From contig JAFZWY010000039.1 in the NCBI GenBank assembly GCA_017617125.1, positions 13,145 to 77,144 on the forward strand: a stretch of DNA of 64,000 nucleotides, in the 5' to 3' direction. Under the pieces are notes generated by a model, which worked only from the letters and a program-made list of their open reading frames with translations, had not been told where the DNA came from and ran no database searches. Of this stretch, positions 1-64,000 are shown piece by piece. The position numbers and the translations under genes were made by a program. Numbering within the stretch: position 1 is the stretch's first letter; every line of letters begins with the position of its first letter. The stretch is from Bacteroidales bacterium. GTDB taxonomy: Bacteria > Bacteroidota > Bacteroidia > Bacteroidales > ML635J-15.

Positions 1-1341
1 AAACTGGTAGGCGGTAAAAACAGAATCTCCATCCAGAGCATGACAAACGTGCCTGTTGGCGACATAGATGCTTCGGTCGACCAATGCAAGCAACTTTTCG
101 ACGCAGGAGCCGACATTGTAAGGCTCTCCGTCCCTCGTACGCCCGACATTGACAGTCTGAAACTAGTAAAAAAGCAACTCGAAGCCGACGGATACAAGAA
201 CCCCTTGGTTGCCGACGTGCATTTCAGCGCCCAGATTGCCGAGGAATGTGCCAGAATAGTCGAAAAGGTAAGGATAAACCCAGGCAACTACATCGACAAG
301 CGTGCTAACTTCAAGGAGCTAAACCTCAGCGACTACGAATACAACCTTGAACTTGAGAAAATCCACGACAGACTGGTTCCGCTCATCAAGGTATGCCGCG
401 AACACGGCACCGCAATAAGAATCGGATCGAACCACGGTTCGCTGTCCGACAGGATTTTATCGCGCTACGGCAACACTGCTCGCGGAATGGTCGAAGCAGC
501 AATGGAGTTCATCAGTATTTTCGAAGCCGAAAATTTCCACAACCTCGTAATCTCGATGAAGGCCAGCAACGTAAAAGTCATGACAGAATCGTGCGTGATG
601 CTAAACAAACGGATGATCGAAACCGGACACGTATACCCTCAACACCTCGGTGTTACCGAAGCCGGAGCAGGCACAGATGCAAGAATAAAATCGTGCCTTG
701 GAATTGCCTACCTGCTCAACAAAGGCATTGGCGACACAATAAGGGTTTCGCTGACCGAAAATCCAGTAAACGAGATAACTTTTGCAAAAAAATTCATAGC
801 AGAATTCGGAGAAAAGAAAGCTTATTCGGAACAAAATACTGACACCAACTATGTTGGCTCAGTAAACTTCACACCAAAGTCAGAAGATACCGAAACCGCC
901 ATTTCCGAAACCTGCATTTCGCTAGCCAATAGCCTAATCGACAGAAAGATAACCAACTTACAAATAAACGGCAACATAGCAGGAATCGACAACAAGGATT
1001 TCGTTGCCGACATCATGCAGGCAGCAGGAATCGCTGTCAGCAAGGCCGAATTCATTTCGTGCCCTGGTTGCGGACGCACCAACTACGACTTGGAACGCAT
1101 TTCGGAAGCAGTGAAACGCGAATTTTCGCACCTGAAAGGTCTGAAAATCGCCACTATGGGATGCGTTGTTAACGGTCCTGGCGAGATGGCCGATGCCGAC
1201 TATGGATGCGTTGGCAGCACCAAGGACCACGTGATAATATATAAGGGACAAACGCCTATTATCCGCGACGTTCCGCAGGACGATGCCGTGGAAATGCTAA
1301 GGAAAGTCATTGCCGACAATGGCGACTGGAAGGAAAAGTAA
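1..1341 (+). CDS. ispG: 4-hydroxy-3-methylbut-2-enyl diphosphate synthase (IspG/GcpE), 5' end cut by window edge
   Basis: Frame is open from nt 1 (KLVGGKNRISIQSMTNV). RINPGN and GSNHGS motifs are present, plus the C-terminal Fe-S motif CPGCGRT...GCVVNGPGE. The long internal insert is typical of Bacteroidota IspG. Confidence 0.9.
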   Translation, partial: KLVGGKNRISIQSMTNVPVGDIDASVDQCKQLFDAGADIVRLSVPRTPDIDSLKLVKKQLEADGYKNPLVADVHFSAQIAEECARIVEKVRINPGNYIDKRANFKELNLSDYEYNLELEKIHDRLVPLIKVCREHGTAIRIGSNHGSLSDRILSRYGNTARGMVEAAMEFISIFEAENFHNLVISMKASNVKVMTESCVMLNKRMIETGHVYPQHLGVTEAGAGTDARIKSCLGIAYLLNKGIGDTIRVSLTENPVNEITFAKKFIAEFGEKKAYSEQNTDTNYVGSVNFTPKSEDTETAISETCISLANSLIDRKITNLQINGNIAGIDNKDFVADIMQAAGIAVSKAEFISCPGCGRTNYDLERISEAVKREFSHLKGLKIATMGCVVNGPGEMADADYGCVGSTKDHVIIYKGQTPIIRDVPQDDAVEMLRKVIADNGDWKEK

Positions 1342-1342
1342 G

Positions 1343-2569
1343 ATGAACTCATTGGAACGCGAATTTCACACACAAAACCGTCGAAAATTGCTCGACCCAA
1401 TCGGCAACGGCGATACCGTGATATTATTTTCGGCAAATCCGCAGTCACGCAACGCAAACCAGTTTTTCCGCTACCGCCAAAACTCCGACATATTGTATTA
1501 CAGCGGAATACAGCAGGAAGAAACAATACTTCTGCTACATAAGAAAAATACGAACGAAGCCGAAGAATATGCCTTCATTATCGAACCAACCGAACACATA
1601 AACGTGTGGACAGGCATAAAACTTACCAAAGCCGAAGTCGGCGACATTTCGGGCATAGCCAATGTGGAATACCTCGACCGCTTCGACTGCATTGCCGATG
1701 AAATCATAAATTCGAGCAAAGGCAGAGTATATCTATCCTTCGGCAACAACATACGCAAGGCCGAATACATAAATTTCCGTCAGGAAGCATGGAAGAATGC
1801 TCACAGAGATCTGGAATTCAACGACATCGACCTCATAACCACAACTTTGCGCCTACAAAAATCAGACTATGAAATTGGTTGCATACGCGAAGCCATAAGA
1901 ATAACAAAAAATGCTTTTGCCGAAGTCGCAAAGATTATACGTCCAGGCATTCGTGAATATGAAATAGAAGCCGAATTCTACCAACAAATCCGTGGTTGCG
2001 GATGCGAAGGCTTTGCATATCAGCCTGTGATTTCGTCGGGAAGCAACAACTGCATTCTGCAAAGCATAAACAATCAAGGTATCTGTCACGATGGCGACCT
2101 GCTGATTATGGACGTTGGTGCCGAGTACAAGGGTTATGCCGCCGACATCACTCGCACAATTCCTGTAAACGGCAAATTTTCGCCACGACAACAACAGGTT
2201 TACGACGAAATAATATCGATTCAGCGTCAAATAAAGCAATATTACGTCCCTAGCTCATCTATTGACCGCATACATACCGAATTTGAAAATTTGATGCTCG
2301 AAGCACTGCAAAGGCTTAATTTAGTCACGAAAGACGAAATCGCACATCAGGAATCGATACACGCAACAGTAAAGCGATATTCGCCGCACCTTTGCTCGCA
2401 TTTCATCGGACTCGATGTTCACGATGTGGGCAACCGGCGCACAATATTGCAAAACGGCATGGTGATGAGTTGCGAACCAGCCATATATATTCCCGAGGAA
2501 GGTTTCGGAATAAGAATGGAAACCGATATGCTCGTAGGCGAAAAGCCAATGGATTTGGGAGAAGAATAA
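1343..2569 (+). CDS. Xaa-Pro aminopeptidase, M24B family
   Basis: M24 pita-bread metal-site context (DVGAEYKGYAADITRT, HFIGLDVHD, EPAIYIPEEGFGIRMETD). The ATG at 1343, 1 nt after the ispG stop, is preferred over the track start at 1310. Confidence 0.85.
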   Translation: MNSLEREFHTQNRRKLLDPIGNGDTVILFSANPQSRNANQFFRYRQNSDILYYSGIQQEETILLLHKKNTNEAEEYAFIIEPTEHINVWTGIKLTKAEVGDISGIANVEYLDRFDCIADEIINSSKGRVYLSFGNNIRKAEYINFRQEAWKNAHRDLEFNDIDLITTTLRLQKSDYEIGCIREAIRITKNAFAEVAKIIRPGIREYEIEAEFYQQIRGCGCEGFAYQPVISSGSNNCILQSINNQGICHDGDLLIMDVGAEYKGYAADITRTIPVNGKFSPRQQQVYDEIISIQRQIKQYYVPSSSIDRIHTEFENLMLEALQRLNLVTKDEIAHQESIHATVKRYSPHLCSHFIGLDVHDVGNRRTILQNGMVMSCEPAIYIPEEGFGIRMETDMLVGEKPMDLGEE

Positions 2570-2636
2570 AAAAACTATTGCATAAAACACTCCAAGCAAC
2601 TATCTTTGTCCGACTGAATTTTAAAACAACGCAACA

Positions 2637-3704
2637 ATGATAGTACTGACACTCGATGCTGGCGGAAGCAAATTCGTATTTTCGGCAATAAAAGACGGAA
2701 AATTCATAACCGAACCGAATAAAATCCCATCGAACGGACACGACCTGGACAAATGTCTGCTAGGAATGATTGACGGTTTCAAACAACAGCAGAAAGCCGT
2801 CGGCGAACCGATAGACGCCATCAGTTTCGCATTCCCCGGCCCGGCCAACTACCGAGAAGGCATCATAGGCAACACCGAGAACCTCAAGGGATTCCGCGGC
2901 GGTGTTCCACTGAAGGCCATGCTCGAAAATATCTTCAAGGTGCCAGTATTCATCAACAACGATGGCGACCTCTATACCTACGGAGAATCGCTTGCTGGCT
3001 CACTCCCGCTCATCAATGCACAGCTTCAAAAGGCAGGAAACAAGATGCAATACCGCAATGTCGTCGGTCTGACCATCGGCTCAGGCTTCGGCGGAGGTTT
3101 TGTACACGACAAGGTGCTGATTACCGGCGACAACGTCACCGCCTGCGAAATATGGAAAATGTCGAACCGTCTCGACCCCGACCGCAACTGCGAAGAACTA
3201 ATCGCAATACGTTCGCTACGGAGATTCTACTCCGAATTTGCAAAGATTCCGTTCGACGACACTCCTATGCCACGCGAAATATACCTCATCGGTATGGGTA
3301 AGGAAAAGGGCAACAAGACTGCTGCCAAAAAAGCCTTCTTCCGTATGGGCGAATGCCTTGGCGATGCAGTAGCAAACATGATAACCCTGTTTGATGGCAT
3401 TGTAGTAATCGGTGGCGGTGTTTCTGGGGCTCGCGAACTCATAATCCCTGGTGTAGAAAAGGAACTGCAACACAAATTTGCAACACTCTCGCGCGTTACA
3501 CAGAACGTTTATTGCCTCAACAAGCCCGAACAGCTAGCCGAATTTGTGAAGCCAGAAAGCAAGACACTGAAAGTGCCGCTGTCGGACAAGACCGTGGAAT
3601 ACTCGTATATGCCCAAGTGCGGTTATGTTTTCTCATCATTCGATACCAGCATGATGATAAACATCGGTGCCTACCACTTTGCAAAGGAAATGCTGAAAAA
3701 ATAG
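2637..3704 (+). CDS. ROK-family sugar kinase (glucokinase-like)
   Basis: N-terminal LTLDAGGSKF ATPase phosphate-1 motif. The glycine-rich GLTIGSGFGGGFV segment resembles the ROK signature. Confidence 0.65.
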   Translation: MIVLTLDAGGSKFVFSAIKDGKFITEPNKIPSNGHDLDKCLLGMIDGFKQQQKAVGEPIDAISFAFPGPANYREGIIGNTENLKGFRGGVPLKAMLENIFKVPVFINNDGDLYTYGESLAGSLPLINAQLQKAGNKMQYRNVVGLTIGSGFGGGFVHDKVLITGDNVTACEIWKMSNRLDPDRNCEELIAIRSLRRFYSEFAKIPFDDTPMPREIYLIGMGKEKGNKTAAKKAFFRMGECLGDAVANMITLFDGIVVIGGGVSGARELIIPGVEKELQHKFATLSRVTQNVYCLNKPEQLAEFVKPESKTLKVPLSDKTVEYSYMPKCGYVFSSFDTSMMINIGAYHFAKEMLKK

Positions 3705-3706
3705 GA

Positions 3707-4327
3707 TTATACTATACAATTGGCCAGATATTCTCTGCTTTCGGGACCGACATTGAAAATCAAGTCGAGAATACTAAGATTTGGCACAAATTCGAATCTG
3801 TCGCAGAAAACCTGAGTATATGGCTTTGCTGCAAATGTCTCATCCAGACGATTTTTTGAAGGCTTTGGACTTATGCTTTCGCGGAAATCGGCATAATCGG
3901 CTGAATCGAAAATATAATCAGCTGTGTACGAATAATCCGCATCTATCTTAAGCACCGAGAATAGCGCTTGTAGTACATTTTCATTCAAGTCGATAAGAAA
4001 ATTCTCCTTTTTCTCGAAAAAGCGTTCAAATTTGTAAAAATAGTAATCGTAAAAGGCAGAATTCTTGTATGCCGACTTCAAGGCTGTAAGATGGTTGCGC
4101 TGCCACATTTCCGAATAGTCGATGCGAATGTCCTTGGTCAAGGTGTGATAATTCTTCTGCACCGGCACCGACAATGGCAAAACGCCGTTTGCGCTCAATA
4201 TGTTACAACGATTACGATAAGTCTGCTTGGGATAGGTCTCGTACTTCTCGATCACAACATTCCCAGCAAGAAACTTGCTCATGTACTGTACATTGGGAAA
4301 GAAAGCCGTTGAAAGTAATGCAGTCAT
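3707..4327 (-). CDS. WbqC-family protein
   Basis: N-terminus is FFPNVQYMSKF...YPKQTYRNRCNI, as in WbqC-like proteins. It sits in the conserved position downstream of lepB in Bacteroidota. Confidence 0.7.
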   Translation of the reverse strand: MTALLSTAFFPNVQYMSKFLAGNVVIEKYETYPKQTYRNRCNILSANGVLPLSVPVQKNYHTLTKDIRIDYSEMWQRNHLTALKSAYKNSAFYDYYFYKFERFFEKKENFLIDLNENVLQALFSVLKIDADYSYTADYIFDSADYADFRESISPKPSKNRLDETFAAKPYTQVFCDRFEFVPNLSILDLIFNVGPESREYLANCIV

Positions 4328-5176
4328 CTACCGTATAACCTTTCCTATGATATATTCTGCAGGAATCGGACCGTACATACGCGAATCGCGCTTGTAGGTA
4401 CGGTCGTCGTTGAGAATAAAATAGTAATTCTTCTGTGGGACAAACTCGCTGACTTCCTGCTGGTTTATGCGCACATGGTATGTATCCGACTGAAAATCTT
4501 TGCCTTCAAAAAGAGTTATTATGTTTTTGTATATCGGCGCAATGCGTGGATGGAGGTTCAAAGTATCGCCTGATTTGGGCAGATACATTGGGCCGAAATT
4601 GTCCATATTCCAAGCGAAAAAGTCACTCGACGGAAAAACATCCACATCCTTCCAGTCGTTGCGAGCTATTATCTTACGACACGATGAGAACTGCTTCTCC
4701 GAAGACTTGATCTTTTCAAACTCTGTTTCTGTGCATACGAATTCACAAGCTTTACCGTCGTTGAGCACATCACCAATCCTGACATCGTACTTTGAAAGTA
4801 TAGCTAGGAAATCGACCTTCACGGAATCAACCGATGCGCGATATCTGCTATAAGTTGCGTAATCTTCCTTAACTTCCTCGTTGTTCCTATACAAAACGCC
4901 ATCGTCAATGAGAACAATGTCGCCAGGGACACCAACAACCCTCGAAACATATACATCGCGAGACGAAAGCTTGGTGTCGAATTCAAGCGGATACCTGTAT
5001 GCTACCACATCACCAATTTCTATAGAACTCGTCTTGCGGACAAATACGCTCGATTCGCTTCCATCGGCACACTTCACGCTATAGAAGCCAAACATCAGCC
5101 AGTAGACAACGCCTCCGGCAATTATGGCGACAATAATTATTGCTATTAATATCCTTTTAATCTTCATTGTGTACAA
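4328..5176 (-). CDS. lepB: signal peptidase I (S26), second divergent copy
   Basis: N-terminal TM helix and C-terminal S26 box ([25 protein letters not shown]). Overlaps the upstream lepB by 20 nt. Confidence 0.7.
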
Positions 5177-6884
5177 TCTTTCCTATCCTACTCCAACGGA
5201 TTCCTCCGTATTCCTTATCAACCGACAACCAGATGAGCCAAGCCTTGCCGACAATATGGTCTTCGGGGACAAAACCCCAGTAGCGGGAGTCGGCTGAATT
5301 GTGGCGATTATCACCCATCATCCAGTAGTAGTTCATCTTAAAGGTATATTCGGTTGCGGGCTGACCGTTTATATATGCCTTGCCGTCCTTCACTTCGAGA
5401 GTATTTCCCTCATAGTAACCAATTACGCGACCATAAAGGATGAGGTTTTCCTCAGTAAGCAGAATCTTGTCGCCAGCCTTCGGTATGTACAGAGGCCCGA
5501 ACCAGTCGACATTCCACGGGAACTTCTCGCTGTGCGGGAAAATGCGGAAACTATCGTCGCCAGTAAATCCCTTTGCAACGGTATTCTTCTCAATCGACTC
5601 CACAAACGACATTGTCTTGAACTTCTCGAAATTCTCGGCTGTCAACGGTACAATCTTGTAGTTTATACTGTCGGTATGCAAATCGTAGATATCGGAACCG
5701 TTTATTTCGTTCTTGCGCAATACCTTTTCAGGAATATTGGCCGTATTGATAGTAAGACGATAGTTGAACTGCTTGGTAGGGATTTCCTTCTGTGGCTTTC
5801 CGTTTACAAACACTTCACCGTCGCGAACTTCCAAGGTATCGCCAGCGATAGCCACACAACGCTTGATGTAGTTTTCGCGCTTATCGACTGGACGCACGGT
5901 AATATCGTACATGTCCCACACAATCTGACGGGCAAGACGGGAATACTTGTCCATGTCGGAAATTGCAGGATTCTCCTTTGCAAGCTTAGTCTCATTCTCG
6001 CGCAACTTAGCCGAAGCTTCGTTTACAAACGAATTTGTGTGCGCAATATTCGTTGCCGGATTGAACAGCGAATATGCAAGATTCATGTAATAGTCGTTTG
6101 TTTTCTGCGATACATTTCCGACCAGGATTTTCTTGTTCATCATTGTCGAATACTGCAAATCGAAATCGGCCATACGGTACTGCATTATGCGCACGATGTC
6201 GTAGTAGTCCTGTGCAGGAATCTGCAGGACTACAGTATCGCCGGTCGGATAGTTGAACACAACCATATCGTCGCGCTTGATGTCGCCCCAGCCTGTCATG
6301 CGACGGTATTCGTTCTGTATCCATGTCACATACGAAGGTGTACTCTGCGTAAACGGCAAAGTGTGGTGTACAAACGGGAACGAAATCGGAGTCATCGGCA
6401 CGCGCGGTCCGTAAGCCGTCTTGCTGACGAAGAGGTAGTCGCCTACCTGCAAGGTCTTTTCCATCGACGAGGTCGGAATTGTAAACGCCTCGAAGAAGAA
6501 AATCCTGATGAACGAAGCTGCAATCACAGCGAATATCAATGCGTCAACCCATTCCAGTGTCTTACGCTTTGCCTTCGAGCAGTTTTCGGGATTCTTCGGT
6601 TTCCAGAATGCCCAACGTACGAATTTTGTGATGTAAATATCAATTATCAGCAGTTCGCCGAGCAAAAACCAATAATTTCCAAGCCAAATCACCCAGCCTA
6701 TGTAGAAGATTGTCCACGCTGCGAACCATATCCAGTTGCGACGCGAAGGCATCTCGATGAACTTTTCACATTTGCCGAGTTTTAAAGTACAACCCTTTTT
6801 CGGCTCATTGTTTGGCTTGTTGACAGCCACATTTTCAGTATTTTTTTTCTTTCCGAACATATTCTTATAATCCAAGTAAATCAT
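5157..6884 (-). CDS. lepB: signal peptidase I (S26), long Bacteroidota type
   Basis: Catalytic Ser region ([20 protein letters not shown]) and [25 protein letters not shown] box. An alternative start at 6860 would remove the overlap with dapB. Confidence 0.85.
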
Positions 6885-7578
6885 TCATTGTAAACATACC
6901 GCACTTTCCTGCTAGAAATTCAGCAGCAAGAACTGCGCCATTTGCCAATCCGCGACGGCTTTTTGCTGAATGTGCGATTGTGATATCATCGTACTCGCTA
7001 GACCACAGCACGCTATGGTCACCGAAAACCTCTCCTTCCCTAAACGAATCTATTTCCAAAATATTGTCAGCCCCCTCATCGAGTTTCCAATCCGAATAAC
7101 GAGGATTGTTTTCGATGATGCCTTTGGCTAGCGTTATTGCAGTGCCGCTAGGCTTGTCGAGTTTGTGGATATGGTGAGTCTCTTCAATATGAGCCGAATA
7201 TTGCGGATATCTAGCCAATTTCTGAGCTAACATGCGGTTTACTGCCATAAAAATGTTCATTCCGACGCTATAGTTCGACGAATAGAAGAATGCTGACGAA
7301 TTTTCGCGGCACAACTTTTCCATCTCGGCGGCATCGAAAGTCCAGCCTGTAGTGCCCGACACAACGCGCAAACCGCCCTTCACGCAAGCCATAACGTTCT
7401 GTTCGGCAGTTTTTGGTGTCGAAAACTCGATAGCCACATCACCTAGCGAAGCAATATTACCACATGAGCAAATATCGCGATCTATATCAAAGATTTCGGA
7501 GATTCGGTGCCCATGTTCTAGAGCCACACGCTCAATCTCCTTACCCATCTTTCCGTATCCAATAAGAACAATATTCAT
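6865..7578 (-). CDS. dapB: 4-hydroxy-tetrahydrodipicolinate reductase
   Basis: [13 protein letters not shown] Rossmann start and [16 protein letters not shown] DapB signature. The start is trimmed to the ATG at 7578 because the track extension has no support. Confidence 0.9.
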
Positions 7579-7672
7579 TATATAAATCCTTGCTATAAAA
7601 AGTTGCAAAGTTAGCAAATTCCCGAACAAAAACAAAACAGCATTTTTTTGCATAAAAAACAAAAATATACAC

Positions 7673-7680
7673 TACTTTTG
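7673..7680 (+). promoter_or_regulatory. Bacteroidota -7 promoter box (TACTTTTG) for the riboswitch-led transcript
   Basis: Exact TAnnTTTG match a few nt upstream of the riboswitch 5' end. Confidence 0.6.
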
Positions 7681-7685
7681 CGGCG

Positions 7686-7836
7686 GATTCAGGTTTCCGA
7701 GGAATTAATAGGGAATCTTGTGAAAATCAAGAGCTATACCCGTAGCTGTAAGTTCAGGAAACGACTTTTCGCACTAAGTCACTGGCAATGTCCGGGAAGA
7801 CGCGTAAAGTTTGAACGAGCCAGAAGACCTGCCTGT
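7686..7836 (+). promoter_or_regulatory. cobalamin (B12) riboswitch
   Basis: Conserved core strings are AATAGGGAA, GTGAAAATC, GCTATACCCGTAGCTGTAAG, GTCACTGG and GGGAAGAC, plus the B12 box GAGCCAGAAGACCTGCC, all in the canonical order. Confidence 0.8.
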
Positions 7837-7949
7837 TTTCCATAATCGCAGCCTTCGGGATTAAGGGCGTGGTGATAAAGTTTCGTAACCATAAATGTGC
7901 TGTATTCCGGCCGCTGCAAATTATTATGTATGATTAAAATTATGTTCTA

Positions 7950-9272
7950 ATGAAGAAGAAAAGTTATAGTGCAGTGACAGCGGAAGAAGCCGTAAAGGTG
8001 ATTAAGTCGGGGGACCATGTTCACATTAGTTCTGTATCAAATGTTCCACAATGCCTAATAAAAGCAATGTGCGACCGCGGCCGCAACGGGGAACTCAAAA
8101 ATGTATATATCCACCATCTACATACCGAAGGTGCAGCTCCATACGTAAATCCCGAATTCGAAGGGATTTTCCAGCACAATGCGTTTTTTGTGGGCGCAAA
8201 TGTAAGGGAAAGCGTCCAGAAAGGACTTGCCGACTACATTCCGGTATTCCTCGGTGAAACATCGAAACTTTACCGAGAACGCTACATAAAGTGCAATGTG
8301 GCAATGATTCAGGTTTGTCCACCCGACAAGTTCGGATACGTATCGCTCGGCACATCGGTAGATGCTACTCTTGCCGCCATGGAATGCGCCGAATTTACCA
8401 TCGCCGTTGTAAACAAGAATGTTCCGCGCTCGCTTGGCGATTCGCTGATACACATAAGCAATATCGACTACATAGTAGAAGACGACAGCCCGCTGCTGAC
8501 CGTCGATTTTGCAAAACCTACCGAAATTGAACGTACCATCGGCCGCTATTGTGCCGAACTTATCGAAGACGGTGCCTGCCTGCAAATGGGTATAGGATCC
8601 ATTCCGAACGCAATACTTTCGTGCCTTGGCAACCACAAGGACATTGGCATTCATACCGAAATGTTTTCCGATGGAATACTGCCTTTGATAAAAAAAGGCA
8701 TAATAACCGGTGCAAAAAAGCGTCTCGACAAGGGCAAGATTGTTTCGACTTTCGTAATGGGCTCACAGAAAATATACAATTTCATCGACAGCAACCCTAT
8801 GGTACTGATGAAAGATGTGGAATACACCAACGATCCGTTCATAATAGCGCAGCAACCTAAAATGACTTCGATAAACTCGGCCATTCAGGTTGACCTGTCG
8901 GGGCAGGTATGCGCCGACTCGCTTGGCGACAAGATCTATTCGGGTGTAGGCGGACAAATCGACTTCGTTTACGGCTCTACCCGAGCCAAAGGCGGAAAAG
9001 CAATCATCGCCATGCCTTCGACAACAAAACGTGGAATAAACAAGATTGTCCCGGCCCTCGACCTCGGTTCGGGAGCTGTAACTACAAGAAACCATATACA
9101 CTGGTTCATAACCGAATACGGTGCAGTAAACCTATATGGAAAGTCGCTGCAGGAAAGGGCGAAACTGATAATTTCAATCGCAAATCCAAAATTTCAGGAG
9201 GAACTCGAAGAGGCCGCATTCAAGCGCTTTGGACCACATTATCACTATATTTGTAGAAACAATGTAATTTAA
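7950..9272 (+). CDS. acetyl-CoA hydrolase/transferase family protein (4-hydroxybutyrate / butyryl-CoA:acetate CoA-transferase-like)
   Basis: About 440 aa. Family-typical N-terminus (AEEAVKVIKSGDHV) with LQMGIGSIPNA and SGVGGQIDF motifs. Confidence 0.85.
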   Translation: MKKKSYSAVTAEEAVKVIKSGDHVHISSVSNVPQCLIKAMCDRGRNGELKNVYIHHLHTEGAAPYVNPEFEGIFQHNAFFVGANVRESVQKGLADYIPVFLGETSKLYRERYIKCNVAMIQVCPPDKFGYVSLGTSVDATLAAMECAEFTIAVVNKNVPRSLGDSLIHISNIDYIVEDDSPLLTVDFAKPTEIERTIGRYCAELIEDGACLQMGIGSIPNAILSCLGNHKDIGIHTEMFSDGILPLIKKGIITGAKKRLDKGKIVSTFVMGSQKIYNFIDSNPMVLMKDVEYTNDPFIIAQQPKMTSINSAIQVDLSGQVCADSLGDKIYSGVGGQIDFVYGSTRAKGGKAIIAMPSTTKRGINKIVPALDLGSGAVTTRNHIHWFITEYGAVNLYGKSLQERAKLIISIANPKFQEELEEAAFKRFGPHYHYICRNNVI

Positions 9273-9292
9273 GTAATAAAAAAAATAAAGTT

Positions 9293-9574
9293 ATGGCAAA
9301 TTTTAGCATCTGGGAAGTACTTTTTCTGCTGTGTTTTGCAGTAAGCTGGCCAGTTTCAATCGCAAAGTCGCTGCGCACAAAAGTAGTAATAGGCAAAAGC
9401 CCGCTCTTTATGTCGCTTATTATATTAGGCTACATCTTCGGTATTATTCATAAATCATTGTATAGCAACGATATCGTAATATGGCTTTATGTCTTCAACG
9501 CGGTTTTGGTATCATTCGACCTTGTATTGTACTTTATGTACATAGGCAAGAATCGCCGCGAATTGAAACGATAA
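9293..9574 (+). CDS. small three-helix membrane protein, PQ-loop/SemiSWEET-like (tentative)
   Basis: 93 aa with three hydrophobic helices and a basic loop after helix 1 (WPVSIAKSLRTK), which resembles PQ-loop topology. Lies 20 nt downstream of the CoA-transferase. Confidence 0.45.
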   Translation: MANFSIWEVLFLLCFAVSWPVSIAKSLRTKVVIGKSPLFMSLIILGYIFGIIHKSLYSNDIVIWLYVFNAVLVSFDLVLYFMYIGKNRRELKR

Positions 9575-9598
9575 TAATAACACAACTTCAGTATAGCT

Positions 9599-10219
9599 AT
9601 GGAACAAATCTGGCAATTTTTCGGACAATTTGACTTCATTGAGGTTTTCAGCTCGTTCATCGTGATGTTTGCAATCATCGACATCTTGGGTTCGATACCA
9701 ATATTTCTAAGTCTCAAGGAAGGCGGAAAACCCATCAAGGCGATGCAAGCCTGTCTTACGGCGCTGGGTCTGTTCCTCGCTTTTTTCTTCGCTGGTGACG
9801 CCCTGTTGAAATTATTCGGCATCGACAAGGCATCGTTTGCTGTTGCCGGCTCGTTCGTGCTGTTCGTACTTGCTGTCGAAATGATTCTGGGCCGCGAAAT
9901 CATCAAGAACGAAAACCTTGGAAGCGGAGCAAGCATTGTTCCAGTGGCATTTCCTCTTATTGCTGGTCCTGGCGCACTCACAGCATTGCTGTCGCTTCGA
10001 GCCGAATATGCAGTGCTCAACATCATTATCGGTCTGCTGCTTAACCTTGCACTCGACTATTTGGTCATCCGCCTGCTCGACAAGGTGAAAAATCTACTCG
10101 GCGCAAACCTTATCTTCATCATCCGTAAGTTCTTCGGTGTAATTTTGCTTGCAATCGCAGTAAATATGTTCGTAAACAATATTTATGTGATAATTGCAAA
10201 TGTTCCGACAATAAACTAG
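9599..10219 (+). CDS. MarC-family (UPF0056) membrane protein
   Basis: Six TM segments. N-terminal FAIIDILGSIPIFLSL and central AFPLIAGPGA motifs are typical of MarC. Confidence 0.85.
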   Translation: MEQIWQFFGQFDFIEVFSSFIVMFAIIDILGSIPIFLSLKEGGKPIKAMQACLTALGLFLAFFFAGDALLKLFGIDKASFAVAGSFVLFVLAVEMILGREIIKNENLGSGASIVPVAFPLIAGPGALTALLSLRAEYAVLNIIIGLLLNLALDYLVIRLLDKVKNLLGANLIFIIRKFFGVILLAIAVNMFVNNIYVIIANVPTIN

Positions 10220-10241
10220 GGTCACCACAAGAAGCAAGGAA

Positions 10242-10781
10242 ATGAACAAATACATACTTTTTGCAATTGGCGTCGTATTCCTGTCTTCCTGTACTTTTTA
10301 TGGAATTACAAACGACTATGACAAACTGGCCGAAAAAGATCAAAAGAAAATCATCAAACTGAATGATTTCAATGATATTGCCTACGGAAACATATATGAA
10401 TTGAATGCAGAATTGCTAAAAAAGGAACTTGACAAATATCCCAAATCCATAGTTTATGTTTTCACAAATGGCTGTAGTTCAAATTCCTGCAAACCATTAT
10501 CATATTATAAAACATATGCCGAAGGTCATGGTTATAAATTATTTTTTGTAATGAATGGCTACGCCAATTTATATAAGACTTTAGACCAAGATACTAGTTT
10601 GGTATTTTTTTCAATCGATGCCGACTACTACAAAGAAAGGATAAGGTCGAAATATACAAGATACTTTGAAAACGAACTTATGGAATTGCCTGTCAAGACA
10701 AAGCATAAAGAATACCTAGGAAGCATTTTCTTTTTCGAAAATGGAAGATTCGTAAAGGTATGCCAAGATTTTGATGAATAA
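10242..10781 (+). CDS. hypothetical lipoprotein
   Basis: Lipobox (FLSSC). AT-rich coding sequence. CSSNSC motif. No family recognised. Confidence 0.55.
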   Translation: MNKYILFAIGVVFLSSCTFYGITNDYDKLAEKDQKKIIKLNDFNDIAYGNIYELNAELLKKELDKYPKSIVYVFTNGCSSNSCKPLSYYKTYAEGHGYKLFFVMNGYANLYKTLDQDTSLVFFSIDADYYKERIRSKYTRYFENELMELPVKTKHKEYLGSIFFFENGRFVKVCQDFDE

Positions 10782-10888
10782 TCGGTAGCCTTGCGCCATG
10801 ACACGACGCTACAATATAAATCAAAACGCAAAAAATATTTTTGCATATCCGAAAAAAGATATACTTTTGCACCACTTATTTATTAAGT

Positions 10889-10961
<73 letters not shown>

Positions 10962-10998
10962 CTTTTTTTATTTTTAGTCAAGACTAACGAAATAGAAT

Positions 10999-12312
10999 AT
11001 GTTTGAGAGTTTATCGGAAAGATTAGAGAGATCGTTCAAGATACTGAAGGGCGAAGGTAAGATTACCGAAATAAACGTTGCCGAAACACTTAAGGACGTC
11101 CGCAAGGCTTTGCTTGATGCCGACGTCAACTACAAGACTGCCAAGCAGTTCACCGAAACTGTAAAGGAAGTGGCAATGGGCCAGAATGTAATCAAGTCCA
11201 TTAAGCCAAGCCAGTTGATGGTTAAGATTGCCCACGACGAGCTGGCAAAGCTCATGGGCGAAACCGCTGTCGACATCAACACCAAGGGAAATCCAGCAAT
11301 AATACTTATGTCGGGTCTGCAAGGTTCTGGTAAGACAACCTTCAGCGGCAAGCTGGCCAACATGCTTAAGACCAAGCGCAACAAGAAGCCTTTGCTTGTT
11401 GCCTGCGACGTTTACCGTCCTGCAGCTATCGAGCAAATCAAGGTTTTGGGCGAACAAATCAATGTTCCTGTTTACAGCGAAGACGGCAACAAGAATCCCG
11501 TGCAGATTGCACAGAACGGTATAAAGCACGCCAAGACCTACGGCTACGATGTTGTAATCGTCGATACCGCCGGTCGTCTGGCTGTTGACGAGGAAATGAT
11601 GAACGAAATCGAAAACATCAAGAAGGCTATCAACCCGCAGGAAATTCTTTTCGTAGTTGACTCGATGACTGGTCAGGATGCTGTAAATACCGCAAAGGAA
11701 TTCAACGATAGACTTGACTTCGACGGCGTAATCCTTACCAAGCTCGACGGTGATACCCGTGGTGGTGCTGCAATTTCTATCCGCAGCGTCGTCAACAAGC
11801 CGATAAAGTTTGTCGGTACCGGTGAAAAGATGGATGCAATCGATGTTTTCCATCCGCAACGTATGGCCGACAGAATTCTCGGCATGGGTGATATCCGCTC
11901 ACTCGTTGAACGTGCACAGGAGCAGTTCGACGAAGAGGAATCGCGCAAGTTGCAGAAGAAGATTGCAAAGAACACATTCAACTTCAACGACTTCCTTGCA
12001 CAAATCCAGCAAATCAAGAAGATGGGTAACATCAAGGATTTGGCAAGCATGATTCCTGGTCTGGGCAAGGCAATAAAGGACATCGACATCGACGACAATG
12101 CATTCAAGGGCATTGAGGCGATAATTCACTCGATGACACCTGCCGAACGCGAAAATCCCGACATCATCAACGGAAGCCGCCGCAAGAGAATTGCCGATGG
12201 TAGCGGAACAAGCGTAGCCGAAGTCAACCGTATCCTCAAGCAGTTCGAGGAAACCAAGAAGGCAATGCACTATATGTACGCCAACAAGGGAAAACGCTTC
12301 GGAAGAAGATAA
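10999..12312 (+). CDS. ffh: signal recognition particle protein Ffh
   Basis: GLQGSGKTT P-loop, DTAGR and TKLDGD GTPase boxes, and a Met-rich M domain. Confidence 0.95.
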   Translation: MFESLSERLERSFKILKGEGKITEINVAETLKDVRKALLDADVNYKTAKQFTETVKEVAMGQNVIKSIKPSQLMVKIAHDELAKLMGETAVDINTKGNPAIILMSGLQGSGKTTFSGKLANMLKTKRNKKPLLVACDVYRPAAIEQIKVLGEQINVPVYSEDGNKNPVQIAQNGIKHAKTYGYDVVIVDTAGRLAVDEEMMNEIENIKKAINPQEILFVVDSMTGQDAVNTAKEFNDRLDFDGVILTKLDGDTRGGAAISIRSVVNKPIKFVGTGEKMDAIDVFHPQRMADRILGMGDIRSLVERAQEQFDEEESRKLQKKIAKNTFNFNDFLAQIQQIKKMGNIKDLASMIPGLGKAIKDIDIDDNAFKGIEAIIHSMTPAERENPDIINGSRRKRIADGSGTSVAEVNRILKQFEETKKAMHYMYANKGKRFGRR

Positions 12313-12332
12313 TAGGATTAAATACCAATATG

Positions 12333-12358
12333 TACCCGTCTAAATGGCGGGTATTTTT
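12333..12358 (+). terminator. intrinsic terminator after ffh
   Basis: Stem TACCCG/CGGGTA followed by TTTTT. It ends 5 nt before the CYTH start codon. Confidence 0.6.
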
Positions 12359-12363
12359 ATGAT

Positions 12364-12840
12364 ATGGCAAAGGAAATCGAACATAAGTTTACGGTAAAAG
12401 GCGATGGCTACAAATTGCTTTCCAGCCCTACCCTATACAGGCAGGGATACATTCCCACGCAAAACGGAATGACGGTAAGAGTGCGTATTGCTGGTGAAAA
12501 GGGATTCGTAACATTTAAGGACAAAACAGTCGGCATGAGCCGCAACGAGTTTGAATACGAAATTCCCATTCAGGATGCAAAGCAAATGCTCGACACCATG
12601 TGCAACAAACCACAAATTGAAAAGTACCGCTACATAATCCCCGCGAAGGAAGATGGTTTGAAATGGGAAGTCGACGAATTTCTTGGTGACAACGCTGGAC
12701 TTGTTGTTGCCGAAATCGAAGTTCCTACCGAAGAAACAAAATTCTCGTTTCCCGAATGGATTTACAAAGAAGTCACAGGCGACAAGAAATACAATAATTC
12801 ACAACTTTGCAAAAACCCGTATAAAGAATGGAAAAAATAA
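12364..12840 (+). CDS. CYTH-domain protein (triphosphate tunnel metalloenzyme)
   Basis: N-terminal EIEHKF matches the ExExK signature. About 158 aa, stand-alone CYTH size, with alternating beta-strand acidic/basic pattern. Confidence 0.85.
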   Translation: MAKEIEHKFTVKGDGYKLLSSPTLYRQGYIPTQNGMTVRVRIAGEKGFVTFKDKTVGMSRNEFEYEIPIQDAKQMLDTMCNKPQIEKYRYIIPAKEDGLKWEVDEFLGDNAGLVVAEIEVPTEETKFSFPEWIYKEVTGDKKYNNSQLCKNPYKEWKK

Positions 12841-13532
12841 GCCGTATAATAAGAATATTTGTTGTTTTTGGAATCGTTGCGTTGTTTTCGTTGCAAGTTT
12901 TTGCACAAGACAAGCCAACCGTTTCCATTCTAGGCGACTCGTACAGCACTTTCGAAGGCTACACGACACCGCTTGAAAACGAGCAATGGTACTTCAAGAC
13001 AAAGCGCGACCGCACCGATGTGGAAAAAGTGGAACAGACATGGTGGTGGATTCTTTGCGATGAATACGGACTGCAGCTCGACATCAACAATTCGTACAGC
13101 GGTTCAACAATCAGCTACAGCGGATACTACGGTCGCGACTACAAGGACCGCTCTTTCATTACACGCGCACCAAACATCGGCAATCCCGACATAATTCTCG
13201 TCTTCGGCGCTACAAACGACGACTGGGCAGGCGCACCGCAAGGAACTCTGAAATACGAAGATTGGACAGAAGAAGATTTATATTCTTTCCGCCCGGCAAT
13301 GACTTACCTAGCTTCGTATTTGTGCAAAAATCATCCAAAGGCAAAAATATATTTCATTGTAAACGATTGCCTTAAAGACGAAATCACATCAACAATCCGC
13401 GAAGTCTGCAATCATTATGGCATTTCGGTTATCGAATTGAAAAACATTGCCAAGAAATCCAGTCATCCTACAGTTGCAGGAATGAGACAGATTGCAGAAC
13501 AAGTTGGAACTGCTTTAAAACCAAAGGAGTAA
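12828..13532 (+). CDS. secreted SGNH/GDSL-family hydrolase
   Basis: Signal peptide, block I ILGDSYS and block III GATNDDW. The start overlaps the CYTH gene by 13 nt. Confidence 0.75.
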   Translation: MEKISRIIRIFVVFGIVALFSLQVFAQDKPTVSILGDSYSTFEGYTTPLENEQWYFKTKRDRTDVEKVEQTWWWILCDEYGLQLDINNSYSGSTISYSGYYGRDYKDRSFITRAPNIGNPDIILVFGATNDDWAGAPQGTLKYEDWTEEDLYSFRPAMTYLASYLCKNHPKAKIYFIVNDCLKDEITSTIREVCNHYGISVIELKNIAKKSSHPTVAGMRQIAEQVGTALKPKE

Positions 13533-13535
13533 CAG

Positions 13536-14228
13536 ATGCCAGAAATTGGTTCAAATACAGTCACTTGGAAGACATACTTTTATGTCCTTGCCGAAGCAAT
13601 TGCCAACAATGCCATCGACGAGGCGCAAGCAAGACACAATTTCCTGCAATACAGGCTCTCGGCTTTGTTCGACACGACTCCGCGTGGTGTGGAAAGTTTC
13701 TCTGAGGACAGTTTTCTTACCGAACTTCGCCGGCAAGGACTTACGCCAGACGATTTTCCGTACGACAATGTCCATAACTGCTACGAAATTAGAATGAAAA
13801 ACCACACATTCTGTCTGTTCTGCACCGAATTTATAACATTTTTCTCGCAGAACGCCTACCACATTTCCACCGACGGCAACAAGGACGGTAGCGTAAACAT
13901 TACCAGCCTGCCAACCAAACCGACAGCACAAATACTACATACAGCCGACGGGCTTTTCCCCGAATGGGAACGCCAGTGGCCCGAAACATATCGCCTTGCA
14001 ACCAAAGTTGCCAAGCAATTTGCCATCGACAGCCGTACAATCGATGCCATAGCAAATTCGTTCCTTGCGAGTTGCGGGAAATACAGCATCGAGCACCACA
14101 TCGGCAAATCAACGCTTAAGGCTGGCGGACAATCGTTCTGCCTTGACCATAGCACATTTGCCACCGATTATGCAAAAATTATGGGCGAAATAGCAATCTA
14201 TATGAAAGAAAGGAATCAGAAATGCTGA
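13536..14228 (+). CDS. hypothetical protein, paralog family member P1
   Basis: Shares full-length architecture with the proteins at 14222, 14953 and 16433 (L..L...G loop, W..EW motif, Y.IEH....S.L block). Starts 3 nt after the SGNH stop. Confidence 0.7.
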   Translation: MPEIGSNTVTWKTYFYVLAEAIANNAIDEAQARHNFLQYRLSALFDTTPRGVESFSEDSFLTELRRQGLTPDDFPYDNVHNCYEIRMKNHTFCLFCTEFITFFSQNAYHISTDGNKDGSVNITSLPTKPTAQILHTADGLFPEWERQWPETYRLATKVAKQFAIDSRTIDAIANSFLASCGKYSIEHHIGKSTLKAGGQSFCLDHSTFATDYAKIMGEIAIYMKERNQKC

Positions 14229-14968
14229 AACGCCAGTACTACATAAACCGACTTGCCGAAGACATCAGGATTTGCCGCGAAAACGGCACCGACACCGCTG
14301 CAGAAATTAGGATTAGCAGGCGCAAGTTCATCAGCAACTGCATAAATCAGCTAATGTACGACAAGCCATACGCTCACGCTGGATTTTCGATAGAACCCAT
14401 GATTGAACGGCTGAAAAGTCAAGGTATTGCAGATGAAAGAATAACTGTAAAGCCACGCCGTGAATATGAAATTGACCTTTGCGACACCAAAATCGTTATA
14501 AAAATGCGCTTCGACAGCCGCTACGGACAGATTTCGAAAATGGTTCTGCAAGACCTGTTTGACGAAATTGACATTTCGGACAAAAATCCCGACGACATCG
14601 CCGACATAATTGTCGCGATAGGCAGCTCGTATGCCGACTGGAACAGCGAATGGGACAGTATAGCCGAAGAAGCCATGCGCCTGTCGAAAAAGCAGGATGT
14701 CGAAAGGATTTCGCTGGAAACGCTCATCGCATCAAAGCTAAAAGGCAGCGGTATCGAGTATATGCTCGAACACAAGAAGACAAAATCGACGCTTACCGTA
14801 AAGGTCGGAAACCGCAAAATAAGCATGGACATCAGCCATCGTAGGCTTGTCGAAACCTGCGTAAACCTTCTGCCGACAATACGCGACGCAATGGAAAAGT
14901 TGAACGCCATTCCCGACGAGATCAGCATCGAACCAGCAAGCACAAAGGAAATATGGACAAAATCGTAA
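14222..14968 (+). CDS. hypothetical protein, paralog family member P2
   Basis: Family motifs are ADWNSEWDS and IEYMLEHKKTKSTL. Overlaps P1 by 7 nt. Confidence 0.7.
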   Translation: MLKRQYYINRLAEDIRICRENGTDTAAEIRISRRKFISNCINQLMYDKPYAHAGFSIEPMIERLKSQGIADERITVKPRREYEIDLCDTKIVIKMRFDSRYGQISKMVLQDLFDEIDISDKNPDDIADIIVAIGSSYADWNSEWDSIAEEAMRLSKKQDVERISLETLIASKLKGSGIEYMLEHKKTKSTLTVKVGNRKISMDISHRRLVETCVNLLPTIRDAMEKLNAIPDEISIEPASTKEIWTKS

Positions 14969-15681
14969 CCGCAATGCACTCACAGACCGACATAATATCC
15001 CAACTTGCCGAAGACCTTGAAATCGCTCGTCTTTGTGGCGACGACGAAACCGTAGCAAAAGTACATTTCGTGCAGCACAAGATGTCGGAAACCATATCGC
15101 CCGACACAGAAAAAGAGTTCCACCTTGCAGCCGAACTGCTCGTCAGAAGGTTGAAGGACAATGGCTTTGCGATTCCAGAACTCACCGCCGGCAACAGCAT
15201 CATAAACATAGACCTTGGCACAATCGGCATCGAAGTGTATAGGCACGATTACCTGGGAAACGGCTATTTCCGCTTTGTGATGAACGGGCAGAAATCGGCG
15301 GAATACAAGATTTGCATTTCAACAGAGCAACTTGCCCAAACAATAACCGACTTGCCCGAGCTCGTCGCCAACTGGCTCGAAACAGACTATACCGAAGCTA
15401 AGGCAGAAGCGCACAAGCTGACTAAACAGCAGAAAATAAGCCGTCTATCGGCACAAACCTTGCTCGAAAACATTCTCAAGAAATTGGAAGTTTCGTACAG
15501 CATAGAGCACCTCACCGACCGAAGCGAAATAAGCATTGCTCTTTCAAACGACAAGCAACTGCATTTCTGCATAAACTACACCGATTTTGCCACCGAAATA
15601 GGCAAAATTCCCGAATTGATACGCTCGGCACAGTATTTTACGGAAAGGTTTCCTAAAGCAACATTAGAAGACAAACAATAA
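14953..15681 (+). CDS. hypothetical protein, paralog family member P3
   Basis: Family motifs are VANWLETDY and VSYSIEHLTDRSEIS. Overlaps P2 by 16 nt. Confidence 0.7.
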   Translation: MDKIVTAMHSQTDIISQLAEDLEIARLCGDDETVAKVHFVQHKMSETISPDTEKEFHLAAELLVRRLKDNGFAIPELTAGNSIINIDLGTIGIEVYRHDYLGNGYFRFVMNGQKSAEYKICISTEQLAQTITDLPELVANWLETDYTEAKAEAHKLTKQQKISRLSAQTLLENILKKLEVSYSIEHLTDRSEISIALSNDKQLHFCINYTDFATEIGKIPELIRSAQYFTERFPKATLEDKQ

Positions 15682-15686
15682 CACTA

Positions 15687-16010
15687 TTATTGTGCACGCT
15701 CTTCCTGCTGTGATTCTTTCAATGCTCGTACGTGTGTTATCAATGCATACACCATAAAAGCCAAGCCAGCAGTATACAAAACCGTTCCTAACCAACTTAA
15801 CCAATCGCCATCCCAGTTGCGGATAAAAATCCAGTACATGCTGAATATATACAGGAAAATTCCTGCAACAGAAAGAACAATCATTGACTTTATTCCGCTG
15901 TCACCTTTTACCTTCTTATAAAAAAAGTAGGCTGCAACAAATATTGCAACGGCAAAGATTATCCCACATGATAAAAATGCGCCAACAAATGTATACATAA
16001 TTATTCCCAT
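15687..16010 (-). CDS. small multi-pass membrane protein
   Basis: Three to four hydrophobic helices. The first ATG is at 16010 (the track start at 16022 is TTG). A TATTTTTG box lies on the minus strand at 16143-16150. Confidence 0.55.
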   Translation of the reverse strand: MGIIMYTFVGAFLSCGIIFAVAIFVAAYFFYKKVKGDSGIKSMIVLSVAGIFLYIFSMYWIFIRNWDGDWLSWLGTVLYTAGLAFMVYALITHVRALKESQQEERAQ

Positions 16011-16319
16011 TCTATTTATCAACTTTATAATTCCACTGCGAAAACGCCACTACCCGCGACCAATACATTGGCTAATACGCAAGCCAGCATAAGCATTACA
16101 CAACAGAATTTCCCCTTCATAAAACATCAATTAAATTTTCGGCAAAAATAATATTTTTGACAACAAACAGCAAAAAATTATAATTTTTTCTTAGTCTAAT
16201 AATTTATGGTTATCCAGCCCTTGTATTTTCATCATTTTTGGGGATTGCGCACTCACTGCAATGACAATAAATTTGCATATCCAAAGTTAATAAAGCATAC
16301 AAAATCATCGTAAAAATCC

Positions 16320-16350
16320 GGCTGTGCCGTCTGACACAGCCATTTTTTTT
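16320..16350 (+). terminator. orphan intrinsic terminator in the 410-nt spacer
   Basis: GGCTGTG-8 nt-CACAGCC followed by A and T8. No annotated gene ends here. Confidence 0.55.
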
Positions 16351-16432
16351 GCATGCAGTTAGCATAAAACTTGTACATTTGCAACCATAAACTAAATATT
16401 ACAGAAACAGATAGTCGAACTAACATACAAGA

Positions 16433-17167
16433 ATGACACCTCAGGAATACATAGCCATCCTCTCCGACCGTATTAGCGAATGCATTGCTCACGGATACGA
16501 CTACGCACCGATAGTGGAACGCGGCAAGGACGACTATATCAGCGAGAAGGTCGGCGAAATGATCTACCATTCTATATGGAAACGCAAGGACATCAGCATC
16601 GACCTGCTTGTTGAACACCTCGTGGAACTGGGCGTGCCAGCCGAAAACATTTTCGAAAAGGACGGTGACATTGCCGTAAGAATGAGCAATGTAAACATCA
16701 CAATCAAAAAGTCGGAAGCATATAGGCTAGGCGTGAAAATAGGCTTCTGCCTCGGCAACAACCTCTTCGACGTCACACGCAACGAAGAAAACGCCATCGC
16801 ACGGATTTTCACCGAGATAGACCGGCTATATCCAGTGTGGGAACAAGAATGGAACGAAATATTCGTCGAAATCAGCAAGCAGACCAAAAACATCGACATT
16901 TCAATACTTTCAATCGATGCAGTGGTGCGCAATAAACTAAAAGGAAGTAACTTGCCATTCCATATCGAACACCTTGCCGACGAATCGAAACTGTCGCTGC
17001 TGATTGAAGGCAAACGACAGATTACAATCGCAATTCCACACGACAAGATCACAGAAACAACAGCCTCTCTGCCCGAAACAATAAGGCACACAACCGAATT
17101 ATTAAAGCAACTGCCTGCATCGGTGATTGTAACCGATAACACTCGCGACGACTGGGAAACGATATGA
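16433..17167 (+). CDS. hypothetical protein, paralog family member P4
   Basis: Family motifs are YPVWEQEWNE and LPFHIEHLADESKLS. It has its own TACATTTG box at 16374-16381. Confidence 0.7.
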   Translation: MTPQEYIAILSDRISECIAHGYDYAPIVERGKDDYISEKVGEMIYHSIWKRKDISIDLLVEHLVELGVPAENIFEKDGDIAVRMSNVNITIKKSEAYRLGVKIGFCLGNNLFDVTRNEENAIARIFTEIDRLYPVWEQEWNEIFVEISKQTKNIDISILSIDAVVRNKLKGSNLPFHIEHLADESKLSLLIEGKRQITIAIPHDKITETTASLPETIRHTTELLKQLPASVIVTDNTRDDWETI

Positions 17168-17862
17168 GAACCGCAATATCCATAGTCGCATTTCTGCTGC
17201 TTATATCCGCAGCCTCATCGTTTGCCCAGACAGACGACAGAAGCCGCCGCAACATAAAAGGAATTGTTGAATCGTATACCGAAAACAACTACAAGATAGT
17301 CTATTCGAGCGACGGCTACTCGAAAGGCGAATGCTCCGAAAGCAAAACATTTCATTTCGACAGCGACGGCAACCTGTCCGATGCTCCAGCCAACGACCTT
17401 ACCTACGACTACAATACAAGTCATCAGGCTACAACCATCGTCTATAAGCCGACCGGCAGAATCACAATCAACGAACGCAAACGCAGCTTTACAATCGAGC
17501 GTACCGACGCCAAGTTCGTCTGCACATACAAGCAGAGCATACACCAGCCCACATCGGCAAAATTCTATCCCTGCCGCGGCTGCCGCCGACAGGAAGGCCG
17601 TACTGCAATATTCAAGTACGACAAACAGGGCAATATACTGAAAATCAGCAACTACATTTCGAAAATAGAAGTCAACGGCGACTACATATCAAGCACACGA
17701 AATGGAGGTTACAATTCATCAACGAAGTACGAACTGACCTTCGAATACGAGTACGACCATCTTGGCAACTGGAAAAGCATGAAGTGCTACAACGCAACGG
17801 GAATGCTGGTGGAATGGAAGGAAAGGGAATATAAATATAAATTCGAAGATTTGAAGATTTGA
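17164..17862 (+). CDS. secreted YD-repeat-like protein
   Basis: Signal peptide (AASSFAQ). YD-type repeats FKYDKQGNILKI and FEYEYDHLGNWKS. ATGA start/stop overlap with P4. Confidence 0.6.
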   Translation: MRTAISIVAFLLLISAASSFAQTDDRSRRNIKGIVESYTENNYKIVYSSDGYSKGECSESKTFHFDSDGNLSDAPANDLTYDYNTSHQATTIVYKPTGRITINERKRSFTIERTDAKFVCTYKQSIHQPTSAKFYPCRGCRRQEGRTAIFKYDKQGNILKISNYISKIEVNGDYISSTRNGGYNSSTKYELTFEYEYDHLGNWKSMKCYNATGMLVEWKEREYKYKFEDLKI

Positions 17863-17875
17863 AGATTTGATGATT
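17845..17875 (+). repeat. 8-bp tandem repeat (GAAGATTT) x3 plus a degenerate fourth unit, spanning the stop codon
   Basis: The sequence reads gaagatttgaagatttgaagatttgatgatt directly. The TGA at 17860-17862 lies across a unit junction. Confidence 0.9.
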
Positions 17876-17883
17876 ACATTGTG

Positions 17884-17937
17884 GCGATGCAATGCATTGC
17901 GTCGCACAAAAAACATCATGCGACAAATTTTGTCGCA
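17884..17937. promoter_or_regulatory. two palindromes sharing GCGAC/GTCGC arms (22 nt and 19 nt)
   Basis: GCGATGCAATG|CATTGCGTCGC at 17884-17905 and TGCGACAAA-T-TTTGTCGCA at 17919-17937. Neither is followed by a T-tract. Both lie between the P4/YD operon and the AAA-vWA promoter. Confidence 0.5.
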
Positions 17938-18001
17938 CCTTATTCATACCTTTGCCACGAAAATTATAAAAAACAATGTATGCAAAGTGCGTCAGATGGA
18001 C

Positions 18002-18009
18002 TATCTTTG
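18002..18009 (+). promoter_or_regulatory. -7 promoter box (TATCTTTG) for the AAA-vWA pair
   Basis: Exact TAnnTTTG 29 nt upstream of the ATG at 18038. A second box, TACCTTTG, lies at 17947-17954. Confidence 0.5.
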
Positions 18010-18037
18010 CAAACCTAAAAATTGAAAGGCATACGCG

Positions 18038-19108
18038 ATGGCAACAAACGTTAACACCAAGGAACTTAAGGAAATACTCGAGACTACGCCCGACAAGCAG
18101 AACATTATGCTCGTTGGAAAACACGGAATTGGCAAGTCGGAAATTCTAACCGAATTCTTCGAGGAGAAAGGAATGAAAGTTACCGCACTTTTCCTCGGCC
18201 AGATGAGCGACCCTGGCGACCTTATCGGTCTTCCGCGTCTCGACGAAAGCACTGGCAAGACAATGTTTATGCCGCCCTACTGGTTTCCGACCGACGGCAA
18301 GCCTGTAGTGCTTTTCCTCGACGAGCTTAACCGCGCGCGCCCCGAAGTGCTTCAGACAATCATGGACTTGGCGTTGAATCGCAAACTGGCAGGCAGAAGC
18401 CTTCCCGAAGGCAGCCGCCTGGTTTCGGCAGTTAACGAAGGCGAGGAATACCAGCTCACCGACCTCGACCCTGCCCTTGTGTCGCGATTCAACATTTACA
18501 ACTTCCGTCCTACCGTTGCCGAATGGCTGTTGTGGGCTGCCGAGCAAAAAGTTGACGAGCGTGTAATAACCTTCATTCAGGAAAATCCGCGTTTCCTCGA
18601 CACCTGCGACAAGGCTGGTGACGAAACTGGCCTCGACAAAAGTCCCGACCGCCGCGCGTGGAAAAAAGTTTCCGACTGCATAAAGGATTGCCCCGAACTA
18701 AAAGCCATTCACAAGAAAATTATTTCGGGAATCGTCGGTGCACAGGCAACTACGGCGTTCATGAGTTCAATTTCGCAGAACAGAATCCTCAGTGCAAAGG
18801 AAATCCTGATGAACTACGAAAAGCACAAGGCAAAGATTGACAAGTACATGCTTCACGAAACAGCCGTCGCAAACGAATCAATCTTCCGCTTCCTCGAAAC
18901 CCAGGAATTTTCCGATGACGACAAGCCGACAATCGCACAGAACCTTGCCCTGTATGTCAAAGGCCTGCAATCGCCGAAGAAAAAGGAAGAGTTTGCCCAT
19001 TTCGTGTCGATTTACGAGAAAGGCACTTACACACAAGCTATTGTCTTCATACTTACCGAAGCTCCTGAACTATACACGCAGATGACCAGCTTCATCAAAA
19101 ACCTGTAG
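18038..19108 (+). CDS. MoxR/CbbQ-like AAA+ ATPase (AAA_5 type)
   Basis: Walker A GKHGIGKS, Walker B VLFLDELNRA, sensor region LDPALVSRF. Single AAA module with a helical C-terminal domain. Confidence 0.8.
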   Translation: MATNVNTKELKEILETTPDKQNIMLVGKHGIGKSEILTEFFEEKGMKVTALFLGQMSDPGDLIGLPRLDESTGKTMFMPPYWFPTDGKPVVLFLDELNRARPEVLQTIMDLALNRKLAGRSLPEGSRLVSAVNEGEEYQLTDLDPALVSRFNIYNFRPTVAEWLLWAAEQKVDERVITFIQENPRFLDTCDKAGDETGLDKSPDRRAWKKVSDCIKDCPELKAIHKKIISGIVGAQATTAFMSSISQNRILSAKEILMNYEKHKAKIDKYMLHETAVANESIFRFLETQEFSDDDKPTIAQNLALYVKGLQSPKKKEEFAHFVSIYEKGTYTQAIVFILTEAPELYTQMTSFIKNL

Positions 19109-19110
19109 AC

Positions 19111-20496
19111 ATGGAAGAGCGGATTCGGAAGATAAGCGAACGGTGGTTCCTTGTCGAGCCTGCGCTGTTCTCGATTTACTGCACCCACCAGCTTGCGACA
19201 AATGTGCTGATGGACTGTCCCATCCGTTGCGGACAGGGAATGGTGGAATACAACCCCAACATAATGGAAACTTTCACCGATGCAGAACTCGAAGAAGCCT
19301 TACGTTCCGAAATGATTCGCCTTTTCCTGAAGCACCCCTACGAACGCCAGCCCGAAAATTCGCTTCCCGAAGCGCTTTCGTTCGGCAGCGATATGGTTTT
19401 GGGACAACACTACAAGTTCAAGACCTTGCATTTCATTTCCGCCGACAACTTTCAACTTCCTGCTGGAGAATGCTTTGAGTGGTACGTGGACAAACTGAAC
19501 GAAATTCTTCGTCAATCTTCCACTACGCCCGAAAAAAGTGAAGACGACAGCGACGACAAGACCAACGGTGACAATCAGGATGAAAGTGAAGACGAAAACA
19601 ACGATGGCGGAAACAGCAACGAAGGCGATGGAAATGATGGCGACGGCAATTCCAACAATGGCGAAAATGACAATTCCGATGGTGGCAGCGGCGAAGGCGA
19701 TCAGAACGGCGAAGGTGCCGACAATGGCGACAACGAAGCCTCATTAGGCGACGACTCGCAAAACGAGTTTGGCAACGGGCTAGAAGAAAGCAAAAATCAA
19801 AACGGTTTCACGCAGCAGCAGTTGGACTCTGCCCGCGACCATTCGGCACTTTGGGAAGAAGACGAACTGAAACAACAGGAAATCAACGAGATAATCACAA
19901 GCACAACCAACTGGGGTAGCATCCCGGGCGATATGGTCGAGCAGATAAAAGCTTCGCTGATAGTAAGGCTCGACTACCGCAAAGTGCTGTCGAGTTTCCA
20001 CACAAGCATACTGTCGAGCCACAGGCACTTGACGCGAATGCGTCCCAACCGTCGCAGCGGATTCGACCAGATGGGAAGCATCTACGAATTAGCATCAAAA
20101 TTGCTTGTTGCCGTGGATGTCAGCGGCTCGGTAACGAGCAAGACCTTGCAGGCGTTCTACTCAGTTATTGCCCGTTTCTTCAAGTACGGCATCGAAACTA
20201 TCGACACAATTCAGTTCGACACAGAGCTCAAGGAACTGGAAACTTTCAAGAAAGCAACGAAAGAAATAAAAGTCACAGGCCGCGGCGGCACCGACTTCCA
20301 GCCAATTTTCGACTACATCCGCGAGCATCGCCAATACGACGGATTAATCATTCTAACCGACGGATATGCACCTGCTCCACAAGTCGATTTCCCTATACGG
20401 ACAAAAGTGCTATGGATTTGTCAAGGCGAAGACGAATACAACGAGCACAAGGACTGGATGAAAAAGACAGGAAAAGTCTGCTGGATAAAGTTTTAG
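19111..20496 (+). CDS. DUF2201-type protein: degenerate metallopeptidase-like N-domain, acidic low-complexity linker, vWA domain
   Basis: The N-terminus resembles the DUF2201_N family, but the HExxH position reads SEMIR. About 90 aa of D/E/N/G-rich linker follows. The C-terminal vWA domain has an intact MIDAS (DVSGS...GGTD...LTDG). Starts 2 nt after the AAA stop. Confidence 0.7.
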   Translation: MEERIRKISERWFLVEPALFSIYCTHQLATNVLMDCPIRCGQGMVEYNPNIMETFTDAELEEALRSEMIRLFLKHPYERQPENSLPEALSFGSDMVLGQHYKFKTLHFISADNFQLPAGECFEWYVDKLNEILRQSSTTPEKSEDDSDDKTNGDNQDESEDENNDGGNSNEGDGNDGDGNSNNGENDNSDGGSGEGDQNGEGADNGDNEASLGDDSQNEFGNGLEESKNQNGFTQQQLDSARDHSALWEEDELKQQEINEIITSTTNWGSIPGDMVEQIKASLIVRLDYRKVLSSFHTSILSSHRHLTRMRPNRRSGFDQMGSIYELASKLLVAVDVSGSVTSKTLQAFYSVIARFFKYGIETIDTIQFDTELKELETFKKATKEIKVTGRGGTDFQPIFDYIREHRQYDGLIILTDGYAPAPQVDFPIRTKVLWICQGEDEYNEHKDWMKKTGKVCWIKF

Positions 20497-20507
20497 ATAA
20501 AAAAAAC

Positions 20508-20533
20508 GGCGACCTTTTTGGTTGCCATTTTTT
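20508..20533. terminator. bidirectional intrinsic terminator between convergent genes
   Basis: GGCGACC-5 nt-GGTTGCC, with an A-run upstream and a T-run downstream. Confidence 0.6.
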
Positions 20534-20571
20534 ATCTTTATGTGTTATGAAACAACAAATACAATCCTATG

Positions 20572-20946
20572 TTAGTATTCTGCCTGAACCCTACTTACAA
20601 CTTTAGCAAGTTCTTCGTCCGAAACGCAATCGCAATCTAGCATCTCCAACCTCCTGCTCTGTTCTTCCGAGAACACACTATCGGGATCCTTGCCTGACTT
20701 CGAACCTTCAACGGCAACATCCAATGCAATTCTCGTCATTTTTTCGTATGTATCCAAGACTGCTTTCTTGTTCCCCTCCTTGCAATATTTTTCCAACGCA
20801 TCAATAGCATCATCCAATGTCTTGATTTCTTTGACACGTTCGCTATACATTCTATCATCCTTCGACTCAGAATTAGACTTACACGAACCGAGACCCAATA
20901 CAAGCAACAAAACGCAAGATATAATTACAAAAACATCCTCTTTCAT
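20572..20946 (-). CDS. small helical lipoprotein, paralog A
   Basis: Lipobox LGSC. Shares the EIKTLDDAIDALEKYCKEGNK and SGKDPDS.FSEEQ blocks with 21127-21576. Contains a CDC motif. Confidence 0.65.
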   Translation of the reverse strand: MKEDVFVIISCVLLLVLGLGSCKSNSESKDDRMYSERVKEIKTLDDAIDALEKYCKEGNKKAVLDTYEKMTRIALDVAVEGSKSGKDPDSVFSEEQSRRLEMLDCDCVSDEELAKVVSRVQAEY

Positions 20947-21126
20947 TCGTTAAACGTTTCCCCTAGAATATACAAACGCAAATATAATAATTTTTTTGAA
21001 ATAGAATTATGAAAGAGCAAAAAAAATAAAAAAACAGCAACATAACCTAAAAACCGAAAAGGTTATCCCGAATTAAATTCGGGTTCAGGATGGCAGTTGC
21101 CGTTTTTTTACCTTAGTGCGCCGATA

Positions 21127-21576
21127 CTATTCCGAAGCCTCGTTCATTTCGCCTGCAGCACCAATCATTTCATTAATGGCAGCCTCAATCTTAGGTTCGT
21201 ATTCAGCCTGGACCTTCTTCGATATTGCTTCCATCTCTTCGGAAGAAACACATTCACAGTTGCCTTCAAGAGCTTCCATCCTCTTGTTCTGTTCCTCTGA
21301 GAACAAACTGTCGGGATCCTTGCCAGACTTCATGCATTCGAGTGTAGCATCGAATGTAAGTCTCATCATTGTTTCACATGTAGCCAAAACTGCTTCCTTG
21401 TTGCCTTCCTTGCAATACTTTTCCATTGCATCAACAGCTTCATCCAAGGTCTTAATTTCCTTGGTGCATTCAGCTTTTGCTTCACCTTCCTTAGTTTCTG
21501 TATTCGACTTGCATGAACCAAGAACCAATACAAGCGACAAAGCACACGATAAAATTACGAAAATACTTTTCTTCAT
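21127..21576 (-). CDS. small helical lipoprotein, paralog B
   Basis: Lipobox LGSC, EIKTLDEAVDAMEKYCKEGNK block, CEC motif. The MKKSIF start at 21576 is preferred over 21588. Confidence 0.65.
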   Translation of the reverse strand: MKKSIFVILSCALSLVLVLGSCKSNTETKEGEAKAECTKEIKTLDEAVDAMEKYCKEGNKEAVLATCETMMRLTFDATLECMKSGKDPDSLFSEEQNKRMEALEGNCECVSSEEMEAISKKVQAEYEPKIEAAINEMIGAAGEMNEASE

Positions 21577-21716
21577 ATTTAAATACATTTAGAATTAAAC
21601 TCTGCAAATATAACCATATTCTTATCACAAAATAAAAATAGCAAAAAAATTGCCTTCTTCATTTCCACATCTAGCAATTATACATTAACTTTGCGTATTC
21701 AAAAAAACAGAAAGAT

Positions 21717-22586
21717 ATGCAACTTATTGACGGAAACAAAATTGCAAAGGAAATAAAGGCAGAAATCGCCGAATCTACCAAGAAACTTATTGAAAAAACT
21801 GGCAAAACGCCAAAACTTACCGCTATTCTCGTCGGACACGACGGCGGAAGCGAATCGTATGTTAGCTTCAAGATGAAAGATTGTCAGGAAGTTGGATTCA
21901 TCTCCGACCTTATCCGCTTCGAGGATGACGTTACCGAAAAGGAACTATTGGCAACCATCGAAAAGTTGAACAACGATAAGAGCGTTACTGGTTTCATTGT
22001 ACAACTTCCATTGCCAAAGCACATTAACGAGCAGAAAGTCATCGAAGCCATAAATCCCGAAAAGGACGTTGACGGTTTCCATCCGACAAATGTCGGCAAG
22101 ATGACAATCGGTCTGCCATCGTTCGTATCGGCAACCCCGATGGGCATCACATTGCTGCTCAAGCGTTCGGGCATCGAGACCAGCGGAAAGAACTGCGTTG
22201 TAATTGGCCGCAGCAACATCGTTGGACGTCCGCTCAGCATACTCATGTCGCAGAAGGAAATGAACTGCACCGTGACTGTTTGCCACAGCGCAACCAAGAA
22301 CATGAAGGAAATATGCGCCAACGCCGACATTCTCATCTCAGCAATGGGCAAACCCAACTTCGTCACCGCCGACATGGTGAAGGAAGGTGCTGTTGTAATC
22401 GACGTAGGCACAACCCGCATGCCATCCACCGAAACAAAGAGCGGATTCAAGCTCACCGGCGATGTAGATTTCAAGAACGTTGCCGACAAGTGCTCGTACA
22501 TCACACCTGTTCCTGGTGGCGTTGGTCCTATGACACGTCTTTCGCTGCTACTGAATACATTGAAAGCTGCGGAAAAAACTTTCTAA
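21717..22586 (+). CDS. folD: bifunctional methylenetetrahydrofolate dehydrogenase/cyclohydrolase
   Basis: [14 protein letters not shown] start, [27 protein letters not shown] and [10 protein letters not shown] motifs. Confidence 0.95.
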
Positions 22587-22616
22587 TATGTTACAATTAA
22601 AAATCTCGGACTATTA

Positions 22617-22655
22617 GCCATTCGACCCTTCGACTACGCTCAGGGAGCGAATGGC
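22617..22655 (+). repeat. REP-like palindromic element, copy 1 (core CCCTTCGACTACGCTCAGGGAGCG)
   Basis: The core at 22626-22649 is flanked by the 8-bp inverted repeat GCCATTCG/CGAATGGC. Lies about 30 nt after the folD stop. Confidence 0.8.
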
Positions 22656-22706
22656 ATCATCGGGAAATCATAGCTTCCGAGATGACTGCGAAACATTAGA
22701 CGAACT

Positions 22707-24977
22707 ATGGAAGAAGAACTGCACCTTGTCAACGACCTCGCGCTGATACTCATATCGGCAGGCGTGATGACATTGATATTCAAGAAGCTGAAGCAACCGC
22801 TGGTGCTTGGATACATTGTCGCCGGATTTCTCGTTGGCCCGCATTTCGACTTCTTCCCGACTGTAATCGAAGAAGCTAGCGTTTCGGAATGGTCTGAAAT
22901 CGGTATCATCTTCCTGCTTTTTGCATTGGGACTTGAATTCAGTTTCAAGAAACTATTTTCGGTAGGAAGCACGGCATTTATAACGGCAGGCTGCGAAATC
23001 CTGCTTACTTTCAGCATCGGAACGCTGACAGGCTATCTGCTCAACTGGAGCTTAATAGAATGCATATTCCTTGGCGGTATGCTATCGATGTCGTCGACTA
23101 CAATTGTAATCAAAGCCTTCGACGACCTAAAGCTAAAAGGTGAAAAATTTGCCGACATCTCGCTTGTTGTGCTTATCATCCAGGACCTTGTGGCAATCCT
23201 TATGCTCGTCTTGTTGCCGACAATTGCCACTGGCAAAAACTTCGAAGGCACCGAAATGATTTTCAGCATACTGAAGATGGTTTTCTTCCTTGTACTATGG
23301 TTCCTTATTGGAATCTACGTCTTCCCCACATTCTTCAAGCGTTCAAAGAAACTGATGAACGATGAAACACTGCTGATTATTTCGGTGGGCTTGTGCTTCG
23401 GTATGGTAACACTGGCCGTATTCACCGGATTCTCGTCAGCATTCGGCGCGTTCATCATGGGGTCTATTCTCGGCGAAACCGTCGAAGGCGAGCACATCGA
23501 GCACAACCTCAAGAGTATCAAGGATTTGTTCGGTGCAATATTCTTCGTATCGGTAGGCATGATGGTTGACCCGAAAATTCTTGCCGAGTACTGGCTACCT
23601 ATTCTAATTCTCTCATTGATAACGATTTTCGGCAAGACAATAGTTTCAGCTTTCGGTGTAATGATTGCCGGCAAGAATCTAAAGACAGCATTGCAGACAG
23701 GCTTCAGTCTTGCGCAGGTGGGCGAATTTGCGTTCATCATTGCCGGACTTGGAAACTCGCTAGGCGTGATGGATGCACACATTTATCCAATCATTGTTGC
23801 AGTATCGGTAATTACCACTTTTACAACACCATACGGAATCAGACTAGCATCACCTTTAGCCGACGCCATCGACAAACGGCTTCCTCAGAAACTCAAGGAC
23901 AAACTCGACAATTACGCACAACGCCAGAATTCAGTCAACCTCGAAAGCGACTGGAAGAAACTCATAAAATACTATTCCGTAAGAATCATAATATACGGCA
24001 TAATCCTCACAGCCATCTGGCTTGCTGCAGTAAAATGGCTATATCCTTTCATGAACGACAAGCTCAGCGAATGGAATCATATCGTAGTTGGAATCATCAA
24101 CTTCCTTATTACCGCATTGGCTATGGCGCCGTTCCTGCGCGGACTTATGGTACAGAAAAAGGACATCCGGCCCACCGTGCTCAAGCTTTGGAACGACAGC
24201 CGTTTCAACCGTGGCGGAATCGTGGCTTTCACCTTGTTGCGCTATTTCATAGCAACCACATTCTTAACGCTGACACTTTTCAAGACATTCGACTGGAACG
24301 CCTGGGTTGTAATCCTCATCGCCATTGGACTTGTGATAATATTGGTACTTTCATCGCGCACGCTAAAACGATTCTCTCGTATCGAACAGCAGTTCATCAG
24401 CAACCTTAACTCGAAAGATGCCATCGACGAAGACCGCAAACCCATACGCAAGGGCTTCAACGAGAATTTCAAGGAACACGATATCGACCTCACGCCTTAC
24501 ATTGTACCTGTGGCATCGGAAATTGTCGGTTACACCATAAAGGAGCTCAATCTGCGCCAACGCTTTGGTATAAACATAGTTAAGATTGACCGTGGAAAGA
24601 AGCACATAAACCTGCCGTCGGGCGACGAACGTATTTTCCCTGGCGACAGAATCCTCACCATAGGTACCGACAAGCAGAACAAAGCTTTCGCCGAATTTAT
24701 GCGTCAGCAGGAAAACCTTGAGACAGAACTAGAAAGCCACGAAGACGAAGACTATGAAAACACCAAGGTAGCTCTCGAATCGTTTGTCGTGGAAGCCAAT
24801 TCGCCAATCAACGGCAAGAGCCTACGCGATTGCGGAGCAAGGGATTTGGGCTGCATGATTGTCGGCATTGACCGAGGAATGGACTCGATAATGAATCCCG
24901 ACCCGTCGCTTGTGTTCGAGACCGACGATGTTGTGTGGGTAGTAGGCAGCAAGGCAAACGTACAAAAACTCTGCTAA
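22707..24977 (+). CDS. CPA2-type cation:proton antiporter with C-terminal RCK/TrkA-C domains
   Basis: About 12 TM helices of the Na/H-exchanger type, then two TrkA-C-like repeats (GYTIKELNLRQRFGINIV and GKSLRDCGARDLGCMIVGI). Confidence 0.8.
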   Translation: MEEELHLVNDLALILISAGVMTLIFKKLKQPLVLGYIVAGFLVGPHFDFFPTVIEEASVSEWSEIGIIFLLFALGLEFSFKKLFSVGSTAFITAGCEILLTFSIGTLTGYLLNWSLIECIFLGGMLSMSSTTIVIKAFDDLKLKGEKFADISLVVLIIQDLVAILMLVLLPTIATGKNFEGTEMIFSILKMVFFLVLWFLIGIYVFPTFFKRSKKLMNDETLLIISVGLCFGMVTLAVFTGFSSAFGAFIMGSILGETVEGEHIEHNLKSIKDLFGAIFFVSVGMMVDPKILAEYWLPILILSLITIFGKTIVSAFGVMIAGKNLKTALQTGFSLAQVGEFAFIIAGLGNSLGVMDAHIYPIIVAVSVITTFTTPYGIRLASPLADAIDKRLPQKLKDKLDNYAQRQNSVNLESDWKKLIKYYSVRIIIYGIILTAIWLAAVKWLYPFMNDKLSEWNHIVVGIINFLITALAMAPFLRGLMVQKKDIRPTVLKLWNDSRFNRGGIVAFTLLRYFIATTFLTLTLFKTFDWNAWVVILIAIGLVIILVLSSRTLKRFSRIEQQFISNLNSKDAIDEDRKPIRKGFNENFKEHDIDLTPYIVPVASEIVGYTIKELNLRQRFGINIVKIDRGKKHINLPSGDERIFPGDRILTIGTDKQNKAFAEFMRQQENLETELESHEDEDYENTKVALESFVVEANSPINGKSLRDCGARDLGCMIVGIDRGMDSIMNPDPSLVFETDDVVWVVGSKANVQKLC

Positions 24978-24978
24978 C

Positions 24979-27579
24979 ATGAACCGACAGACGCTATCGT
25001 CGATACTGAAGCTGTTTGCAATCTCGGCAAACAAGCACAACGACAGCGACACAGCAAGCATCATACTGAAATTCAAGTCGTTCCTCGACGAAACCATAGA
25101 AAGCGTCTACATCGACGAATATACCTCCGAATTTGAGAAGGCACTCGACGAATACGCATCTTTCTCAAACAAACGTCTGTCGCTCAACTCGGTGCGGCTT
25201 ATTCGCATCTGCAACGAAACCAGCCAGAACCTATCGCACGACGACAGGATACAAGTGCTGTTCTATCTCGAGAAGCTTCTTTTCCCCGCCAACGAACAGT
25301 CGGAAGAATTTATGCGACTTATAGCCGACATCTACGAGATTGATGCAAACATCCTCACCGACATCGAAAACCTGCACACCGAAAATCCCACAAATTATCA
25401 TCAGATAAGTGAACTCGGCAATATACAAGGCGTTTTCATATTGCTTTCCAACAACTTGGCTGCGATTAAATCGCTTGGCAACGTAATTTCAATAAACGGG
25501 AATATTCTCGTCAACGGAAGCATAGAACTTATTGGAAACGAATCGGTTGTAAAAATCGGCGACTACAAGAAATACTATCTCAAGGACATCGCAGCAATCG
25601 CTTCCGAGAAAAACAAATGCAATAGTTTTTCTTTGATACTGAACAATATAAGCATAACACGCCGTAGCAAAACCTATTTCCATCCCCTATCGTGTGAAAT
25701 GCATAGCGGTGAACTTGTCGGGATAATGGGACGAAGCGGCTCCGGCAAAACCACTTTGCTAAAGGCAATAGCAGGAATTGAAAAGTCGCACACGGGAAAC
25801 ATATTCAAACGTTCGGCAGATGAAGATTCGCAATTTACGAAAGCATATCTGTCACAAGCAAATGCACTTATTCCGCTTTTCACAGTAAAGGAACACCTTG
25901 AACAACGCCTCGACTTCCTGCAGGAACGCACAGACCGCAGCGAAAAGATAAGACAAGCATTGGAAAGCGTTGAACTTGAAGATTTTGCGAATAACATAGT
26001 GGCAAAATCGGATGGTACACCGTGGCAGATTTCGGGCGGACAGCAGAAACGACTCGGCATAGCCATGGAAATGCTTGCTAATCCCGATGTTTTCATCCTA
26101 GACGAACCGACAAGTGGACTTTCGTCAACCGATTCGCAGAAAATTGTCGCTCTGCTGCGCCAGATTACATCAGAACAAAAGATTGTAATCGCCTCAATCC
26201 ATCAGCCCGACTTCGAAACCTTTATGATGTTCGACAAGATTCTCATAATCGACGACGGCGGCTACCCTATTTTCTACGGAAAACCAAGCGAGTCGGCAGA
26301 ATATTTCCGTCGCCTCACAGGTCGCATTGACAAGGAATCGCTGCTCGAAACACATTTCAATCCAGGCGTAATACTAAATATCATTAACGAAACCACGCAC
26401 AACAATCAGCGCGTCACACCGCCAGAAGAATGGTATAGAAAATTCGTTGAAAACAGTGGCTCCTATCCTACTCTAACTTCCATAAAACCACTGAACAAAC
26501 GCAAAACGAACGGACTAAAGTCGTTTGCCTCGCAACTGAAGTTTTCGTTCATGTGCGACCTGCGCAACAAGATTCGTACTGCGATGATTATCGCCATACC
26601 GCCGCTGATGGCCGTTGCAATGTCGCTGCTGACAAGGTTCTCGCACTCTGACGAATACGCATATTATTCCAACCCTAACATTCCCGCTTGGCTGATGATG
26701 CTGTTGATTACCGCATTTTTCCTCGGTCTGGTGGTTTCGGCTCACGAATTCATCTTCTTACGGCAATTTCATCGCAACGAACACATAATCAGCGACAAAA
26801 GCACATCGCTGTCGCTCGCGAAAATCACAAAGTACATTATCCACTCCGGCATAATGTCGCTTCTGCTGACACTTCCGGCCACGCTCATCGAAGGAAATAT
26901 GTTCTTTTTCGGCAAACTGTTCGTAATAAACTGGCTGCTGACATTCTGCGGATGCATTACCTCAATGATTATATCGTTGTTTTTCAGAAGCATTTCGACT
27001 GTATATCTGCTTATTCCAATAATTGTAATTCCGCAAATGATTTTCTCTGGCGGACTTGTGCAGTACGACAATTTCAACCAGAAGTTTGTGAAAAACAACG
27101 GAATGCCGCTTTTTGCCGACCTTATGCCAATACGCTGGGCCGACGAAGCCTGCATGACCGAAGCCTACCTTATCAATCCTGTAGAACAGGAAATCTTCGA
27201 TGCAAAAGTTTCGCTATACGAAGCAGCCGAAAAAATTGAAAGCACAACAGACCAAGCACTTATAACACAACTTCGCAAGCAGAAAAACGATGCCCAGGCT
27301 GAAATAGACAGCAAACTGGTACGCATTGAAAATTCCGACAGTCTATACAGACACTATGGCAATATGTACATCTCGAAGATTGTAACGTCTGCCAAATCTG
27401 GCATTCCACCAATTTACAGCACACAGCAAGACGGCAAAACTATTTTCCTCTGCGGACACAAAACGTTTGCTGGCGTAACATTGCGCACCTTCCACTACAA
27501 TATCATTGTGCTATTGCTGATGAATTTGGTGCTGTGTATGGTACTAATTGGAATTGGAAGATTCTTAAAACAACGATAG
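24979..27579 (+). CDS. ABC transporter, fused ATPase-permease (ABCG/ABC-2 type) with a ~230-aa N-terminal extension
   Basis: Walker A GRSGSGKTT, signature ISGGQQKRL, Walker B FILDEPTSGL, and a C-terminal 6-TM ABC-2 domain. Confidence 0.85.
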   Translation: MNRQTLSSILKLFAISANKHNDSDTASIILKFKSFLDETIESVYIDEYTSEFEKALDEYASFSNKRLSLNSVRLIRICNETSQNLSHDDRIQVLFYLEKLLFPANEQSEEFMRLIADIYEIDANILTDIENLHTENPTNYHQISELGNIQGVFILLSNNLAAIKSLGNVISINGNILVNGSIELIGNESVVKIGDYKKYYLKDIAAIASEKNKCNSFSLILNNISITRRSKTYFHPLSCEMHSGELVGIMGRSGSGKTTLLKAIAGIEKSHTGNIFKRSADEDSQFTKAYLSQANALIPLFTVKEHLEQRLDFLQERTDRSEKIRQALESVELEDFANNIVAKSDGTPWQISGGQQKRLGIAMEMLANPDVFILDEPTSGLSSTDSQKIVALLRQITSEQKIVIASIHQPDFETFMMFDKILIIDDGGYPIFYGKPSESAEYFRRLTGRIDKESLLETHFNPGVILNIINETTHNNQRVTPPEEWYRKFVENSGSYPTLTSIKPLNKRKTNGLKSFASQLKFSFMCDLRNKIRTAMIIAIPPLMAVAMSLLTRFSHSDEYAYYSNPNIPAWLMMLLITAFFLGLVVSAHEFIFLRQFHRNEHIISDKSTSLSLAKITKYIIHSGIMSLLLTLPATLIEGNMFFFGKLFVINWLLTFCGCITSMIISLFFRSISTVYLLIPIIVIPQMIFSGGLVQYDNFNQKFVKNNGMPLFADLMPIRWADEACMTEAYLINPVEQEIFDAKVSLYEAAEKIESTTDQALITQLRKQKNDAQAEIDSKLVRIENSDSLYRHYGNMYISKIVTSAKSGIPPIYSTQQDGKTIFLCGHKTFAGVTLRTFHYNIIVLLLMNLVLCMVLIGIGRFLKQR

Positions 27580-27594
27580 AAATAGAGATAAAAA

Positions 27595-27628
27595 ATGCAG
27601 CCCTGAAATTGAGCTGCATTTATCTTTT
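27595..27628. terminator. bidirectional terminator between the ABC gene and the PKD lipoprotein gene
   Basis: ATGCAGC-11 nt-GCTGCAT with flanking A- and T-rich runs. Confidence 0.55.
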
Positions 27629-27643
27629 CCATTCTACTACTTA

Positions 27644-28387
27644 TTACACTGTTGCAGTAATTGTACATTCAACATAACCAGTAACCTTTTGTCCATTCTC
27701 ATCAGTGAACTCAATATCAAATGTATAATTATTGCCATCCTTAGTTACAACTACAGCACCTGAACTTGGAGATCTTGAAGAACCATTGTCTGTGTCAAAA
27801 TCATAATCAGTAAAAGCTTCAATCCAATCAGACGTTCCTAAAATCGGGGTTACACTTGAATTATATCTATATGTTCCAGCTTCTAATGAATTTGCATACA
27901 AATCGACTTCTAGCATATTTCCTCTACCTGTAAACCACTCTGTAGAAGGATTATATATAAGTTCATTTTTATTGTAGAAATACAAATAGTAATTCATTCC
28001 ACCATTTACAGAATTTTCACGCAGAACTTGGAATTCAGTAATTGGATAATGCACATTGTTAACAACAAACTCATTATGTTTCTTAACAGTAATCGTCAAA
28101 GAAGCAACAGAAGCATTCTTTTTTGTGTTAGCATGAAGATATACAGTATATGTTCCTGCAACTTCATATGTATGTTTTGGACTAAACTCAGTTGATGTTT
28201 TGCCATCACCGAAATCCCAGTAATATGTATCAGCATCTACAGACGCATTAGTAAAAGTAACTTCATCGCCAACATATACAACATCTTTATCCACAGAAAA
28301 TAATGCTAATGGATCTTTGGCACATCCAGAAAACAAAATAGCTGCTACAGCTAAAATCATTAATAATTTAAAGTTTTTCATATACAA
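27644..28387 (-). CDS. PKD-domain lipoprotein
   Basis: Lipobox FSGC. PKD motif VTFTNASVDADTYYWDFGDG...HTY..AGTYTV. AT-rich coding sequence. Confidence 0.75.
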   Translation of the reverse strand: MYMKNFKLLMILAVAAILFSGCAKDPLALFSVDKDVVYVGDEVTFTNASVDADTYYWDFGDGKTSTEFSPKHTYEVAGTYTVYLHANTKKNASVASLTITVKKHNEFVVNNVHYPITEFQVLRENSVNGGMNYYLYFYNKNELIYNPSTEWFTGRGNMLEVDLYANSLEAGTYRYNSSVTPILGTSDWIEAFTDYDFDTDNGSSRSPSSGAVVVTKDGNNYTFDIEFTDENGQKVTGYVECTITATV

Positions 28388-28491
28388 TATATTTATTAAA
28401 TTTATAATGCAAATGTAATATTATCTGCAATTAAAATACAATAAAAATTGCAATAATAATACAATATTTATTACATAAATATAATAACAAG

Positions 28492-28839
28492 TTGATTTCT
28501 AAAAGAATAACAGAAATAAGAAAACTCAAGAAAGTTACAGAAAAAGAATTATCGGAAGGTATCGGTATGAGCCTTACCGGATTCAGACAAGCACTTTCAA
28601 ACGACGATTTCAAGATTCGCACACTACAAAAGATTGCGCAATACTTGAATGTAGATATTTCTGTTTTTCTAAAAGAAGCACAAATAGAGAACCTCGAGCA
28701 AACTTCTTCTGAATGTCAAAACTGCAAACTAAAGGATAGTATTATTGAAAGCAAAAATCAGATAATCAAGGAGCAAGAGACTCTAATCCAGCAAATGCAA
28801 AACTTCATAGAAAAGTCAAGCAAACCTGAAAACGACTAA
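28492..28839 (+). CDS. XRE-like helix-turn-helix protein with a coiled-coil tail
   Basis: The HTH segment VTEKELSEGIGMSLTGFRQALSN resembles the Cro/C1 type. TTG start as given by the track, so the start is uncertain. Confidence 0.55.
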   Translation: MISKRITEIRKLKKVTEKELSEGIGMSLTGFRQALSNDDFKIRTLQKIAQYLNVDISVFLKEAQIENLEQTSSECQNCKLKDSIIESKNQIIKEQETLIQQMQNFIEKSSKPEND

Positions 28840-30831
28840 TCATTTCGTATAAAATCCCTCCACCGACTGGAATGCACCATACAGAGAACTCTGATTATTG
28901 AGTTTTTTTACCGATTCGGTCATCTTGGAGACAAACGCCTCGAGTTTTACCATATACTCCTGCTCGCCGATAGTACCGCTTGCCACCATCGACAAACCTT
29001 TCTCCCAGCTTGCAGTAAGTTCGGCATTAAGCATCTGGCGAATTGAAGCGGCAACAACCTCATAAACCATTTCGCCCAACTTTGCCGGTGTAATAGTCTG
29101 TGTCTTCTTGTTAAGGTTCAGATACTCCAGTTTTACCAGCTTGCTCAAGATTTCGGCACGCGTGGCACTGGTTCCGATACCACTACCCTTTATCTGCTCG
29201 CGCAACTCCTCGTCCTCAATCAACTGACCTGCATTTTCCATTGCAAGAATCAGAGAACCGGAATTGTAGCGCTTGGGCGGCGTGGTTTCACCCTCCTTAA
29301 TTTCGTAGCCTGCAACAGGCAAGGTTGAGCCCTTGCGCAACTTGTTTACAAATTCGAAACTTCCAGAATCAACCACCTCTTCCTTGTCCTGCTGCTTGTC
29401 GTCATCAGCCTTTGGCAATCCTGCAACCACAAGATAGCCAGCATCCTCGAGCACCTTGAAATTGGCGAACAGGTGCTCCGCACCGACCTGCATATCGATT
29501 GAAACCTTGCGGTACTCGGCTGGTGGATAGAATATTGCAAGAAAACGGCGAGCAATACGGTCGTAGACCTTTCGGGCTATGTCGGAACACGATGCCAAGT
29601 TTGACACGCCCTGTCCCGTCGGAATTATTGCATAGTGGTCGGTTATCTGCTTGTCGTCGACATAACGGCTCTTGCCTATTTTTTCATACAAGCCAAAGCC
29701 CTTTATCTGCTTAGTATACTCAAGATATTCGGACTGTGTAGCCAATCCGTGCAGATTCTTTGTAATCTCCTTTGCCACAGCCGACGAAAGCACACGCGCA
29801 TCTGTACGTGGATATGTAACAAGCTTCTTTTCGTACAATTCCTGAACGATATTTAAGGTTTCGTCGGGGCTAATCTTGAACAACTTGGAGCATTCGTTCT
29901 GCAATTCGGCAAGGTTGAATAGCAAAGGTGGATTTTTCTTCTCCTTTTTCTTCTCAATTCCAGCAATTTGTGCAGTATCGCCTTCGGCTTGCATAATACC
30001 AATGCAAGCTTCAGCATCCTCGCGCTTGCGGAAACCGTTTTCCTTGTACAAAAGCGGTGAGTTAAAGTATTTTGAGCCTTCCACAGCACGCCATTCCCCT
30101 TGGAACGAGTCGTTTCCCTGACCAAAGGTTCCTATTATTCTATAAAAAGGTGTTTTTACAAACGAGCGTATCTCACGTTCGCGTCTAACAATCATGCCCA
30201 GCACACAAGTCATGACACGGCCTACGGCTACAACACAATTTTTGTCAAGTTTCAGGAAGTTTTTTACATGGTAGCCGTACTTCAAAGTCAGTATTCGGCT
30301 GAAATTTATACCCATCAGATAATCTTCCTTGGCACGCAGATAAGCCGAATCGGAAAGCGCATCGTAAGATGACAAGGGCTTTGCCTCGCGTATTCCGCGC
30401 AAAATTTCCTCCTCGGTCTGCGAATCAATCCACACACGACGACGTTGTCTGTTTTCGGGCACTCCTGCCATCCTATCAACAAGACGGTAAATGTATTCAC
30501 CCTCGCGTCCCGAGTCGGTGCAGACATATATACAGTCGACATCGGCACGAGTCAAAAGAGACTTCACAATATCGAACTGCTTTTTCACCCCAGGAATCAC
30601 CTCGTACAGATAGTCCTTGGGCAGGAAAGGCAATGTTTCGATACGCCACTGCTTCATTATCGGGTCGTAAGCATCGGGGTAACTCATCGAAACGAGGTGA
30701 CCTACGCACCAAGTCACGATGCTGGCATTGCCTTCGAGATAGCCGTCACCTCGCGACATAGACTCCTTGAGAGCCTTCGCAAACTCACGTGCAACACTCG
30801 GTTTTTCGGCTATAAAAAGATTTTTACCCAT
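28840..30831 (-). CDS. topB: DNA topoisomerase III
   Basis: Toprim start LFIAEKPSVAREFA. YPRTD active-site Tyr region (LVTYPRTDARVLS). Type IA size of 663 aa without a zinc-ribbon tail. Confidence 0.9.
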   Translation of the reverse strand: MGKNLFIAEKPSVAREFAKALKESMSRGDGYLEGNASIVTWCVGHLVSMSYPDAYDPIMKQWRIETLPFLPKDYLYEVIPGVKKQFDIVKSLLTRADVDCIYVCTDSGREGEYIYRLVDRMAGVPENRQRRRVWIDSQTEEEILRGIREAKPLSSYDALSDSAYLRAKEDYLMGINFSRILTLKYGYHVKNFLKLDKNCVVAVGRVMTCVLGMIVRREREIRSFVKTPFYRIIGTFGQGNDSFQGEWRAVEGSKYFNSPLLYKENGFRKREDAEACIGIMQAEGDTAQIAGIEKKKEKKNPPLLFNLAELQNECSKLFKISPDETLNIVQELYEKKLVTYPRTDARVLSSAVAKEITKNLHGLATQSEYLEYTKQIKGFGLYEKIGKSRYVDDKQITDHYAIIPTGQGVSNLASCSDIARKVYDRIARRFLAIFYPPAEYRKVSIDMQVGAEHLFANFKVLEDAGYLVVAGLPKADDDKQQDKEEVVDSGSFEFVNKLRKGSTLPVAGYEIKEGETTPPKRYNSGSLILAMENAGQLIEDEELREQIKGSGIGTSATRAEILSKLVKLEYLNLNKKTQTITPAKLGEMVYEVVAASIRQMLNAELTASWEKGLSMVASGTIGEQEYMVKLEAFVSKMTESVKKLNNQSSLYGAFQSVEGFYTK

Positions 30832-30873
30832 ATATTATTATATGGTGATAGAAAAAAATCGACAAATTTGCTT

Positions 30874-31248
30874 TTATGCGCCTATTACGCGTCTCAAGTT
30901 TCCAATCTGGGTGTTCCACAACTCAACGGCTTCGTCTTCTTCGTCGTCGATGACAAAATCTGTAACAATCAATGCTACATCGTTAGTAAGTTCGTGCTCT
31001 TCAATTCTAAATTCGAAGTAAGATTCGTCATCTTCCGATTCAATCCAGTGGAAACGTACCATCGACTGATCCTTTGAAGCGACAAGTTCGGCGGATTCTT
31101 CTACGCCTTCCCACTCAAAAGTAAAAATATTATCCTTCTCGCTTACCTTGTCGGCGTACCATTCGTTCAACCCTGTAGGAGTACTCAGGCGACTGTATAA
31201 AATTTTTACTGATGTGTTCAAAATAAACTCTAACTCAATCTTCTTCAT
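30874..31248 (-). CDS. START/SRPBCC-like small protein
   Basis: About 124 aa with an alternating beta pattern and a long C-terminal helix, and an acidic insert. The start is ambiguous: ATGs at 31248, 31296 and 31305. Confidence 0.5.
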   Translation of the reverse strand: MKKIELEFILNTSVKILYSRLSTPTGLNEWYADKVSEKDNIFTFEWEGVEESAELVASKDQSMVRFHWIESEDDESYFEFRIEEHELTNDVALIVTDFVIDDEEDEAVELWNTQIGNLRRVIGA

Positions 31249-31404
31249 AAGCAAAATACTCTTTACACTTATTAATTCGTGGTCAAAATTAAACATATTT
31301 TTCATATAAAAAAATTTATGCAAATATTTTTTTTCAAAAAGATTTGCACATGTCCAAAATTACATATACTTTTGCAGTCCCAATTCCAAACGGGAGTTGA
31401 TTAT

Positions 31405-31478
31405 GGCGAGGTAGCTCAGCTGGTTAGAGCGCATGATTCATAATCATGAGGTCGGCGGTTCAATCCCGCCTCTCGCTA
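31405..31478 (+). tRNA. tRNA-Met (anticodon CAT); a lysidine-modified tRNA-Ile2 cannot be excluded
   Basis: Acceptor GGCGAGG/TCTCGCT (two G-U pairs), D arm GCTC-AGCTGGTTA-GAGC, anticodon loop TTCATAA, T arm GGCGG-TTCAATC-CCGCC. A TACTTTTG box lies upstream. Confidence 0.85.
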
Positions 31479-31486
31479 CAAAAGTT

Positions 31487-31511
31487 AAGCGGCTGATTAG
31501 CCGCTTTTTTT
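31487..31511 (+). terminator. intrinsic terminator after tRNA-Met
   Basis: AAGCGGCT-GATT-AGCCGCTT followed by a T-run. Confidence 0.75.
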
Positions 31512-31588
31512 GTTTACATACCCAAACTATTCATAAATCGTAAACCAATTTGCATTATATTTGCAAGTCTTTTTTGAAAACATACGAA

Positions 31589-33700
31589 ATGAACGAAAAA
31601 TTCCATAGGATTATCTTTATAATCATCGCAATAGCGATTGCAGCGACAATGTTTGCACTCGTAAGCGGCTACGGCAGCAGCATAGCCGAAGACGAATACC
31701 AGATAAACAACGCAATCCAACTTGACAGGTACTACAAGAGTTTCGGCAACGACACCAGCATCCTCGAAAACACCCACCCGATGTACAGCGGTTGGTTCAA
31801 CGCGCTGACAATTACCATGTCGGATTTCTTTGTAAAATGCGAAGTAAGAGGTGTGCGCCATGCAATGAATGTCGTTTTCGGATTCATCGGAATTATTTTT
31901 GCCGCTTTGCTTGCAAAACGCTGTCGCAACTGGCGCACCGGCACATTCGTTCTGCTTCTTATGGGACTTTCGCCAGTGATTTTCGGACATTCGATGTTCA
32001 ACCTCGACGACATTCCTGTTTTTGCGACATTCGCGGCATCGCTGTATTTCACGAAACGCCTCGCCGACCACTTTCCCAAGCCGAAAATCATCGATGCAAT
32101 ATTCTTTGCATTGTCAACAGCATTGTGCATCACAGCAAATCCTGACAGCTCGCTCATAGTCGCAATTGCACTAATCCTTTGCATCATTGGACTTATCGCA
32201 CAACGCAAACACGACCAAATCAAGAAAGCAACAATAAGATACTCCATCTTTGCAATTTGCTCGCTGGCAGTAATTTGTGGAATTGTAGTGCTTCTTATAC
32301 CACAAAGTATCGGAACTTGGCTGGAATCGTTCTCTCCGACCTCGCCGACGAGAATATTGTTCCAAGGCAAACTCTACTGGACAGATCTGCTGCCATGGTA
32401 CTACAATGTAAAAATGCTGGTTATGACAATTCCTGCTGCAGTATTTGTAGGCATGCTTCTCGCGTTAGGTTTGTGCTTTGTAAAAAAATCGAATAGAAGC
32501 GAAATAATCACACTTTTGGTTATTTCAGTTCTTCCAATTCTATTTTTCTCACTCAAATCCGACACAAACGGCATTTGGCAGCACCTGCTTTTCGCAGAAG
32601 TTCCGCTATACATAGTGGCAGCAATCGGCTTCGACATGCTTGCCGAATCGTCACGCACAAAAACCACACAAATTGCCGGCATAGCAATACCTATTCTATT
32701 AATGGTAATGCCAGCCGTTCATATTTTCCGCAGCCATCCTTACAGCCACATCTACTACAACGAATTTACAGGTGGAGTACAACATGCATTTGGTCGCTAC
32801 GAACTTGAAAACTACGGAGTAAGCAACCGTGAAGCAGCACAATGGGTAATCGACAACGGCAAGTACAACCTTTCTGGCAACCAGCTTTTTGTGGCAACAA
32901 GAAGCGAACTCGCAGGAAAACACTACTTTGGCGAATACAAATACGAAGTCTCGATAGTAGAAAGTCGCTGGGCGGAACGTGCAAACCATATATGGGACTA
33001 CGCAATATTCCCCGTCACGGGCATAGAACCCGAAATCTTGACAAGTCAGTATTTCCCGCCCAAGAACACAGTTGACACAATAAGCATCGACAATGTTCCG
33101 ATTTGCCTTGTCCTACAGCGCACCGACACCTGCGACCTTTACGGACGCGGTTACCTTGCCAACAACGATGTGCCTCACGCCATCGAACTGCTCGAAATGG
33201 CCGTTTACAATGATCCTACCAACGAATCGGCAATGATAAACCTCATCGATGCCAATTTGCGCATAAACAACAAGGACGCAATGAAAAAGTGGATTGACCG
33301 CTTCCTCGAAATCGCTCCTCGCGACGATGTTGGCAACTACTACAATGCATATTATCAAAATATAACAGGCAATAACGACGAAGCAGAACGCATCGGCAAG
33401 GAAATCATCGACTACAATCCACGTTTCAGCCTTGCATACATGTTCCTTTCAACGATTTATACGCTGCAAAAACGCTACGACGAAGCCGAAAGTATAGTTC
33501 TCTCGCTTGTCGACTACGACATGTACGACGAGCAGGCGGCCCGTCAGCTTGTACGCGTATACAACGCCCAGCAGAGGGATATCAGCGAAGCCGAACTGTC
33601 GTACTACGACTACGCATACAAATCTTATGACAGACGTGGCAAAAAGGAACTTGCCGAAAAATACAAGAAGCTTTACGAAGAGACAAAAAACAAACAATAA
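31589..33700 (+). CDS. GT-C fold (ArnT/PMT-like) membrane glycosyltransferase with a C-terminal TPR domain
   Basis: About 12 TM helices with an acidic first-loop motif (IAEDEY) and a C-terminal ~200 aa of TPR-like repeats. The start at 31589 lies downstream of a TATATTTG box at ~31557; the track start at 31550 lies upstream of the box. Confidence 0.6.
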   Translation: MNEKFHRIIFIIIAIAIAATMFALVSGYGSSIAEDEYQINNAIQLDRYYKSFGNDTSILENTHPMYSGWFNALTITMSDFFVKCEVRGVRHAMNVVFGFIGIIFAALLAKRCRNWRTGTFVLLLMGLSPVIFGHSMFNLDDIPVFATFAASLYFTKRLADHFPKPKIIDAIFFALSTALCITANPDSSLIVAIALILCIIGLIAQRKHDQIKKATIRYSIFAICSLAVICGIVVLLIPQSIGTWLESFSPTSPTRILFQGKLYWTDLLPWYYNVKMLVMTIPAAVFVGMLLALGLCFVKKSNRSEIITLLVISVLPILFFSLKSDTNGIWQHLLFAEVPLYIVAAIGFDMLAESSRTKTTQIAGIAIPILLMVMPAVHIFRSHPYSHIYYNEFTGGVQHAFGRYELENYGVSNREAAQWVIDNGKYNLSGNQLFVATRSELAGKHYFGEYKYEVSIVESRWAERANHIWDYAIFPVTGIEPEILTSQYFPPKNTVDTISIDNVPICLVLQRTDTCDLYGRGYLANNDVPHAIELLEMAVYNDPTNESAMINLIDANLRINNKDAMKKWIDRFLEIAPRDDVGNYYNAYYQNITGNNDEAERIGKEIIDYNPRFSLAYMFLSTIYTLQKRYDEAESIVLSLVDYDMYDEQAARQLVRVYNAQQRDISEAELSYYDYAYKSYDRRGKKELAEKYKKLYEETKNKQ

Positions 33701-33716
33701 TAAAACGAGAAATTAG

Positions 33717-33740
33717 CCCTTCGACTACGCTCAGGGGGCG
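33717..33740 (+). repeat. REP-like element, copy 2 (CCCTTCGACTACGCTCAGGGGGCG)
   Basis: Matches copy 1 at 23 of 24 positions. Lies 17 nt after the stop of the GT-C gene. Confidence 0.8.
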
Positions 33741-33758
33741 ACTTAGAAACATTACAAT

Positions 33759-34919
33759 ATGAACTATCTCTCAACTAATACACCTCTACCGAAGATAACA
33801 GGCTCGCTGATAAGCTATTTCAGCAACATGGTAAAACTAAACGGCGGAACAAACCTTGCACAAGGCATACCGGGATTCCGTCCGCCAGAGAAACTTCTGG
33901 AGATATTTGCCCAAATTCTGAACAAGGACATTCACCAGTACGCTCCCGGCTGCGGAAACAAAAAGCTGCTCGAATATCTTGACGCAAAATACAGCAACCG
34001 TCCATCAACAGCGAGAATATTCATATCGAGCGGAGCGACAGAGGCTGTTTCGTTGATTTACACCTACCTGCAAGGCAACAAAGGCAAGAACTTCAACGCA
34101 ATGAGTTTTTCGCCAGCATACGAATCGTACATACACCTGCCACAGATTTTCGGCAACAACTTTTTCACCTACCCCACCGACCCCGAAATTTATTTCGACA
34201 ATACAGACTTTCGCAAGTTCTTTGTCGACAACAAGATAAATGTAATTTTCGTGGCATCGCCCGGAAATCCATACGGTAAGACCTTGAGCCGCGAAAAACT
34301 CAACTACCTCATCGATCTCTGCGAAGAGTTTGGATCATACCTTATAATAGATTCGGTTTACTGCGAACTATACTTCAACAACGAACCGCCCTACTACCCT
34401 ATTGAACGTATTTCACCAAACGTTTTCTACGTAAACAGTTTTTCGAAGAGATTTTCAATAACCGGCTGGCGCGTAGGGTATTTCATTTTTGACGAAAGTC
34501 ATTTCGACAAGATAAGCTACATACACGACTACATTGGATTATCGTCGGCAGCACCGCAGCAACAGGCAATCGCCGAGTTTCTCGACACCGACGAATCGCG
34601 CACATACATTAGCGAACTGCGTTCAAAGATTCTCCGCAACCTCGCCATTGGCAACGAACGTCTGCAAAAAGCAGGTTTTGTTTGCCCGCAAAACGACGGC
34701 GGATATTTCATCTGGGCAAAGCTCCCCGAACCTTGGAACGACAGTCTCCGTTTCGGGCTAGCGCTATACGACGAAGTAAGAACGGCTGTTATTCCTGGCG
34801 TACATTTTGGCAAGGAATGGAACCAATATATAAGGATAAACATTGCGCGTGAGGAAGAGGAATTTGTAAGAGGCATTGAGAACTTGATAGAGTTCACGAA
34901 AAACGCGAAACTCATATAA
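33759..34919 (+). CDS. class I/II PLP-dependent aminotransferase
   Basis: PLP-lysine motif SFSKRFSITGWRVGY. N-terminal LAQGIPGF and GNPYG motifs. Confidence 0.85.
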   Translation: MNYLSTNTPLPKITGSLISYFSNMVKLNGGTNLAQGIPGFRPPEKLLEIFAQILNKDIHQYAPGCGNKKLLEYLDAKYSNRPSTARIFISSGATEAVSLIYTYLQGNKGKNFNAMSFSPAYESYIHLPQIFGNNFFTYPTDPEIYFDNTDFRKFFVDNKINVIFVASPGNPYGKTLSREKLNYLIDLCEEFGSYLIIDSVYCELYFNNEPPYYPIERISPNVFYVNSFSKRFSITGWRVGYFIFDESHFDKISYIHDYIGLSSAAPQQQAIAEFLDTDESRTYISELRSKILRNLAIGNERLQKAGFVCPQNDGGYFIWAKLPEPWNDSLRFGLALYDEVRTAVIPGVHFGKEWNQYIRINIAREEEEFVRGIENLIEFTKNAKLI

Positions 34920-35214
34920 TAATTATCCTAATAGTATTTCATTCCGCTCAAGCCGCGGGGGCTTTTACTTGTTATTCGCACCTACAATTGATTTTCAGCG
35001 GTGCTCATGATTGTCTTCGACAATTGTTGGCAAAAAGTAAACAAAAACCATATCCGCTGCGTCTGCTTCGGGAGATTCATTTACAAATTGAAAGATGCAA
35101 TCTCAGTAATTTTGTTATGATTTCGGACTGTCAAAAATTGTTGATAACATTAAGCAAAATAAATAAGCAATAAAAAATTATTATTGTACCTTCGCAGAGT
35201 AAAATTAAACGATT

Positions 35215-35607
35215 ATGGATATTTCAGGAAAATTGATAAAGGTATTGGAGCCAATAACAGGCAATGGCGCGAACGGACAATGGAAAAAGCAGTCGTTTGT
35301 AATAGAATACGCCAACGGGCAGTTCCCGAAGAAAGCATGCTTCCAGGTATGGGGCGACAAGGTTGACCTATCCTCGCTTGTAGTAGGCGAAGAAATACAT
35401 GTTTTCTTTGAGCCGGAAAGCCGCGAGTACAACAACAACTGGTACACCGACCTCCGTGCATGGAAGGTAGAAGCAGCTCAAAACCAAAACGGAGCATTCG
35501 CACCGCAGATGCCAACACCTCCGCCACCAACAGGCGCTCCCATGCCAACCGAAGTTCCAAACTTCGTGGATGCTGGCAGCAATGCCGATGACGATTTACC
35601 ATTCTAA
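35215..35607 (+). CDS. DUF3127-type protein with an SSB-like disordered linker and acidic DDDLPF C-terminal tip
   Basis: The N-terminal ~85 aa beta-rich domain (MDISGKLIKVLEP..G.W.KQ.FV) is recognised as DUF3127. It is followed by a P/Q/G-rich linker and the terminal hexapeptide DDDLPF. Confidence 0.7.
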   Translation: MDISGKLIKVLEPITGNGANGQWKKQSFVIEYANGQFPKKACFQVWGDKVDLSSLVVGEEIHVFFEPESREYNNNWYTDLRAWKVEAAQNQNGAFAPQMPTPPPPTGAPMPTEVPNFVDAGSNADDDLPF

Positions 35608-35613
35608 AGAAAT

Positions 35614-35642
35614 AAAAAAGGAAGTCTCCACTTCCTTTTTTT
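35614..35642. terminator. bidirectional terminator between DUF3127 gene and helicase gene
   Basis: AAAAAGGAAG-TCTCCA-CTTCCTTTTT. Confidence 0.7.
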
Positions 35643-35645
35643 ATA

Positions 35646-38312
35646 TTACAATGCCTCCATTTTCTCCATAAACGCCACCCCTACCCTTAACTCATCGTAC
35701 GAAAACTTTCCATCGGCATCGGCAAAAAGTTGCGACATGCTTCCGTATTCGCCATGCGATTCCAGATAATCCATAACCTCTGCAAACCTTGCCTTGCTAC
35801 CGATAAGCGCCTCTGGTTGAATCTCACCGGTGACAATATACCTCGTCAAATGCGAAAAAACTGTTGACACTGCAAGTGAACGCTCCTTTGCAATTTCTTC
35901 CACCGACATTCCCTGCTTGAACATTTCGAGCGACTTGCGGTACGAATCACCTTTTGCCGGCTTTTCCTTCTTTTCCTTTGCCTTTTTCTTTTTTTCCGAC
36001 TTAGCATCAGCTACTTCTTCTAGTTCCGGCAGAGCATTTTCGTCCACAATGCCATTTGCCTTGCAATAGCCGTTAATAATATTCAGAATCTCGTTGCCAT
36101 AGGCGGCAACTTTTTTTGCGCCAATACCTTTTATCTTGCTAAGCGACTTGGCATTACGCGGCAATTTTTCCACCACCTCGACAAGCGACTTCTGAGGCAA
36201 CACATAATACACCGGCATATCGAACTCGTCGGCAATCGACTTGCGCCAAGCATTAAGGGCTGTAAATAATTCTTTGTTTGTACCTGGAACCGAATATGTT
36301 TTCTGCGACTTACGGCTGAAGGTCGGCTGGAACTTGTCTTCGGTGTCGGAGATAATACGCAAATACATTTCGGTAGAAAAGCCCTCGATGGTCTTTTCCA
36401 AAACATTGCGCTTGCGGTCGTATTCAAGTTCCAATGCTTCGAGAGCCGATTTCATTTCATCGTCTATCTCCTTGTTATCGGACTCGAACAGCATCTGCGA
36501 AAACGGCTCGCCAATAACCTCACCCAACTTACCAAAGAAATATTCCGACGCCTTTGAAATCCTCTGCTGCAAAAACTCATCATCTTTCAACTGCACATTA
36601 GGCGAAGCGGAAAATATTTTCCACAACTGTATGACAAATTTCTTGTTCACACCGAAAATCAACGAATCGAACTGCTGCACGACATCAAGAAGCCGCTGCG
36701 AATATTCAGGGTTGAACTTGTTGAAATTTGCCATATACACCTTGCGCACATCCGACAACTGCCTTTGCAACAAGTTGAAATCAAATATTTTAAGCAAAAT
36801 ATCACGCTGAAACGAAACGACATACGAATTGAGACGAACTTCGTCGGGCTGATTCTGTCGGGCATTGTCGCAAAAAGTTATCACTTCGGTGTCGGACTTT
36901 ATCATCTGCGGAGAAATGGCAGTTTTCAAAGTCAAACCTTCCAGCGAACGACAACGGCTTAGCGCAACATACACCTGCCCGAACGCAAATGCAGCATGAA
37001 CGTCAATAATAGCCTTGTCGAATGTAAGTCCTTGACTTTTATGCACTGTTATCGCCCAAGCAAGCCGCAACGGATACTGTACAAACTCGCCAATAACATT
37101 CTGCTCAATCTCATTGGTTTCGCTGTTTACCGAATACTGAACATTCTCCCATAGTTCCTGCTTGACTTCAATCGGAGACAAGTCGCCATTGCAAAGCACC
37201 ATGATTTTGGAGCCGTCAATCTCGGTTATACGGCCAATTTTTCCATTGTAAAACAGCTTCGCAGGCGAAGAGTCGTTCCTGATAAACATAACCTGCGCGC
37301 CAACTTTCAGCGTGAGAGTTTCGTCGGTAGGATACATATATGGAGGAAAATTGTCCTTTATGTCCGCCGTGAACTGATATTCCTCGCCTTCAAGGGCATC
37401 TAATTTTGATGTATTAATAGAATTTGCATCGTTATTATGAGTTGTAAGGCGGATGCTGTCTTCGTCATCGGCATCAGAAACACGGCTGTTCAGCACTGCA
37501 AGCGACTCTCGAGTGAGGGTATTTGTACGTATTTCATTGAGAATTGACACAAAAACTTCGTCTCGCTGCCTGAAAATATGCGTAAGTTCCACTGTAACAT
37601 AATCCACTTTCTTCAAGGCGTTGCTATCGAAGAAATATGGAGAGCGGTAAAATTTGCTGATAATCCGCCATTCGTCCTCCTTAACAACAGGCGTAAGCTG
37701 GTACAAATCGCCAATCATAAGCAACTGCACACCACCAAACGGCAGCGACGAGCGACGGTAATGACGCAGAACGCTGTCAACGGCGTCAAGCAAATCGGAA
37801 CGCACCATGCTAATCTCGTCAATTACAAGCAAATCGAGCGAGCGCAAAAGCTTTATCTTGTTTCCGCTAACGCGATATTGTTCGCGAATAGGGTTTCCTT
37901 CGCTATCCTTGCTGACAAATGCCAGGTCGGCCCCTTCGGGGATAAAAGGCGTAAACGGAAGCTGAAACATAGAATGGATTGTAACGCCGCCAGCATTGAG
38001 AGCTGCGACACCAGTTGGAGCCACTACAACCATGCGTTTGCGAGTGATGCTCGGCAAACTTTTCAGAAAAGTAGTCTTGCCAGTTCCTGCCTTGCCTGTA
38101 AGAAACACGGACTTCCCGGTAAACTTTATCAGATCGCGGGCTAACTTTATGTTTTTGTCAATGGCTTCCAATTTATTACAATCGTTGTTGCTTGCAAAAG
38201 TAACACTTAATGACGAATTGCAGATGTGCAAATTGGAGTCGTGGCTAATTATTTCTTCGGTCATTTTTGAAATCATTTCTTTTTTTGTATCCGAAAAATC
38301 GGCAGCCGCCAT
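35646..38312 (-). CDS. PIF1/RecD-like SF1 helicase with C-terminal HRDC and HTH domains
   Basis: Walker A GKAGTGKTT, motif Ia VVAPTGVAA, Walker B LVIDEISMV, TVHKSQGLTF. HRDC-like segment (LFTALNAWRKSIADEFDMPVYYVL...IKGIGAKK) and terminal HTH (MSVEEIAKERSLAVSTVFSHL). Confidence 0.85.
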   Translation of the reverse strand: MAAADFSDTKKEMISKMTEEIISHDSNLHICNSSLSVTFASNNDCNKLEAIDKNIKLARDLIKFTGKSVFLTGKAGTGKTTFLKSLPSITRKRMVVVAPTGVAALNAGGVTIHSMFQLPFTPFIPEGADLAFVSKDSEGNPIREQYRVSGNKIKLLRSLDLLVIDEISMVRSDLLDAVDSVLRHYRRSSLPFGGVQLLMIGDLYQLTPVVKEDEWRIISKFYRSPYFFDSNALKKVDYVTVELTHIFRQRDEVFVSILNEIRTNTLTRESLAVLNSRVSDADDEDSIRLTTHNNDANSINTSKLDALEGEEYQFTADIKDNFPPYMYPTDETLTLKVGAQVMFIRNDSSPAKLFYNGKIGRITEIDGSKIMVLCNGDLSPIEVKQELWENVQYSVNSETNEIEQNVIGEFVQYPLRLAWAITVHKSQGLTFDKAIIDVHAAFAFGQVYVALSRCRSLEGLTLKTAISPQMIKSDTEVITFCDNARQNQPDEVRLNSYVVSFQRDILLKIFDFNLLQRQLSDVRKVYMANFNKFNPEYSQRLLDVVQQFDSLIFGVNKKFVIQLWKIFSASPNVQLKDDEFLQQRISKASEYFFGKLGEVIGEPFSQMLFESDNKEIDDEMKSALEALELEYDRKRNVLEKTIEGFSTEMYLRIISDTEDKFQPTFSRKSQKTYSVPGTNKELFTALNAWRKSIADEFDMPVYYVLPQKSLVEVVEKLPRNAKSLSKIKGIGAKKVAAYGNEILNIINGYCKANGIVDENALPELEEVADAKSEKKKKAKEKKEKPAKGDSYRKSLEMFKQGMSVEEIAKERSLAVSTVFSHLTRYIVTGEIQPEALIGSKARFAEVMDYLESHGEYGSMSQLFADADGKFSYDELRVGVAFMEKMEAL

Positions 38313-38335
38313 CTGGCGACCACCGAAATTTGGAA

Positions 38336-38671
38336 TTACGCCCTATCTGGCTTACTAAACAATATCGTATCGGCAACAACCTCGTATGTACACTGTTCGT
38401 TTCCATTCTTGTCTGTGTAGCGGTTCTGCTTCAGGCAACCATCAACAACGACCTCATAACCTTTCACGATTTTTGACTTTACCATATCGGCGAGATTGCC
38501 CCACGCTATGACATTGTGCCACTGCGTTTCCTTAACAACACGGTCGCTTTTCCTGAAGAAGTCGGAAGTCGCTACCGACAATTTTGCCATTTTCGTTCCA
38601 CTTGGAAATTCATAATACTTAGGGTCTCCACCTAGATTTCCAATCAATTGTACTCGATTCTTTAAATTCAT
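38336..38671 (-). CDS. ssb: single-stranded DNA-binding protein, OB-fold only, no acidic tail (SSB1)
   Basis: MNLKNRVQLIGNLGGDP...TQWHNVIAWG...KG..V.V.G.L....Y.D. Ends at residue 111 with no linker or tip. The ATG at 38671 is used; the track start is an upstream GTG. Confidence 0.85.
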   Translation of the reverse strand: MNLKNRVQLIGNLGGDPKYYEFPSGTKMAKLSVATSDFFRKSDRVVKETQWHNVIAWGNLADMVKSKIVKGYEVVVDGCLKQNRYTDKNGNEQCTYEVVADTILFSKPDRA

Positions 38672-38683
38672 AATCTTTAAATT

Positions 38684-38714
38684 TTTGTCAGTTAATAATT
38701 TATTACTACTTTTG
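38684..38714 (+). promoter_or_regulatory. consensus Bacteroidota promoter (-33 TTTG, 19-nt spacer, -7 TACTTTTG) oriented against the flanking genes
   Basis: TTTG at 38684-38687 and TACTTTTG at 38707-38714. The block is ~93% identical to 39620-39650. Confidence 0.5.
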
Positions 38715-38718
38715 CAGT

Positions 38719-38837
38719 GTGTTTCGCTTTGGCACCAAGATCGCGCCACTCGTTTCGGGAAGCCGGCATTTATCTCGTAATGATGCGTGGAAGCCTCCTC
38801 TGCTGGGGGACCAGACAGGCTGAGTGAAACATTTTTT
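38719..38837 (+). ncRNA. candidate small RNA A (antisense-oriented, end-to-end closed stem plus U-tract)
   Basis: The 5' TGTTTC (38720-38725) pairs with the 3' GAAACA (38826-38831), followed by T6. There is an internal CTGG-GGGA-CCAG hairpin. It shares the CGCYTTGGCA and ACAGGCTGRG strings with candidate B. Confidence 0.3.
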
Positions 38838-39252
38838 ATTTATACCTATTGGAATAAAACGATTTGAAAATATTTCCCTTCTTGACGACCTTTACAGCAA
38901 TCGTAAATTTTATTTTACCACGAAACTTTTCCATACTATAAATAATATGATTCTCATCAGATTCCATACTACCATTGCGTACTACATCCATCAGATTTAA
39001 AATTTCCAAAGCGGTAACAGCCCCACGATTTGTCTTGTAATGTTTGAGCAAAACATGTTGTGTGCCTTCATTTTCATCATCAGATGGAAACATTATTGTA
39101 ACAGGACCGCCATTACCATCCGTAGTGCAGATACGTTTCAGTTTCCCTTTGGTCCGACAAAAAGTTTCGAAAACTCTATTCTGCTCCTCGGTTAGTTCCC
39201 TGTTGCCAACCTCAGCACGGAACTGCGCTATCCTATCGTCGATGAGTGCCAT
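38836..39252 (-). CDS. hypothetical basic 138-aa protein X1 (paralog of 39716-40132)
   Basis: N-terminus MALIDDRIAQFR.EVG..ELTEEQ, central H/K-x-V-L-x-KH motif, C-terminal FKSFYS. Starts 13 nt after the SSB2 stop. Confidence 0.7.
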   Translation of the reverse strand: MALIDDRIAQFRAEVGNRELTEEQNRVFETFCRTKGKLKRICTTDGNGGPVTIMFPSDDENEGTQHVLLKHYKTNRGAVTALEILNLMDVVRNGSMESDENHIIYSMEKFRGKIKFTIAVKVVKKGNIFKSFYSNRYK

Positions 39253-39265
39253 ATTGCAATGGATA

Positions 39266-39607
39266 CTATTCCGCCTTTTCCTTTAATGACAATTCGCAAA
39301 TAACCTCATTCGCAACAACTTCCGTTATATACCGCTTTACATTGTTCGCATCCTCGTAACTGCGCGAAGTCAACCTGCCAACGATGGTAACATGCGTTCC
39401 CTTTGTGCATCGCTCCGACACCTTGTCGGCATTCGCACCCCATGCAACGATGTTGTGCCATTCAGTCCGACTAGCCGGCTTGCCATTCTCATAATAACTC
39501 TCGGAAGTTGCCAACGAAAACCTTGCAACCTTTCCACCTCTTGTCTCGTTTACCTTCGGATCAGCACCCATGTTGCCGACCAACATTACAAAATTTCTAA
39601 TTTCCAT
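39266..39607 (-). CDS. ssb: single-stranded DNA-binding protein, OB-fold only, no acidic tail (SSB2)
   Basis: VGNMGADP...ARFSLATSE...TEWHNIVAWG...KGTHVTIVGRL..RSYED....RYITEVVA. 113 aa. Confidence 0.85.
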   Translation of the reverse strand: MEIRNFVMLVGNMGADPKVNETRGGKVARFSLATSESYYENGKPASRTEWHNIVAWGANADKVSERCTKGTHVTIVGRLTSRSYEDANNVKRYITEVVANEVICELSLKEKAE

Positions 39608-39619
39608 GTCTTTTAATTT

Positions 39620-39650
39620 TTTGTCAGTTTATAATTTATTACTACTTTTG
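39620..39650 (+). promoter_or_regulatory. consensus Bacteroidota promoter (-33 TTTG, 19-nt spacer, -7 TACTTTTG) oriented against the flanking genes
   Basis: TTTG at 39620-39623 and TACTTTTG at 39643-39650. Confidence 0.5.
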
Positions 39651-39653
39651 CAT

Positions 39654-39716
39654 TGTCTTTTCGCCTTGGCAAAATTGTTTTCGAAACAATAAACAGGCTG
39701 GGGAAAAGACTTTTTT
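39654..39716 (+). ncRNA. candidate small RNA B (antisense-oriented, closed stem plus U-tract)
   Basis: GTCTTTTC (39655-39662) pairs with GAAAAGAC (39703-39710), followed by T6. There is an inner 7-bp hairpin ATTGTTT-TCG-AAACAAT (39674-39690). The T-run abuts the X2 stop codon. Confidence 0.35.
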
Positions 39717-40132
39717 CATTTATAGCCAATTGTTGAATAAAAGGACTTGAATACCGCATCTTTTCCGTTTGAAAAAACTTTCAATACCGTAAAATATAAT
39801 GCACCATCGCATGTCCATGCCTTTTCGTATATTATATTCCCCATACTCATATACTTGCGGCCAGTTCTAACAGTATCAAACATATCCAGTATTTGGACTG
39901 CTGTAACTGTTCCATCAGGTGTACAATAATGTTTCGTAAGCACTTTTTTTACTTCAGCAGAAGAATCCATCGACACCCGAAGGGAAACACCTTCTACATC
40001 AACTATATGAATTCTAACAAGCGAACCATTCTTTTTTGTGAATGCATTGAAAATCTTTCTCTGCTCCTCAGTTAGTTCCATGTCGCCAACTTCCGTACGG
40101 AACTGCGCTATCCTATCGTCGATGAGTGCCAT
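39716..40132 (-). CDS. hypothetical basic 138-aa protein X2 (paralog of 38836-39252)
   Basis: Same length and motifs as X1. Its first 36 nt are identical to X1. Starts 17 nt after the SSB3 stop. Confidence 0.7.
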   Translation of the reverse strand: MALIDDRIAQFRTEVGDMELTEEQRKIFNAFTKKNGSLVRIHIVDVEGVSLRVSMDSSAEVKKVLTKHYCTPDGTVTAVQILDMFDTVRTGRKYMSMGNIIYEKAWTCDGALYFTVLKVFSNGKDAVFKSFYSTIGYK

Positions 40133-40149
40133 AATTCAAACACCAGAAT

Positions 40150-40515
40150 TTATGCAATATTCTTTTCTACCTTTGCATCCGCACGTTTCAACCTTCTTAT
40201 CATTATGCTGTCGGCAACAATCTCCGAAACTTTGCGCTCACGGCCTTCGCGATCGGTAAACTTGGTGCTTACCACGCTACCTATAACTATTATTTCACTA
40301 CCCGTGGAAACTTCGCGATCCTGCAAAACTTCTGCAATACGATTCCATGCCGTAACACTATGCCACTGCGTGTCACGCACATATTTACCTTCTTTTTTAT
40401 AAACATCAGTAGTTGCGAGCGAGAAGCGTGCGAGTTTCCTACCATTTCCAAAATCCCTGATCTGCGGTTCCGAACCCAGATTTCCAATCAGCTGTACGCG
40501 ATTTCTTAAATTCAT
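40150..40515 (-). CDS. ssb: single-stranded DNA-binding protein, OB-fold only, no acidic tail (SSB3)
   Basis: MNLRNRVQLIGNLGSEP...ARFSLATTD...TQWHSVTAWN. 121 aa with a basic C-terminus. Confidence 0.85.
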   Translation of the reverse strand: MNLRNRVQLIGNLGSEPQIRDFGNGRKLARFSLATTDVYKKEGKYVRDTQWHSVTAWNRIAEVLQDREVSTGSEIIVIGSVVSTKFTDREGRERKVSEIVADSIMIRRLKRADAKVEKNIA

Positions 40516-40705
40516 AATCGTAAATTTTTAAACGTTAAACATTTTGTTCGGACTTCGTTGTGAAATCCGATGCAAAAGTCGGGCGATTCGGAAATACGAG
40601 TCGGTTTTTAAACGCTTACTTTCGTTTATTAGTCGTTTCTTGTCGTTTATACACGGATATGTAATTATGTTTCAATACGATAAAAAAAATTTCATTTTTC
40701 ATAAT

Positions 40706-40741
40706 GCAAAAAAAGAGGAAACTCCATCGGAATTTCCTCTT
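40706..40741 (-). terminator. intrinsic terminator of the DUF1015 gene
   Basis: On the minus strand: AGAGGAAA-11 nt-TTTCCTCT followed by T7. Confidence 0.8.
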
Positions 40742-40761
40742 TCTTATTCGAGTAATAACAA

Positions 40762-42006
40762 TTAAATCTTGTGGATTGCCAAGCCCGAACGGAGTTTCGG
40801 CTCGAACCAGGTGGTCTTCGGAGGCATGATGTTGCCAGAGTCGGCAATGTTGATGAGCTGCTGCATCGAAACTGGATACAATGCGAATGCAACAACCATT
40901 TCGCCCGAATCAACACGACGCTTCAGTTCGCCAAGACCGCGGATACCGCCGACGAAATCGATGCGGTTGCTGGTGCGGAGGTCAGCAATACCGAGGATGT
41001 CATTGAGAACGTGCTTCGAAAGGATGTTTACGTCCAATACACCAAGTGGAGTGTTGTCGTAAGTTCCCCGCTTTGCGTTCATCTTGTACCAGTGACCATC
41101 GAGGTACATGCTGAATTCGTGCAACGAAGCCGGCTTGTAGATTTCGGTACCCATATCCTGAACTACGAAATTCTCAACGACCTTGTTCAAGAAATCTTCC
41201 TTGCTCAATCCGTTCAAGTCCTTTACTACGCGGTTGTAGTCGATAATCTTGAGCTGGTTGTCCGGGAAGTGAACTGCCATGAAGAAATTGTATTCTTCCT
41301 TGCCAGTGTGGTTGGGGTTCTTTCCTGCATATTCCTTACCAATACGGCTAGCTGCAGCGGTACGATGGTGACCGTCAGCAACGTAAGTATAAGGAACCTT
41401 GGTTGCAAAGAGTTCTTCGATGCGCTTGTTGGTAGCGTCGTCGTTGATAACCCAGAAATGATGACCGAAGCCGTCTTCTGCTACGAAATCGTATTCAGCA
41501 GGCTGGTTCTTTACGATGTTTTCAACTATAGCGTCGATTTCGGGAACTGCCTTGTACGAGAAGAATACCGGTTCGAGGTTAGCGTTGACGTAACGGGTGA
41601 GAACCATACGGTCTTCTTCCTTCTCGATACGGGTAAGCTCGTGCTTCTTGATAACGCCGTTGAAGTAGTCTTCCGACGAAGCGCAGCCAACGATACCGTA
41701 CTGTGTACGACCGTCCATTGTCTGAGCGTAGATGTAGAATTTCGGCTTTTCGTCTTCGACGAGCCATCCTTCCTTCTGCATCTTTGCAAAATTCTCGACA
41801 GCCTTGTTGTAAACTATTTCGCTGTGAAGATCTGTTCCCTTTGGGAGGTCGATTTCAGCGCGTGTAACGTGAAGAAGAGATTCCTTCTTGCCTTCAGCCA
41901 TCTGAGCTGCTTCTTCCGAGTTCATAACATCGTATGGAAGGCACGATACCTTCTCTACCAAATTCTTTGGAGGACGTAAGCCTCTGAAAGGTTTTACTAT
42001 TGCCAT
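40762..42006 (-). CDS. DUF1015-domain protein
   Basis: MAIVKPFRGLRP...LPYDVMNSEEA N-terminus and YVADGHHR motif, typical of DUF1015. Confidence 0.8.
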   Translation of the reverse strand: MAIVKPFRGLRPPKNLVEKVSCLPYDVMNSEEAAQMAEGKKESLLHVTRAEIDLPKGTDLHSEIVYNKAVENFAKMQKEGWLVEDEKPKFYIYAQTMDGRTQYGIVGCASSEDYFNGVIKKHELTRIEKEEDRMVLTRYVNANLEPVFFSYKAVPEIDAIVENIVKNQPAEYDFVAEDGFGHHFWVINDDATNKRIEELFATKVPYTYVADGHHRTAAASRIGKEYAGKNPNHTGKEEYNFFMAVHFPDNQLKIIDYNRVVKDLNGLSKEDFLNKVVENFVVQDMGTEIYKPASLHEFSMYLDGHWYKMNAKRGTYDNTPLGVLDVNILSKHVLNDILGIADLRTSNRIDFVGGIRGLGELKRRVDSGEMVVAFALYPVSMQQLINIADSGNIMPPKTTWFEPKLRSGLAIHKI

Positions 42007-42186
42007 TTCTTATGTTTTTTAATTAGTTATACTTTTGAAAAATAATTCCGCAAAGATAACGTTTTTATCAGTCGGAAAAATTTTAATCAAATATTTATTT
42101 CACCACAAAAAAAATCTTAAAATTCACAATGCGCATTCCAGCATCACATAAAGTTATTACCTTTGCATTAAATAAAAAAAATAAGA

Positions 42187-42996
42187 ATGAACATAACTAG
42201 AACATCGAACCCTACATTGGGTAAAAATGCTTTCACAAGCGAAGCGAACAACCAAAGAATGGCTGGCGCAACAGGTACAACTTTCGGTCAAAACAATGCA
42301 GCAACCGAAACAACCTCCAACGGTGGCGTAATGACTTTGAAAGGTGCAATAAACAAGACCATAATACTATTTGCAATATTGCTGCTTACCGGCATAGTAT
42401 CGTGGAAAATGACATGGGCAGGACAAATTGCAACTCCAATATTACTAATCGGCGGAACAATCGGCGGTTTAATATTAGGCCTTGTAACAAGCTTCGCAAA
42501 GAAGGCCGCCCCAATAACAGCACCCCTTTATGCTGCTTTCGAAGGGGTTGTCCTCGGATCAATATCGTCGATGTTCGAAGCCGCATACAGCGGAATAGTA
42601 TTTCAGGCTGTCGCACTGACATTGCTAGTTTTCGGACTTATGCTTTTCATGTACAAGACGGGCATACTAAAGGCTTCGGGAAAATTCATGAAAGGCGTAT
42701 TCGTCGCAACTGCCGCAATAGGCATTTTCTACCTTGTCAGTTTCATCGTAGGACTATTCACACCGGCCTTTAACGAATTTCTTTTCGCCAACCCGCTAAT
42801 AGGAATAGTTATCAGCATAATAATAGTTGTGGTTGCCGCACTTAACCTAATCCTCGACTTCAGCACAATAGAAAGCGGTGCCAATTCAGGTGCACCCAAA
42901 TATATGGAATGGTACGCAGGATTCGGACTTATGGTTACTTTGGTATGGCTCTACATCGAAATTTTGAGACTATTGTCGTATCTAAGAAGAGACTAA
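42187..42996 (+). CDS. Bax inhibitor-1-like (BaxI_1/YccA-related) membrane protein
   Basis: RTSNPTL N-terminal motif, then seven hydrophobic helices. Confidence 0.65.
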   Translation: MNITRTSNPTLGKNAFTSEANNQRMAGATGTTFGQNNAATETTSNGGVMTLKGAINKTIILFAILLLTGIVSWKMTWAGQIATPILLIGGTIGGLILGLVTSFAKKAAPITAPLYAAFEGVVLGSISSMFEAAYSGIVFQAVALTLLVFGLMLFMYKTGILKASGKFMKGVFVATAAIGIFYLVSFIVGLFTPAFNEFLFANPLIGIVISIIIVVVAALNLILDFSTIESGANSGAPKYMEWYAGFGLMVTLVWLYIEILRLLSYLRRD

Positions 42997-43014
42997 AAGA
43001 TTTTCATAATAAGG

Positions 43015-43042
43015 ACGGCTTGCATTTGCGAGCCGTTTTTTT
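43015..43042 (+). terminator. intrinsic terminator after the BaxI-like gene
   Basis: ACGGCT-10 nt-AGCCGT followed by T6. Confidence 0.7.
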
Positions 43043-43736
43043 ATGCACGTGCCAGCACCGCAATGCTCAGACGCAGCCCTTCGACCGACAGCAATGTAGA
43101 ACCGCAAGCTTCGGTAGTAGCTCCGGTTGTCAGCACATCGTCGACAAGAAGGACATGTTTGCCCTTTAAGATATCGTTATCCGTCAGCACAAATTTTCCC
43201 GACACATTCTGCCAGCGTTCGTCCTTGTTCATCTTGGTCTGCGTCTTGGTATCGGTATTCCGGACTAGTACACCCGTAAGCACAGGGATTTTCGTCACTG
43301 CCGAAATTCCAGACGCTATCCGTTCGCTCTGATTGTATCCTCGCTTCTTCTCTCGGTTAGGGTGCAAAGGCACTGGAATTATATAGTCGATGTCGGAGAA
43401 ATTTCCAGACGAAAGCATTTCAGCGCCAAGTTCCTTGCCTAGCAGCACACCTATTTCGGGCTTATGGCGATATTTTAACGAATGAAGTAATTTTCTGAAC
43501 TTACTGCCCTTCTGGAACGAAAACAAAGCAGTTGCCCGTTCCACCCTTATGCGCCCTTCAAACAACTGCAATATCGGATTGTCAAGTTCCTTGCAAAAAT
43601 GAGTACGGGGAAGTTCATACAGGCAATCGAAACACAGTACCTCCTCGCCTCGCGACAACGCACGTCCACATGCTTCACAGTTCTTAGGAAACAGCAAAAA
43701 CCAGAAATCGGACAAATATTCAAGAAACTTGTTCAT
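43041..43736 (-). CDS. ComF-family phosphoribosyltransferase-domain protein
   Basis: N-terminal Cys4 zinc motif (CEACG...CFDC) and C-terminal PRTase motif VLLVDDVLTTGAT. The first ATG is at 43736, with a TAACTTTG box just upstream. Confidence 0.8.
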   Translation of the reverse strand: MNKFLEYLSDFWFLLFPKNCEACGRALSRGEEVLCFDCLYELPRTHFCKELDNPILQLFEGRIRVERATALFSFQKGSKFRKLLHSLKYRHKPEIGVLLGKELGAEMLSSGNFSDIDYIIPVPLHPNREKKRGYNQSERIASGISAVTKIPVLTGVLVRNTDTKTQTKMNKDERWQNVSGKFVLTDNDILKGKHVLLVDDVLTTGATTEACGSTLLSVEGLRLSIAVLARA

Positions 43737-43853
43737 ACAAGATGCAAAGTTAAGCAATTTTTCTAAGCCTCAAAAAAACTGACACGAATAGAAAAAAACA
43801 TGACAAAATTTCAGAAAAATGTCTTACCTTTGCAAACATATTTTCGCAACGAA

Positions 43854-45101
43854 ATGGAACTGAGTATAGAAGACATTCAGAAGATAAAAACAAATAGCGG
43901 GATTATAGGCAATTCGGCTGGGCTTAATCGTGCCATAAGTGTAGCTGTACAAGTTGCAGTTACCGACTTGTCGGTACTGGTGCTTGGAGAAAGCGGAGCA
44001 GGAAAAGAAAAGATTCCGCAGATAATACACAGGCATAGCCGTCGTGCCGGGAAGACATACATAGCAGTCAACTGCGGCGCAATTCCCGAAGGCACAATCG
44101 ATTCCGAACTTTTCGGTCATGTAAAGGGCGCTTTCACCAACGCAATCACCGAACGCAAGGGCTATTTCGAGGAAGCCAACGGCGGAACGATCTTTCTTGA
44201 CGAGGTTGCCGAACTGCCTTTGCCTACACAGGCACGTTTGCTCAGGGTTCTAGAATCTGGCGAATTTATGAAGGTCGGCTCATCGAAAGTAGAAAAGACC
44301 GACGTAAGAATCATTGCGGCAACCAACGTTAACCTGCAGGAGCGCATAAACGACGGCAAGTTCCGCGAAGACCTATTCTACCGACTCAACACCGTACCTA
44401 TAATAATACCGCCACTGCGCGAACGCAAGGAAGACATACATTTGCTTTTCAGAAAATTTGCTCGCGACTTTGCCGACAAGTACAACATGCCTGCAATATC
44501 GCTCACTCCAGAAGCCACTGCATTGCTCGAAAGCTACAGGTGGCCGGGAAATGTCCGCGAACTGAAGCATGTAGCCGACCAGATTTCGATAATCGAAAAG
44601 GACCGCACCATCTCCGCGGAAACGCTAAAGCGATACCTTATAGATATACACTCTTCATCGTTACCAGCAATAATTAATAATGGTGGAAAAGCCAACGACT
44701 TCTCCACCGAACGCGAAATCCTGTACAAGGTATTGTTCGACCTGAAAAAGGAAATGGACGAGATGAAAATCCTGCTCAACGACATTATCGACCAGAACCC
44801 GAACATAAGGTACTCGCTCAACAACAACGACAACCGAATAATTACCGACCTTTCGGATACCCTTAAAATCAATACGCAGGTAACACCTATGTACAACGAG
44901 TCAATGCAATATCACCAGCAGATGCAATCATCCGAAGGAGAAGTTGTAGAGGAAGAACTTTCGCTTGCAGACCAAGAGAAAAATTTGATTATCAAGGTAC
45001 TACAAAAAAACAACAACAAACGGAAACTCACTGCCAAAGAATTGGGAATTTCGGAACGCACACTATATAGAAAGATAAAGGAAATGGGAATTGGAAAATA
45101 G
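43854..45101 (+). CDS. sigma-54-dependent transcriptional activator (AAA+ plus Fis-type HTH, no receiver domain)
   Basis: GESGAGKE Walker A, GAFTNA loop (a GAFTGA variant), FLDEV, C-terminal HTH AKELGISERTLYRKIKE. The start follows a TACCTTTG box at 43826-43833. Confidence 0.85.
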   Translation: MELSIEDIQKIKTNSGIIGNSAGLNRAISVAVQVAVTDLSVLVLGESGAGKEKIPQIIHRHSRRAGKTYIAVNCGAIPEGTIDSELFGHVKGAFTNAITERKGYFEEANGGTIFLDEVAELPLPTQARLLRVLESGEFMKVGSSKVEKTDVRIIAATNVNLQERINDGKFREDLFYRLNTVPIIIPPLRERKEDIHLLFRKFARDFADKYNMPAISLTPEATALLESYRWPGNVRELKHVADQISIIEKDRTISAETLKRYLIDIHSSSLPAIINNGGKANDFSTEREILYKVLFDLKKEMDEMKILLNDIIDQNPNIRYSLNNNDNRIITDLSDTLKINTQVTPMYNESMQYHQQMQSSEGEVVEEELSLADQEKNLIIKVLQKNNNKRKLTAKELGISERTLYRKIKEMGIGK

Positions 45102-45132
45102 CTGGTTGAGCATAGTCGAAACGGAGGAATAA

Positions 45133-45642
45133 ATGAAATATAGACTATACATATTATTAATAATCGAATCGTGCATAGCATTTGCATCGTGCAAGGGCGG
45201 ATATTCCTTCACAGGAGCCGACATCAGCCCCGACACCAAGACTTTCACCGTAGAACTTTTCCCAAACCACGCCAGCCTCGTTCAACCGACATTGAGCAAT
45301 GTGCTTACCGAAACCTTGAAGGACAAATTCCTATCAGCCACAAGCTTGCATCTTGTAAACGAAAACGGAGACCTATATTTTGAAGGCGAAATCACAAACT
45401 ACAATGTGACAGCCCAAGCATATCAAGGCAACGAAACTTCGGCCCTCACCCGACTTACAATCAGCATCAGGGTGCGTTTCACAAACAACATTGAGCCAGC
45501 CAAAAGCTTTGAATCAACATTTTCAAGATACGCCGACTTCGAAAGTTCACAGAACCTTTCGGCAGTAGAAGGCGAACTCATGCAACAAATATGCGACGAA
45601 CTGGTAGATGATATTTTTAATAAATCCGTAGCTAACTGGTAA
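45133..45642 (+). CDS. lptE: LptE-like LPS-assembly lipoprotein
   Basis: Lipobox FASC. Family-typical YSFTG...KTF.V..F.N.A and RLTISIRVRF blocks. Conserved position between the sigma-54 activator and secG. Confidence 0.6.
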   Translation: MKYRLYILLIIESCIAFASCKGGYSFTGADISPDTKTFTVELFPNHASLVQPTLSNVLTETLKDKFLSATSLHLVNENGDLYFEGEITNYNVTAQAYQGNETSALTRLTISIRVRFTNNIEPAKSFESTFSRYADFESSQNLSAVEGELMQQICDELVDDIFNKSVANW

Positions 45643-45643
45643 T

Positions 45644-47425
45644 ATGAACAAGGAAACATTTGCAAAATACATCAGCGACCTATCGCTACTCGACAACGAT
45701 ACATTGCCCGAAATAAAGGCGATGCTCGACGAATTCCCATATTTCCAGTCGGCATGGGTGCTGTACATCAAGAATTTGCACTCAATAAAGGACATTAGGT
45801 ACGAAAGCAAACTGAAAACCGCCTGCGCATTCGTATCCGACAGGAAATTGCTGCACGACATCCTCAAAGGTTCGTATATTCCAACGAACAGGCAAACAGA
45901 CGAACAACACGACAGCCCTGTACCGTCACAATTCATTGCGGCTCCCGAAGAAAACAAAGAAATAGAACAAACACTTGTAGAGCCACAAAATATTGTGGCT
46001 CAAGACGAAACAGAGGAAAGAATCTCTGCACAGACGCAATCATTTGCGCCTCAAGAAGCAAACATCGCCCCCACTTCGACTACGCTCAGTGAGCGGGATA
46101 TTCCACAAGATGCCACAGCAGAATCCGAATATCAAGAAGAAACCCTTGCTCCGGCACAATCCATTGCGCCTACACCCGAAAACGAAATAATAGAAGATTC
46201 ATCCGTAGAGCCACAAAATATTGTGGCTCAGGACGAAACGCCAGAAAGCATCCCCGTACAGACGCAATTCATTGCGCCTCAGCCAGAATCTAAAGTGGAA
46301 GAAAATCCTGAATTTCAACAATCAGACATTTCTACTACGATTACAGAACAAGATTCTGAGGAATCCTCAAATCCTTATATTCTCGAATCTTCGAATCCAG
46401 AGCCAGAGCCTGAGCCTCCTGCCCCCCTCAGCATCGCCGATAGGATTTTGATGCAAATGGAGGAAATGCGCAGGGCAAAGGAATCTGCCGCATCTTCCGA
46501 AAATCAGAATTCAGAACCACCTGTAGAGACGCAAAATTTTGCGTCTCAAGATGAAACAGAAGAAGATTTCCCAACGAAGACACAAGATGAAATCCAAGAA
46601 GATAACACATCCTTACAGGTGCAACCTATTGCGGATACATCCGAGAACCAAGATACAGAAGAATCCCCTGTAGAGACGCAACATATTGCGTCTCAAGATG
46701 AGACAGAAGAAGATTTCCCAATACAGGCACAAGAAGACAGCATATCTGTACAGCCACAATCTATTGCGGACACATCCGAGAACCAAGATACAGAAGAATC
46801 CCATGTAGAGACGCAAAATATTGCGTCTCAAGATGAAATAGAAGAAGATTTCTCAACGCAGACACAAGAAGAAATCCAAGAAGATAATACATCAGTACAT
46901 GCACAAAATATTGCGTCACAGGAAATATCCACTGCCCAAATAAAGGCGCTTCTTGAAAAACAGCTGCACGACATTGGCATAAATGCCAGCATCACATTTT
47001 CAAACGGCAGTGCAAACATTCAATTCGAGAATTTTGATGTAAATGCCGAAAAAGAATCCTCATCGAAGGAAGAAAATATCGTTGAGCCAATCGTTGAAAC
47101 ATCGAAAACTGCAGAAAAAGTTCCCGAAGAAAAACCTGCAACCTCATCAAATAAACGCAAAAAGATGGAGCTTATCGACCAGTTCCTCGTGTCGGAAGCA
47201 AAGATTGTCCCGATAAAGAACTACCACAGCGACAGCACATTATCGACCGAATCGCTTATTGAGGACGAGGAGTTGTTCAGCGAAAAATTGGCAAAGATAT
47301 ACATCAAGCAGGGACATTTAGAAAAGGCGTTGACAACTTATGAAAAATTATATTTGAAATATCCCGAAAAAAGTATTTACTTTGCGACCCAAATTGAATA
47401 TGTTAAACGTTTAATAAATAAATAA
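45644..47425 (+). CDS. acidic repeat-rich protein with a conserved N-domain and a TPR-like C-terminus
   Basis: The frame is open for 593 codons. The centre is made of E/Q/D-rich repeats (VE[TP]QNI[AV][SA]QDE). The C-terminus is LAKIYIKQGHLEKALTTYEKLYLKYPEKS. Confidence 0.6.
   Translation: MNKETFAKYISDLSLLDNDTLPEIKAMLDEFPYFQSAWVLYIKNLHSIKDIRYESKLKTACAFVSDRKLLHDILKGSYIPTNRQTDEQHDSPVPSQFIAAPEENKEIEQTLVEPQNIVAQDETEERISAQTQSFAPQEANIAPTSTTLSERDIPQDATAESEYQEETLAPAQSIAPTPENEIIEDSSVEPQNIVAQDETPESIPVQTQFIAPQPESKVEENPEFQQSDISTTITEQDSEESSNPYILESSNPEPEPEPPAPLSIADRILMQMEEMRRAKESAASSENQNSEPPVETQNFASQDETEEDFPTKTQDEIQEDNTSLQVQPIADTSENQDTEESPVETQHIASQDETEEDFPIQAQEDSISVQPQSIADTSENQDTEESHVETQNIASQDEIEEDFSTQTQEEIQEDNTSVHAQNIASQEISTAQIKALLEKQLHDIGINASITFSNGSANIQFENFDVNAEKESSSKEENIVEPIVETSKTAEKVPEEKPATSSNKRKKMELIDQFLVSEAKIVPIKNYHSDSTLSTESLIEDEELFSEKLAKIYIKQGHLEKALTTYEKLYLKYPEKSIYFATQIEYVKRLINK
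45980..46829 (+). repeat. family of hairpin-forming palindromic units embedded in-frame in the CDS
   Basis: 22-nt units: GAGCCACAAAATATTGTGGCTC at 45980 and 46208, GAGACGCAAAATTTTGCGTCTC at 46526 (perfect palindrome), and variants at 46674 and 46808. Several shorter GCAA-n4-6-TTGC hairpins lie between them. Confidence 0.85.
46072..46095 (+). repeat. REP-like element, copy 3 (CACTTCGACTACGCTCAGTGAGCG), inside a CDS
   Basis: Matches the copy 1 core at 21 of 24 positions. Translated in-frame as TSTTLSER. Confidence 0.7.
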
Positions 47426-47432
47426 AAAAGTT

Positions 47433-47759
47433 ATGTACAGTTTTTTCTCTGTAATGATTCTAATATGCGCAGTATTGCTGATATTAGTAGTGTTAATACA
47501 GAACAGCAAAGGCGGCGGTCTGGCATCCAATTTCAGCCAGGGCAATCAGGTAATGGGCGTTAAGAAGACCACCGATTTTCTGGAAAAAGCAACTTGGACT
47601 TTGGCTATATGCCTTGCAGTATTCTGCCTTGCAGCAAGCTTCACTATTCCTCACGAGAAGAAAGATGCTCCTAAGACAGAACAGACTCAGGAAGCAGCAG
47701 CAGAAGATGCAGCTGCCGAAGACGCAGCTAATGCAGGAGCAGAAGCCACTGCCGAATAA
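47433..47759 (+). CDS. secG: preprotein translocase subunit SecG
   Basis: Two TM helices with LIQNSKGGGL in the loop and an Ala/Glu-rich tail. Confidence 0.85.
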   Translation: MYSFFSVMILICAVLLILVVLIQNSKGGGLASNFSQGNQVMGVKKTTDFLEKATWTLAICLAVFCLAASFTIPHEKKDAPKTEQTQEAAAEDAAAEDAANAGAEATAE

Positions 47760-47851
47760 TTGCGAACAAAGAGACACATTTCTTAAAAATGCCTGCTTCC
47801 GACCAATTTGTTGGGGGTAGGCTCTTTTTGTTAATGTAATTTATATTTGTT

Positions 47852-48358
47852 ATGAAACCGATAGTTAGCATAATCATGGGGTCGGCATCCGATTGGAAAG
47901 TAATGGAAAAAGCAGCCAATCAGCTCAACGAATTCAAGATTCCGTTCGAAATTAATGCCTTGTCAGCTCACCGCACCCCCGACGAAGTGGAAAAATTCGC
48001 CCGCGAAGCCGCTCCACGCGGAATCAAAGTTATTATTGCAGGTGCTGGAATGGCAGCACACCTTTGCGGTGTAATCGCTGCTGTAACACCAATACCTGTC
48101 ATCGGTGTGCCAATCAACGCCACTTTCGACGGAATGGACGCTCTGCTGGCAATAGTTCAGATGCCTCCAGGAATCCCTGTTGCAACAGTAGCAGTAAACG
48201 GAGCTCAAAATGCAGCAATCCTCGCTGCTCAGATGCTCGCAACCGGAGATGCCGAAATAGCACAAAAACTTGTTGATTTCAAGGAAAACCTGAAACAAAA
48301 AATCGTTAAGGCAAACAAAGAACTGGAAGAATACAAGTTCGAATATCGCGTAATCTAA
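47852..48358 (+). CDS. purE: 5-(carboxyamino)imidazole ribonucleotide mutase
   Basis: VSIIMGSASDW, SAHRTP and IAGAGMAAHLCGV motifs. Confidence 0.95.
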   Translation: MKPIVSIIMGSASDWKVMEKAANQLNEFKIPFEINALSAHRTPDEVEKFAREAAPRGIKVIIAGAGMAAHLCGVIAAVTPIPVIGVPINATFDGMDALLAIVQMPPGIPVATVAVNGAQNAAILAAQMLATGDAEIAQKLVDFKENLKQKIVKANKELEEYKFEYRVI

Positions 48359-48362
48359 CACA

Positions 48363-49187
48363 ATGAATCTCAAGGCCGCCATATTGACATTGCTTGCAAT
48401 CGCAATCTCCATTTTCGCCTCGGCGCAAATAGAGACCAACAACGCAGGCGCACGCAGTGCCGGCATGGCAAACACGTCGCTTACAATACGCGACACTTGG
48501 GCCGTCTTCAACAATCCTGCGGCAACCTGCCGGCTACCCAAGATTAGCGTAGGCTTGTACTACGAAAACCGCTTCCTGCTGAAACAGACAGGCTACGGAG
48601 CACTTGCTTTCCAGATGCCCGTACACAAGTCGGGAAACATTTCGCTAGGCGTTAGCCACTACGGATACAAGTACTACCAATATAGCCGAGCCACAGTCGG
48701 CTACTCGCAGCAATTGTTTACCAACCTGTATATGGGTTTGAACATCAACTACCTACACCTGTCGCAAGCCGAATATTACGGCAACGCAAATGGCATGACC
48801 TTCGAACTGGGACTATATTCGCAACCAGTGAAAAACTTCGCCATTGGCGTATATGTTTTCAACCCTGTAAATGTTTCGTTCTTCGAAAACAGAGACCTGA
48901 AAATGCCAGTAACCATGAAGTTAGGTCTCTCATACCTCTTCAGCGACGCATTGCTTCTTGCCGTTGAAACAGGAAAGTCGATAAACGGCTACACCCCGAT
49001 TTTCAAGGGCGGAATCGAATACACACTCCGCAAGCATTTCTCGTTCCGCGCCGGCATTTCGATGCTACCGATTGAATATTCATTCGGTCTTGGCTACAAA
49101 ATTGCAGGCGCAACAATCGACCTCGCATTCGCATACCATCAGATACTTGGACTAAGTCCAAAAATATCGGTACAATATGAGTTCTAA
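48363..49187 (+). CDS. outer-membrane beta-barrel protein, PorQ/PorV-like (tentative)
   Basis: Signal peptide. GARSAGMANTS...FNNPAA N-terminal motif and alternating beta-strand pattern ending in an aromatic residue. Confidence 0.5.
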   Translation: MNLKAAILTLLAIAISIFASAQIETNNAGARSAGMANTSLTIRDTWAVFNNPAATCRLPKISVGLYYENRFLLKQTGYGALAFQMPVHKSGNISLGVSHYGYKYYQYSRATVGYSQQLFTNLYMGLNINYLHLSQAEYYGNANGMTFELGLYSQPVKNFAIGVYVFNPVNVSFFENRDLKMPVTMKLGLSYLFSDALLLAVETGKSINGYTPIFKGGIEYTLRKHFSFRAGISMLPIEYSFGLGYKIAGATIDLAFAYHQILGLSPKISVQYEF

Positions 49188-51258
49188 GTCCCTGCTGAAA
49201 TATTTTGCGGCTGTCGCATTCATTTTCTGCACGGCAAATCTATCGGCTCAGGTAGAAAACTCAATCGCTCTACAGGACATAGTCGAGGAAATTGCCGAAA
49301 ACACCGACGAAGAACTCGACTACACAACGCTTTTCAACAATCTTGAAATTCTCGCCGAAAACCCTCTGGACCTCAACACCGCAACTGCCGAAGATTTTCG
49401 AGAAATACTATTTCTCAACGAATACCAAATCTATTCAATTATAAGGTATCGAACAAAATATCACGGTTTTAAGACAATATACGAATTGGCATTCGTTGAG
49501 GGTCTTGACGAACTCACAATGAAGTACCTCTACCCTTTTGTAACCATTAGCGACGAAAAGCCTAAAGACAAAACTAATTGGAAAAATGTCTTTTCGTACG
49601 GGCATCATACTGTACTTGGTCGTTACCAACGTGTTCTAGAACCAAAGGCTGGATACAACATTTCAGACAGTATACTCCAAATCAAACCCGACAAATCAAG
49701 GTATTTAGGCAATCCCGACAAATACTACCTTAAATATAACTACTCCTACAAGAAAAAAATCTCCTATGGCTTCACTGCCGAAAAAGACGATGGAGAACAG
49801 TTTTTCCGCGGAGCACAAAAATATGGTTTCGACTTCTACTCGGCACACTTCATGCTTGGCGACATGGGTGTATTAAAGAAAGTCATAGTTGGCGACTATG
49901 TCGCACAATTCGGTCAGGGCCTTACAATGTGGACGGGTATGAGTTTTGGCAAAGGCTCCGGCATTGAAGGCGTCATAAAGAAGCCTCGTCTTGTAGACAA
50001 GTACTCGTCGGCAAACGAATCGGCATTTATGCGCGGTGAAGCCGCCACTATAAAACTCAAAGGCTTCACAATCACCGAATTTGTTTCGTACAAATCGCTA
50101 GATGCAGGAATTGCACAAGCAGACACCCTTACCGAGGAAGAGGACCTTGTGACAAGTTTCCTCGAAACAGGCTACCACCGCACTCAAAGCGAAGTTGCCA
50201 AAAGACACACCATAAAGGAATTTGTAACAGGAGGAAATGTAACCTGGCAGGGGCAGAAAATGAAAATCGGTGCTACTGGCGTATATTACTCATACACCAA
50301 CCCCATTAACACCAACGACAAAGCCTACGAATATTTCAATTTCAGCGGCAAATCGAACTTCAATCTTGGAGTCGACTACCTATTTAACCTCCACAAAATA
50401 AACATTTTCGGAGAAACTTCAATGAGTCCGAACGGCGGTATTGCCACCGTTGACGGAGTAACAGTAGATTTCGTTCCAGAATTCAAGATGTCGGCACTAT
50501 ACCGTTACTACAGCCCCAAATATCAGAACATGTATGCTCAGGGCTTCTCGGAAGGCAACAAGACCTACAACGAATCGGGCATATACATTGGTGCTGAGAT
50601 TCTGCCAGTAAAGCACCTGCGCTTTAACATCTATTTCGACAGCTGGAAATTCCCCTGGCTGAAATACGGTGTAAATGCACCTTCGACAGGACACGAATGG
50701 ACTGCAGAAGCCACTTACACACCCAAGCGCAACATCGAAATGATACTTCGTGCCAAGTACGAGACCAAGCAGAAAAACTCGACAGAAGACACTAACATAA
50801 AGGAACTTATCAACTACAGCACATCAAAATTCAGGTATCAGCTCAACATTACACCGAATGACGAATGGAAACTGAAGAGCCGCATAGAAGTGTCGCACTA
50901 CCATCGTCCCGACAGCGCAAGCTGGGGATTCCTAGTATGCGAGGATTTGCAGTACAAACCAGCAAAACTTCCGCTCACATTTACCGCACGAATCGCATTG
51001 TTCGACACCCAGGACTACAATTCAAGGATTTACGCCTACGAGCAGGATGTTTTGTACGCGTTCACAGTTCCAATGTTCTATGGTCGAGGCACACGCCTGG
51101 CACTCGTCATTAAATACGATGTAACAGACAACATCGACCTATGGTTCAGAATTGCCAACTCATATTATGCCGACAAGACTGTACTTGGCTCTGGACTCGA
51201 TGAAATCCAAGGTCCAAACAGAACCGAAGTAAAACTGCAATTCAGACTTAAATTCTAA
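49177..51258 (+). CDS. helix-hairpin-helix (ComEA-like) domain protein with a large C-terminal beta-barrel
   Basis: Signal peptide. HhH segment DLNTATAEDFREILFLNEYQIYSII. Long beta-rich C-terminus ending in ...LQFRLKF. Confidence 0.6.
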   Translation: MSSKSLLKYFAAVAFIFCTANLSAQVENSIALQDIVEEIAENTDEELDYTTLFNNLEILAENPLDLNTATAEDFREILFLNEYQIYSIIRYRTKYHGFKTIYELAFVEGLDELTMKYLYPFVTISDEKPKDKTNWKNVFSYGHHTVLGRYQRVLEPKAGYNISDSILQIKPDKSRYLGNPDKYYLKYNYSYKKKISYGFTAEKDDGEQFFRGAQKYGFDFYSAHFMLGDMGVLKKVIVGDYVAQFGQGLTMWTGMSFGKGSGIEGVIKKPRLVDKYSSANESAFMRGEAATIKLKGFTITEFVSYKSLDAGIAQADTLTEEEDLVTSFLETGYHRTQSEVAKRHTIKEFVTGGNVTWQGQKMKIGATGVYYSYTNPINTNDKAYEYFNFSGKSNFNLGVDYLFNLHKINIFGETSMSPNGGIATVDGVTVDFVPEFKMSALYRYYSPKYQNMYAQGFSEGNKTYNESGIYIGAEILPVKHLRFNIYFDSWKFPWLKYGVNAPSTGHEWTAEATYTPKRNIEMILRAKYETKQKNSTEDTNIKELINYSTSKFRYQLNITPNDEWKLKSRIEVSHYHRPDSASWGFLVCEDLQYKPAKLPLTFTARIALFDTQDYNSRIYAYEQDVLYAFTVPMFYGRGTRLALVIKYDVTDNIDLWFRIANSYYADKTVLGSGLDEIQGPNRTEVKLQFRLKF

Positions 51259-51261
51259 GGT

Positions 51262-51735
51262 ATGCAGATAACGACCAAGGAGGAACATATTGATTTCCTG
51301 AACGGAATACTAAGCCAAGCGAAAATCCTTGTCGCAGAAGGACACACCGCAGTCGCAACACTTGTGATGTCGCAACTAATTGAAATCATGGGCAGCTATT
51401 TCGATGCTAAGCCTATGCGATCTCGCGAACAGTCGGCAAACCGCTTCAACACAGCCATTTACAAGCTATTTCCAATAAAATACTCGAAAGCAAACAAAAA
51501 AAGTTTCTTGTACTACCAGTTGCGCACATCGATTGTCCACACACTTACGCCTACTTGTAGTGTAGCACTCAAAAACGGCACTTCCGACCAGCATCTTGTC
51601 GAAAAAGATGATATTACAGAAATTTATGTCGGCAATCTTCTCAGCGATACAGAAAAAGCAGTTGGAATTCTCATCCGCCTCATCAACGAGGACAAGGTGA
51701 AACTGAAAAAATTGGCGGCAGGAGAAATAGACTAG
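51262..51735 (+). CDS. hypothetical all-alpha protein with an Rx4H motif (HEPN-like, tentative)
   Basis: 157 aa, helix-rich composition, single QLRTSIVH motif. Starts 3 nt after the upstream stop. Confidence 0.45.
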   Translation: MQITTKEEHIDFLNGILSQAKILVAEGHTAVATLVMSQLIEIMGSYFDAKPMRSREQSANRFNTAIYKLFPIKYSKANKKSFLYYQLRTSIVHTLTPTCSVALKNGTSDQHLVEKDDITEIYVGNLLSDTEKAVGILIRLINEDKVKLKKLAAGEID

Positions 51736-52901
51736 CCTTTGAACGCTTTTGCAATCCTATCCAAAGCTTCCTTCAAAATCGACCTTGGGCAACCAATGTT
51801 CATACGGAAAAATCCAGCATAGTCGTCTCCACCAAAAGTAAGACCACTATTAAGAGCAACTTTAGCCTTGTTTATCAATCGGTTCTGCAATTCTTCGTGC
51901 GACAAACCAAAAGCATTGAAATCGAGCCACAGCAAATACGAAGCCTCTGGCAATACAGCTTTCACTTCGGGCATATTTTTCTTAAAGAAATCATCCGCAA
52001 TGGCAATATTTTCAACAAGATACTCCTTTAGTTGGACAAGCCAATCCTCGCCATAACGGAAAGCAGCTTCAGCACCTATGTAGGCAAAAATGTTGCCGTT
52101 CGCAAATTCTGATGCCTCAAGGTACTCGAAATAGGTGTCGCGAATCGACTTTTCGGGAATATATGCAATCGAACTTGACAAACCTGCAATATTGAAGGTC
52201 TTGCTCGGTGCAATGAAAGTTATACAGTTCGACTTAGCATCATCCGAAACTGTTGAAAACGAGGTATGTTTGTAGCATGGCAAGGTCAGGTCAGCATGTA
52301 TCTCGTCTGAAATGACAAGTACGCCGTTACGCTTGCATATTTCGGCAATACGCACTAAATCGTCACGCGACCAAACTGTTCCGCCCGGGTTGTGAGGATT
52401 CGACAAAAGCATCATCTTACATCCGGCAACCTTACGTTCCAAATCGTCGAAATCGATTTCGAACCGGCCGTTCTTCAAAATCAACTTGTTGGTAACCAAC
52501 TCGCGGCCATTATTTACTGGCAGGTTCACAAACGGAGGATACACAGGAGTATTTATAAGAATCTTATCTCCTGGCTTGGTAAACGCCTGAATACAAAAAG
52601 CAATTCCGACTACAATTCCTGGAATGTAATGCAATTCGCGTTTTTCGGCCTTTATGGAATAATATTTTGCAAACCAATCGATTACAGCGCCAAAATAGGA
52701 ACTATCGCCAAACGTATATCCAAGGAAACCCTGGTCGCAACGCTTCCTGATTGCATCGAGCACACAATCTGGAGCCTTGAAGTCCATGTCGGCAACCCAC
52801 ATCGGCAACAAATCATCAGTTCCGAAAAACGGTTTCATTAAATCGTGCTTTACACTTGCACTCCCCTTACGTGGGAAAACTTCGTCAAAATTGTATTTCA
52901 T
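51732..52901 (-). CDS. MalY/PatB-type PLP-dependent C-S lyase (cystathionine beta-lyase family)
   Basis: N-terminus MKYNFDEVFPRKGSASVKHD. SNPHNPGG. PLP-Lys region APSKTFNIAGL. Confidence 0.85.
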   Translation of the reverse strand: MKYNFDEVFPRKGSASVKHDLMKPFFGTDDLLPMWVADMDFKAPDCVLDAIRKRCDQGFLGYTFGDSSYFGAVIDWFAKYYSIKAEKRELHYIPGIVVGIAFCIQAFTKPGDKILINTPVYPPFVNLPVNNGRELVTNKLILKNGRFEIDFDDLERKVAGCKMMLLSNPHNPGGTVWSRDDLVRIAEICKRNGVLVISDEIHADLTLPCYKHTSFSTVSDDAKSNCITFIAPSKTFNIAGLSSSIAYIPEKSIRDTYFEYLEASEFANGNIFAYIGAEAAFRYGEDWLVQLKEYLVENIAIADDFFKKNMPEVKAVLPEASYLLWLDFNAFGLSHEELQNRLINKAKVALNSGLTFGGDDYAGFFRMNIGCPRSILKEALDRIAKAFKG

Positions 52902-53731
52902 TGCTTTGCTGTTTTTTTCGTTCTAAATGCATATATCACCAACACTATTCCGCACACAATGGCAGGAATGCTCAATATTTGTCCCATATTCAACGACATG
53001 CCTTCCTCGAAAGCCTCTTGTGTTTGTTTCAAAAACTCGATAAAGAAACGAGCCGTGAACACCATAATTAGAAACATTCCAAGCATAAAGCCATGTTTCT
53101 CGGCAAAACTCTTCCTCCTATAAAGCAAGATTAGCACAACCGACACAACAATATAGCACAACGTCTCGTAAATCTGCGTTGGATGACAAGGAAGAGTGTC
53201 GCCATTACGGACAAACAGAAAACCCCACGGCAAGTCGGTAGGATATCCGTAAATTTCGGAATTCATCAAATTTCCAAAACGTATTAGCGCACCTACAAAG
53301 CCCGTAGGTATCGCGATCTTGTCTATTATCGCGAGAAAACCATCCTGTTTCGACCTGAACTTGTAAATGAATACCGCCACAATCACGCCAATAGCTCCCC
53401 CATGACTTGCCAAGCCCTGATAACCAGTAAACTTGAACGGACTAAACGAAAATGGAAGTATCATTTCTGGCCAATGCTTCGATGTAAGAAAATACGAAGG
53501 CTCGTAGAAAATACAATGCCCGAGTCGCGCTCCGATAATACCGCCAAGCACTACAAAAACTGTCAACCTATCCAGCTCCTTCTGCGGAATATTTTCCTTT
53601 CGATAGTAATGCTTGATTATGAAATACGCCAAAATGAACCCGATTGCAAAGAATGCGCTATAGTAGCGTAGCGAAAATCCACCGATTGTGAATATTTCGG
53701 GACTGACGTTCCATGTAACATAATTGAGCAT
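52898..53731 (-). CDS. lgt: prolipoprotein diacylglyceryl transferase
   Basis: LRYYSAFFAIGF, GGIIGARLGH and HPTQIYE motifs. The ATG at 53731 sits below a TATTTTTG box. Confidence 0.9.
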   Translation of the reverse strand: MLNYVTWNVSPEIFTIGGFSLRYYSAFFAIGFILAYFIIKHYYRKENIPQKELDRLTVFVVLGGIIGARLGHCIFYEPSYFLTSKHWPEMILPFSFSPFKFTGYQGLASHGGAIGVIVAVFIYKFRSKQDGFLAIIDKIAIPTGFVGALIRFGNLMNSEIYGYPTDLPWGFLFVRNGDTLPCHPTQIYETLCYIVVSVVLILLYRRKSFAEKHGFMLGMFLIMVFTARFFIEFLKQTQEAFEEGMSLNMGQILSIPAIVCGIVLVIYAFRTKKTAKQ

Positions 53732-53800
53732 CTGCAAAATTTTGTGCAAAAATAATCATGTTTTTGCGTTGACGCAAGCACAAAAGAACCTCAGCAATAA

Positions 53801-55618
53801 TTAACGCAGATTTGAATAATACTCGGCAACCTTCTGGCAATAGGCCTTTGTCCGCCACTTGAAATCATCGGAAACAGTATCGGGATAAAACTTATCGACA
53901 TCGCCAGCATACCATACTGAATTTCTGACATCGGCATAAGAGAAGCCTCTGCCGCAAGCGGCAAAAGCCGATGGGCAGTACCTTCCAAATATATTTTCGC
54001 TAAACTCAAACTCCTCATGTCCTATTCCGAGTGCCGACAACAAGGTTGCCGAAATATCGGCCTGGTCACAAGGCATGTCGCAGACAAACGACTCGTTTAT
54101 CGTTCCTCCAAGCCACTGCATTACAATGTGACTTTTATTGAGGCTCTGCCAGTTTTGTGACCTAAACAACTTTCCGTGGTCAGAAACAAGGATAACCAAG
54201 GAATTGTCCCATATCGGGGATTTTTTCGTTCGTTGCAGAAAATCGTTCAGGCATGAATCGGTATAATAATATGCGTTCATATTTAGAGCCAATTCATCGG
54301 CTGTTCCGTATGGAGCCACAGGTACGTCATAAGGCTCATGACTGTTGAGCGTAAAAAGAATCGAAACCGAACCAGCATCAACATCCTGAAGATATGTATA
54401 GAATTCGTCGAACATGCATTCGTCGTCGTAGCCCCACCTTGTAGTCCGGCAATCGATATCTAAGTTGTTCTGCGAGAACACATCCGCACCATTCTGACGC
54501 AAATATGAGTTCATATTTGCAAAGTTCTCATCGCCACCATAATGAAACGAAACATTATCATAGCCATTCTCCGCAAGTTTGCGCAAAAGCGAAGGCAACT
54601 GCTGAGACTTTTCGGGAGTTTTCACAATCGAATACTCTGGCAACGACGGCACACCGCTGAATATTGACGCTATACCACGCACACTTCTGTCGCCCGACGC
54701 ATAGCAGTTACTGAAAAATATTCCCTCGTCGCGCCACTCAAGCAGCCTTGGCGTGACACTCTCCGACGGATTGTCGTAACACATTGCAGTCCATGTGAAA
54801 CTTTCGAGAAGGACAAAGACTATATGCTCCGGCTTTTTGCGCAATATTGTCCTTCCATAATATTCGTTGGCAGTGGTATCCGAAGGAATTTCTTGCACCT
54901 TGTCGTAATACATAAACTTGCTGAAGTCCGATTCTTTCGCGAAAAAATAACTTCCGAAATTCCAGCATACGTTTATTGCCGAGTGGTTAGCAAACGAATT
55001 GTCGCAGAAATACGCCGAGCCAGCATTTATAGGCACAATACCGATACCACCACGTGCGGGAATTACAAGGATTGCCGCCAACGGAACGAAAAGCAACGAA
55101 TAAAACTTCTCTCGTTCTAACGAATCAAAGAGTTTCCGTGTAAACAATTTGTACAGGAAGAACAATGCGACCGAAACAACCACTACGATAAACACCAGAA
55201 GTACAATTCTTGACACTGGTGTCGACGCAAAGACTAGTTTCGGGTTGCTTAGATACTGCAAAACCGAAGCATCGATACGGAACTGCCACGAACGGTAGAC
55301 CTCAGCATCACCGATAACAATAAGCGACCCGACAATCAGCAGTATCAACGTAAGCACATCCATGAATATCTTAAACGCCCGCTGCGAGTTTACAAACGAA
55401 AAAGCTATGAAGAACGGGATCACGAAAATTCCAATGTAGGCCATCATTGCCATGTCCAGATAAAGCCCATGCCACAAGGCTCCGAAAAATTCAGAAACTG
55501 AACACGAAAAGCCATTTGCGAAATTAAAGAGCATGAAGAAAATGCGCATCGATTCGAATGCGACAAGCCAGAAAAGCAGATATACTATAAATAATATGCC
55601 TCGTCTGATTTTTTTCAT
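53801..55618 (-). CDS. LTA-synthase-family sulfatase-domain membrane protein
   Basis: Five N-terminal TM helices and an extracellular sulfatase fold (LESFT, SDHG). The MKKIRRG start at 55618 is supported by a TATCTTTG box at 55663-55670; the track start at 55825 is unsupported. Confidence 0.75.
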   Translation of the reverse strand: MKKIRRGILFIVYLLFWLVAFESMRIFFMLFNFANGFSCSVSEFFGALWHGLYLDMAMMAYIGIFVIPFFIAFSFVNSQRAFKIFMDVLTLILLIVGSLIVIGDAEVYRSWQFRIDASVLQYLSNPKLVFASTPVSRIVLLVFIVVVVSVALFFLYKLFTRKLFDSLEREKFYSLLFVPLAAILVIPARGGIGIVPINAGSAYFCDNSFANHSAINVCWNFGSYFFAKESDFSKFMYYDKVQEIPSDTTANEYYGRTILRKKPEHIVFVLLESFTWTAMCYDNPSESVTPRLLEWRDEGIFFSNCYASGDRSVRGIASIFSGVPSLPEYSIVKTPEKSQQLPSLLRKLAENGYDNVSFHYGGDENFANMNSYLRQNGADVFSQNNLDIDCRTTRWGYDDECMFDEFYTYLQDVDAGSVSILFTLNSHEPYDVPVAPYGTADELALNMNAYYYTDSCLNDFLQRTKKSPIWDNSLVILVSDHGKLFRSQNWQSLNKSHIVMQWLGGTINESFVCDMPCDQADISATLLSALGIGHEEFEFSENIFGRYCPSAFAACGRGFSYADVRNSVWYAGDVDKFYPDTVSDDFKWRTKAYCQKVAEYYSNLR

Positions 55619-55865
55619 GGTCGCAAAACTATTTGTTTTTTTATAATAAAACAAACTCCAAGCCAAAGATATATCACTAATAATCAGCAAAATAAAAAGA
55701 CATTTCACATATACACGCATAAAACACTCATGTTCAAGGCAATAAAAAGTTGGTTTAAGCGTTGATTTAACAGAATTATGTTGATAAAAATCAGTTTTCA
55801 AAGGCAAACGTAAATTATTAGGCAATACTTTTGCATTCGATAAAATAAATTAAAGTCAAAAGAAT

Positions 55866-56564
55866 ATGTTGTTATTGGATGAAGTAATGAATATGCCGGC
55901 AGTTAACGACACTGTGGCAAACGTTGCGGAGAAAAGCTCGGCTGCAAGCCAGTCGTACTGGGACTTGGCCGTACAGGGCGGATGGATTATGATAGTTCTC
56001 GCTGTTCTTTCTGTACTTGCCATATACATTTTTATTGACAAGTATTTGGCAGTAAAGAAGGCTGGCAAGAATCAAGACGGATTCATGCAGAACATCAAGA
56101 ATTACATCAAGGAAGGTAGAATTGACAACGCAATTGACAGTTGCCGCAACAACAACAGCCCTATTTCGAGAATGATTGAAAAGGGTCTGCAACGCATTGG
56201 TCGTCCACTCAACGACGTAAACACTGCAATCGAAAACGTAGGTAAGCAGGAAATTGCAAAACTCGAAAAAGGTCTTGCTCTTCTCGCAACAATAGCCGGT
56301 GGCGCCCCGATGATCGGTTTCTTCGGAACTGTAACCGGTATGGTGCAGTCGTTCTCTTCGATGGCAGCAGCAGGAAATGCACTTGAAATTACCGATTTGG
56401 CTGGTGGTATCGAAACCGCACTTGTTACAACAGTCGGCGGTCTGTTTGTTGGTATCATCGCATACTTCGCATACAACATCTTGGTTGCAAAGGTCAACAA
56501 CCTGGTTAACGACCTCGAATCCAAGACTACCGAATTCATGGACGTATTGAACGAACCTGCATAA
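55866..56564 (+). CDS. exbB: MotA/TolQ/ExbB proton-channel protein
   Basis: Three TM helices and the GAPMIGFFGTVTGM motif. An alternative start lies at 55887. Confidence 0.85.
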   Translation: MLLLDEVMNMPAVNDTVANVAEKSSAASQSYWDLAVQGGWIMIVLAVLSVLAIYIFIDKYLAVKKAGKNQDGFMQNIKNYIKEGRIDNAIDSCRNNNSPISRMIEKGLQRIGRPLNDVNTAIENVGKQEIAKLEKGLALLATIAGGAPMIGFFGTVTGMVQSFSSMAAAGNALEITDLAGGIETALVTTVGGLFVGIIAYFAYNILVAKVNNLVNDLESKTTEFMDVLNEPA

Positions 56565-56576
56565 AACAAAGCAATC

Positions 56577-56987
56577 ATGAGTCTAAGATCGAGAAATAAG
56601 ATTAGTTCGGAATTCAGCATGTCGTCAATGACCGACATCGTGTTCCTGCTGCTCATCTTCTTCATGGTGACATCAACAATGATTGCCCCGAATGCACTGA
56701 AGCTGTTGCTCCCATCAAGCAACAACCAGACACAGGCAAGTCCGCTCGCATCGGTATCAATCAAGGACAACCAGAACGGCACATACACCTACGCCGTAGG
56801 AACAACGATAATGCCATTCGAGAATCTCGAAACAGCACTCGTGAAGGAAATGGCAGAAAAGAGCGACGAAGCATACGTTTCGCTGCATGTCGACAAGTCG
56901 GTGCCAATGGAAGAGGTCGTTAAGATTATGAACATCGCAAAGAAACACGAATACAAACTTATACTGGCAACACAACCTGGAGAATAA
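56577..56987 (+). CDS. exbD: ExbD/TolR biopolymer transport protein
   Basis: MTDIVFLLLIFFMV TM segment with the conserved Asp, and a periplasmic domain. Confidence 0.85.
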   Translation: MSLRSRNKISSEFSMSSMTDIVFLLLIFFMVTSTMIAPNALKLLLPSSNNQTQASPLASVSIKDNQNGTYTYAVGTTIMPFENLETALVKEMAEKSDEAYVSLHVDKSVPMEEVVKIMNIAKKHEYKLILATQPGE

Positions 56988-57763
56988 TGAACTACTTCAT
57001 GCAACATAAGGAAGCATTTATAGGTTCTGCAATATTTATTGCAGCAGTCCTGCTTTTCCTGTTGTTGTGCGGGCTTAAGATGCCAGATCCACCACTGGTG
57101 GAAGAATGCATACTATTAGACTTTTCAACTCCCACAGAGGAGTCAACATTACTTGATACAAGAGGTGGCGGCGGAAATCCCAACGCAGGAGCATCGACCG
57201 CTAATGCAACTACAAGCAATCAAAATACCTCTACACAAAACTCAAATTCAAACTCAAACTCAAATCCCAGCGTCGAATCTCAGGCCTTCGAGGATGCTGC
57301 GCCCCTCCCATCAGGTAATGATAGCAAAGGTGAAACAAAAGAAAACGTAGAACCAACCCCGACATCTAAGACCGAAGGTCGTGTAAACTTCGGTGGATTG
57401 TCTGGTGGAAATGCTTCTGGAAATGGCGGAAGCGGCTCAGGTAGCGGCAACCCAGGCTGGGGCGGTGGATCAGGCTCAGGCGGTGGAAGCGGAACTGGCC
57501 CTGGAGGTATCGGAGGAAGCATCGGTAACAGAAAAGTAACCAAAGTTTTACCTGAAAACAAGGACAACATGACCGGTACGGTCAAACTGAAAATAACAGT
57601 CAACGAGAAAGGTATTGTCGAAACTGCAGAACCAGCAGCAGGAACCACTTGTAGCGAGTGCGTACCTTTTGCAATAAAGGCTGTAAAGCAGTGGAAATAC
57701 GAGGCAAAGCCAGGAAGCGGAACACAGACCGGTATCGTCACTGTTGAATTTAAACTGAAGTAA
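56987..57763 (+). CDS. tonB: TonB-family energy transducer with a Gly/Ser/Asn-rich linker
   Basis: N-terminal TM anchor and C-terminal TonB fold (GTVKLKITVNEKG...A.KQWKYEAKPG). ATGA overlap with exbD. Confidence 0.7.
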   Translation: MNYFMQHKEAFIGSAIFIAAVLLFLLLCGLKMPDPPLVEECILLDFSTPTEESTLLDTRGGGGNPNAGASTANATTSNQNTSTQNSNSNSNSNPSVESQAFEDAAPLPSGNDSKGETKENVEPTPTSKTEGRVNFGGLSGGNASGNGGSGSGSGNPGWGGGSGSGGGSGTGPGGIGGSIGNRKVTKVLPENKDNMTGTVKLKITVNEKGIVETAEPAAGTTCSECVPFAIKAVKQWKYEAKPGSGTQTGIVTVEFKLK

Positions 57764-57767
57764 TCCA

Positions 57768-58862
57768 ATGAAAATAAAACCATCTATAATTATTATCGTT
57801 TTGATAATAAGCGCTTTGTCGTTTTATTCATGCAAGGACAACAACGAAATCTCAATAAAAGGACAAATTTCCGACTGCAAAGGTTGTAAAATTCAACTTG
57901 AACGGCTCTCCCCTATAAAAGTCGATACTATTGCAACTGTCAGCTCAGGACTGGACGGCAGTTTCAAATTCAATTACAACGACAGCATACGGCGTCTGTA
58001 TCGCATAAAACTGGAAAACAGGCCTCCGATACATCTAAGTTTGGTCAACGGTGAAAATATTCAAATCACAATAAATGCAAACGACTACGAAATATCTGGC
58101 TCAAACGATTGCTCGGAACTGAAACGCCTCAACGACCGTATGACAAAAAGCACTCAGAAAGTCGAAGAACTACGCAGCAAGGTTAGCCAACAGTTCAATA
58201 TCGACAAGGCAACCCTCGAGGAAAGCAATCGCATCGCCGATAGCCTATACTTGTCCGACAAAGAGTTTATTTCAGATTTTATCAAGCAAAATCACACATC
58301 GCCAATAATATACCTTGCTCTGCACCAATATGTTTCCACAACACCAATAATGCAGTTACCCGACGACTACGATATATACAAATATGTCCTCGATGAGATG
58401 AAAACACACAATCCCGAACTCGAAGAGACAAGGTTTCTTGAATCGACTGTCAAGAAATTCGAGTTACAGCAGGAACAACGCAACCGCGAATATGTGAACC
58501 TTTCGGAAGGTTCTATCGCACCCGACTTTTCCATTCCAAACGAAAACGGTGATCCAATAAGACTTGCCCAATTCAATGGTAAAGAATTATCATTGTGCTT
58601 TTGGGCGTCATGGGACAAAAAATCGGTTACAGCAACACAGAAATACATTGCCGAAAACAATGGCAGACAAACAATCCTCGTTTCACTCGACAGCAACCGC
58701 GAGCAATGGCTTCAAGCAATAAAATTCCACCGTCTCGACAATGCCATCAACCTATGCGACTTCAAGTCGTGGGAAGGAATAACTGCAAAACTCTACGGCA
58801 TTAAAACTATTCCAACCATTGTTGAAATATCTAAAGAGCAAAAAATTGAGAGAATATTCTAA
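57768..58862 (+). CDS. TlpA/AhpC-like thioredoxin-fold lipoprotein lacking the CxxC motif
   Basis: Lipobox FYSC. The C-terminal redoxin fold has FWASWDKKS where the WCxPC active site would be. Confidence 0.65.
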   Translation: MKIKPSIIIIVLIISALSFYSCKDNNEISIKGQISDCKGCKIQLERLSPIKVDTIATVSSGLDGSFKFNYNDSIRRLYRIKLENRPPIHLSLVNGENIQITINANDYEISGSNDCSELKRLNDRMTKSTQKVEELRSKVSQQFNIDKATLEESNRIADSLYLSDKEFISDFIKQNHTSPIIYLALHQYVSTTPIMQLPDDYDIYKYVLDEMKTHNPELEETRFLESTVKKFELQQEQRNREYVNLSEGSIAPDFSIPNENGDPIRLAQFNGKELSLCFWASWDKKSVTATQKYIAENNGRQTILVSLDSNREQWLQAIKFHRLDNAINLCDFKSWEGITAKLYGIKTIPTIVEISKEQKIERIF

Positions 58863-59002
58863 GAATATCTAAGCATCTATTCGCAAATCTCACTTCAAAT
58901 AGTAAATAATCCTTATCTTTGCATTGCGATTGGCACGCAGATTGCCCATATATAGGCAGCAATAAAAAATTAAACGATAAGTGCCATTTTGACATATTAT
59001 TT

Positions 59003-61450
59003 ATGAATTTATTTGACGACTATAAGATGATGTCTGACATGGAAGATGGAGAAAACATAATTCCTATATTCACAGACGTAATAAAGAAGACTGACGAAAT
59101 CAAGGACTTGCCCGAATTTCTGCCGATACTGCCGTTACGAAACTCCGTTTTGTTTCCAGGTGTAGTATTCCCAATAAACATAGGACGACAGAAATCGTTC
59201 AAGCTGATACGTGAAATACAACGTACTACGCGTATTTTCGGTGCACTTTCGCAAATTGATGCCGAAGTCGAAGACCCACAGTTTTCCGACATGCACAAAA
59301 TTGGAACTGTAGCCGAAATCCTCAAGGTCATCGAAATGCCCGACAATACCATTTCGGTCATAATACAAGGCAAATCAAGGTTTGAAGTGCTGGAATACAC
59401 TGGAAGTGACCCGTACTTTATGGCTCGCGTACGTTATCTCCGCGAACCTGTTGAGCCGAAAAACGACCACGATATAGATGCAATCTTGTCCTCAATCAAG
59501 GACATTGCAATTAAAATCGTGAAAATGAGCCAGAACGCTCCCGGAGAATTGTCATTTGCACTGAAGAACATCGACAATCCGACTTTCCTCGTCAACTACA
59601 TTGCAACCAACTGCAACTGCACCAACGACGAAAAGCAGACACTTCTGGAAGCCAACGAGTTGAAACAACGCGCCATAGGTCTTCTGCGCTACCTCAACGA
59701 GCAGAAGCAGTTCCTCGATTTGAAGAACGAAATCCAGGGAAAGGTTAAGAAAGACATGGACAAGCAGCAGCGCGAATACTTTCTTAACCAGCAGATTAAG
59801 ACCATACAGGAGGAACTCGGCGGCTCTCCTTACGAAAAGGAAATCGACGAACTCCGCGAAAAAGGAAAGAAGAAAAAATGGAGCAAGGAAATTGCCGAAG
59901 TATATGAAGCTGAGATAAAAAAACTCGAGCAACTTAACCCAATGTCGGCCGAATTCTCGGTGCAGATGAACTATATGCACGTATTCGTCGATTTACCGTG
60001 GAACGAATACACCAAGGATAATTTCAACCTGAAACACGCACAAAAAGTCCTCGACCGCGACCATTTTGGACTCGACGACGTAAAGGATAGAATTCTGGAA
60101 CACCTTGCTGTCCTGAAACTTAAGGGCGATTTAAAATCTCCTATTCTTTGTCTTTACGGCCCTCCAGGTGTCGGCAAGACATCGCTCGGAAAGAGCATTG
60201 CCGATGCACTTGGCAGAAAATATGTCAGAATGTCACTCGGTGGCCTGCACGACGAATCGGAAATTCGCGGACATCGCCGCACTTATATAGGTGCAATGCC
60301 CGGCAGAATTTTGCAGAACATCAACAAGGCAAAATCGTCGAACCCAGTATTCATACTCGACGAAATCGACAAGGTCGGCAACGACTACCGTGGCGACCCG
60401 TCGTCTGCACTACTCGAAGTGCTTGATCCAGAACAGAATACCGAATTCCATGACAATTTCATCGACCAGGAATACGACTTATCGAAAGTGATGTTTATTG
60501 CCACAGCCAACAACATTTCCACGATAAATCCAGCCCTTCGCGATAGGATGGAAATGATTGAAATCAGCGGTTATGTCACCGAAGAAAAGCTGGAAATTGC
60601 CAAGCGCCACCTCATCCCTAAGGAATTCGACAACCACGGAATCAAAAAGTACAAAATCAAGGTTGACGATTCGGCAATTCTGAAGATTATCGAAGACTAC
60701 ACTCGTGAATCGGGCGTTCGTGCGCTCGACAAGCAGATTGCAAAACTGGCCCGCCGTCTTGCAAAGGCAATCGGCATGAACGAAAAATATCCAAAAGTCA
60801 TTACTGCCGAGAACCTCGAAACATTCATCGGCAAGCCATTGTTCCACCGCGACATGTACGAGGAACAAGAATTTGCTGGTGTAGTCACAGGATTGGCTTG
60901 GACAGCTGTCGGTGGTGAAATTCTCTACATCGAGACTAGCCTTTCGGCAGGCGACGGCAAGATGACGCTTACCGGAAATCTCGGCGACGTGATGAAGGAA
61001 TCGGCAAAACTGGCTATGGAATACGTAAAGGCACACGCCGACAAGCTTGGCATAAAGCCCGAAGTATTCGAAAAGTGGAATATCCACCTGCACGTTCCCG
61101 AAGGCGCAATCCCGAAGGACGGTCCGTCGGCTGGTATCACAATGGCAACAGCTATTGCTTCGGCCTTTACGCAGCGTAAGGTAAAGTCGCACATTGCAAT
61201 GACAGGCGAAATAACCCTGCGCGGAAAAGTTCTGCCGGTGGGCGGAATCAAGGAAAAGATTCTTGCTGCAAAACGCGCTGGAATCACCGAAATAATACTT
61301 TCGCGCGAAAACGAAAAGGACATCAACGACATAAAGCCAATGTACCTAGAAGGCGTTCAGTTCCATTACGTTGACACTGTTTCAGACGTATTTGAACTCG
61401 CCATTACCAACAAAAAGGTCAAGAACGCTAAAAAACTTACAGACAAATAA
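59003..61450 (+). CDS. lon: ATP-dependent Lon protease
   Basis: LON N-domain, Walker [10 protein letters not shown], Walker B FILDEIDK, catalytic [14 protein letters not shown] and GGIKEK. The ATG at 59003 is preferred; it lies downstream of a TATCTTTG box at 58912-58919. Confidence 0.95.
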
Positions 61451-62715
61451 TGCAACGCAAACGTACCGACATAGACCTGATGGCACCAGTTGGCTCATAC
61501 GAGTCGCTGATGGCTGCAATTCAGGCAGGAAGCAATTCCATATACTTTGGCATAGAACAACTTAACATGCGTGCCCGTTCGTCGAACAACTTCACATTCG
61601 ACGACTTGCGCAACATAGTCTCTATTTGCGAAGAGCACAACGTAAAGACATACCTCACCGTAAATACCATTATCTACGACGAGGAAATGGAAAAGATGCA
61701 TAAGGTTGTGGATGCTGCCGCAGAAAATCACGTTACAGCTATAATTGCCTCCGACATTTCCGTGATGCAGTACGCCCGTAGCAAAGGTGTTGAGGTTCAT
61801 GCTTCTACGCAGTTAAACATTTCCAACATCGAGGCTGTTGCATTTTTTGCACAGTTCTGCGACGTGATGGTAACAGCACGCGAACTATCTCTCGAACAAG
61901 TGAAATACATCACCGAGCAAATCCGCCAGCGTGACATCCGCGGACCAAAGGGCGAACTTGTTAAGATTGAAATCTTCTGCCATGGTGCCTTGTGTATGGC
62001 GGTTTCGGGCAAATGTTACCTCAGCCTCCACGAATACAATCACTCGGCAAATCGCGGTGCATGTCTGCAGGCCTGCCGCAGGGCTTACCGCGTTACCGAC
62101 ATCGAAAGTGGCGACGAACTCGAAATCGACAACAAGTACATAATGTCGCCAAAGGACTTGTGCACAATTGGTTTCATAAACAAAATCATCGATGCTGGCG
62201 TAAGCGTACTGAAGATTGAAGGTCGTGCCCGCTCGTGCGAATACGTAAAAACCGTTGTGGAATGCTACGACCAAGCACTGAATTCCTGCTTCGATGGAAC
62301 ATACAACCGCGAAAAGATTGATGGTTGGAAAAAACGTTTGGAAACTGTTTTCAACCGTGGATTCTGGGATGGCTACTATATGGGACAAAGACTCGGTGAA
62401 TGGTCGGAAGTTTACGGTTCGAGAGCTACAAAGACCAAAGTTTATCTTGGCAAAGTGCTCAATTTCTTCTCCAAGATAAATGTCGCAGAAATAAAACTCG
62501 AAACCGCCGAGGAACTGAATGTTGGTGATGAAATTCTGATAACAGGAACAACCACAGGCGCTTTGCAGCAGACAGTAGATGAAATACGCGAAGATCTGAA
62601 GCCAGTGCAAAAGGTTGTACAAGGTTCGCTATTCTCAATTAAGACAAACGATGTTGTCCGCCGTGGCGACAAACTATATAGGATTGTTGACACTCAATTT
62701 GCAAGCTGCGAGTAA
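61450..62715 (+). CDS. U32-family peptidase
   Basis: LMAPVGSYESLMAAIQAG start and the Cys-containing U32 signature region (EIFCHGALCMAVSGKCYLS). Confidence 0.9.
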   Translation: MQRKRTDIDLMAPVGSYESLMAAIQAGSNSIYFGIEQLNMRARSSNNFTFDDLRNIVSICEEHNVKTYLTVNTIIYDEEMEKMHKVVDAAAENHVTAIIASDISVMQYARSKGVEVHASTQLNISNIEAVAFFAQFCDVMVTARELSLEQVKYITEQIRQRDIRGPKGELVKIEIFCHGALCMAVSGKCYLSLHEYNHSANRGACLQACRRAYRVTDIESGDELEIDNKYIMSPKDLCTIGFINKIIDAGVSVLKIEGRARSCEYVKTVVECYDQALNSCFDGTYNREKIDGWKKRLETVFNRGFWDGYYMGQRLGEWSEVYGSRATKTKVYLGKVLNFFSKINVAEIKLETAEELNVGDEILITGTTTGALQQTVDEIREDLKPVQKVVQGSLFSIKTNDVVRRGDKLYRIVDTQFASCE

Positions 62716-63650
62716 TGGAAATCTGCATCCACGACCTCTGGAACGAATACGAACTCATTGACTGCGGCAACGGTCGCAAACTTGAGCGTTTCGGTGAAAT
62801 TACCCTCATACGTCCCGAAATAACAGCCACAGGCAAACCGCATCTTTCCGAAGCACAATGGAAGGGAATGGCCAATGCCGAATTTGTTGAAACATCAAAA
62901 AATTCTGGCAGATGGGATATTTTCAAGCCAATTCCTGAAACGTGGCAGATGAAATACACTTCCCGCTCCCATAAGCGCCCCCTGAGCGTTAGTCGAAGGG
63001 AAGCAGATGGAATGTCAACAGCGAGTCAAAGGGAAGAAACTCATATCACCGCAGAACTATCGCTGACCACCTCCAAACACATTGGCATATTCCCCGAACA
63101 AGTCATCAACTGGCAATTCATCGAACGCGAAAGTGCCAGCTATGGACACGAAAGTTTCCTTAACCTGTTCGGTTACACCGGACTATCCACTGTTTTTGCT
63201 TCAAACTTCTTCGTCAAGGCAACCCACATCGATTCTATTCGCAAGGTTGTGGAATGGACCCGCCACAACGCCGAAAACTCAGGCAGAAACAACATACGTC
63301 TCATAACCGAAGATGCTCAGAAGTTTGTGGAACGCGAAATCAAGCGTGGCAACAAGTACGACGGCATTATCCTCGACCCGCCAGCCATTGGCAGCGGAGC
63401 AAAGAACGAAAAATGGATTTTCGACGAGATGATTGAAAATCTTCTCACTAATGTAAATCTCATTGCAAAAGACAAGTCTTTCATAATAATGAACTTATAC
63501 TCGCATTCGGTATATGGCATGGAAGTACGAGAACTTTTGCACAAGTGCTTCCCGCATCACAATATTGAAATGTGCGAAGAAGTAAAAGGCGTATCACAAT
63601 TTGGTGGGAAGATAAGCCACGGAGTATTTGTGTGGATGAAAAAGATATAG
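62715..63650 (+). CDS. class I SAM-dependent (RNA) methyltransferase carrying an in-frame repeat-element insertion
   Basis: KHIGIFPEQ, LNLFGYTG and IILDPPA motifs, as in RlmI/YwbD-like enzymes. Residues ~80-105 are encoded by a REP-like element. Confidence 0.75.
   Translation: MEICIHDLWNEYELIDCGNGRKLERFGEITLIRPEITATGKPHLSEAQWKGMANAEFVETSKNSGRWDIFKPIPETWQMKYTSRSHKRPLSVSRREADGMSTASQREETHITAELSLTTSKHIGIFPEQVINWQFIERESASYGHESFLNLFGYTGLSTVFASNFFVKATHIDSIRKVVEWTRHNAENSGRNNIRLITEDAQKFVEREIKRGNKYDGIILDPPAIGSGAKNEKWIFDEMIENLLTNVNLIAKDKSFIIMNLYSHSVYGMEVRELLHKCFPHHNIEMCEEVKGVSQFGGKISHGVFVWMKKI
62976..63000 (-). repeat. REP-like element, copy 4 (reverse orientation, 1-nt insertion), inside the methyltransferase CDS
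   Basis: The reverse complement reads CCCTTCGACTAACGCTCAGGGGGCG. It is flanked by the inverted CTTCCC/GGGAAG arms at 62959-62964 and 62998-63003. Confidence 0.8.
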
Positions 63651-63656
63651 AATTAT

Positions 63657-64000
63657 TTATTCCGCTTCCTTTTCCTTAGCCTCTACAACAGGAATCCTTT
63701 CTCCATTATAGAACGCAACGACAAATGCATCGGTTACGCCCATAGAACGAGCACTTTCGACAGCAGCCTTCACATCGTCAAATTTCTTGAATGCACCTAC
63801 CCTATAATTCGTAAACTTACCGTTCTGAACCGTTGAAAGCCGTGAACCATTATTTGATGCAATTGTACGGAATGTAGCCATACTACGGGCATCCGGTGTA
63901 TGAACAAAGGCTCCGAGTTGTACGAAGTACTCGACGCCACCTGCTGCCTGCTGCAAAGTTTCGGCAGGAACAATCGGCCTAGGTTCGGCTACAGATGTCG
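63657..64000 (-). CDS. SPOR-domain protein, 5' end beyond window edge
   Basis: C-terminal SPOR repeat (YFVQLGAF...YRVGAFKKFDDVKAAV...GVTDAFVVAF). The frame stays open to nt 64000. Confidence 0.7.
   Translation of the reverse strand, partial: TSVAEPRPIVPAETLQQAAGGVEYFVQLGAFVHTPDARSMATFRTIASNNGSRLSTVQNGKFTNYRVGAFKKFDDVKAAVESARSMGVTDAFVVAFYNGERIPVVEAKEKEAE

What the first reader, a model, noticed from the sequence alone, without database searches (positions are those of the whole stretch)
35646..40515. Alternating SSB-X-SSB-X-SSB array feeding into a PIF1/RecD-like HRDC helicase: candidate novel DNA-transaction or conflict module
Seen: six co-oriented minus-strand genes. In transcription order they are SSB3 (121 aa), X2 (138 aa), a 108-nt spacer, SSB2 (113 aa), X1 (138 aa), a 164-nt spacer, SSB1 (111 aa), then 23 nt later an 888-aa SF1 helicase with HRDC and HTH domains. 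All three SSBs keep the OB-fold signature (GNLG.DP, ATS/T, (T)(E/Q)WH.V.AW), but each stops right after the fold with no linker or acidic tip. X1 and X2 are paralogs (basic, Lys-rich) that I cannot assign to any family. Each X follows an SSB by only 13-17 nt, so SSB-X behaves as a duplicated two-gene cassette. The locus is bounded by housekeeping genes (aminotransferase, DUF1015), and no integrase, relaxase or replication initiator is present. Established: tail-less SSBs are common on conjugative elements and phages. Conjugative leading regions carry ssb together with anti-defence genes, and SSB is a known trigger or target in phage-defence systems. Inference: I see three possibilities. It may be a chromosomally fixed defence or anti-defence module in which OB-fold proteins sense or sequester ssDNA and X is the effector. 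It may be SSB/toxin-like pairs. Or it may be an accessory replication-repair set for the helicase. I cannot discriminate between these from sequence alone.
Basis: partly seen in the sequence, partly recalled or inferred. Interest (0 to 1): 0.7.

Follow-up and report, generated by a model that had tools for sequence, protein, structure and literature searches.

The report
RNase-like gene paired with small RNA
The unknown "X" genes wedged between three SSB genes are stand-alone copies of a phage-type (probably RNase) domain, and each is paired with a previously undescribed structured small RNA gene on the opposite strand, which looks like a mobile toxin/RNA-antitoxin-style module rather than an SSB-X or helicase system.

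Summary

The interpretation needs re-centring.
- X is not an orphan. A profile search finds 330 relatives, many as one internal domain of 2,000-5,700-aa "polyvalent proteins" of phages and conjugative elements. Its motifs and predicted fold resemble PBECR (BECR-fold RNase) domains, but only weakly by statistics.
- SSB is not X's constant partner. A relative has the same three SSB paralogs in front of the helicase with no X at all. X also occurs without SSB, next to prophage integrases and next to solo LPD1/PBECR1 genes.
- The constant partner is a small RNA gene convergent with X. It has a perfect Bacteroidetes promoter and gives a 60-125-nt transcript closed by a long stem, with conserved UUGGCACCA and GGCUG junctions and a U-run abutting the X stop codon. 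Covariation is strong: 97% of cells pair, 12 of 14 pairs are compensatory, and 0 of 500 shuffles match. A covariance model built without the window's copies finds both of them. All 42 hits in 390 kb lie antisense-downstream of X, or where an X has been lost. The RNA is not in Rfam.
- Arrays in sister genomes hold 0-4 X-RNA units.

Best reading: these are mobile RNase/RNA-antitoxin-like modules captured in an older SSB tandem. Function is inferred, not shown.

The parts
38836..39252 (-). X1: 138-aa stand-alone polyvalent-protein-type domain, PBECR-like putative RNase (candidate toxin or effector)
   Evidence: ORF. The AF2 model has pLDDT 92.8: helices, then a core helix ending in K70-H71, then a 4-strand meander. 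330 relatives were found, many inside giant polyvalent proteins. H71 and Y105 are invariant. omega is about 0.08.
38719..38837 (+). Candidate small RNA 1 (class A, about 118 nt), convergent with X1. Closing stem GUGUUUCGCUU/GAGUGAAACA(U), UUGGCACCA and CAGGCUG junctions, and a U-run abutting the X1 stop codon.
   Evidence: Model R2, built without this sequence, hits 38714-38841 (+) at 30.7 bits, E 2e-4. MFE fold. Covariation across 27 sequences. No Rfam match.
38684..38714 (+). Promoter of small RNA 1. Exact Bacteroidetes sigma-ABfr consensus, TTTG-N19-TACTTTTG.
   Evidence: Pattern search. The consensus is taken from PMC7366714. The motif is conserved downstream of X genes in all loci.
39716..40132 (-). 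X2: 138-aa paralog of X1 (45% identity). It keeps K-H71, Y105 and FYS but lacks the G63/H66 segment.
39655..39716 (+). Candidate small RNA 2 (class C, about 62 nt), convergent with X2. Closing stem GUCUUUUC/GAAAAGAC, UUGGCAAAA and CAGGCUG junctions, and a U-run at the X2 stop codon.
   Evidence: Model R2 hits 39650-39719 (+) at 32.5 bits, E 8e-5. RNAfold z = -3.6, and 0 of 200 shuffles fold as well.
39620..39650 (+). Promoter of small RNA 2 (TTTG-N19-TACTTTTG).
40150..40515 (-). SSB3: 121-aa tail-less SSB paralog, always first in the array.
   Evidence: PF00436 at 3.3e-23. Order conserved in all loci.
39266..39607 (-). SSB2: 113-aa tail-less SSB paralog. This is the unit that is duplicated together with X and its RNA in sister genomes.
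   Evidence: PF00436 at 3.2e-28. 1-3 copies per array.
38336..38671 (-). SSB1: 111-aa tail-less SSB paralog, always last in the array.
   Evidence: PF00436 at 7.3e-27..
40573..40580 (-). Near-consensus -7 box (GACTTTTG) about 57 nt upstream of SSB3. Putative promoter of the sense transcription unit.
   Evidence: Read from the sequence. The same sequence occurs in L012. Inference only.
38299..38326 (-). 12-bp GC-rich hairpin followed by TTTTT, spanning the SSB1 stop and the annotated helicase ATG. Possible terminator or attenuator that ends the SSB/X unit.
35646..38312 (-). Neighbouring PIF1+HRDC+HTH_40 helicase. A widespread Bacteroidia gene and not a constant partner of the array.

Best explanation
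The locus combines two things of different age.

(1) An older chromosomal tandem of three diverged tail-less SSB paralogs, in the order SSB3-SSB2-SSB1. It lies upstream of a housekeeping-type PIF1/HRDC helicase in one lineage of rumen Bacteroidales.

(2) Younger two-part modules inserted after SSB3 and SSB2. Each module is an X gene plus a convergently transcribed, self-terminating structured small RNA with its own strong promoter. X is a stand-alone version of a domain otherwise embedded in phage and conjugative-element polyvalent proteins, and is probably a BECR/PBECR-like metal-independent RNase.

I propose that X plus its RNA works like a toxin/RNA-antitoxin or abortive-infection module. 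X has no promoter of its own and is made from read-through of the upstream gene. The abundant RNA keeps X in check, most likely by binding the protein, because the junction sequences are conserved while the stems covary. The RNA may additionally act by pairing with the complementary 3' region of the X transcript. Such modules ride on prophages and accumulate, duplicate (together with SSB2) and decay in this hotspot.

Shown here: the gene anatomy, the homology of X to polyvalent-protein domains, the RNA's promoter, stem and U-run, its covariation, and its exclusive linkage to X.

Inferred: that the RNA is expressed, that X has RNase activity, that X is toxic, and that the RNA neutralises it.
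For: X family:
- 330 representatives at E<=1e-3. 59 of the top 161 carriers are longer than 1000 aa and hold X as an internal domain.
- The giant carriers have MuF_C, ART-PolyVal, InPase, PBECR2 and LPD23 domains.
- The other cargo genes in sister arrays are LPD3, at 27.5 bits against a gathering score of 27.

PBECR-like features:
- 6 of 24 family members hit PBECR1, best E 3.9e-4.
- hhalign against PBECR1 gives E 0.012 and 0.004 and aligns the GxxH[IV]xxKH motif.
- The best PDB sequence hit is CdiA toxin 7m5f_C, on the same motif.
- The AF2 model shows a core helix plus a 4-strand meander.
- K70-H71 and S/T134 fit the published PBECR and colicin-like active site.
- X1 omega is 0.08, so it is a working gene.

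RNA:
- Exact promoter consensus sits antisense-downstream of about 36 of 41 X genes, against about 1.5% of genes in general.
- The same architecture recurs in sequence-unrelated contexts: prophage L027, L032, L043-49 and L016.
- Covariation on 6 sequences: 98% of cells paired, 9 of 18 pairs compensatory, 0 of 500 shuffles match.
- On 18 sequences: 95.6% paired, 13 of 18 pairs compensatory.
- On 27 sequences from 9 classes: 97.3% paired, 12 of 14 pairs compensatory, slid controls 26-54%.
- About 14% of paired cells are G.U, which fixes the strand.
- Model R1, built only from distant homologs' RNAs, finds the array classes.
- Model R2, built without classes A, C and E, finds both window copies and the prophage copy. 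All 42 hits in 390 kb are X-linked.

Decoupling from SSB and the helicase:
- L020 has SSB3-SSB2-SSB1-helicase with no cargo.
- X occurs without SSB next to integrases and next to solo LPD1/PBECR1 genes.
- Arrays hold 0-4 X units and 3-5 SSBs.

Decay pattern typical of TA loci:
- An orphan RNA without X in L017.
- X pseudogene fragments in L009.

Two further points:
- Bona fide solo PBECR1 genes also carry a convergent promoter and RNA in 3 of 3 contexts.
- There is precedent for a prophage RNase-like toxin neutralised by a structured ncRNA: AbiF/RCd22.
Against: - There is no expression data for the RNA and no assay of X.
- PBECR homology is statistically weak. hhalign probability is only 3.5-8%. 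X1 and X2 themselves hit no Pfam model. Foldseek against the PDB found no convincing match.
- A closing stem that encloses 40-100 nt is an unusual intrinsic terminator.
- Classical type III antitoxins are tandem repeats upstream of the toxin. Classical type I toxins are small hydrophobic peptides. This module fits neither.
- No excess RNA complementarity to the X translation-initiation region.
- Many of the 42 RNA copies are related by descent. Independent evidence rests on about 9 sequence classes.
- The larger alignments were fitted to the model.
- X relatives inside polyvalent proteins are thought to act as invader-side effectors rather than addiction toxins.
- Protein-based and DNA-pattern scans of IMG/VR viral contigs found no copies.
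Confidence: 0.55

Rival explanations
1. X is not a self-toxin. It is an invader-side effector, for example an RNase that targets host or defence RNAs, as proposed for PBECR domains of polyvalent proteins. The convergent RNA is only a cis-antisense regulator or terminator. It sets X expression through RNase III-type cleavage of the duplex with the X 3' UTR, or through transcriptional interference. In the chromosome the modules are domesticated or hitch-hiking prophage cargo.
For: - X is a polyvalent-protein domain.
- Iyer et al. interpret PBECRs as early-invasion effectors.
- The RNA is by construction fully complementary to read-through X transcripts.
- In H-type and L016 copies the RNA overlaps the X ORF's 3' end.
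- The solo PBECR1-associated RNAs appear to overlap the ORF end.
Against: - A pure cis-antisense role does not need conserved junction sequences (UUGGCACCA, GGCUG) kept across X proteins only 33-45% identical while the stems covary.
- The orphan RNA retained without X in L017 is easier to explain as an antitoxin remnant.
Confidence: 0.25
2. One reading: SSB-X is the functional two-gene cassette. The tail-less OB-fold protein senses or sequesters ssDNA, or acts as antidote, and X is its effector. The set works with the downstream helicase.
For: - Tight 13-17-nt SSB-to-X spacing and co-orientation.
- SSB2 is co-duplicated with X in sister genomes.
- All genes are under purifying selection.
Against: - SSB2 is 94-96% identical regardless of which X variant, LPD3 gene or nothing follows it.
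- The SSB trio exists cargo-free in L020.
- X occurs with its RNA but without any SSB in at least 6 other contexts.
- The helicase is absent from the L001-type arrays.
- No PADLOC hit for SSB or X.
Confidence: 0.07
3. The array is a remnant of a conjugative-element leading region or other mobile element (ssb plus anti-defence cargo) now fixed in the chromosome.
For: - Tail-less ssb genes and polyvalent-type domains (LPD3, PBECR-like) are typical of such regions.
- The array sits at synteny breakpoints, with three different left or right neighbours.
- A Topo III-like gene and a tRNA-Met lie 5-9 kb away.
Against: - No relaxase, T4SS, integrase or repeats bound the locus in the window or in 20-kb flanks of the relatives.
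- The SSB trio has conserved order and synteny with the helicase, DUF3127 and the aminotransferase down to 69% helicase identity.
- dS of the array genes lies within the range of the flanking genes.
Confidence: 0.06
4. The whole set is an accessory replication and repair operon for the PIF1/HRDC helicase, with X as an unknown DNA-transaction factor.
For: - Adjacency to the helicase in most loci.
- A DUF3127 SSB-like protein with a DDDLPF tip sits next door.
Against: - X relatives are modules of conflict proteins and of prophage accessory regions.
- X number varies from 0 to 4 between close relatives.
- Most helicase orthologs have no SSB or X neighbour.
- A terminator-like hairpin lies before the helicase.
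Confidence: 0.04

Closest known systems
Solo PBECR / LPD domain genes related to polyvalent proteins of phages and conjugative elements (Iyer et al. 2017, PMC5512222)
   Same: - X occurs as an internal domain of 2-5.7-kaa proteins that also carry MuF_C, ART-PolyVal, InPase, PBECR2 and LPD23.
- Solo copies sit in prophage accessory regions and beside solo LPD1, LPD3 and PBECR1 genes.
- The His-in-helix plus S/T-in-last-strand pattern matches.
   Different: - X is not covered by any Pfam PBECR or LPD model.
- Here it is chromosomal and interleaved with SSB genes. SSB is not mentioned in that paper (0 occurrences).
- It is paired with a structured RNA, which has not been described for these domains.
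Type III toxin-antitoxin systems (ToxIN, CptIN, TenpIN) and the AbiF/RCd22 prophage system (bioRxiv 10.1101/2025.04.15.648962)
   Same: - A predicted endoRNase-type protein with a dedicated, structured, conserved-motif non-coding RNA.
- A prophage or mobile-element setting.
- Decay products such as an orphan RNA.
   Different: - The RNA here is a single unit, not tandem repeats.
- It lies downstream and convergent, not upstream on the same strand.
- The protein fold is BECR-like, not ToxN/Kid-like or HEPN/Abi_2.
- Nothing has been tested experimentally.
Type I toxin-antitoxin systems with convergent 3'-overlapping antisense RNA (e.g. txpA/RatA, bsrG/SR4) and enzyme-type cases such as SymE/SymR
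   Same: - Convergent layout.
- A strong independent promoter for the RNA.
- Complementarity to the toxin transcript's 3' region.
   Different: - X is a 138-aa soluble, enzyme-like protein, not a small membrane peptide.
- The RNA has conserved unpaired motifs.
- No extra complementarity to the ribosome-binding region.
CdiA-CT / colicin-like BECR tRNase toxins (e.g. PDB 7m5f chain C)
   Same: The shared motif G-x-x-H-[IV]-x-x-x-H on the core helix, followed by a beta-meander. A Lys-His active-site pattern.
   Different: - Those toxins are neutralised by protein immunity partners and are delivered between cells.
- Sequence similarity is marginal (E 0.5), and Foldseek did not recover them.
Plasmid and ICE leading-region ssb plus anti-defence gene clusters
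   Same: Tail-less SSB genes next to conflict-type cargo.
   Different: - No transfer genes.
- A conserved chromosomal position.
- Three anciently diverged SSB paralogs (32-43% identity) in a fixed order.

Membership tests
SSB (PF00436) OB-fold family | Profile match over the whole OB fold | tested here: met
   82-98 bits against a cut-off of 26 for all three. TIGR00621 at 88-98 bits against 54.
SSB (PF00436) OB-fold family | ssDNA-stacking aromatics and the tetramer-interface His (E. coli W40, W54, H55, F60, W88) | tested here: met
   Equivalents are F/Y, W, H, W, Y/F in SSB1-3.
Canonical replicative SSB | Flexible linker plus C-terminal acidic tip (D-D-D-I/L-P-F) for partner recruitment | tested here: not met
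   All three end 5-20 residues after the fold with no acidic tip. The neighbouring DUF3127 protein does end in DDDLPF.
Polyvalent-protein-associated domains (Iyer 2017) | Occurs as one module within very large multidomain proteins that also carry hallmark polyvalent domains, as well as in solo form | tested here: met
   59 carriers longer than 1000 aa among the top 161. MuF_C, ART-PolyVal, InPase, PBECR2 and LPD23 occur in the same proteins.
PBECR clade of BECR-fold RNases | Significant profile similarity to a PBECR family | tested here: inconclusive
   X1 and X2 have no hit. 6 of 24 relatives hit PBECR1, best E 3.9e-4, below gathering. hhalign gives E 0.012 and 0.004 at probability 3.5-8%.
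PBECR clade of BECR-fold RNases | Core of one helix followed by a 4-5-strand meander | tested here: met
   The AF2 model (pLDDT 92.8) has helix 63-70, then strands 95-98, 102-111, 114-123 and 128-137, with extra N-terminal elements. Foldseek gave no confirming PDB match.
PBECR clade of BECR-fold RNases | Conserved His in the core helix and S/T in the last strand | tested here: met
   H71 is 100% conserved, preceded by K70. FY[S/T]N[R/K] sits in the last strand.
PBECR clade of BECR-fold RNases | Metal-independent endoRNase activity | not testable with these tools
   Needs biochemistry.
Type III toxin-antitoxin | Antitoxin RNA as tandem direct repeats upstream of the toxin, on the same strand, separated by a terminator | tested here: not met
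   The RNA is a single unit, downstream and convergent.
Type III toxin-antitoxin | RNA neutralises the toxin by direct protein binding | not testable with these tools
   Suggested only by conserved unpaired motifs alongside covarying stems.
Type I toxin-antitoxin | Cis-encoded antisense RNA overlapping the toxin transcript | tested here: met
   The convergent RNA abuts or overlaps the X 3' end.
Type I toxin-antitoxin | Small hydrophobic membrane-active toxin | tested here: not met
   X is a 138-aa soluble alpha/beta protein.
Known RNA families (Rfam 15) | Covariance-model match | tested here: not met
   No hit in either spacer at E<=10.
Conjugative leading region / ICE cargo | Location next to oriT, relaxase or T4SS genes, or within integrase-bounded DNA | tested here: not met
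   None in the window flanks or in the relatives' 20-kb loci.
PIF1/RecD-like SF1B helicase with HRDC | PIF1 core plus HRDC plus HTH_40 profile matches | tested here: met
   At least 8000 homologs share the same architecture.

The most novel reading that the evidence does not exclude
Solo BECR/PBECR-type RNase genes of Bacteroidales phages form a previously unrecognised class of RNA-controlled toxin or abortive-infection modules. Each RNase is neutralised by a convergently encoded, stem-closed small RNA. The conserved UUGGCACCA junction resembles a tRNA acceptor/CCA end and may act as a pseudo-substrate. The same logic extends to bona fide PBECR1 genes, which have their own RNA family. The rumen SSB tandem is a capture-and-amplification hotspot for such modules.
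Probability: 0.35. Interest if true: 0.82.

Novelty: new variant of a known kind. Interest (0 to 1): 0.68.

Why it matters
- It turns an unassignable 'X' into a testable two-component system, with exact coordinates for a new, covariation-supported RNA family that is absent from Rfam.
- If the RNA is an antitoxin or regulator of a BECR-fold RNase, it adds a new architecture to RNA-based toxin control. It would also give the first functional handle on the poorly understood solo PBECR/LPD genes that are abundant in gut and rumen Bacteroidales phages.
- It documents a chromosomal hotspot, a tandem of three tail-less SSB paralogs, where such modules are gained, duplicated and lost between close relatives.
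- It warns against reading tight gene spacing as functional pairing.

Tried and rejected
- Pfam, NCBIfam, PHROGs and PADLOC on X1 and X2 gave nothing.
- Foldseek of the X1 model against the PDB returned only poor NTF2-like hits at TM about 0.3. Against BFVD it gave weak LPD3/PolyVal hits.
- I considered the recurring upstream 687-aa gene as part of the system and rejected it. It has a lipoprotein signal peptide and an HELGH metalloprotease motif, and it is absent from the window.
- Cognate SSB/X toxin-immunity pairing is rejected because there is no covariation.
- A type-I-style pairing of the RNA with the X ribosome-binding region is not supported, with z between -1.0 and +1.2.
- Separate horizontal transfer of the array, judged from dS, is inconclusive. 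Array genes have dS 0.47-0.80 and flanking genes 0.26-1.3. Only the helicase is an outlier at about 2.0.
- A global MAFFT alignment of all RNA classes mis-registered the motifs. It was replaced by a compact-class seed and covariance-model iteration.
- Four IMG/VR scans (three protein-based, one RNA-pattern) found nothing.
- A sigma-70 promoter scan was uninformative for this phylum.
- The inverted repeats I3 and I4 looked like possible invertase sites. They are simply the oppositely oriented -7 boxes.

Full report
**Observation**

ORF listing confirms the six co-oriented minus-strand genes exactly as described.
- Helicase: 35646-38312, 888 aa.
- SSB1: 38336-38671, 111 aa.
- X1: 38836-39252, 138 aa.
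- SSB2: 39266-39607, 113 aa.
- X2: 39716-40132, 138 aa.
- SSB3: 40150-40515, 121 aa.
- Gaps are 23, 164, 13, 108 and 17 nt.

The helicase matches PIF1, HRDC and HTH_40, and the three small proteins match the SSB family strongly. The SSBs keep the ssDNA-stacking aromatics and the His55 equivalent, but stop right after the OB fold. They are only 32-43% identical to one another, so they are old paralogs. X1 and X2 are 45% identical and hit nothing in Pfam, NCBIfam, PHROGs or PADLOC. The flanking genes are ordinary chromosomal ones with no integrase, relaxase or T4SS: Na/H exchanger, ABC transporter, Topo III-like, TPR, aminotransferase, DUF3127, DUF1015, BaxI, a ComF-like PRTase and a sigma-54 activator.

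**What X is**

A word-indexed search found only 12 close clusters. An exhaustive profile search found 330 representatives at E<=1e-3. Of the 161 listed carriers, 59 exceed 1000 aa (up to 5718 aa) and carry X as one internal domain. Sampled giants also contain MuF_C, ART-PolyVal, InPase, PBECR2 and LPD23. This is the signature of the 'polyvalent proteins' of phages and conjugative elements (PMC5512222). No Pfam model covers the X segment itself.

AlphaFold2 gives a confident model (pLDDT 92.8). It has two N-terminal helices, a hairpin, a helix ending in K70-H71, two short helices and a four-strand meander. Across the family H71 and Y105 are invariant. G63, G94, F132 and Y133 are above 90% conserved. 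The last strand reads FY[S/T]N[R/K]. This fits the published PBECR definition (His in the core helix, S/T in the last strand) and the Lys-His pattern noted for colicin-like BECR RNases.

Statistical support for PBECR homology is weak but consistent.
- 6 of 24 family members hit PBECR1, best E 3.9e-4.
- hhalign against a PBECR1 protein and against a PBECR1 profile gives E 0.012 and 0.004, aligning GxxH[IV]xxKH.
- The best PDB sequence hit is a CdiA toxin, on the same motif.
- Foldseek against the PDB gave nothing convincing.

I therefore call X 'PBECR-like, probable RNase', and not a proven member. X1 orthologs evolve under strong purifying selection (omega about 0.08), as do the SSBs.

**Comparative anatomy of the array**

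X-containing loci come only from uncultured rumen Bacteroidales. The order is always SSB3 first and SSB1 last. The middle varies between genomes whose flanking genes are 81-100% identical.

| Locus | Arrangement |
|---|---|
| window | SSB3-X2-SSB2-X1-SSB1-helicase |
| L012 | SSB3-LPD3-SSB2-X1-SSB1 |
| L013 | SSB3-SSB2-X1-SSB1 |
| L014 | five SSBs with three X |
| L036 | five SSBs with four X |
| L001 type | SSB3-LPD3-X-SSB2'-SSB1, next to a CCA-adding enzyme gene, no helicase |

The non-X cargo is LPD3, another polyvalent-protein domain. A 109-aa gene is an internally deleted LPD3. L009 holds X pseudogene fragments.

L020 is the decisive case. Its helicase is 69% identical, and it has orthologs of SSB3, SSB2 and SSB1 in the same order in front of the helicase, DUF3127 and the aminotransferase, with no cargo and only 12-35-nt gaps. 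Helicase orthologs at 45-50% identity have no SSBs at all, although the helicase architecture has at least 8000 homologs. SSB2 copies remain 94-96% identical whatever follows them.

So the SSB trio is the older resident and X and LPD3 are later insertions. SSB and X do not co-vary, and the helicase is only a frequent neighbour. The recurrent upstream 687-aa gene is a lipoprotein metalloprotease and is irrelevant.

**X outside the arrays**

More distant solo X genes (33-47% identity) lie in other settings, and none of these has an SSB.
- At the end of a prophage, beside the integrase and after lysis and tail genes (L027-29).
- Beside other integrase-like genes (L045, L049).
- Beside solo LPD1 and PBECR1 genes (L032, L033, L043).

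**The unexpected partner: a convergent small RNA**

A search for the Bacteroidetes sigma-ABfr promoter consensus (TTTG-N17-23-TAnnTTTG; PMC7366714) found 12 matches in the window against 3.45 expected. Several sit correctly before tRNAs and genes. Two lie on the + strand, at 38684-38714 and 39620-39650. Each sits between an X stop codon and the next SSB start codon, pointing back at X.

The same antisense promoter lies 65-125 nt beyond the stop of about 36 of 41 X genes in all loci. This includes the prophage and other non-array contexts, where the promoter sequence itself is unrelated. The background is about 1.5% of genes.

The DNA between the predicted start site and the X stop always has the same layout.
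- A 5' arm.
- UUGGCACCA, or a close variant.
- A variable insert with hairpins.
- C(A/C)GGCUG.
- A 3' arm complementary to the 5' arm.
- A U-run that abuts the stop codon. In some homologs the RNA overlaps a short C-terminal extension of X.

L016-type X genes first seemed to lack the RNA, but they have it inside a read-through extension of the ORF. Individual folds recover the closing stem, with z-scores of -2 to -4 in 7 of 9 cases.

Formal tests support the structure.
- On six compact RNAs from distant homologs, 98.1% of cells pair and 9 of 18 pairs show double (compensatory) changes. 0 of 500 shuffles reach this, and sliding the partners gives 35-59% pairing.
- A covariance model built from those six finds the array classes B and D, the L032 RNA, L050, and an orphan copy between two SSBs in L017.
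- The 18-sequence alignment gives 95.6% pairing with 13 of 18 pairs compensatory.
- A second model built from those 18 contains none of the class A, C or E sequences. It detects both window copies (39650-39719 +, E 7.6e-5; 38714-38841 +, E 2.1e-4) and the prophage copy.
- All 42 hits at E<=1 in 390,277 bp on both strands lie antisense-downstream of an X gene, or at the L017 orphan site. There are none elsewhere.
- With 27 sequences from nine classes, 97.3% of cells pair, 12 of 14 pairs are compensatory (85 cells), 0 of 500 shuffles match, and slid controls give 26-54%.
- About 14% of paired cells are G.U. These would be A.C mismatches on the other strand, so the structure belongs to the strand antisense to X.

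Rfam 15 has no match. Two caveats apply. The larger alignments were fitted to the model, and many copies are related by descent. The nine classes, the model-free folds and the cross-class detection are the independent evidence.

**Mechanism**

The invariant unit is X plus its convergent RNA. X has no recognisable promoter of its own, and only a near-consensus -7 box lies upstream of SSB3. The RNA has a perfect promoter. This asymmetry, the RNase-like protein, the prophage-edge locations, the copy-number flux, the orphan RNA and the X pseudogenes together resemble toxin-antitoxin or abortive-infection modules with RNA antitoxins.

The junction motifs are conserved between X proteins only 33-45% identical, while the stems covary. 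For that reason I favour recognition of the RNA by a protein, presumably X, which is type III-like. The AbiF/RCd22 system is a precedent. A cis-antisense contribution is also possible by construction. A type-I-style pairing with the X ribosome-binding region is not supported.

Bona fide solo PBECR1 genes also carry a convergent -7 box 81-89 nt beyond their stop in 3 of 3 independent contexts. Their RNA is different, and its inner hairpin shows compensatory changes. This links X functionally to PBECR1 and suggests a general theme.

Expression of the RNA, RNase activity, toxicity and neutralisation are all inferred.

**Why next to SSBs?**

This is unresolved. The duplicated unit is SSB2 + X + RNA. 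The repeat that includes the RNA promoter and the 5' end of the next SSB is about 107 nt. The first 91 nt of X1 and X2 are 86% identical although the proteins are only 45% identical overall. Conserved cassette borders flanking variable bodies would favour unequal crossing-over and cassette exchange. A promoter-less X may also need read-through from a steadily expressed gene.

A 12-bp hairpin plus T-run spans the SSB1 stop and the annotated helicase ATG. This argues that the array is its own transcription unit and does not 'feed' the helicase.

**Comparison and novelty**

The nearest known entities are these.
- Solo PBECR and LPD genes: same domain world, but no RNA or SSB link described.
- Type III TA and AbiF/RCd22: same logic, but different RNA layout and protein fold.
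- Convergent type I TA: same layout, but a different kind of toxin.
- Colicin-like and CdiA BECR toxins: same motif, but protein immunity partners.

Library searches found no description of an RNA partner for PBECR-type proteins. I rate the finding a new variant of a known kind, with a new RNA family and a new, unmodelled protein domain family.

**Verdict**

Confidence that X is a polyvalent-protein-type domain and that a conserved structured element with a promoter lies convergent to it is about 0.9. Confidence in the toxin/RNA-antitoxin-like mechanism is about 0.55.

Noticed in passing
window 35215-35607 (+): A DUF3127 protein (PF11325, 8.9e-29; phrog_4932 'ssDNA binding protein') ends in ...NADDDLPF, the canonical SSB C-terminal tip that the three array SSBs lack. 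It is convergent with the helicase. The pair is conserved in L004, L012, L016, L019 and L020, but not with distant helicase orthologs.
   Followed up: partly
window 38299-38326 (-): A 12-bp, 8-GC hairpin followed by TTTTT spans the SSB1 stop and the annotated helicase ATG. It may terminate the SSB/X unit, or the helicase start may be mis-placed. Orthologs are 859-880 aa, often with a 47-aa ORF in between.
   Followed up: partly
L033 920-1381; L051 3001-3450; L054 3001-3405 (downstream regions): Bona fide solo PBECR1 genes each have a convergent Bacteroidetes -7 box 81-89 nt past the stop codon. The L033 and L051 RNAs share a hairpin with compensatory changes. This RNA family differs from the X-associated one.
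   Followed up: partly
L017 10889-10980 (-): An orphan copy of the X-associated RNA (91 bits with model R2) lies between two SSB genes with no X gene. It looks like a module that has lost its protein gene.
   Followed up: partly
L009 9095-9513; L004 4109-4438: Decay products inside arrays: X2 split into 59-aa and 49-aa fragments, and a 109-aa gene that is an internally deleted LPD3 sharing both termini with the 247-aa form.
   Followed up: yes
window 39169-39259 vs 40049-40139: The first 91 nt of X1 and X2 are 86% identical at the DNA level although the proteins are only 45% identical overall. This suggests gene conversion or recombination at cassette borders, or a functional 5' element.
   Followed up: no
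L012 7369-8454: Relative to the window, an extra ~850 nt with three small ORFs (one with a predicted membrane segment, holin-like) is inserted between DUF1015 and the SSB3 promoter region. This is another sign that the site is an insertion hotspot.
   Followed up: no
window 35646-38312 vs L012/L004/L014: The helicase is a divergence outlier (dS about 2.0, 81-82% aa identity). Neighbouring genes in the same genome pairs have dS 0.26-1.3 and 88-100% identity.
   Followed up: partly
window 28840-30831 (-) and 31405-31479 (+): A Topo III-like topoisomerase (Topoisom_bac + Toprim) and a tRNA-Met lie 5-9 kb from the array. Such genes often accompany Bacteroides integrative elements, but no integrase was seen.
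   Followed up: no
L001 2493-6066: In the helicase-less context, the array's left neighbourhood holds a SIR2_2-domain protein (1.5e-10) and a BspA-type LRR protein with a Por secretion tail. This may be a defence or variable island.
   Followed up: no
P0064 residues 160-297; Pfam DUF3519: One X-family segment hits Pfam DUF3519 (5.2e-5), and in P0064 the DUF3519 match overlaps the C-terminal part of the X domain. DUF3519 may be a partial model of a related domain.
   Followed up: no

Follow-up and report, generated by a model that had tools for sequence, protein, structure and literature searches.

Organization of the SSB/X array

On the minus strand of the window (the whole 64,000-nt stretch of DNA that was analyzed) lies an operon-like array of SSB genes alternating with two genes of the family referred to here as X, situated between an upstream DUF1015 gene and a helicase gene (Table 1). 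The two proteins, X1 and X2, share 44% identity, and the spacers behind their genes measure 164 nt (X1-SSB1) and 108 nt (X2-SSB2). The box GACTTTTG upstream of SSB3 is the sole promoter-like site of the array on the gene strand; it is kept in all related loci and is the likely operon promoter. As a minor correction, the start codon of SSB1 occupies positions 38669-38671 and not 38672.

A search with the X-protein alignment as query gave 10 loci in genome bins of rumen Bacteroidales and 11 in metagenomes. These related arrays, which also lie between DUF1015 and the helicase, contain three to five SSB paralogs and one to four X genes of differing subtypes, and some of them additionally carry a gene with an LPD3 domain (called Y).

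The original prediction, made from the window sequence, held that a 44-nt block upstream of SSB1 (38676-38719) is better conserved than the genes and recurs upstream of SSB2 (39612-39655), and read the spacer as encoding a small RNA transcribed against the operon. Every motif coordinate given there was correct when read directly from the sequence. The two blocks are identical at 41 of 44 positions, whereas the coding 5' ends of SSB1 and SSB2 are about half identical (56% over 45 nt, 48% over 90 nt).

Table 1 Genes and predicted features of the SSB/X array, with positions in the window.
Feature	Position	Strand	Remarks
Promoter-like box GACTTTTG upstream of SSB3	40573-40580	- (gene strand)	likely operon promoter
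SSB3	40150-40515	-	PF00436; first gene of the array
Gene X2	39716-40132	-	138 aa; partner of the predicted type D RNA
Predicted small RNA-2	39655-39716	+	type D, ~62 nt
Predicted small RNA-2 promoter	39620-39650	+	TTTG 39620-39623; TACTTTTG 39643-39650
P1 of small RNA-2	39655-39670 with 39697-39710	+	
T6 of small RNA-2	39711-39716	+	abuts X2 stop codon
SSB2	39266-39607	-	PF00436
Gene X1	38836-39252	-	138 aa; constant partner of the predicted type A RNA
Predicted small RNA-1	38719-38837	+	type A, ~119 nt; antisense to X1-SSB1 intergenic mRNA
-33 element TTTG, predicted small RNA-1 promoter	38684-38687	+	
-7 element TACTTTTG, predicted small RNA-1 promoter	38707-38714	+	
P1 5' arm, small RNA-1	38719-38733	+	pairs with 38819-38832
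P1 3' arm, small RNA-1	38819-38832	+	includes conserved GGCUGA
U run (T6), small RNA-1 terminator tail	38832-38837	+	overlaps X1 stop codon 38836-38838
Putative SSB1 5' leader, SSB-proximal part of the block	38672-38702	-	overlaps -33 box of the opposite strand
SSB1	38336-38671	-	PF00436; downstream of small RNA-1 on the gene strand
PIF1/HRDC/HTH_40 helicase	35646-38312	-	

A predicted promoter opposite to the genes

In both window copies, the plus strand of the block carries TTTG and, after a 19-nt spacer, TACTTTTG, as had been proposed for spacer 1. The consensus of the Bacteroidota primary sigma factor consists of a -33 TTTG and a -7 TAnnTTTG (PMC7366714), and the plus-strand motifs of the spacers match this description of a promoter. 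The -7 box TAnnTTTG was found in all 25 distinct promoter contexts compared, with variation confined to the two nn positions (TACTTTTG, TAATTTTG, TATTTTTG, TACCTTTG, and TATCTTTG), and TTTG precedes it by 17–21 nt in 21 of the 25. Apart from these motif positions, the promoters outside the arrays show no sequence conservation. The minus strand contains no TAnnTTTG in spacer 1, in agreement with the original prediction, and likewise none in spacer 2, where a single one-mismatch variant (CAATTTTG) is present.

The window has 10 occurrences of TTTG-N17-21-TAnnTTTG where 2.4 would be expected, a number reached in 0 of 100 shuffles. Two other matches are located just upstream of the two tRNA genes of the window (at 10889 and 31405), which have the same -7 box as the predicted small RNAs together with the following CA (extended box TACTTTTGCA).

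Anatomy of the predicted small RNAs and covariation of the closing helix

The predicted transcripts would start about 5 nt past the -7 box and end at the stop codon of X. Read along the plus strand, the unit in the arrays comprises TAnnTTTG, four variable nucleotides (mostly CAYY), a 5' arm, a short conserved UUKGCA(CC), a core of variable length, a likewise conserved (A)CAGGCUG, a 3' arm, and 6–9 T that abut the X stop codon or overlap it. The helix formed by the two arms (P1) begins 5 nt past the -7 box in every type, the first 13–17 nt of the RNA pairing with its last, and encloses a structured core of ~18–80 nt. Behind it comes a run of U6-11, directly adjoining the X stop codon: at least six T follow P1 in 28 of 30 distinct alignment rows. 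L135 has UUUU and, outside the alignment, L134 has CUUUU, then a second hairpin and T8. A U run is therefore present directly 3' of a stable helix, as in intrinsic terminators, and P1 with this run could serve as one; P1 is not a compact hairpin with a loop of a few nucleotides, and a simple terminator scan does not call it.

For spacer 1, the original prediction had described pairing between TGTTTC (38720-38725) and GAAACA (38826-38831), six T residues running into the X1 stop codon, and an internal CTGG-GGGA-CCAG hairpin (38803-38814). The pairing bases and the T run are as described, and the closing stem exists but is longer than had been seen, with 14 bp including G·U pairs. The hairpin sequence is also present; it is, however, one of two readings, and RNAalifold prefers CCUCC/GGGGG. 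At least seven core types were distinguished, six of which (A–F) occur in SSB/X arrays, and the window holds type A in spacer 1 and type D in spacer 2. Covariance-model matches extend over 38707-38840 for small RNA-1 (85 bits) and 39643-39718 for small RNA-2 (61.9 bits; fold z-score -3.6). With the P1 covariance model, the 64-kb window yields two copies and no more; elsewhere the model matches only beside X genes, always on the anti-gene strand.

Compensatory changes in the closing stem among homologs, which had been named as a check on the small-RNA reading, were found: 11 of the 14 pairs of P1 change on both sides. In the set of 30 distinct sequences, pairing extends to 94.5% of cells, and 72 cells are changed on both sides, compared with 18.7 in shuffles (0 of 500 reach 72); these counts come from model-fitted alignments, which favor structure, and both slid controls and raw arms agree with them. 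When the partner was slid by 1–3 columns, P1 pairing fell to 29–61%. The arms vary by type yet stay complementary (A: GUGUUUCGC/GUGAAACAU; B: GCCUU/AAGGC; C: UCUUUCAGA/UCUGGAGGA; D: GUCUUUUC/GAAAAGAC), with a mean duplex energy of -11.6 kcal/mol for cognate arms versus -5.2 for non-cognate arms. Sequences of the same type are too similar for independent covariation, and the one-sided changes among them are mostly U-A to U-G or G-U to A-U. Of the 24 sequences folded from types A–E, all except one have P1 in their minimum-energy structure, as does type F. The inner hairpins of the B-like core at distant loci show a few compensatory changes, and the core is conserved there.

Association with the X gene family

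In the related SSB/X arrays, the unit is located on the opposite strand after 31 of 31 X genes, and the Y gene (LPD3) has no small-RNA unit. Core type tracks X subtype, and the downstream SSB varies. Distant X homologs were collected by profile search, and the contigs that were fetched encode proteins 30–42% identical to X1. These contigs resemble mobile elements, carrying Phage_integrase, Peptidase_M15_3, LPD1, LPD3, and in one case RVT_1. A convergent unit with TAnnTTTG, P1, and a U run accompanies X in nine of nine distinct mobile-element contexts (two weak and one cut by a contig end). Six of these are clear model matches (E 1e-8 to 0.0025); L138 matches with E 0.34, L134 was recognized by eye only, and L140 is interrupted by the contig end. 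SSB adjoins X in none of the nine.

The layout was seen in the window and in related loci L001–L020 and L131–L142, with the RNA tail to tail with X and abutting it in every instance. In two loci (L001 and L014), the RNA persists beside a degraded X gene. The comparison across loci identifies the small-RNA unit as the apparently constant partner of the X family, and not of SSB.

Among orthologous copies, divergence of the RNA (K = 0.03–0.13) contrasts with a dS of 0.2–2.7 and a dN of up to 0.18 for X; for the small RNA-1 region, K = 0.03–0.13 versus an X1 dS of 0.3–2.7. The unpaired core motifs GCACC, GGAGGAAC, and ACAGGC are kept across X homologs that are only 36–45% identical. On these values, the non-coding unit is under stronger purifying selection than X.

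Characteristics of protein X

Members of the X family are 136–195 aa long and yield a confident alpha/beta model (pLDDT 90). Neither X1 nor X2 has a match in Pfam, PHROG, or PADLOC under the searches applied to the window, including PBECR. Elsewhere in the family, 7 of 30 members match PBECR1/PBECR3 (PF18809, PF18812) weakly, with a best E of 4e-4 that is below the gathering score. Fold comparison with BFVD returned weak matches only, to phage polyvalent proteins and a nuclease, and there was no significant match to X in the PDB by fold or sequence. We treat the possible resemblance of X to PBECR nucleases as a lead only; it agrees with the LPD1/LPD3 neighborhood. No X relative was found in viral contigs and no X homolog in plasmid and phage records by tblastn. 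The 109 pattern matches in viral contigs are attributed to chance, only one of them having a weak 3' motif.

Metatranscriptome and DNA contigs

The RNA data consist of unstranded assembled metatranscriptome contigs. The RNA region is covered by contigs of nine metatranscriptome or probable-RNA runs (X2, X26-X29, X36, X37, and X39, plus X1 for other parts of the array; these are run labels, not genes), usually joined to the X coding region, and contig depth over it is not above that over X. One contig of run X2 (L005:3390-3615) spans X, the whole RNA gene, and the promoter block; it fits read-through operon mRNA or DNA carry-over and is uninformative on the plus-strand RNA. The left ends of metatranscriptome contigs at 38723-38761 were rejected as a start site, given that DNA assemblies break at the same repeat (38687 and 38716). 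An adapter-tagged contig end was seen at L005:3531, as a single case.

Proposed interpretation as a small RNA acting on X

The original reading of the spacer as a small RNA read against the operon is supported by comparison of promoter, P1 covariation, strand, and X-linkage. Each X-SSB spacer very probably holds a self-contained small-RNA gene on the plus strand, opposite to the operon. The best explanation overall, which we consider probable, is such a gene as the constant partner of X; in the best-supported working model, its RNA would be a cis-antisense regulator or antidote of X.

A terminator scan detected no gene-strand terminator of X, and in most contexts the start codon of the next gene lies 4–15 nt past the -33 box. 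With no terminator belonging to X and so short a distance to the following gene, the operon mRNA would have to cross the small-RNA gene. Complementarity of the RNA to the 3' flank of X mRNA would then be perfect, and most likely it would exert a negative or antidote effect in cis, both on X and on read-through into the next gene. The model combines two routes: head-on transcriptional interference from a promoter of tRNA grade, and formation of a duplex with the mRNA that runs from X to the downstream gene, followed by cleavage. This is the manner of action of GadY, SraG, and type I antitoxins with 3' overlap. Overlap of the RNA with X mRNA is conditional on this mRNA reading into the spacer, as is implied by the missing gene-strand terminator and the spanning contigs. 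The persistence of the RNA beside decayed X genes (L001, L014) fits an antidote role. An antisense mechanism specifically is proposed tentatively, as a plausible route.

Complementarity in cis needs no sequence conservation, yet the unpaired core motifs are conserved, an observation that counts against pure antisense action.

The main rival on mechanism accepts the RNA as real but makes its folded core a specific protein partner of X, serving a PBECR-like nuclease as RNA antitoxin, inhibitor, cofactor, or substrate mimic, with the antisense position incidental or serving co-inheritance only. We regard this as possible, although rather unlikely. It would accommodate the retention of core sequence, unpaired motifs included, between X homologs of such low identity, an RNA divergence below the dN of X, and the survival of the RNA next to degraded X genes; the constant tail-to-tail abutment, in contrast, would be needless for a purely trans-acting RNA. 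Discrete core types that follow X variants and not the downstream gene point in the same direction, but this link could be plain linkage. No cognate-specific signal of trans pairing emerged when each RNA type was compared with cognate and non-cognate X mRNAs, as expected of a protein partner. The weak PBECR1/PBECR3 and fold matches of X would suit a nuclease partner, whereas the nuclease assignment lies below Pfam thresholds, X has no PDB fold match, and binding is putative.

A more doubtful extension, offered as speculation, is that X and the RNA form an undescribed two-part module of Bacteroidales mobile elements, in which a BECR-fold nuclease would be checked or guided by its cognate folded RNA and the variable core would set specificity. 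If true, the module would represent a toxin-antidote or conflict system of RNA and protein that resembles neither type I nor type III, multiplied in rumen Bacteroidales into chromosomal arrays in which it alternates with tail-less SSB paralogs. The constant pairing with an RNA across mobile elements and arrays offers a handle on the function of the uncharacterized, possibly nuclease-like X, and the pair can be put to the test as a candidate toxin or conflict module under RNA control in Bacteroidales of gut and rumen.

Readings of the spacers without a small RNA

The original prediction had itself offered the alternative that the conserved block is an A-rich translation-initiation leader of the SSB genes or an autoregulatory site on their mRNA. 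Applied to the whole block, with the plus-strand promoter and stem coincidental, this reading is improbable; it holds for the ~30–38 nt next to the SSB start and fails for the distal part. In L003, L004, and L005, SSB2 directly follows SSB3 or Y and is preceded by no X gene, -7 box, or RNA, yet it retains about 30–38 nt of the block beside its start codon. Leaders in Bacteroidota are A-rich, so their complement is T-rich and prone to TTTG-like motifs, and a weaker TACCTTTG is present on the plus strand upstream of X2 too (40169-40176). The distal part of the block, however, travels with X where no SSB adjoins it: X homologs whose flanking genes are quite different are again followed by the -7 box, the beginning of P1, and the U run, and at these loci conservation is limited to the motif positions. 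Since the X-linked unit is present where no SSB adjoins X, the distal block is not an SSB leader, and a leader would also leave the covarying P1 and the conserved core unexplained.

Judged by its sequence relationships, the 44-nt block is composite, its SSB-near half corresponding to a putative SSB mRNA leader and its distal half to the -7 box and start of the predicted small RNA. An intergenic block that is conserved better than the genes can thus combine an mRNA leader with an opposite-strand promoter. The near-identity of the 44-nt blocks within one genome may owe something to recombination as well; breakpoints of module swaps fall within it and within the conserved 5' end of X (variant joint 38716 to 39180).

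It is also quite improbable that the structure works in the gene-strand mRNA as an intercistronic stabilizer or processing hairpin between X and SSB. RNA contigs do span X and the spacer, and types B, D, and E can form P1 on the gene strand too, at comparable energies, but the plus-strand fold is the more stable one in 23 of 24 sequences (mean 5 kcal/mol). G·U pairs are numerous in P1, and in types C and F and in L135 the helix relies on U·G pairs that become A·C mismatches on the gene strand, and such mismatches affect type A as well. The T run stands 3' of P1 on the plus strand only, and neither this one-sidedness nor the conserved promoter would be explained by an mRNA hairpin. All 31 matches of a pattern scan fell on the anti-gene strand, of which 30 were true and 1 was a false positive; the gene strand had none. 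By the comparative evidence, P1 is a real helix that belongs to the plus strand.

A DNA-level element (a cassette recombination site like integron attC, a MITE/REP-like hairpin, or an invertible promoter) might be suggested by the differing array composition of close relatives, by swaps that break in the conserved block and conserved X 5' end, and by the hairpins with conserved ends and a middle of variable sequence and length after each X gene, but it is very unlikely in view of arm sequences devoid of GTTRRRY or RYYYAAC core sites, array loci with no integrase next to them, G·U-dependent pairing, single copies in mobile elements, one orientation throughout (0 gene-strand matches, no strand-changing joints in DNA runs), and a promoter without flanking inverted repeats.

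Several further candidates were rejected. An invertible promoter in particular has neither flanking inverted repeats nor inverted copies here. A retron ncRNA was considered for the paired ends; the array loci have no reverse transcriptase (an RT gene lies near L134 only) and the orientation is wrong. For a sigma-54 reading of TGGCAC, no -12 TTGC follows (by eye), and small ORFs on either strand of the spacer are not conserved between types (by eye).

Relationship to known RNA systems

Searches of Rfam 15 gave no spacer match at E up to 10 for the window or up to 1 for eight loci (among them types A, B, C, F, and G as well as the L133 variant), and none in gathering mode. The small RNA represents a well-supported RNA family without an Rfam match, in a phylum where few small RNAs have known logic. 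In layout it belongs with the cis-antisense small RNAs of the GadY/SraG/type I kind, for which there are precedents in Bacteroides (DonS family).

GadY (gadX-gadW) and SraG (rpsO-pnp) of E. coli are cis-encoded antisense RNAs in operon spacers (PMC5029454); the same source mentions SymE/SymR, with a nuclease-like toxin. Like GadY and SraG, the X-linked RNA is encoded between two genes of common orientation but on the strand opposite to them, so that it converges with the upstream one, and has its own (here predicted) promoter and terminator and full complementarity to the intergenic mRNA. It differs from them in having no sequence or Rfam relationship, in phylum and promoter type, in being placed as a whole inside a terminator helix with a strongly conserved core that falls into types, and in its tie to one protein family across mobile elements; its regulatory role is putative.

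In Bacteroides, DonS-type cis-antisense RNAs and, in B. thetaiotaomicron, putative toxin-antitoxin pairs of type I have been described, and Bacteroides antisense RNAs of 78–128 nt repress the neighboring gene (PMC7366714). The DonS RNAs share phylum and promoter type with the X-linked RNA; they are divergent to susC homologs in polysaccharide utilization loci, whereas the X-linked RNA is convergent at the 3' end of X and has no match to Rfam families, those of Bacteroides small RNAs included.

Type I toxin-antitoxin systems such as txpA/RatA and bsrG/SR4 have an antitoxin RNA that overlaps the toxin gene at its 3' end. Similar to these and to SymE/SymR, X is a protein gene with a convergent or overlapping antisense RNA that is found on mobile elements and outlasts the protein gene. 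Type I toxins, however, are small membrane peptides, and X is a 138-aa soluble alpha/beta protein whose toxicity is putative; none of the family, at 136–195 aa, is a small (<~60 aa) hydrophobic protein. The RNA, moreover, overlaps only the 3' flank of X and not its coding region. The antitoxin RNA of type III systems (ToxIN) is made up of tandem repeats that share the strand of the toxin gene, lie upstream of it, and are processed by the toxin. Like the ToxIN RNA, the X-linked RNA is structured and has a putative endoribonuclease as its partner, possibly in a cognate-specific manner; it differs as a single unit on the opposite strand, downstream of X, for which processing by X was not seen. 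New with respect to the known kinds are the placement of the whole RNA inside the terminator helix, a core that is both conserved and typed, a 138-aa soluble protein as partner, and the spread over mobile elements with multiplication into arrays.

Variable make-up of the SSB/X array

The array, in which SSB paralogues of 111-121 aa alternate with X genes, lies between DUF1015 on one side and a PIF1-like helicase on the other. Among closely related rumen genome bins, both gene number and gene order differ: arrays carry 3-5 SSBs together with 1-4 X genes, the latter belonging to different subtypes. The breakpoints of these rearrangements are the conserved block that comprises the SSB leader and the small-RNA promoter, and the conserved 5' end of X. 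A minority DNA contig from sequencing run X4 connects window position 38716, just 3' of the -7 box, with position 39180, which lies in the conserved 5' region of X; this suggests that a variant carrying another X-plus-RNA cassette co-exists.

Coordinates of the features in the window and in related loci
Feature	Location	Strand	Remarks
SSB/X array	window 38336-40515		compared with L001-L021, L142
SSB3 promoter-like site and 5' hairpin	window 40549-40580	-	
Extra TACCTTTG box	window 40169-40176	+	17-nt SSB3-X2 junction region
Terminator-like hairpin after SSB1	window 38299-38326	-	gene strand
Near-perfect palindrome	window 40709-40745		17 bp; between DUF1015 and SSB array
X ORFs without stop codon	L007:1901-2428 (also L015, L016); L009:4001-4465; L135:2501-3088		
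Atypical small RNA, mobile-element copy	L134:2921-3000	-	
Gene Y	L003:2847-3605; L006:3250-3993; L009:3250-3990; L013:315-1073		246-252 aa; LPD3 domain (PF18798)
DUF3127 protein gene	window 35215-35607	+	adjoins helicase
Cobalamin riboswitch	window 7674-7850	+	Rfam, 97 bits
Two tRNA genes	window 10889-10961, 31405-31478	+	Rfam

X genes without a stop codon and atypical small RNA copies

Several loci have lost the X stop codon, and there the ORF extends across the strand complementary to the small RNA gene, giving read-on X proteins of 154-195 aa. The small RNA sequence and P1, the helix that pairs its first and last nucleotides, are intact in these loci. In the mobile-element locus L134, P1 is followed by CUUUU only, and a second compact hairpin with T8 lies ~30 nt further on, before the X stop codon; thus, the RNA may be longer in this copy. 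One metatranscriptome contig (run X36, depth 13.8) ends with an Illumina adapter at L005:3531, within the type B RNA region.

Promoter-like sites and hairpins around the array

The promoter-like site upstream of SSB3 is GACTTTTGCATCG, and the predicted mRNA 5' end carries an 8-bp hairpin (CGGAUUUC ACAAC GAAGUCCG) that every locus keeps in front of SSB3. Several related loci have the 12-mer ACTTTTGCATCG in their small-RNA promoters as well; in the window, the copies have the form ...GCAGTG and ...GCATTG. Because the extra TACCTTTG box has neither a good -33 box nor a structured RNA downstream, it probably arose by chance from the A-rich leader.

Just 3' of SSB1, a hairpin of 12 pairs followed by TTTTT reaches into the helicase ORF (start 38312) over its first codons and may be an attenuator or the operon end. 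The palindrome on the DUF1015 side has A and T runs on its flanks and resembles a bidirectional terminator. It is also the source of low-score Rfam miRNA and plastid matches, which were rejected as spurious; these aside, Rfam matched nothing in the window but the cobalamin riboswitch and the two tRNA genes.

Accompanying protein genes

Gene Y is present in some arrays, not all, and its N-terminal motif LAPNGKISNL matches a polyvalent-protein PHROG profile 2900 positions long. In L001, both Y and the X gene after it have decayed to fragments. The C-terminus of SSB1 is without an acidic tip; the DUF3127 protein ends in DDDLPF, which resembles the C-terminal tip of canonical SSBs.
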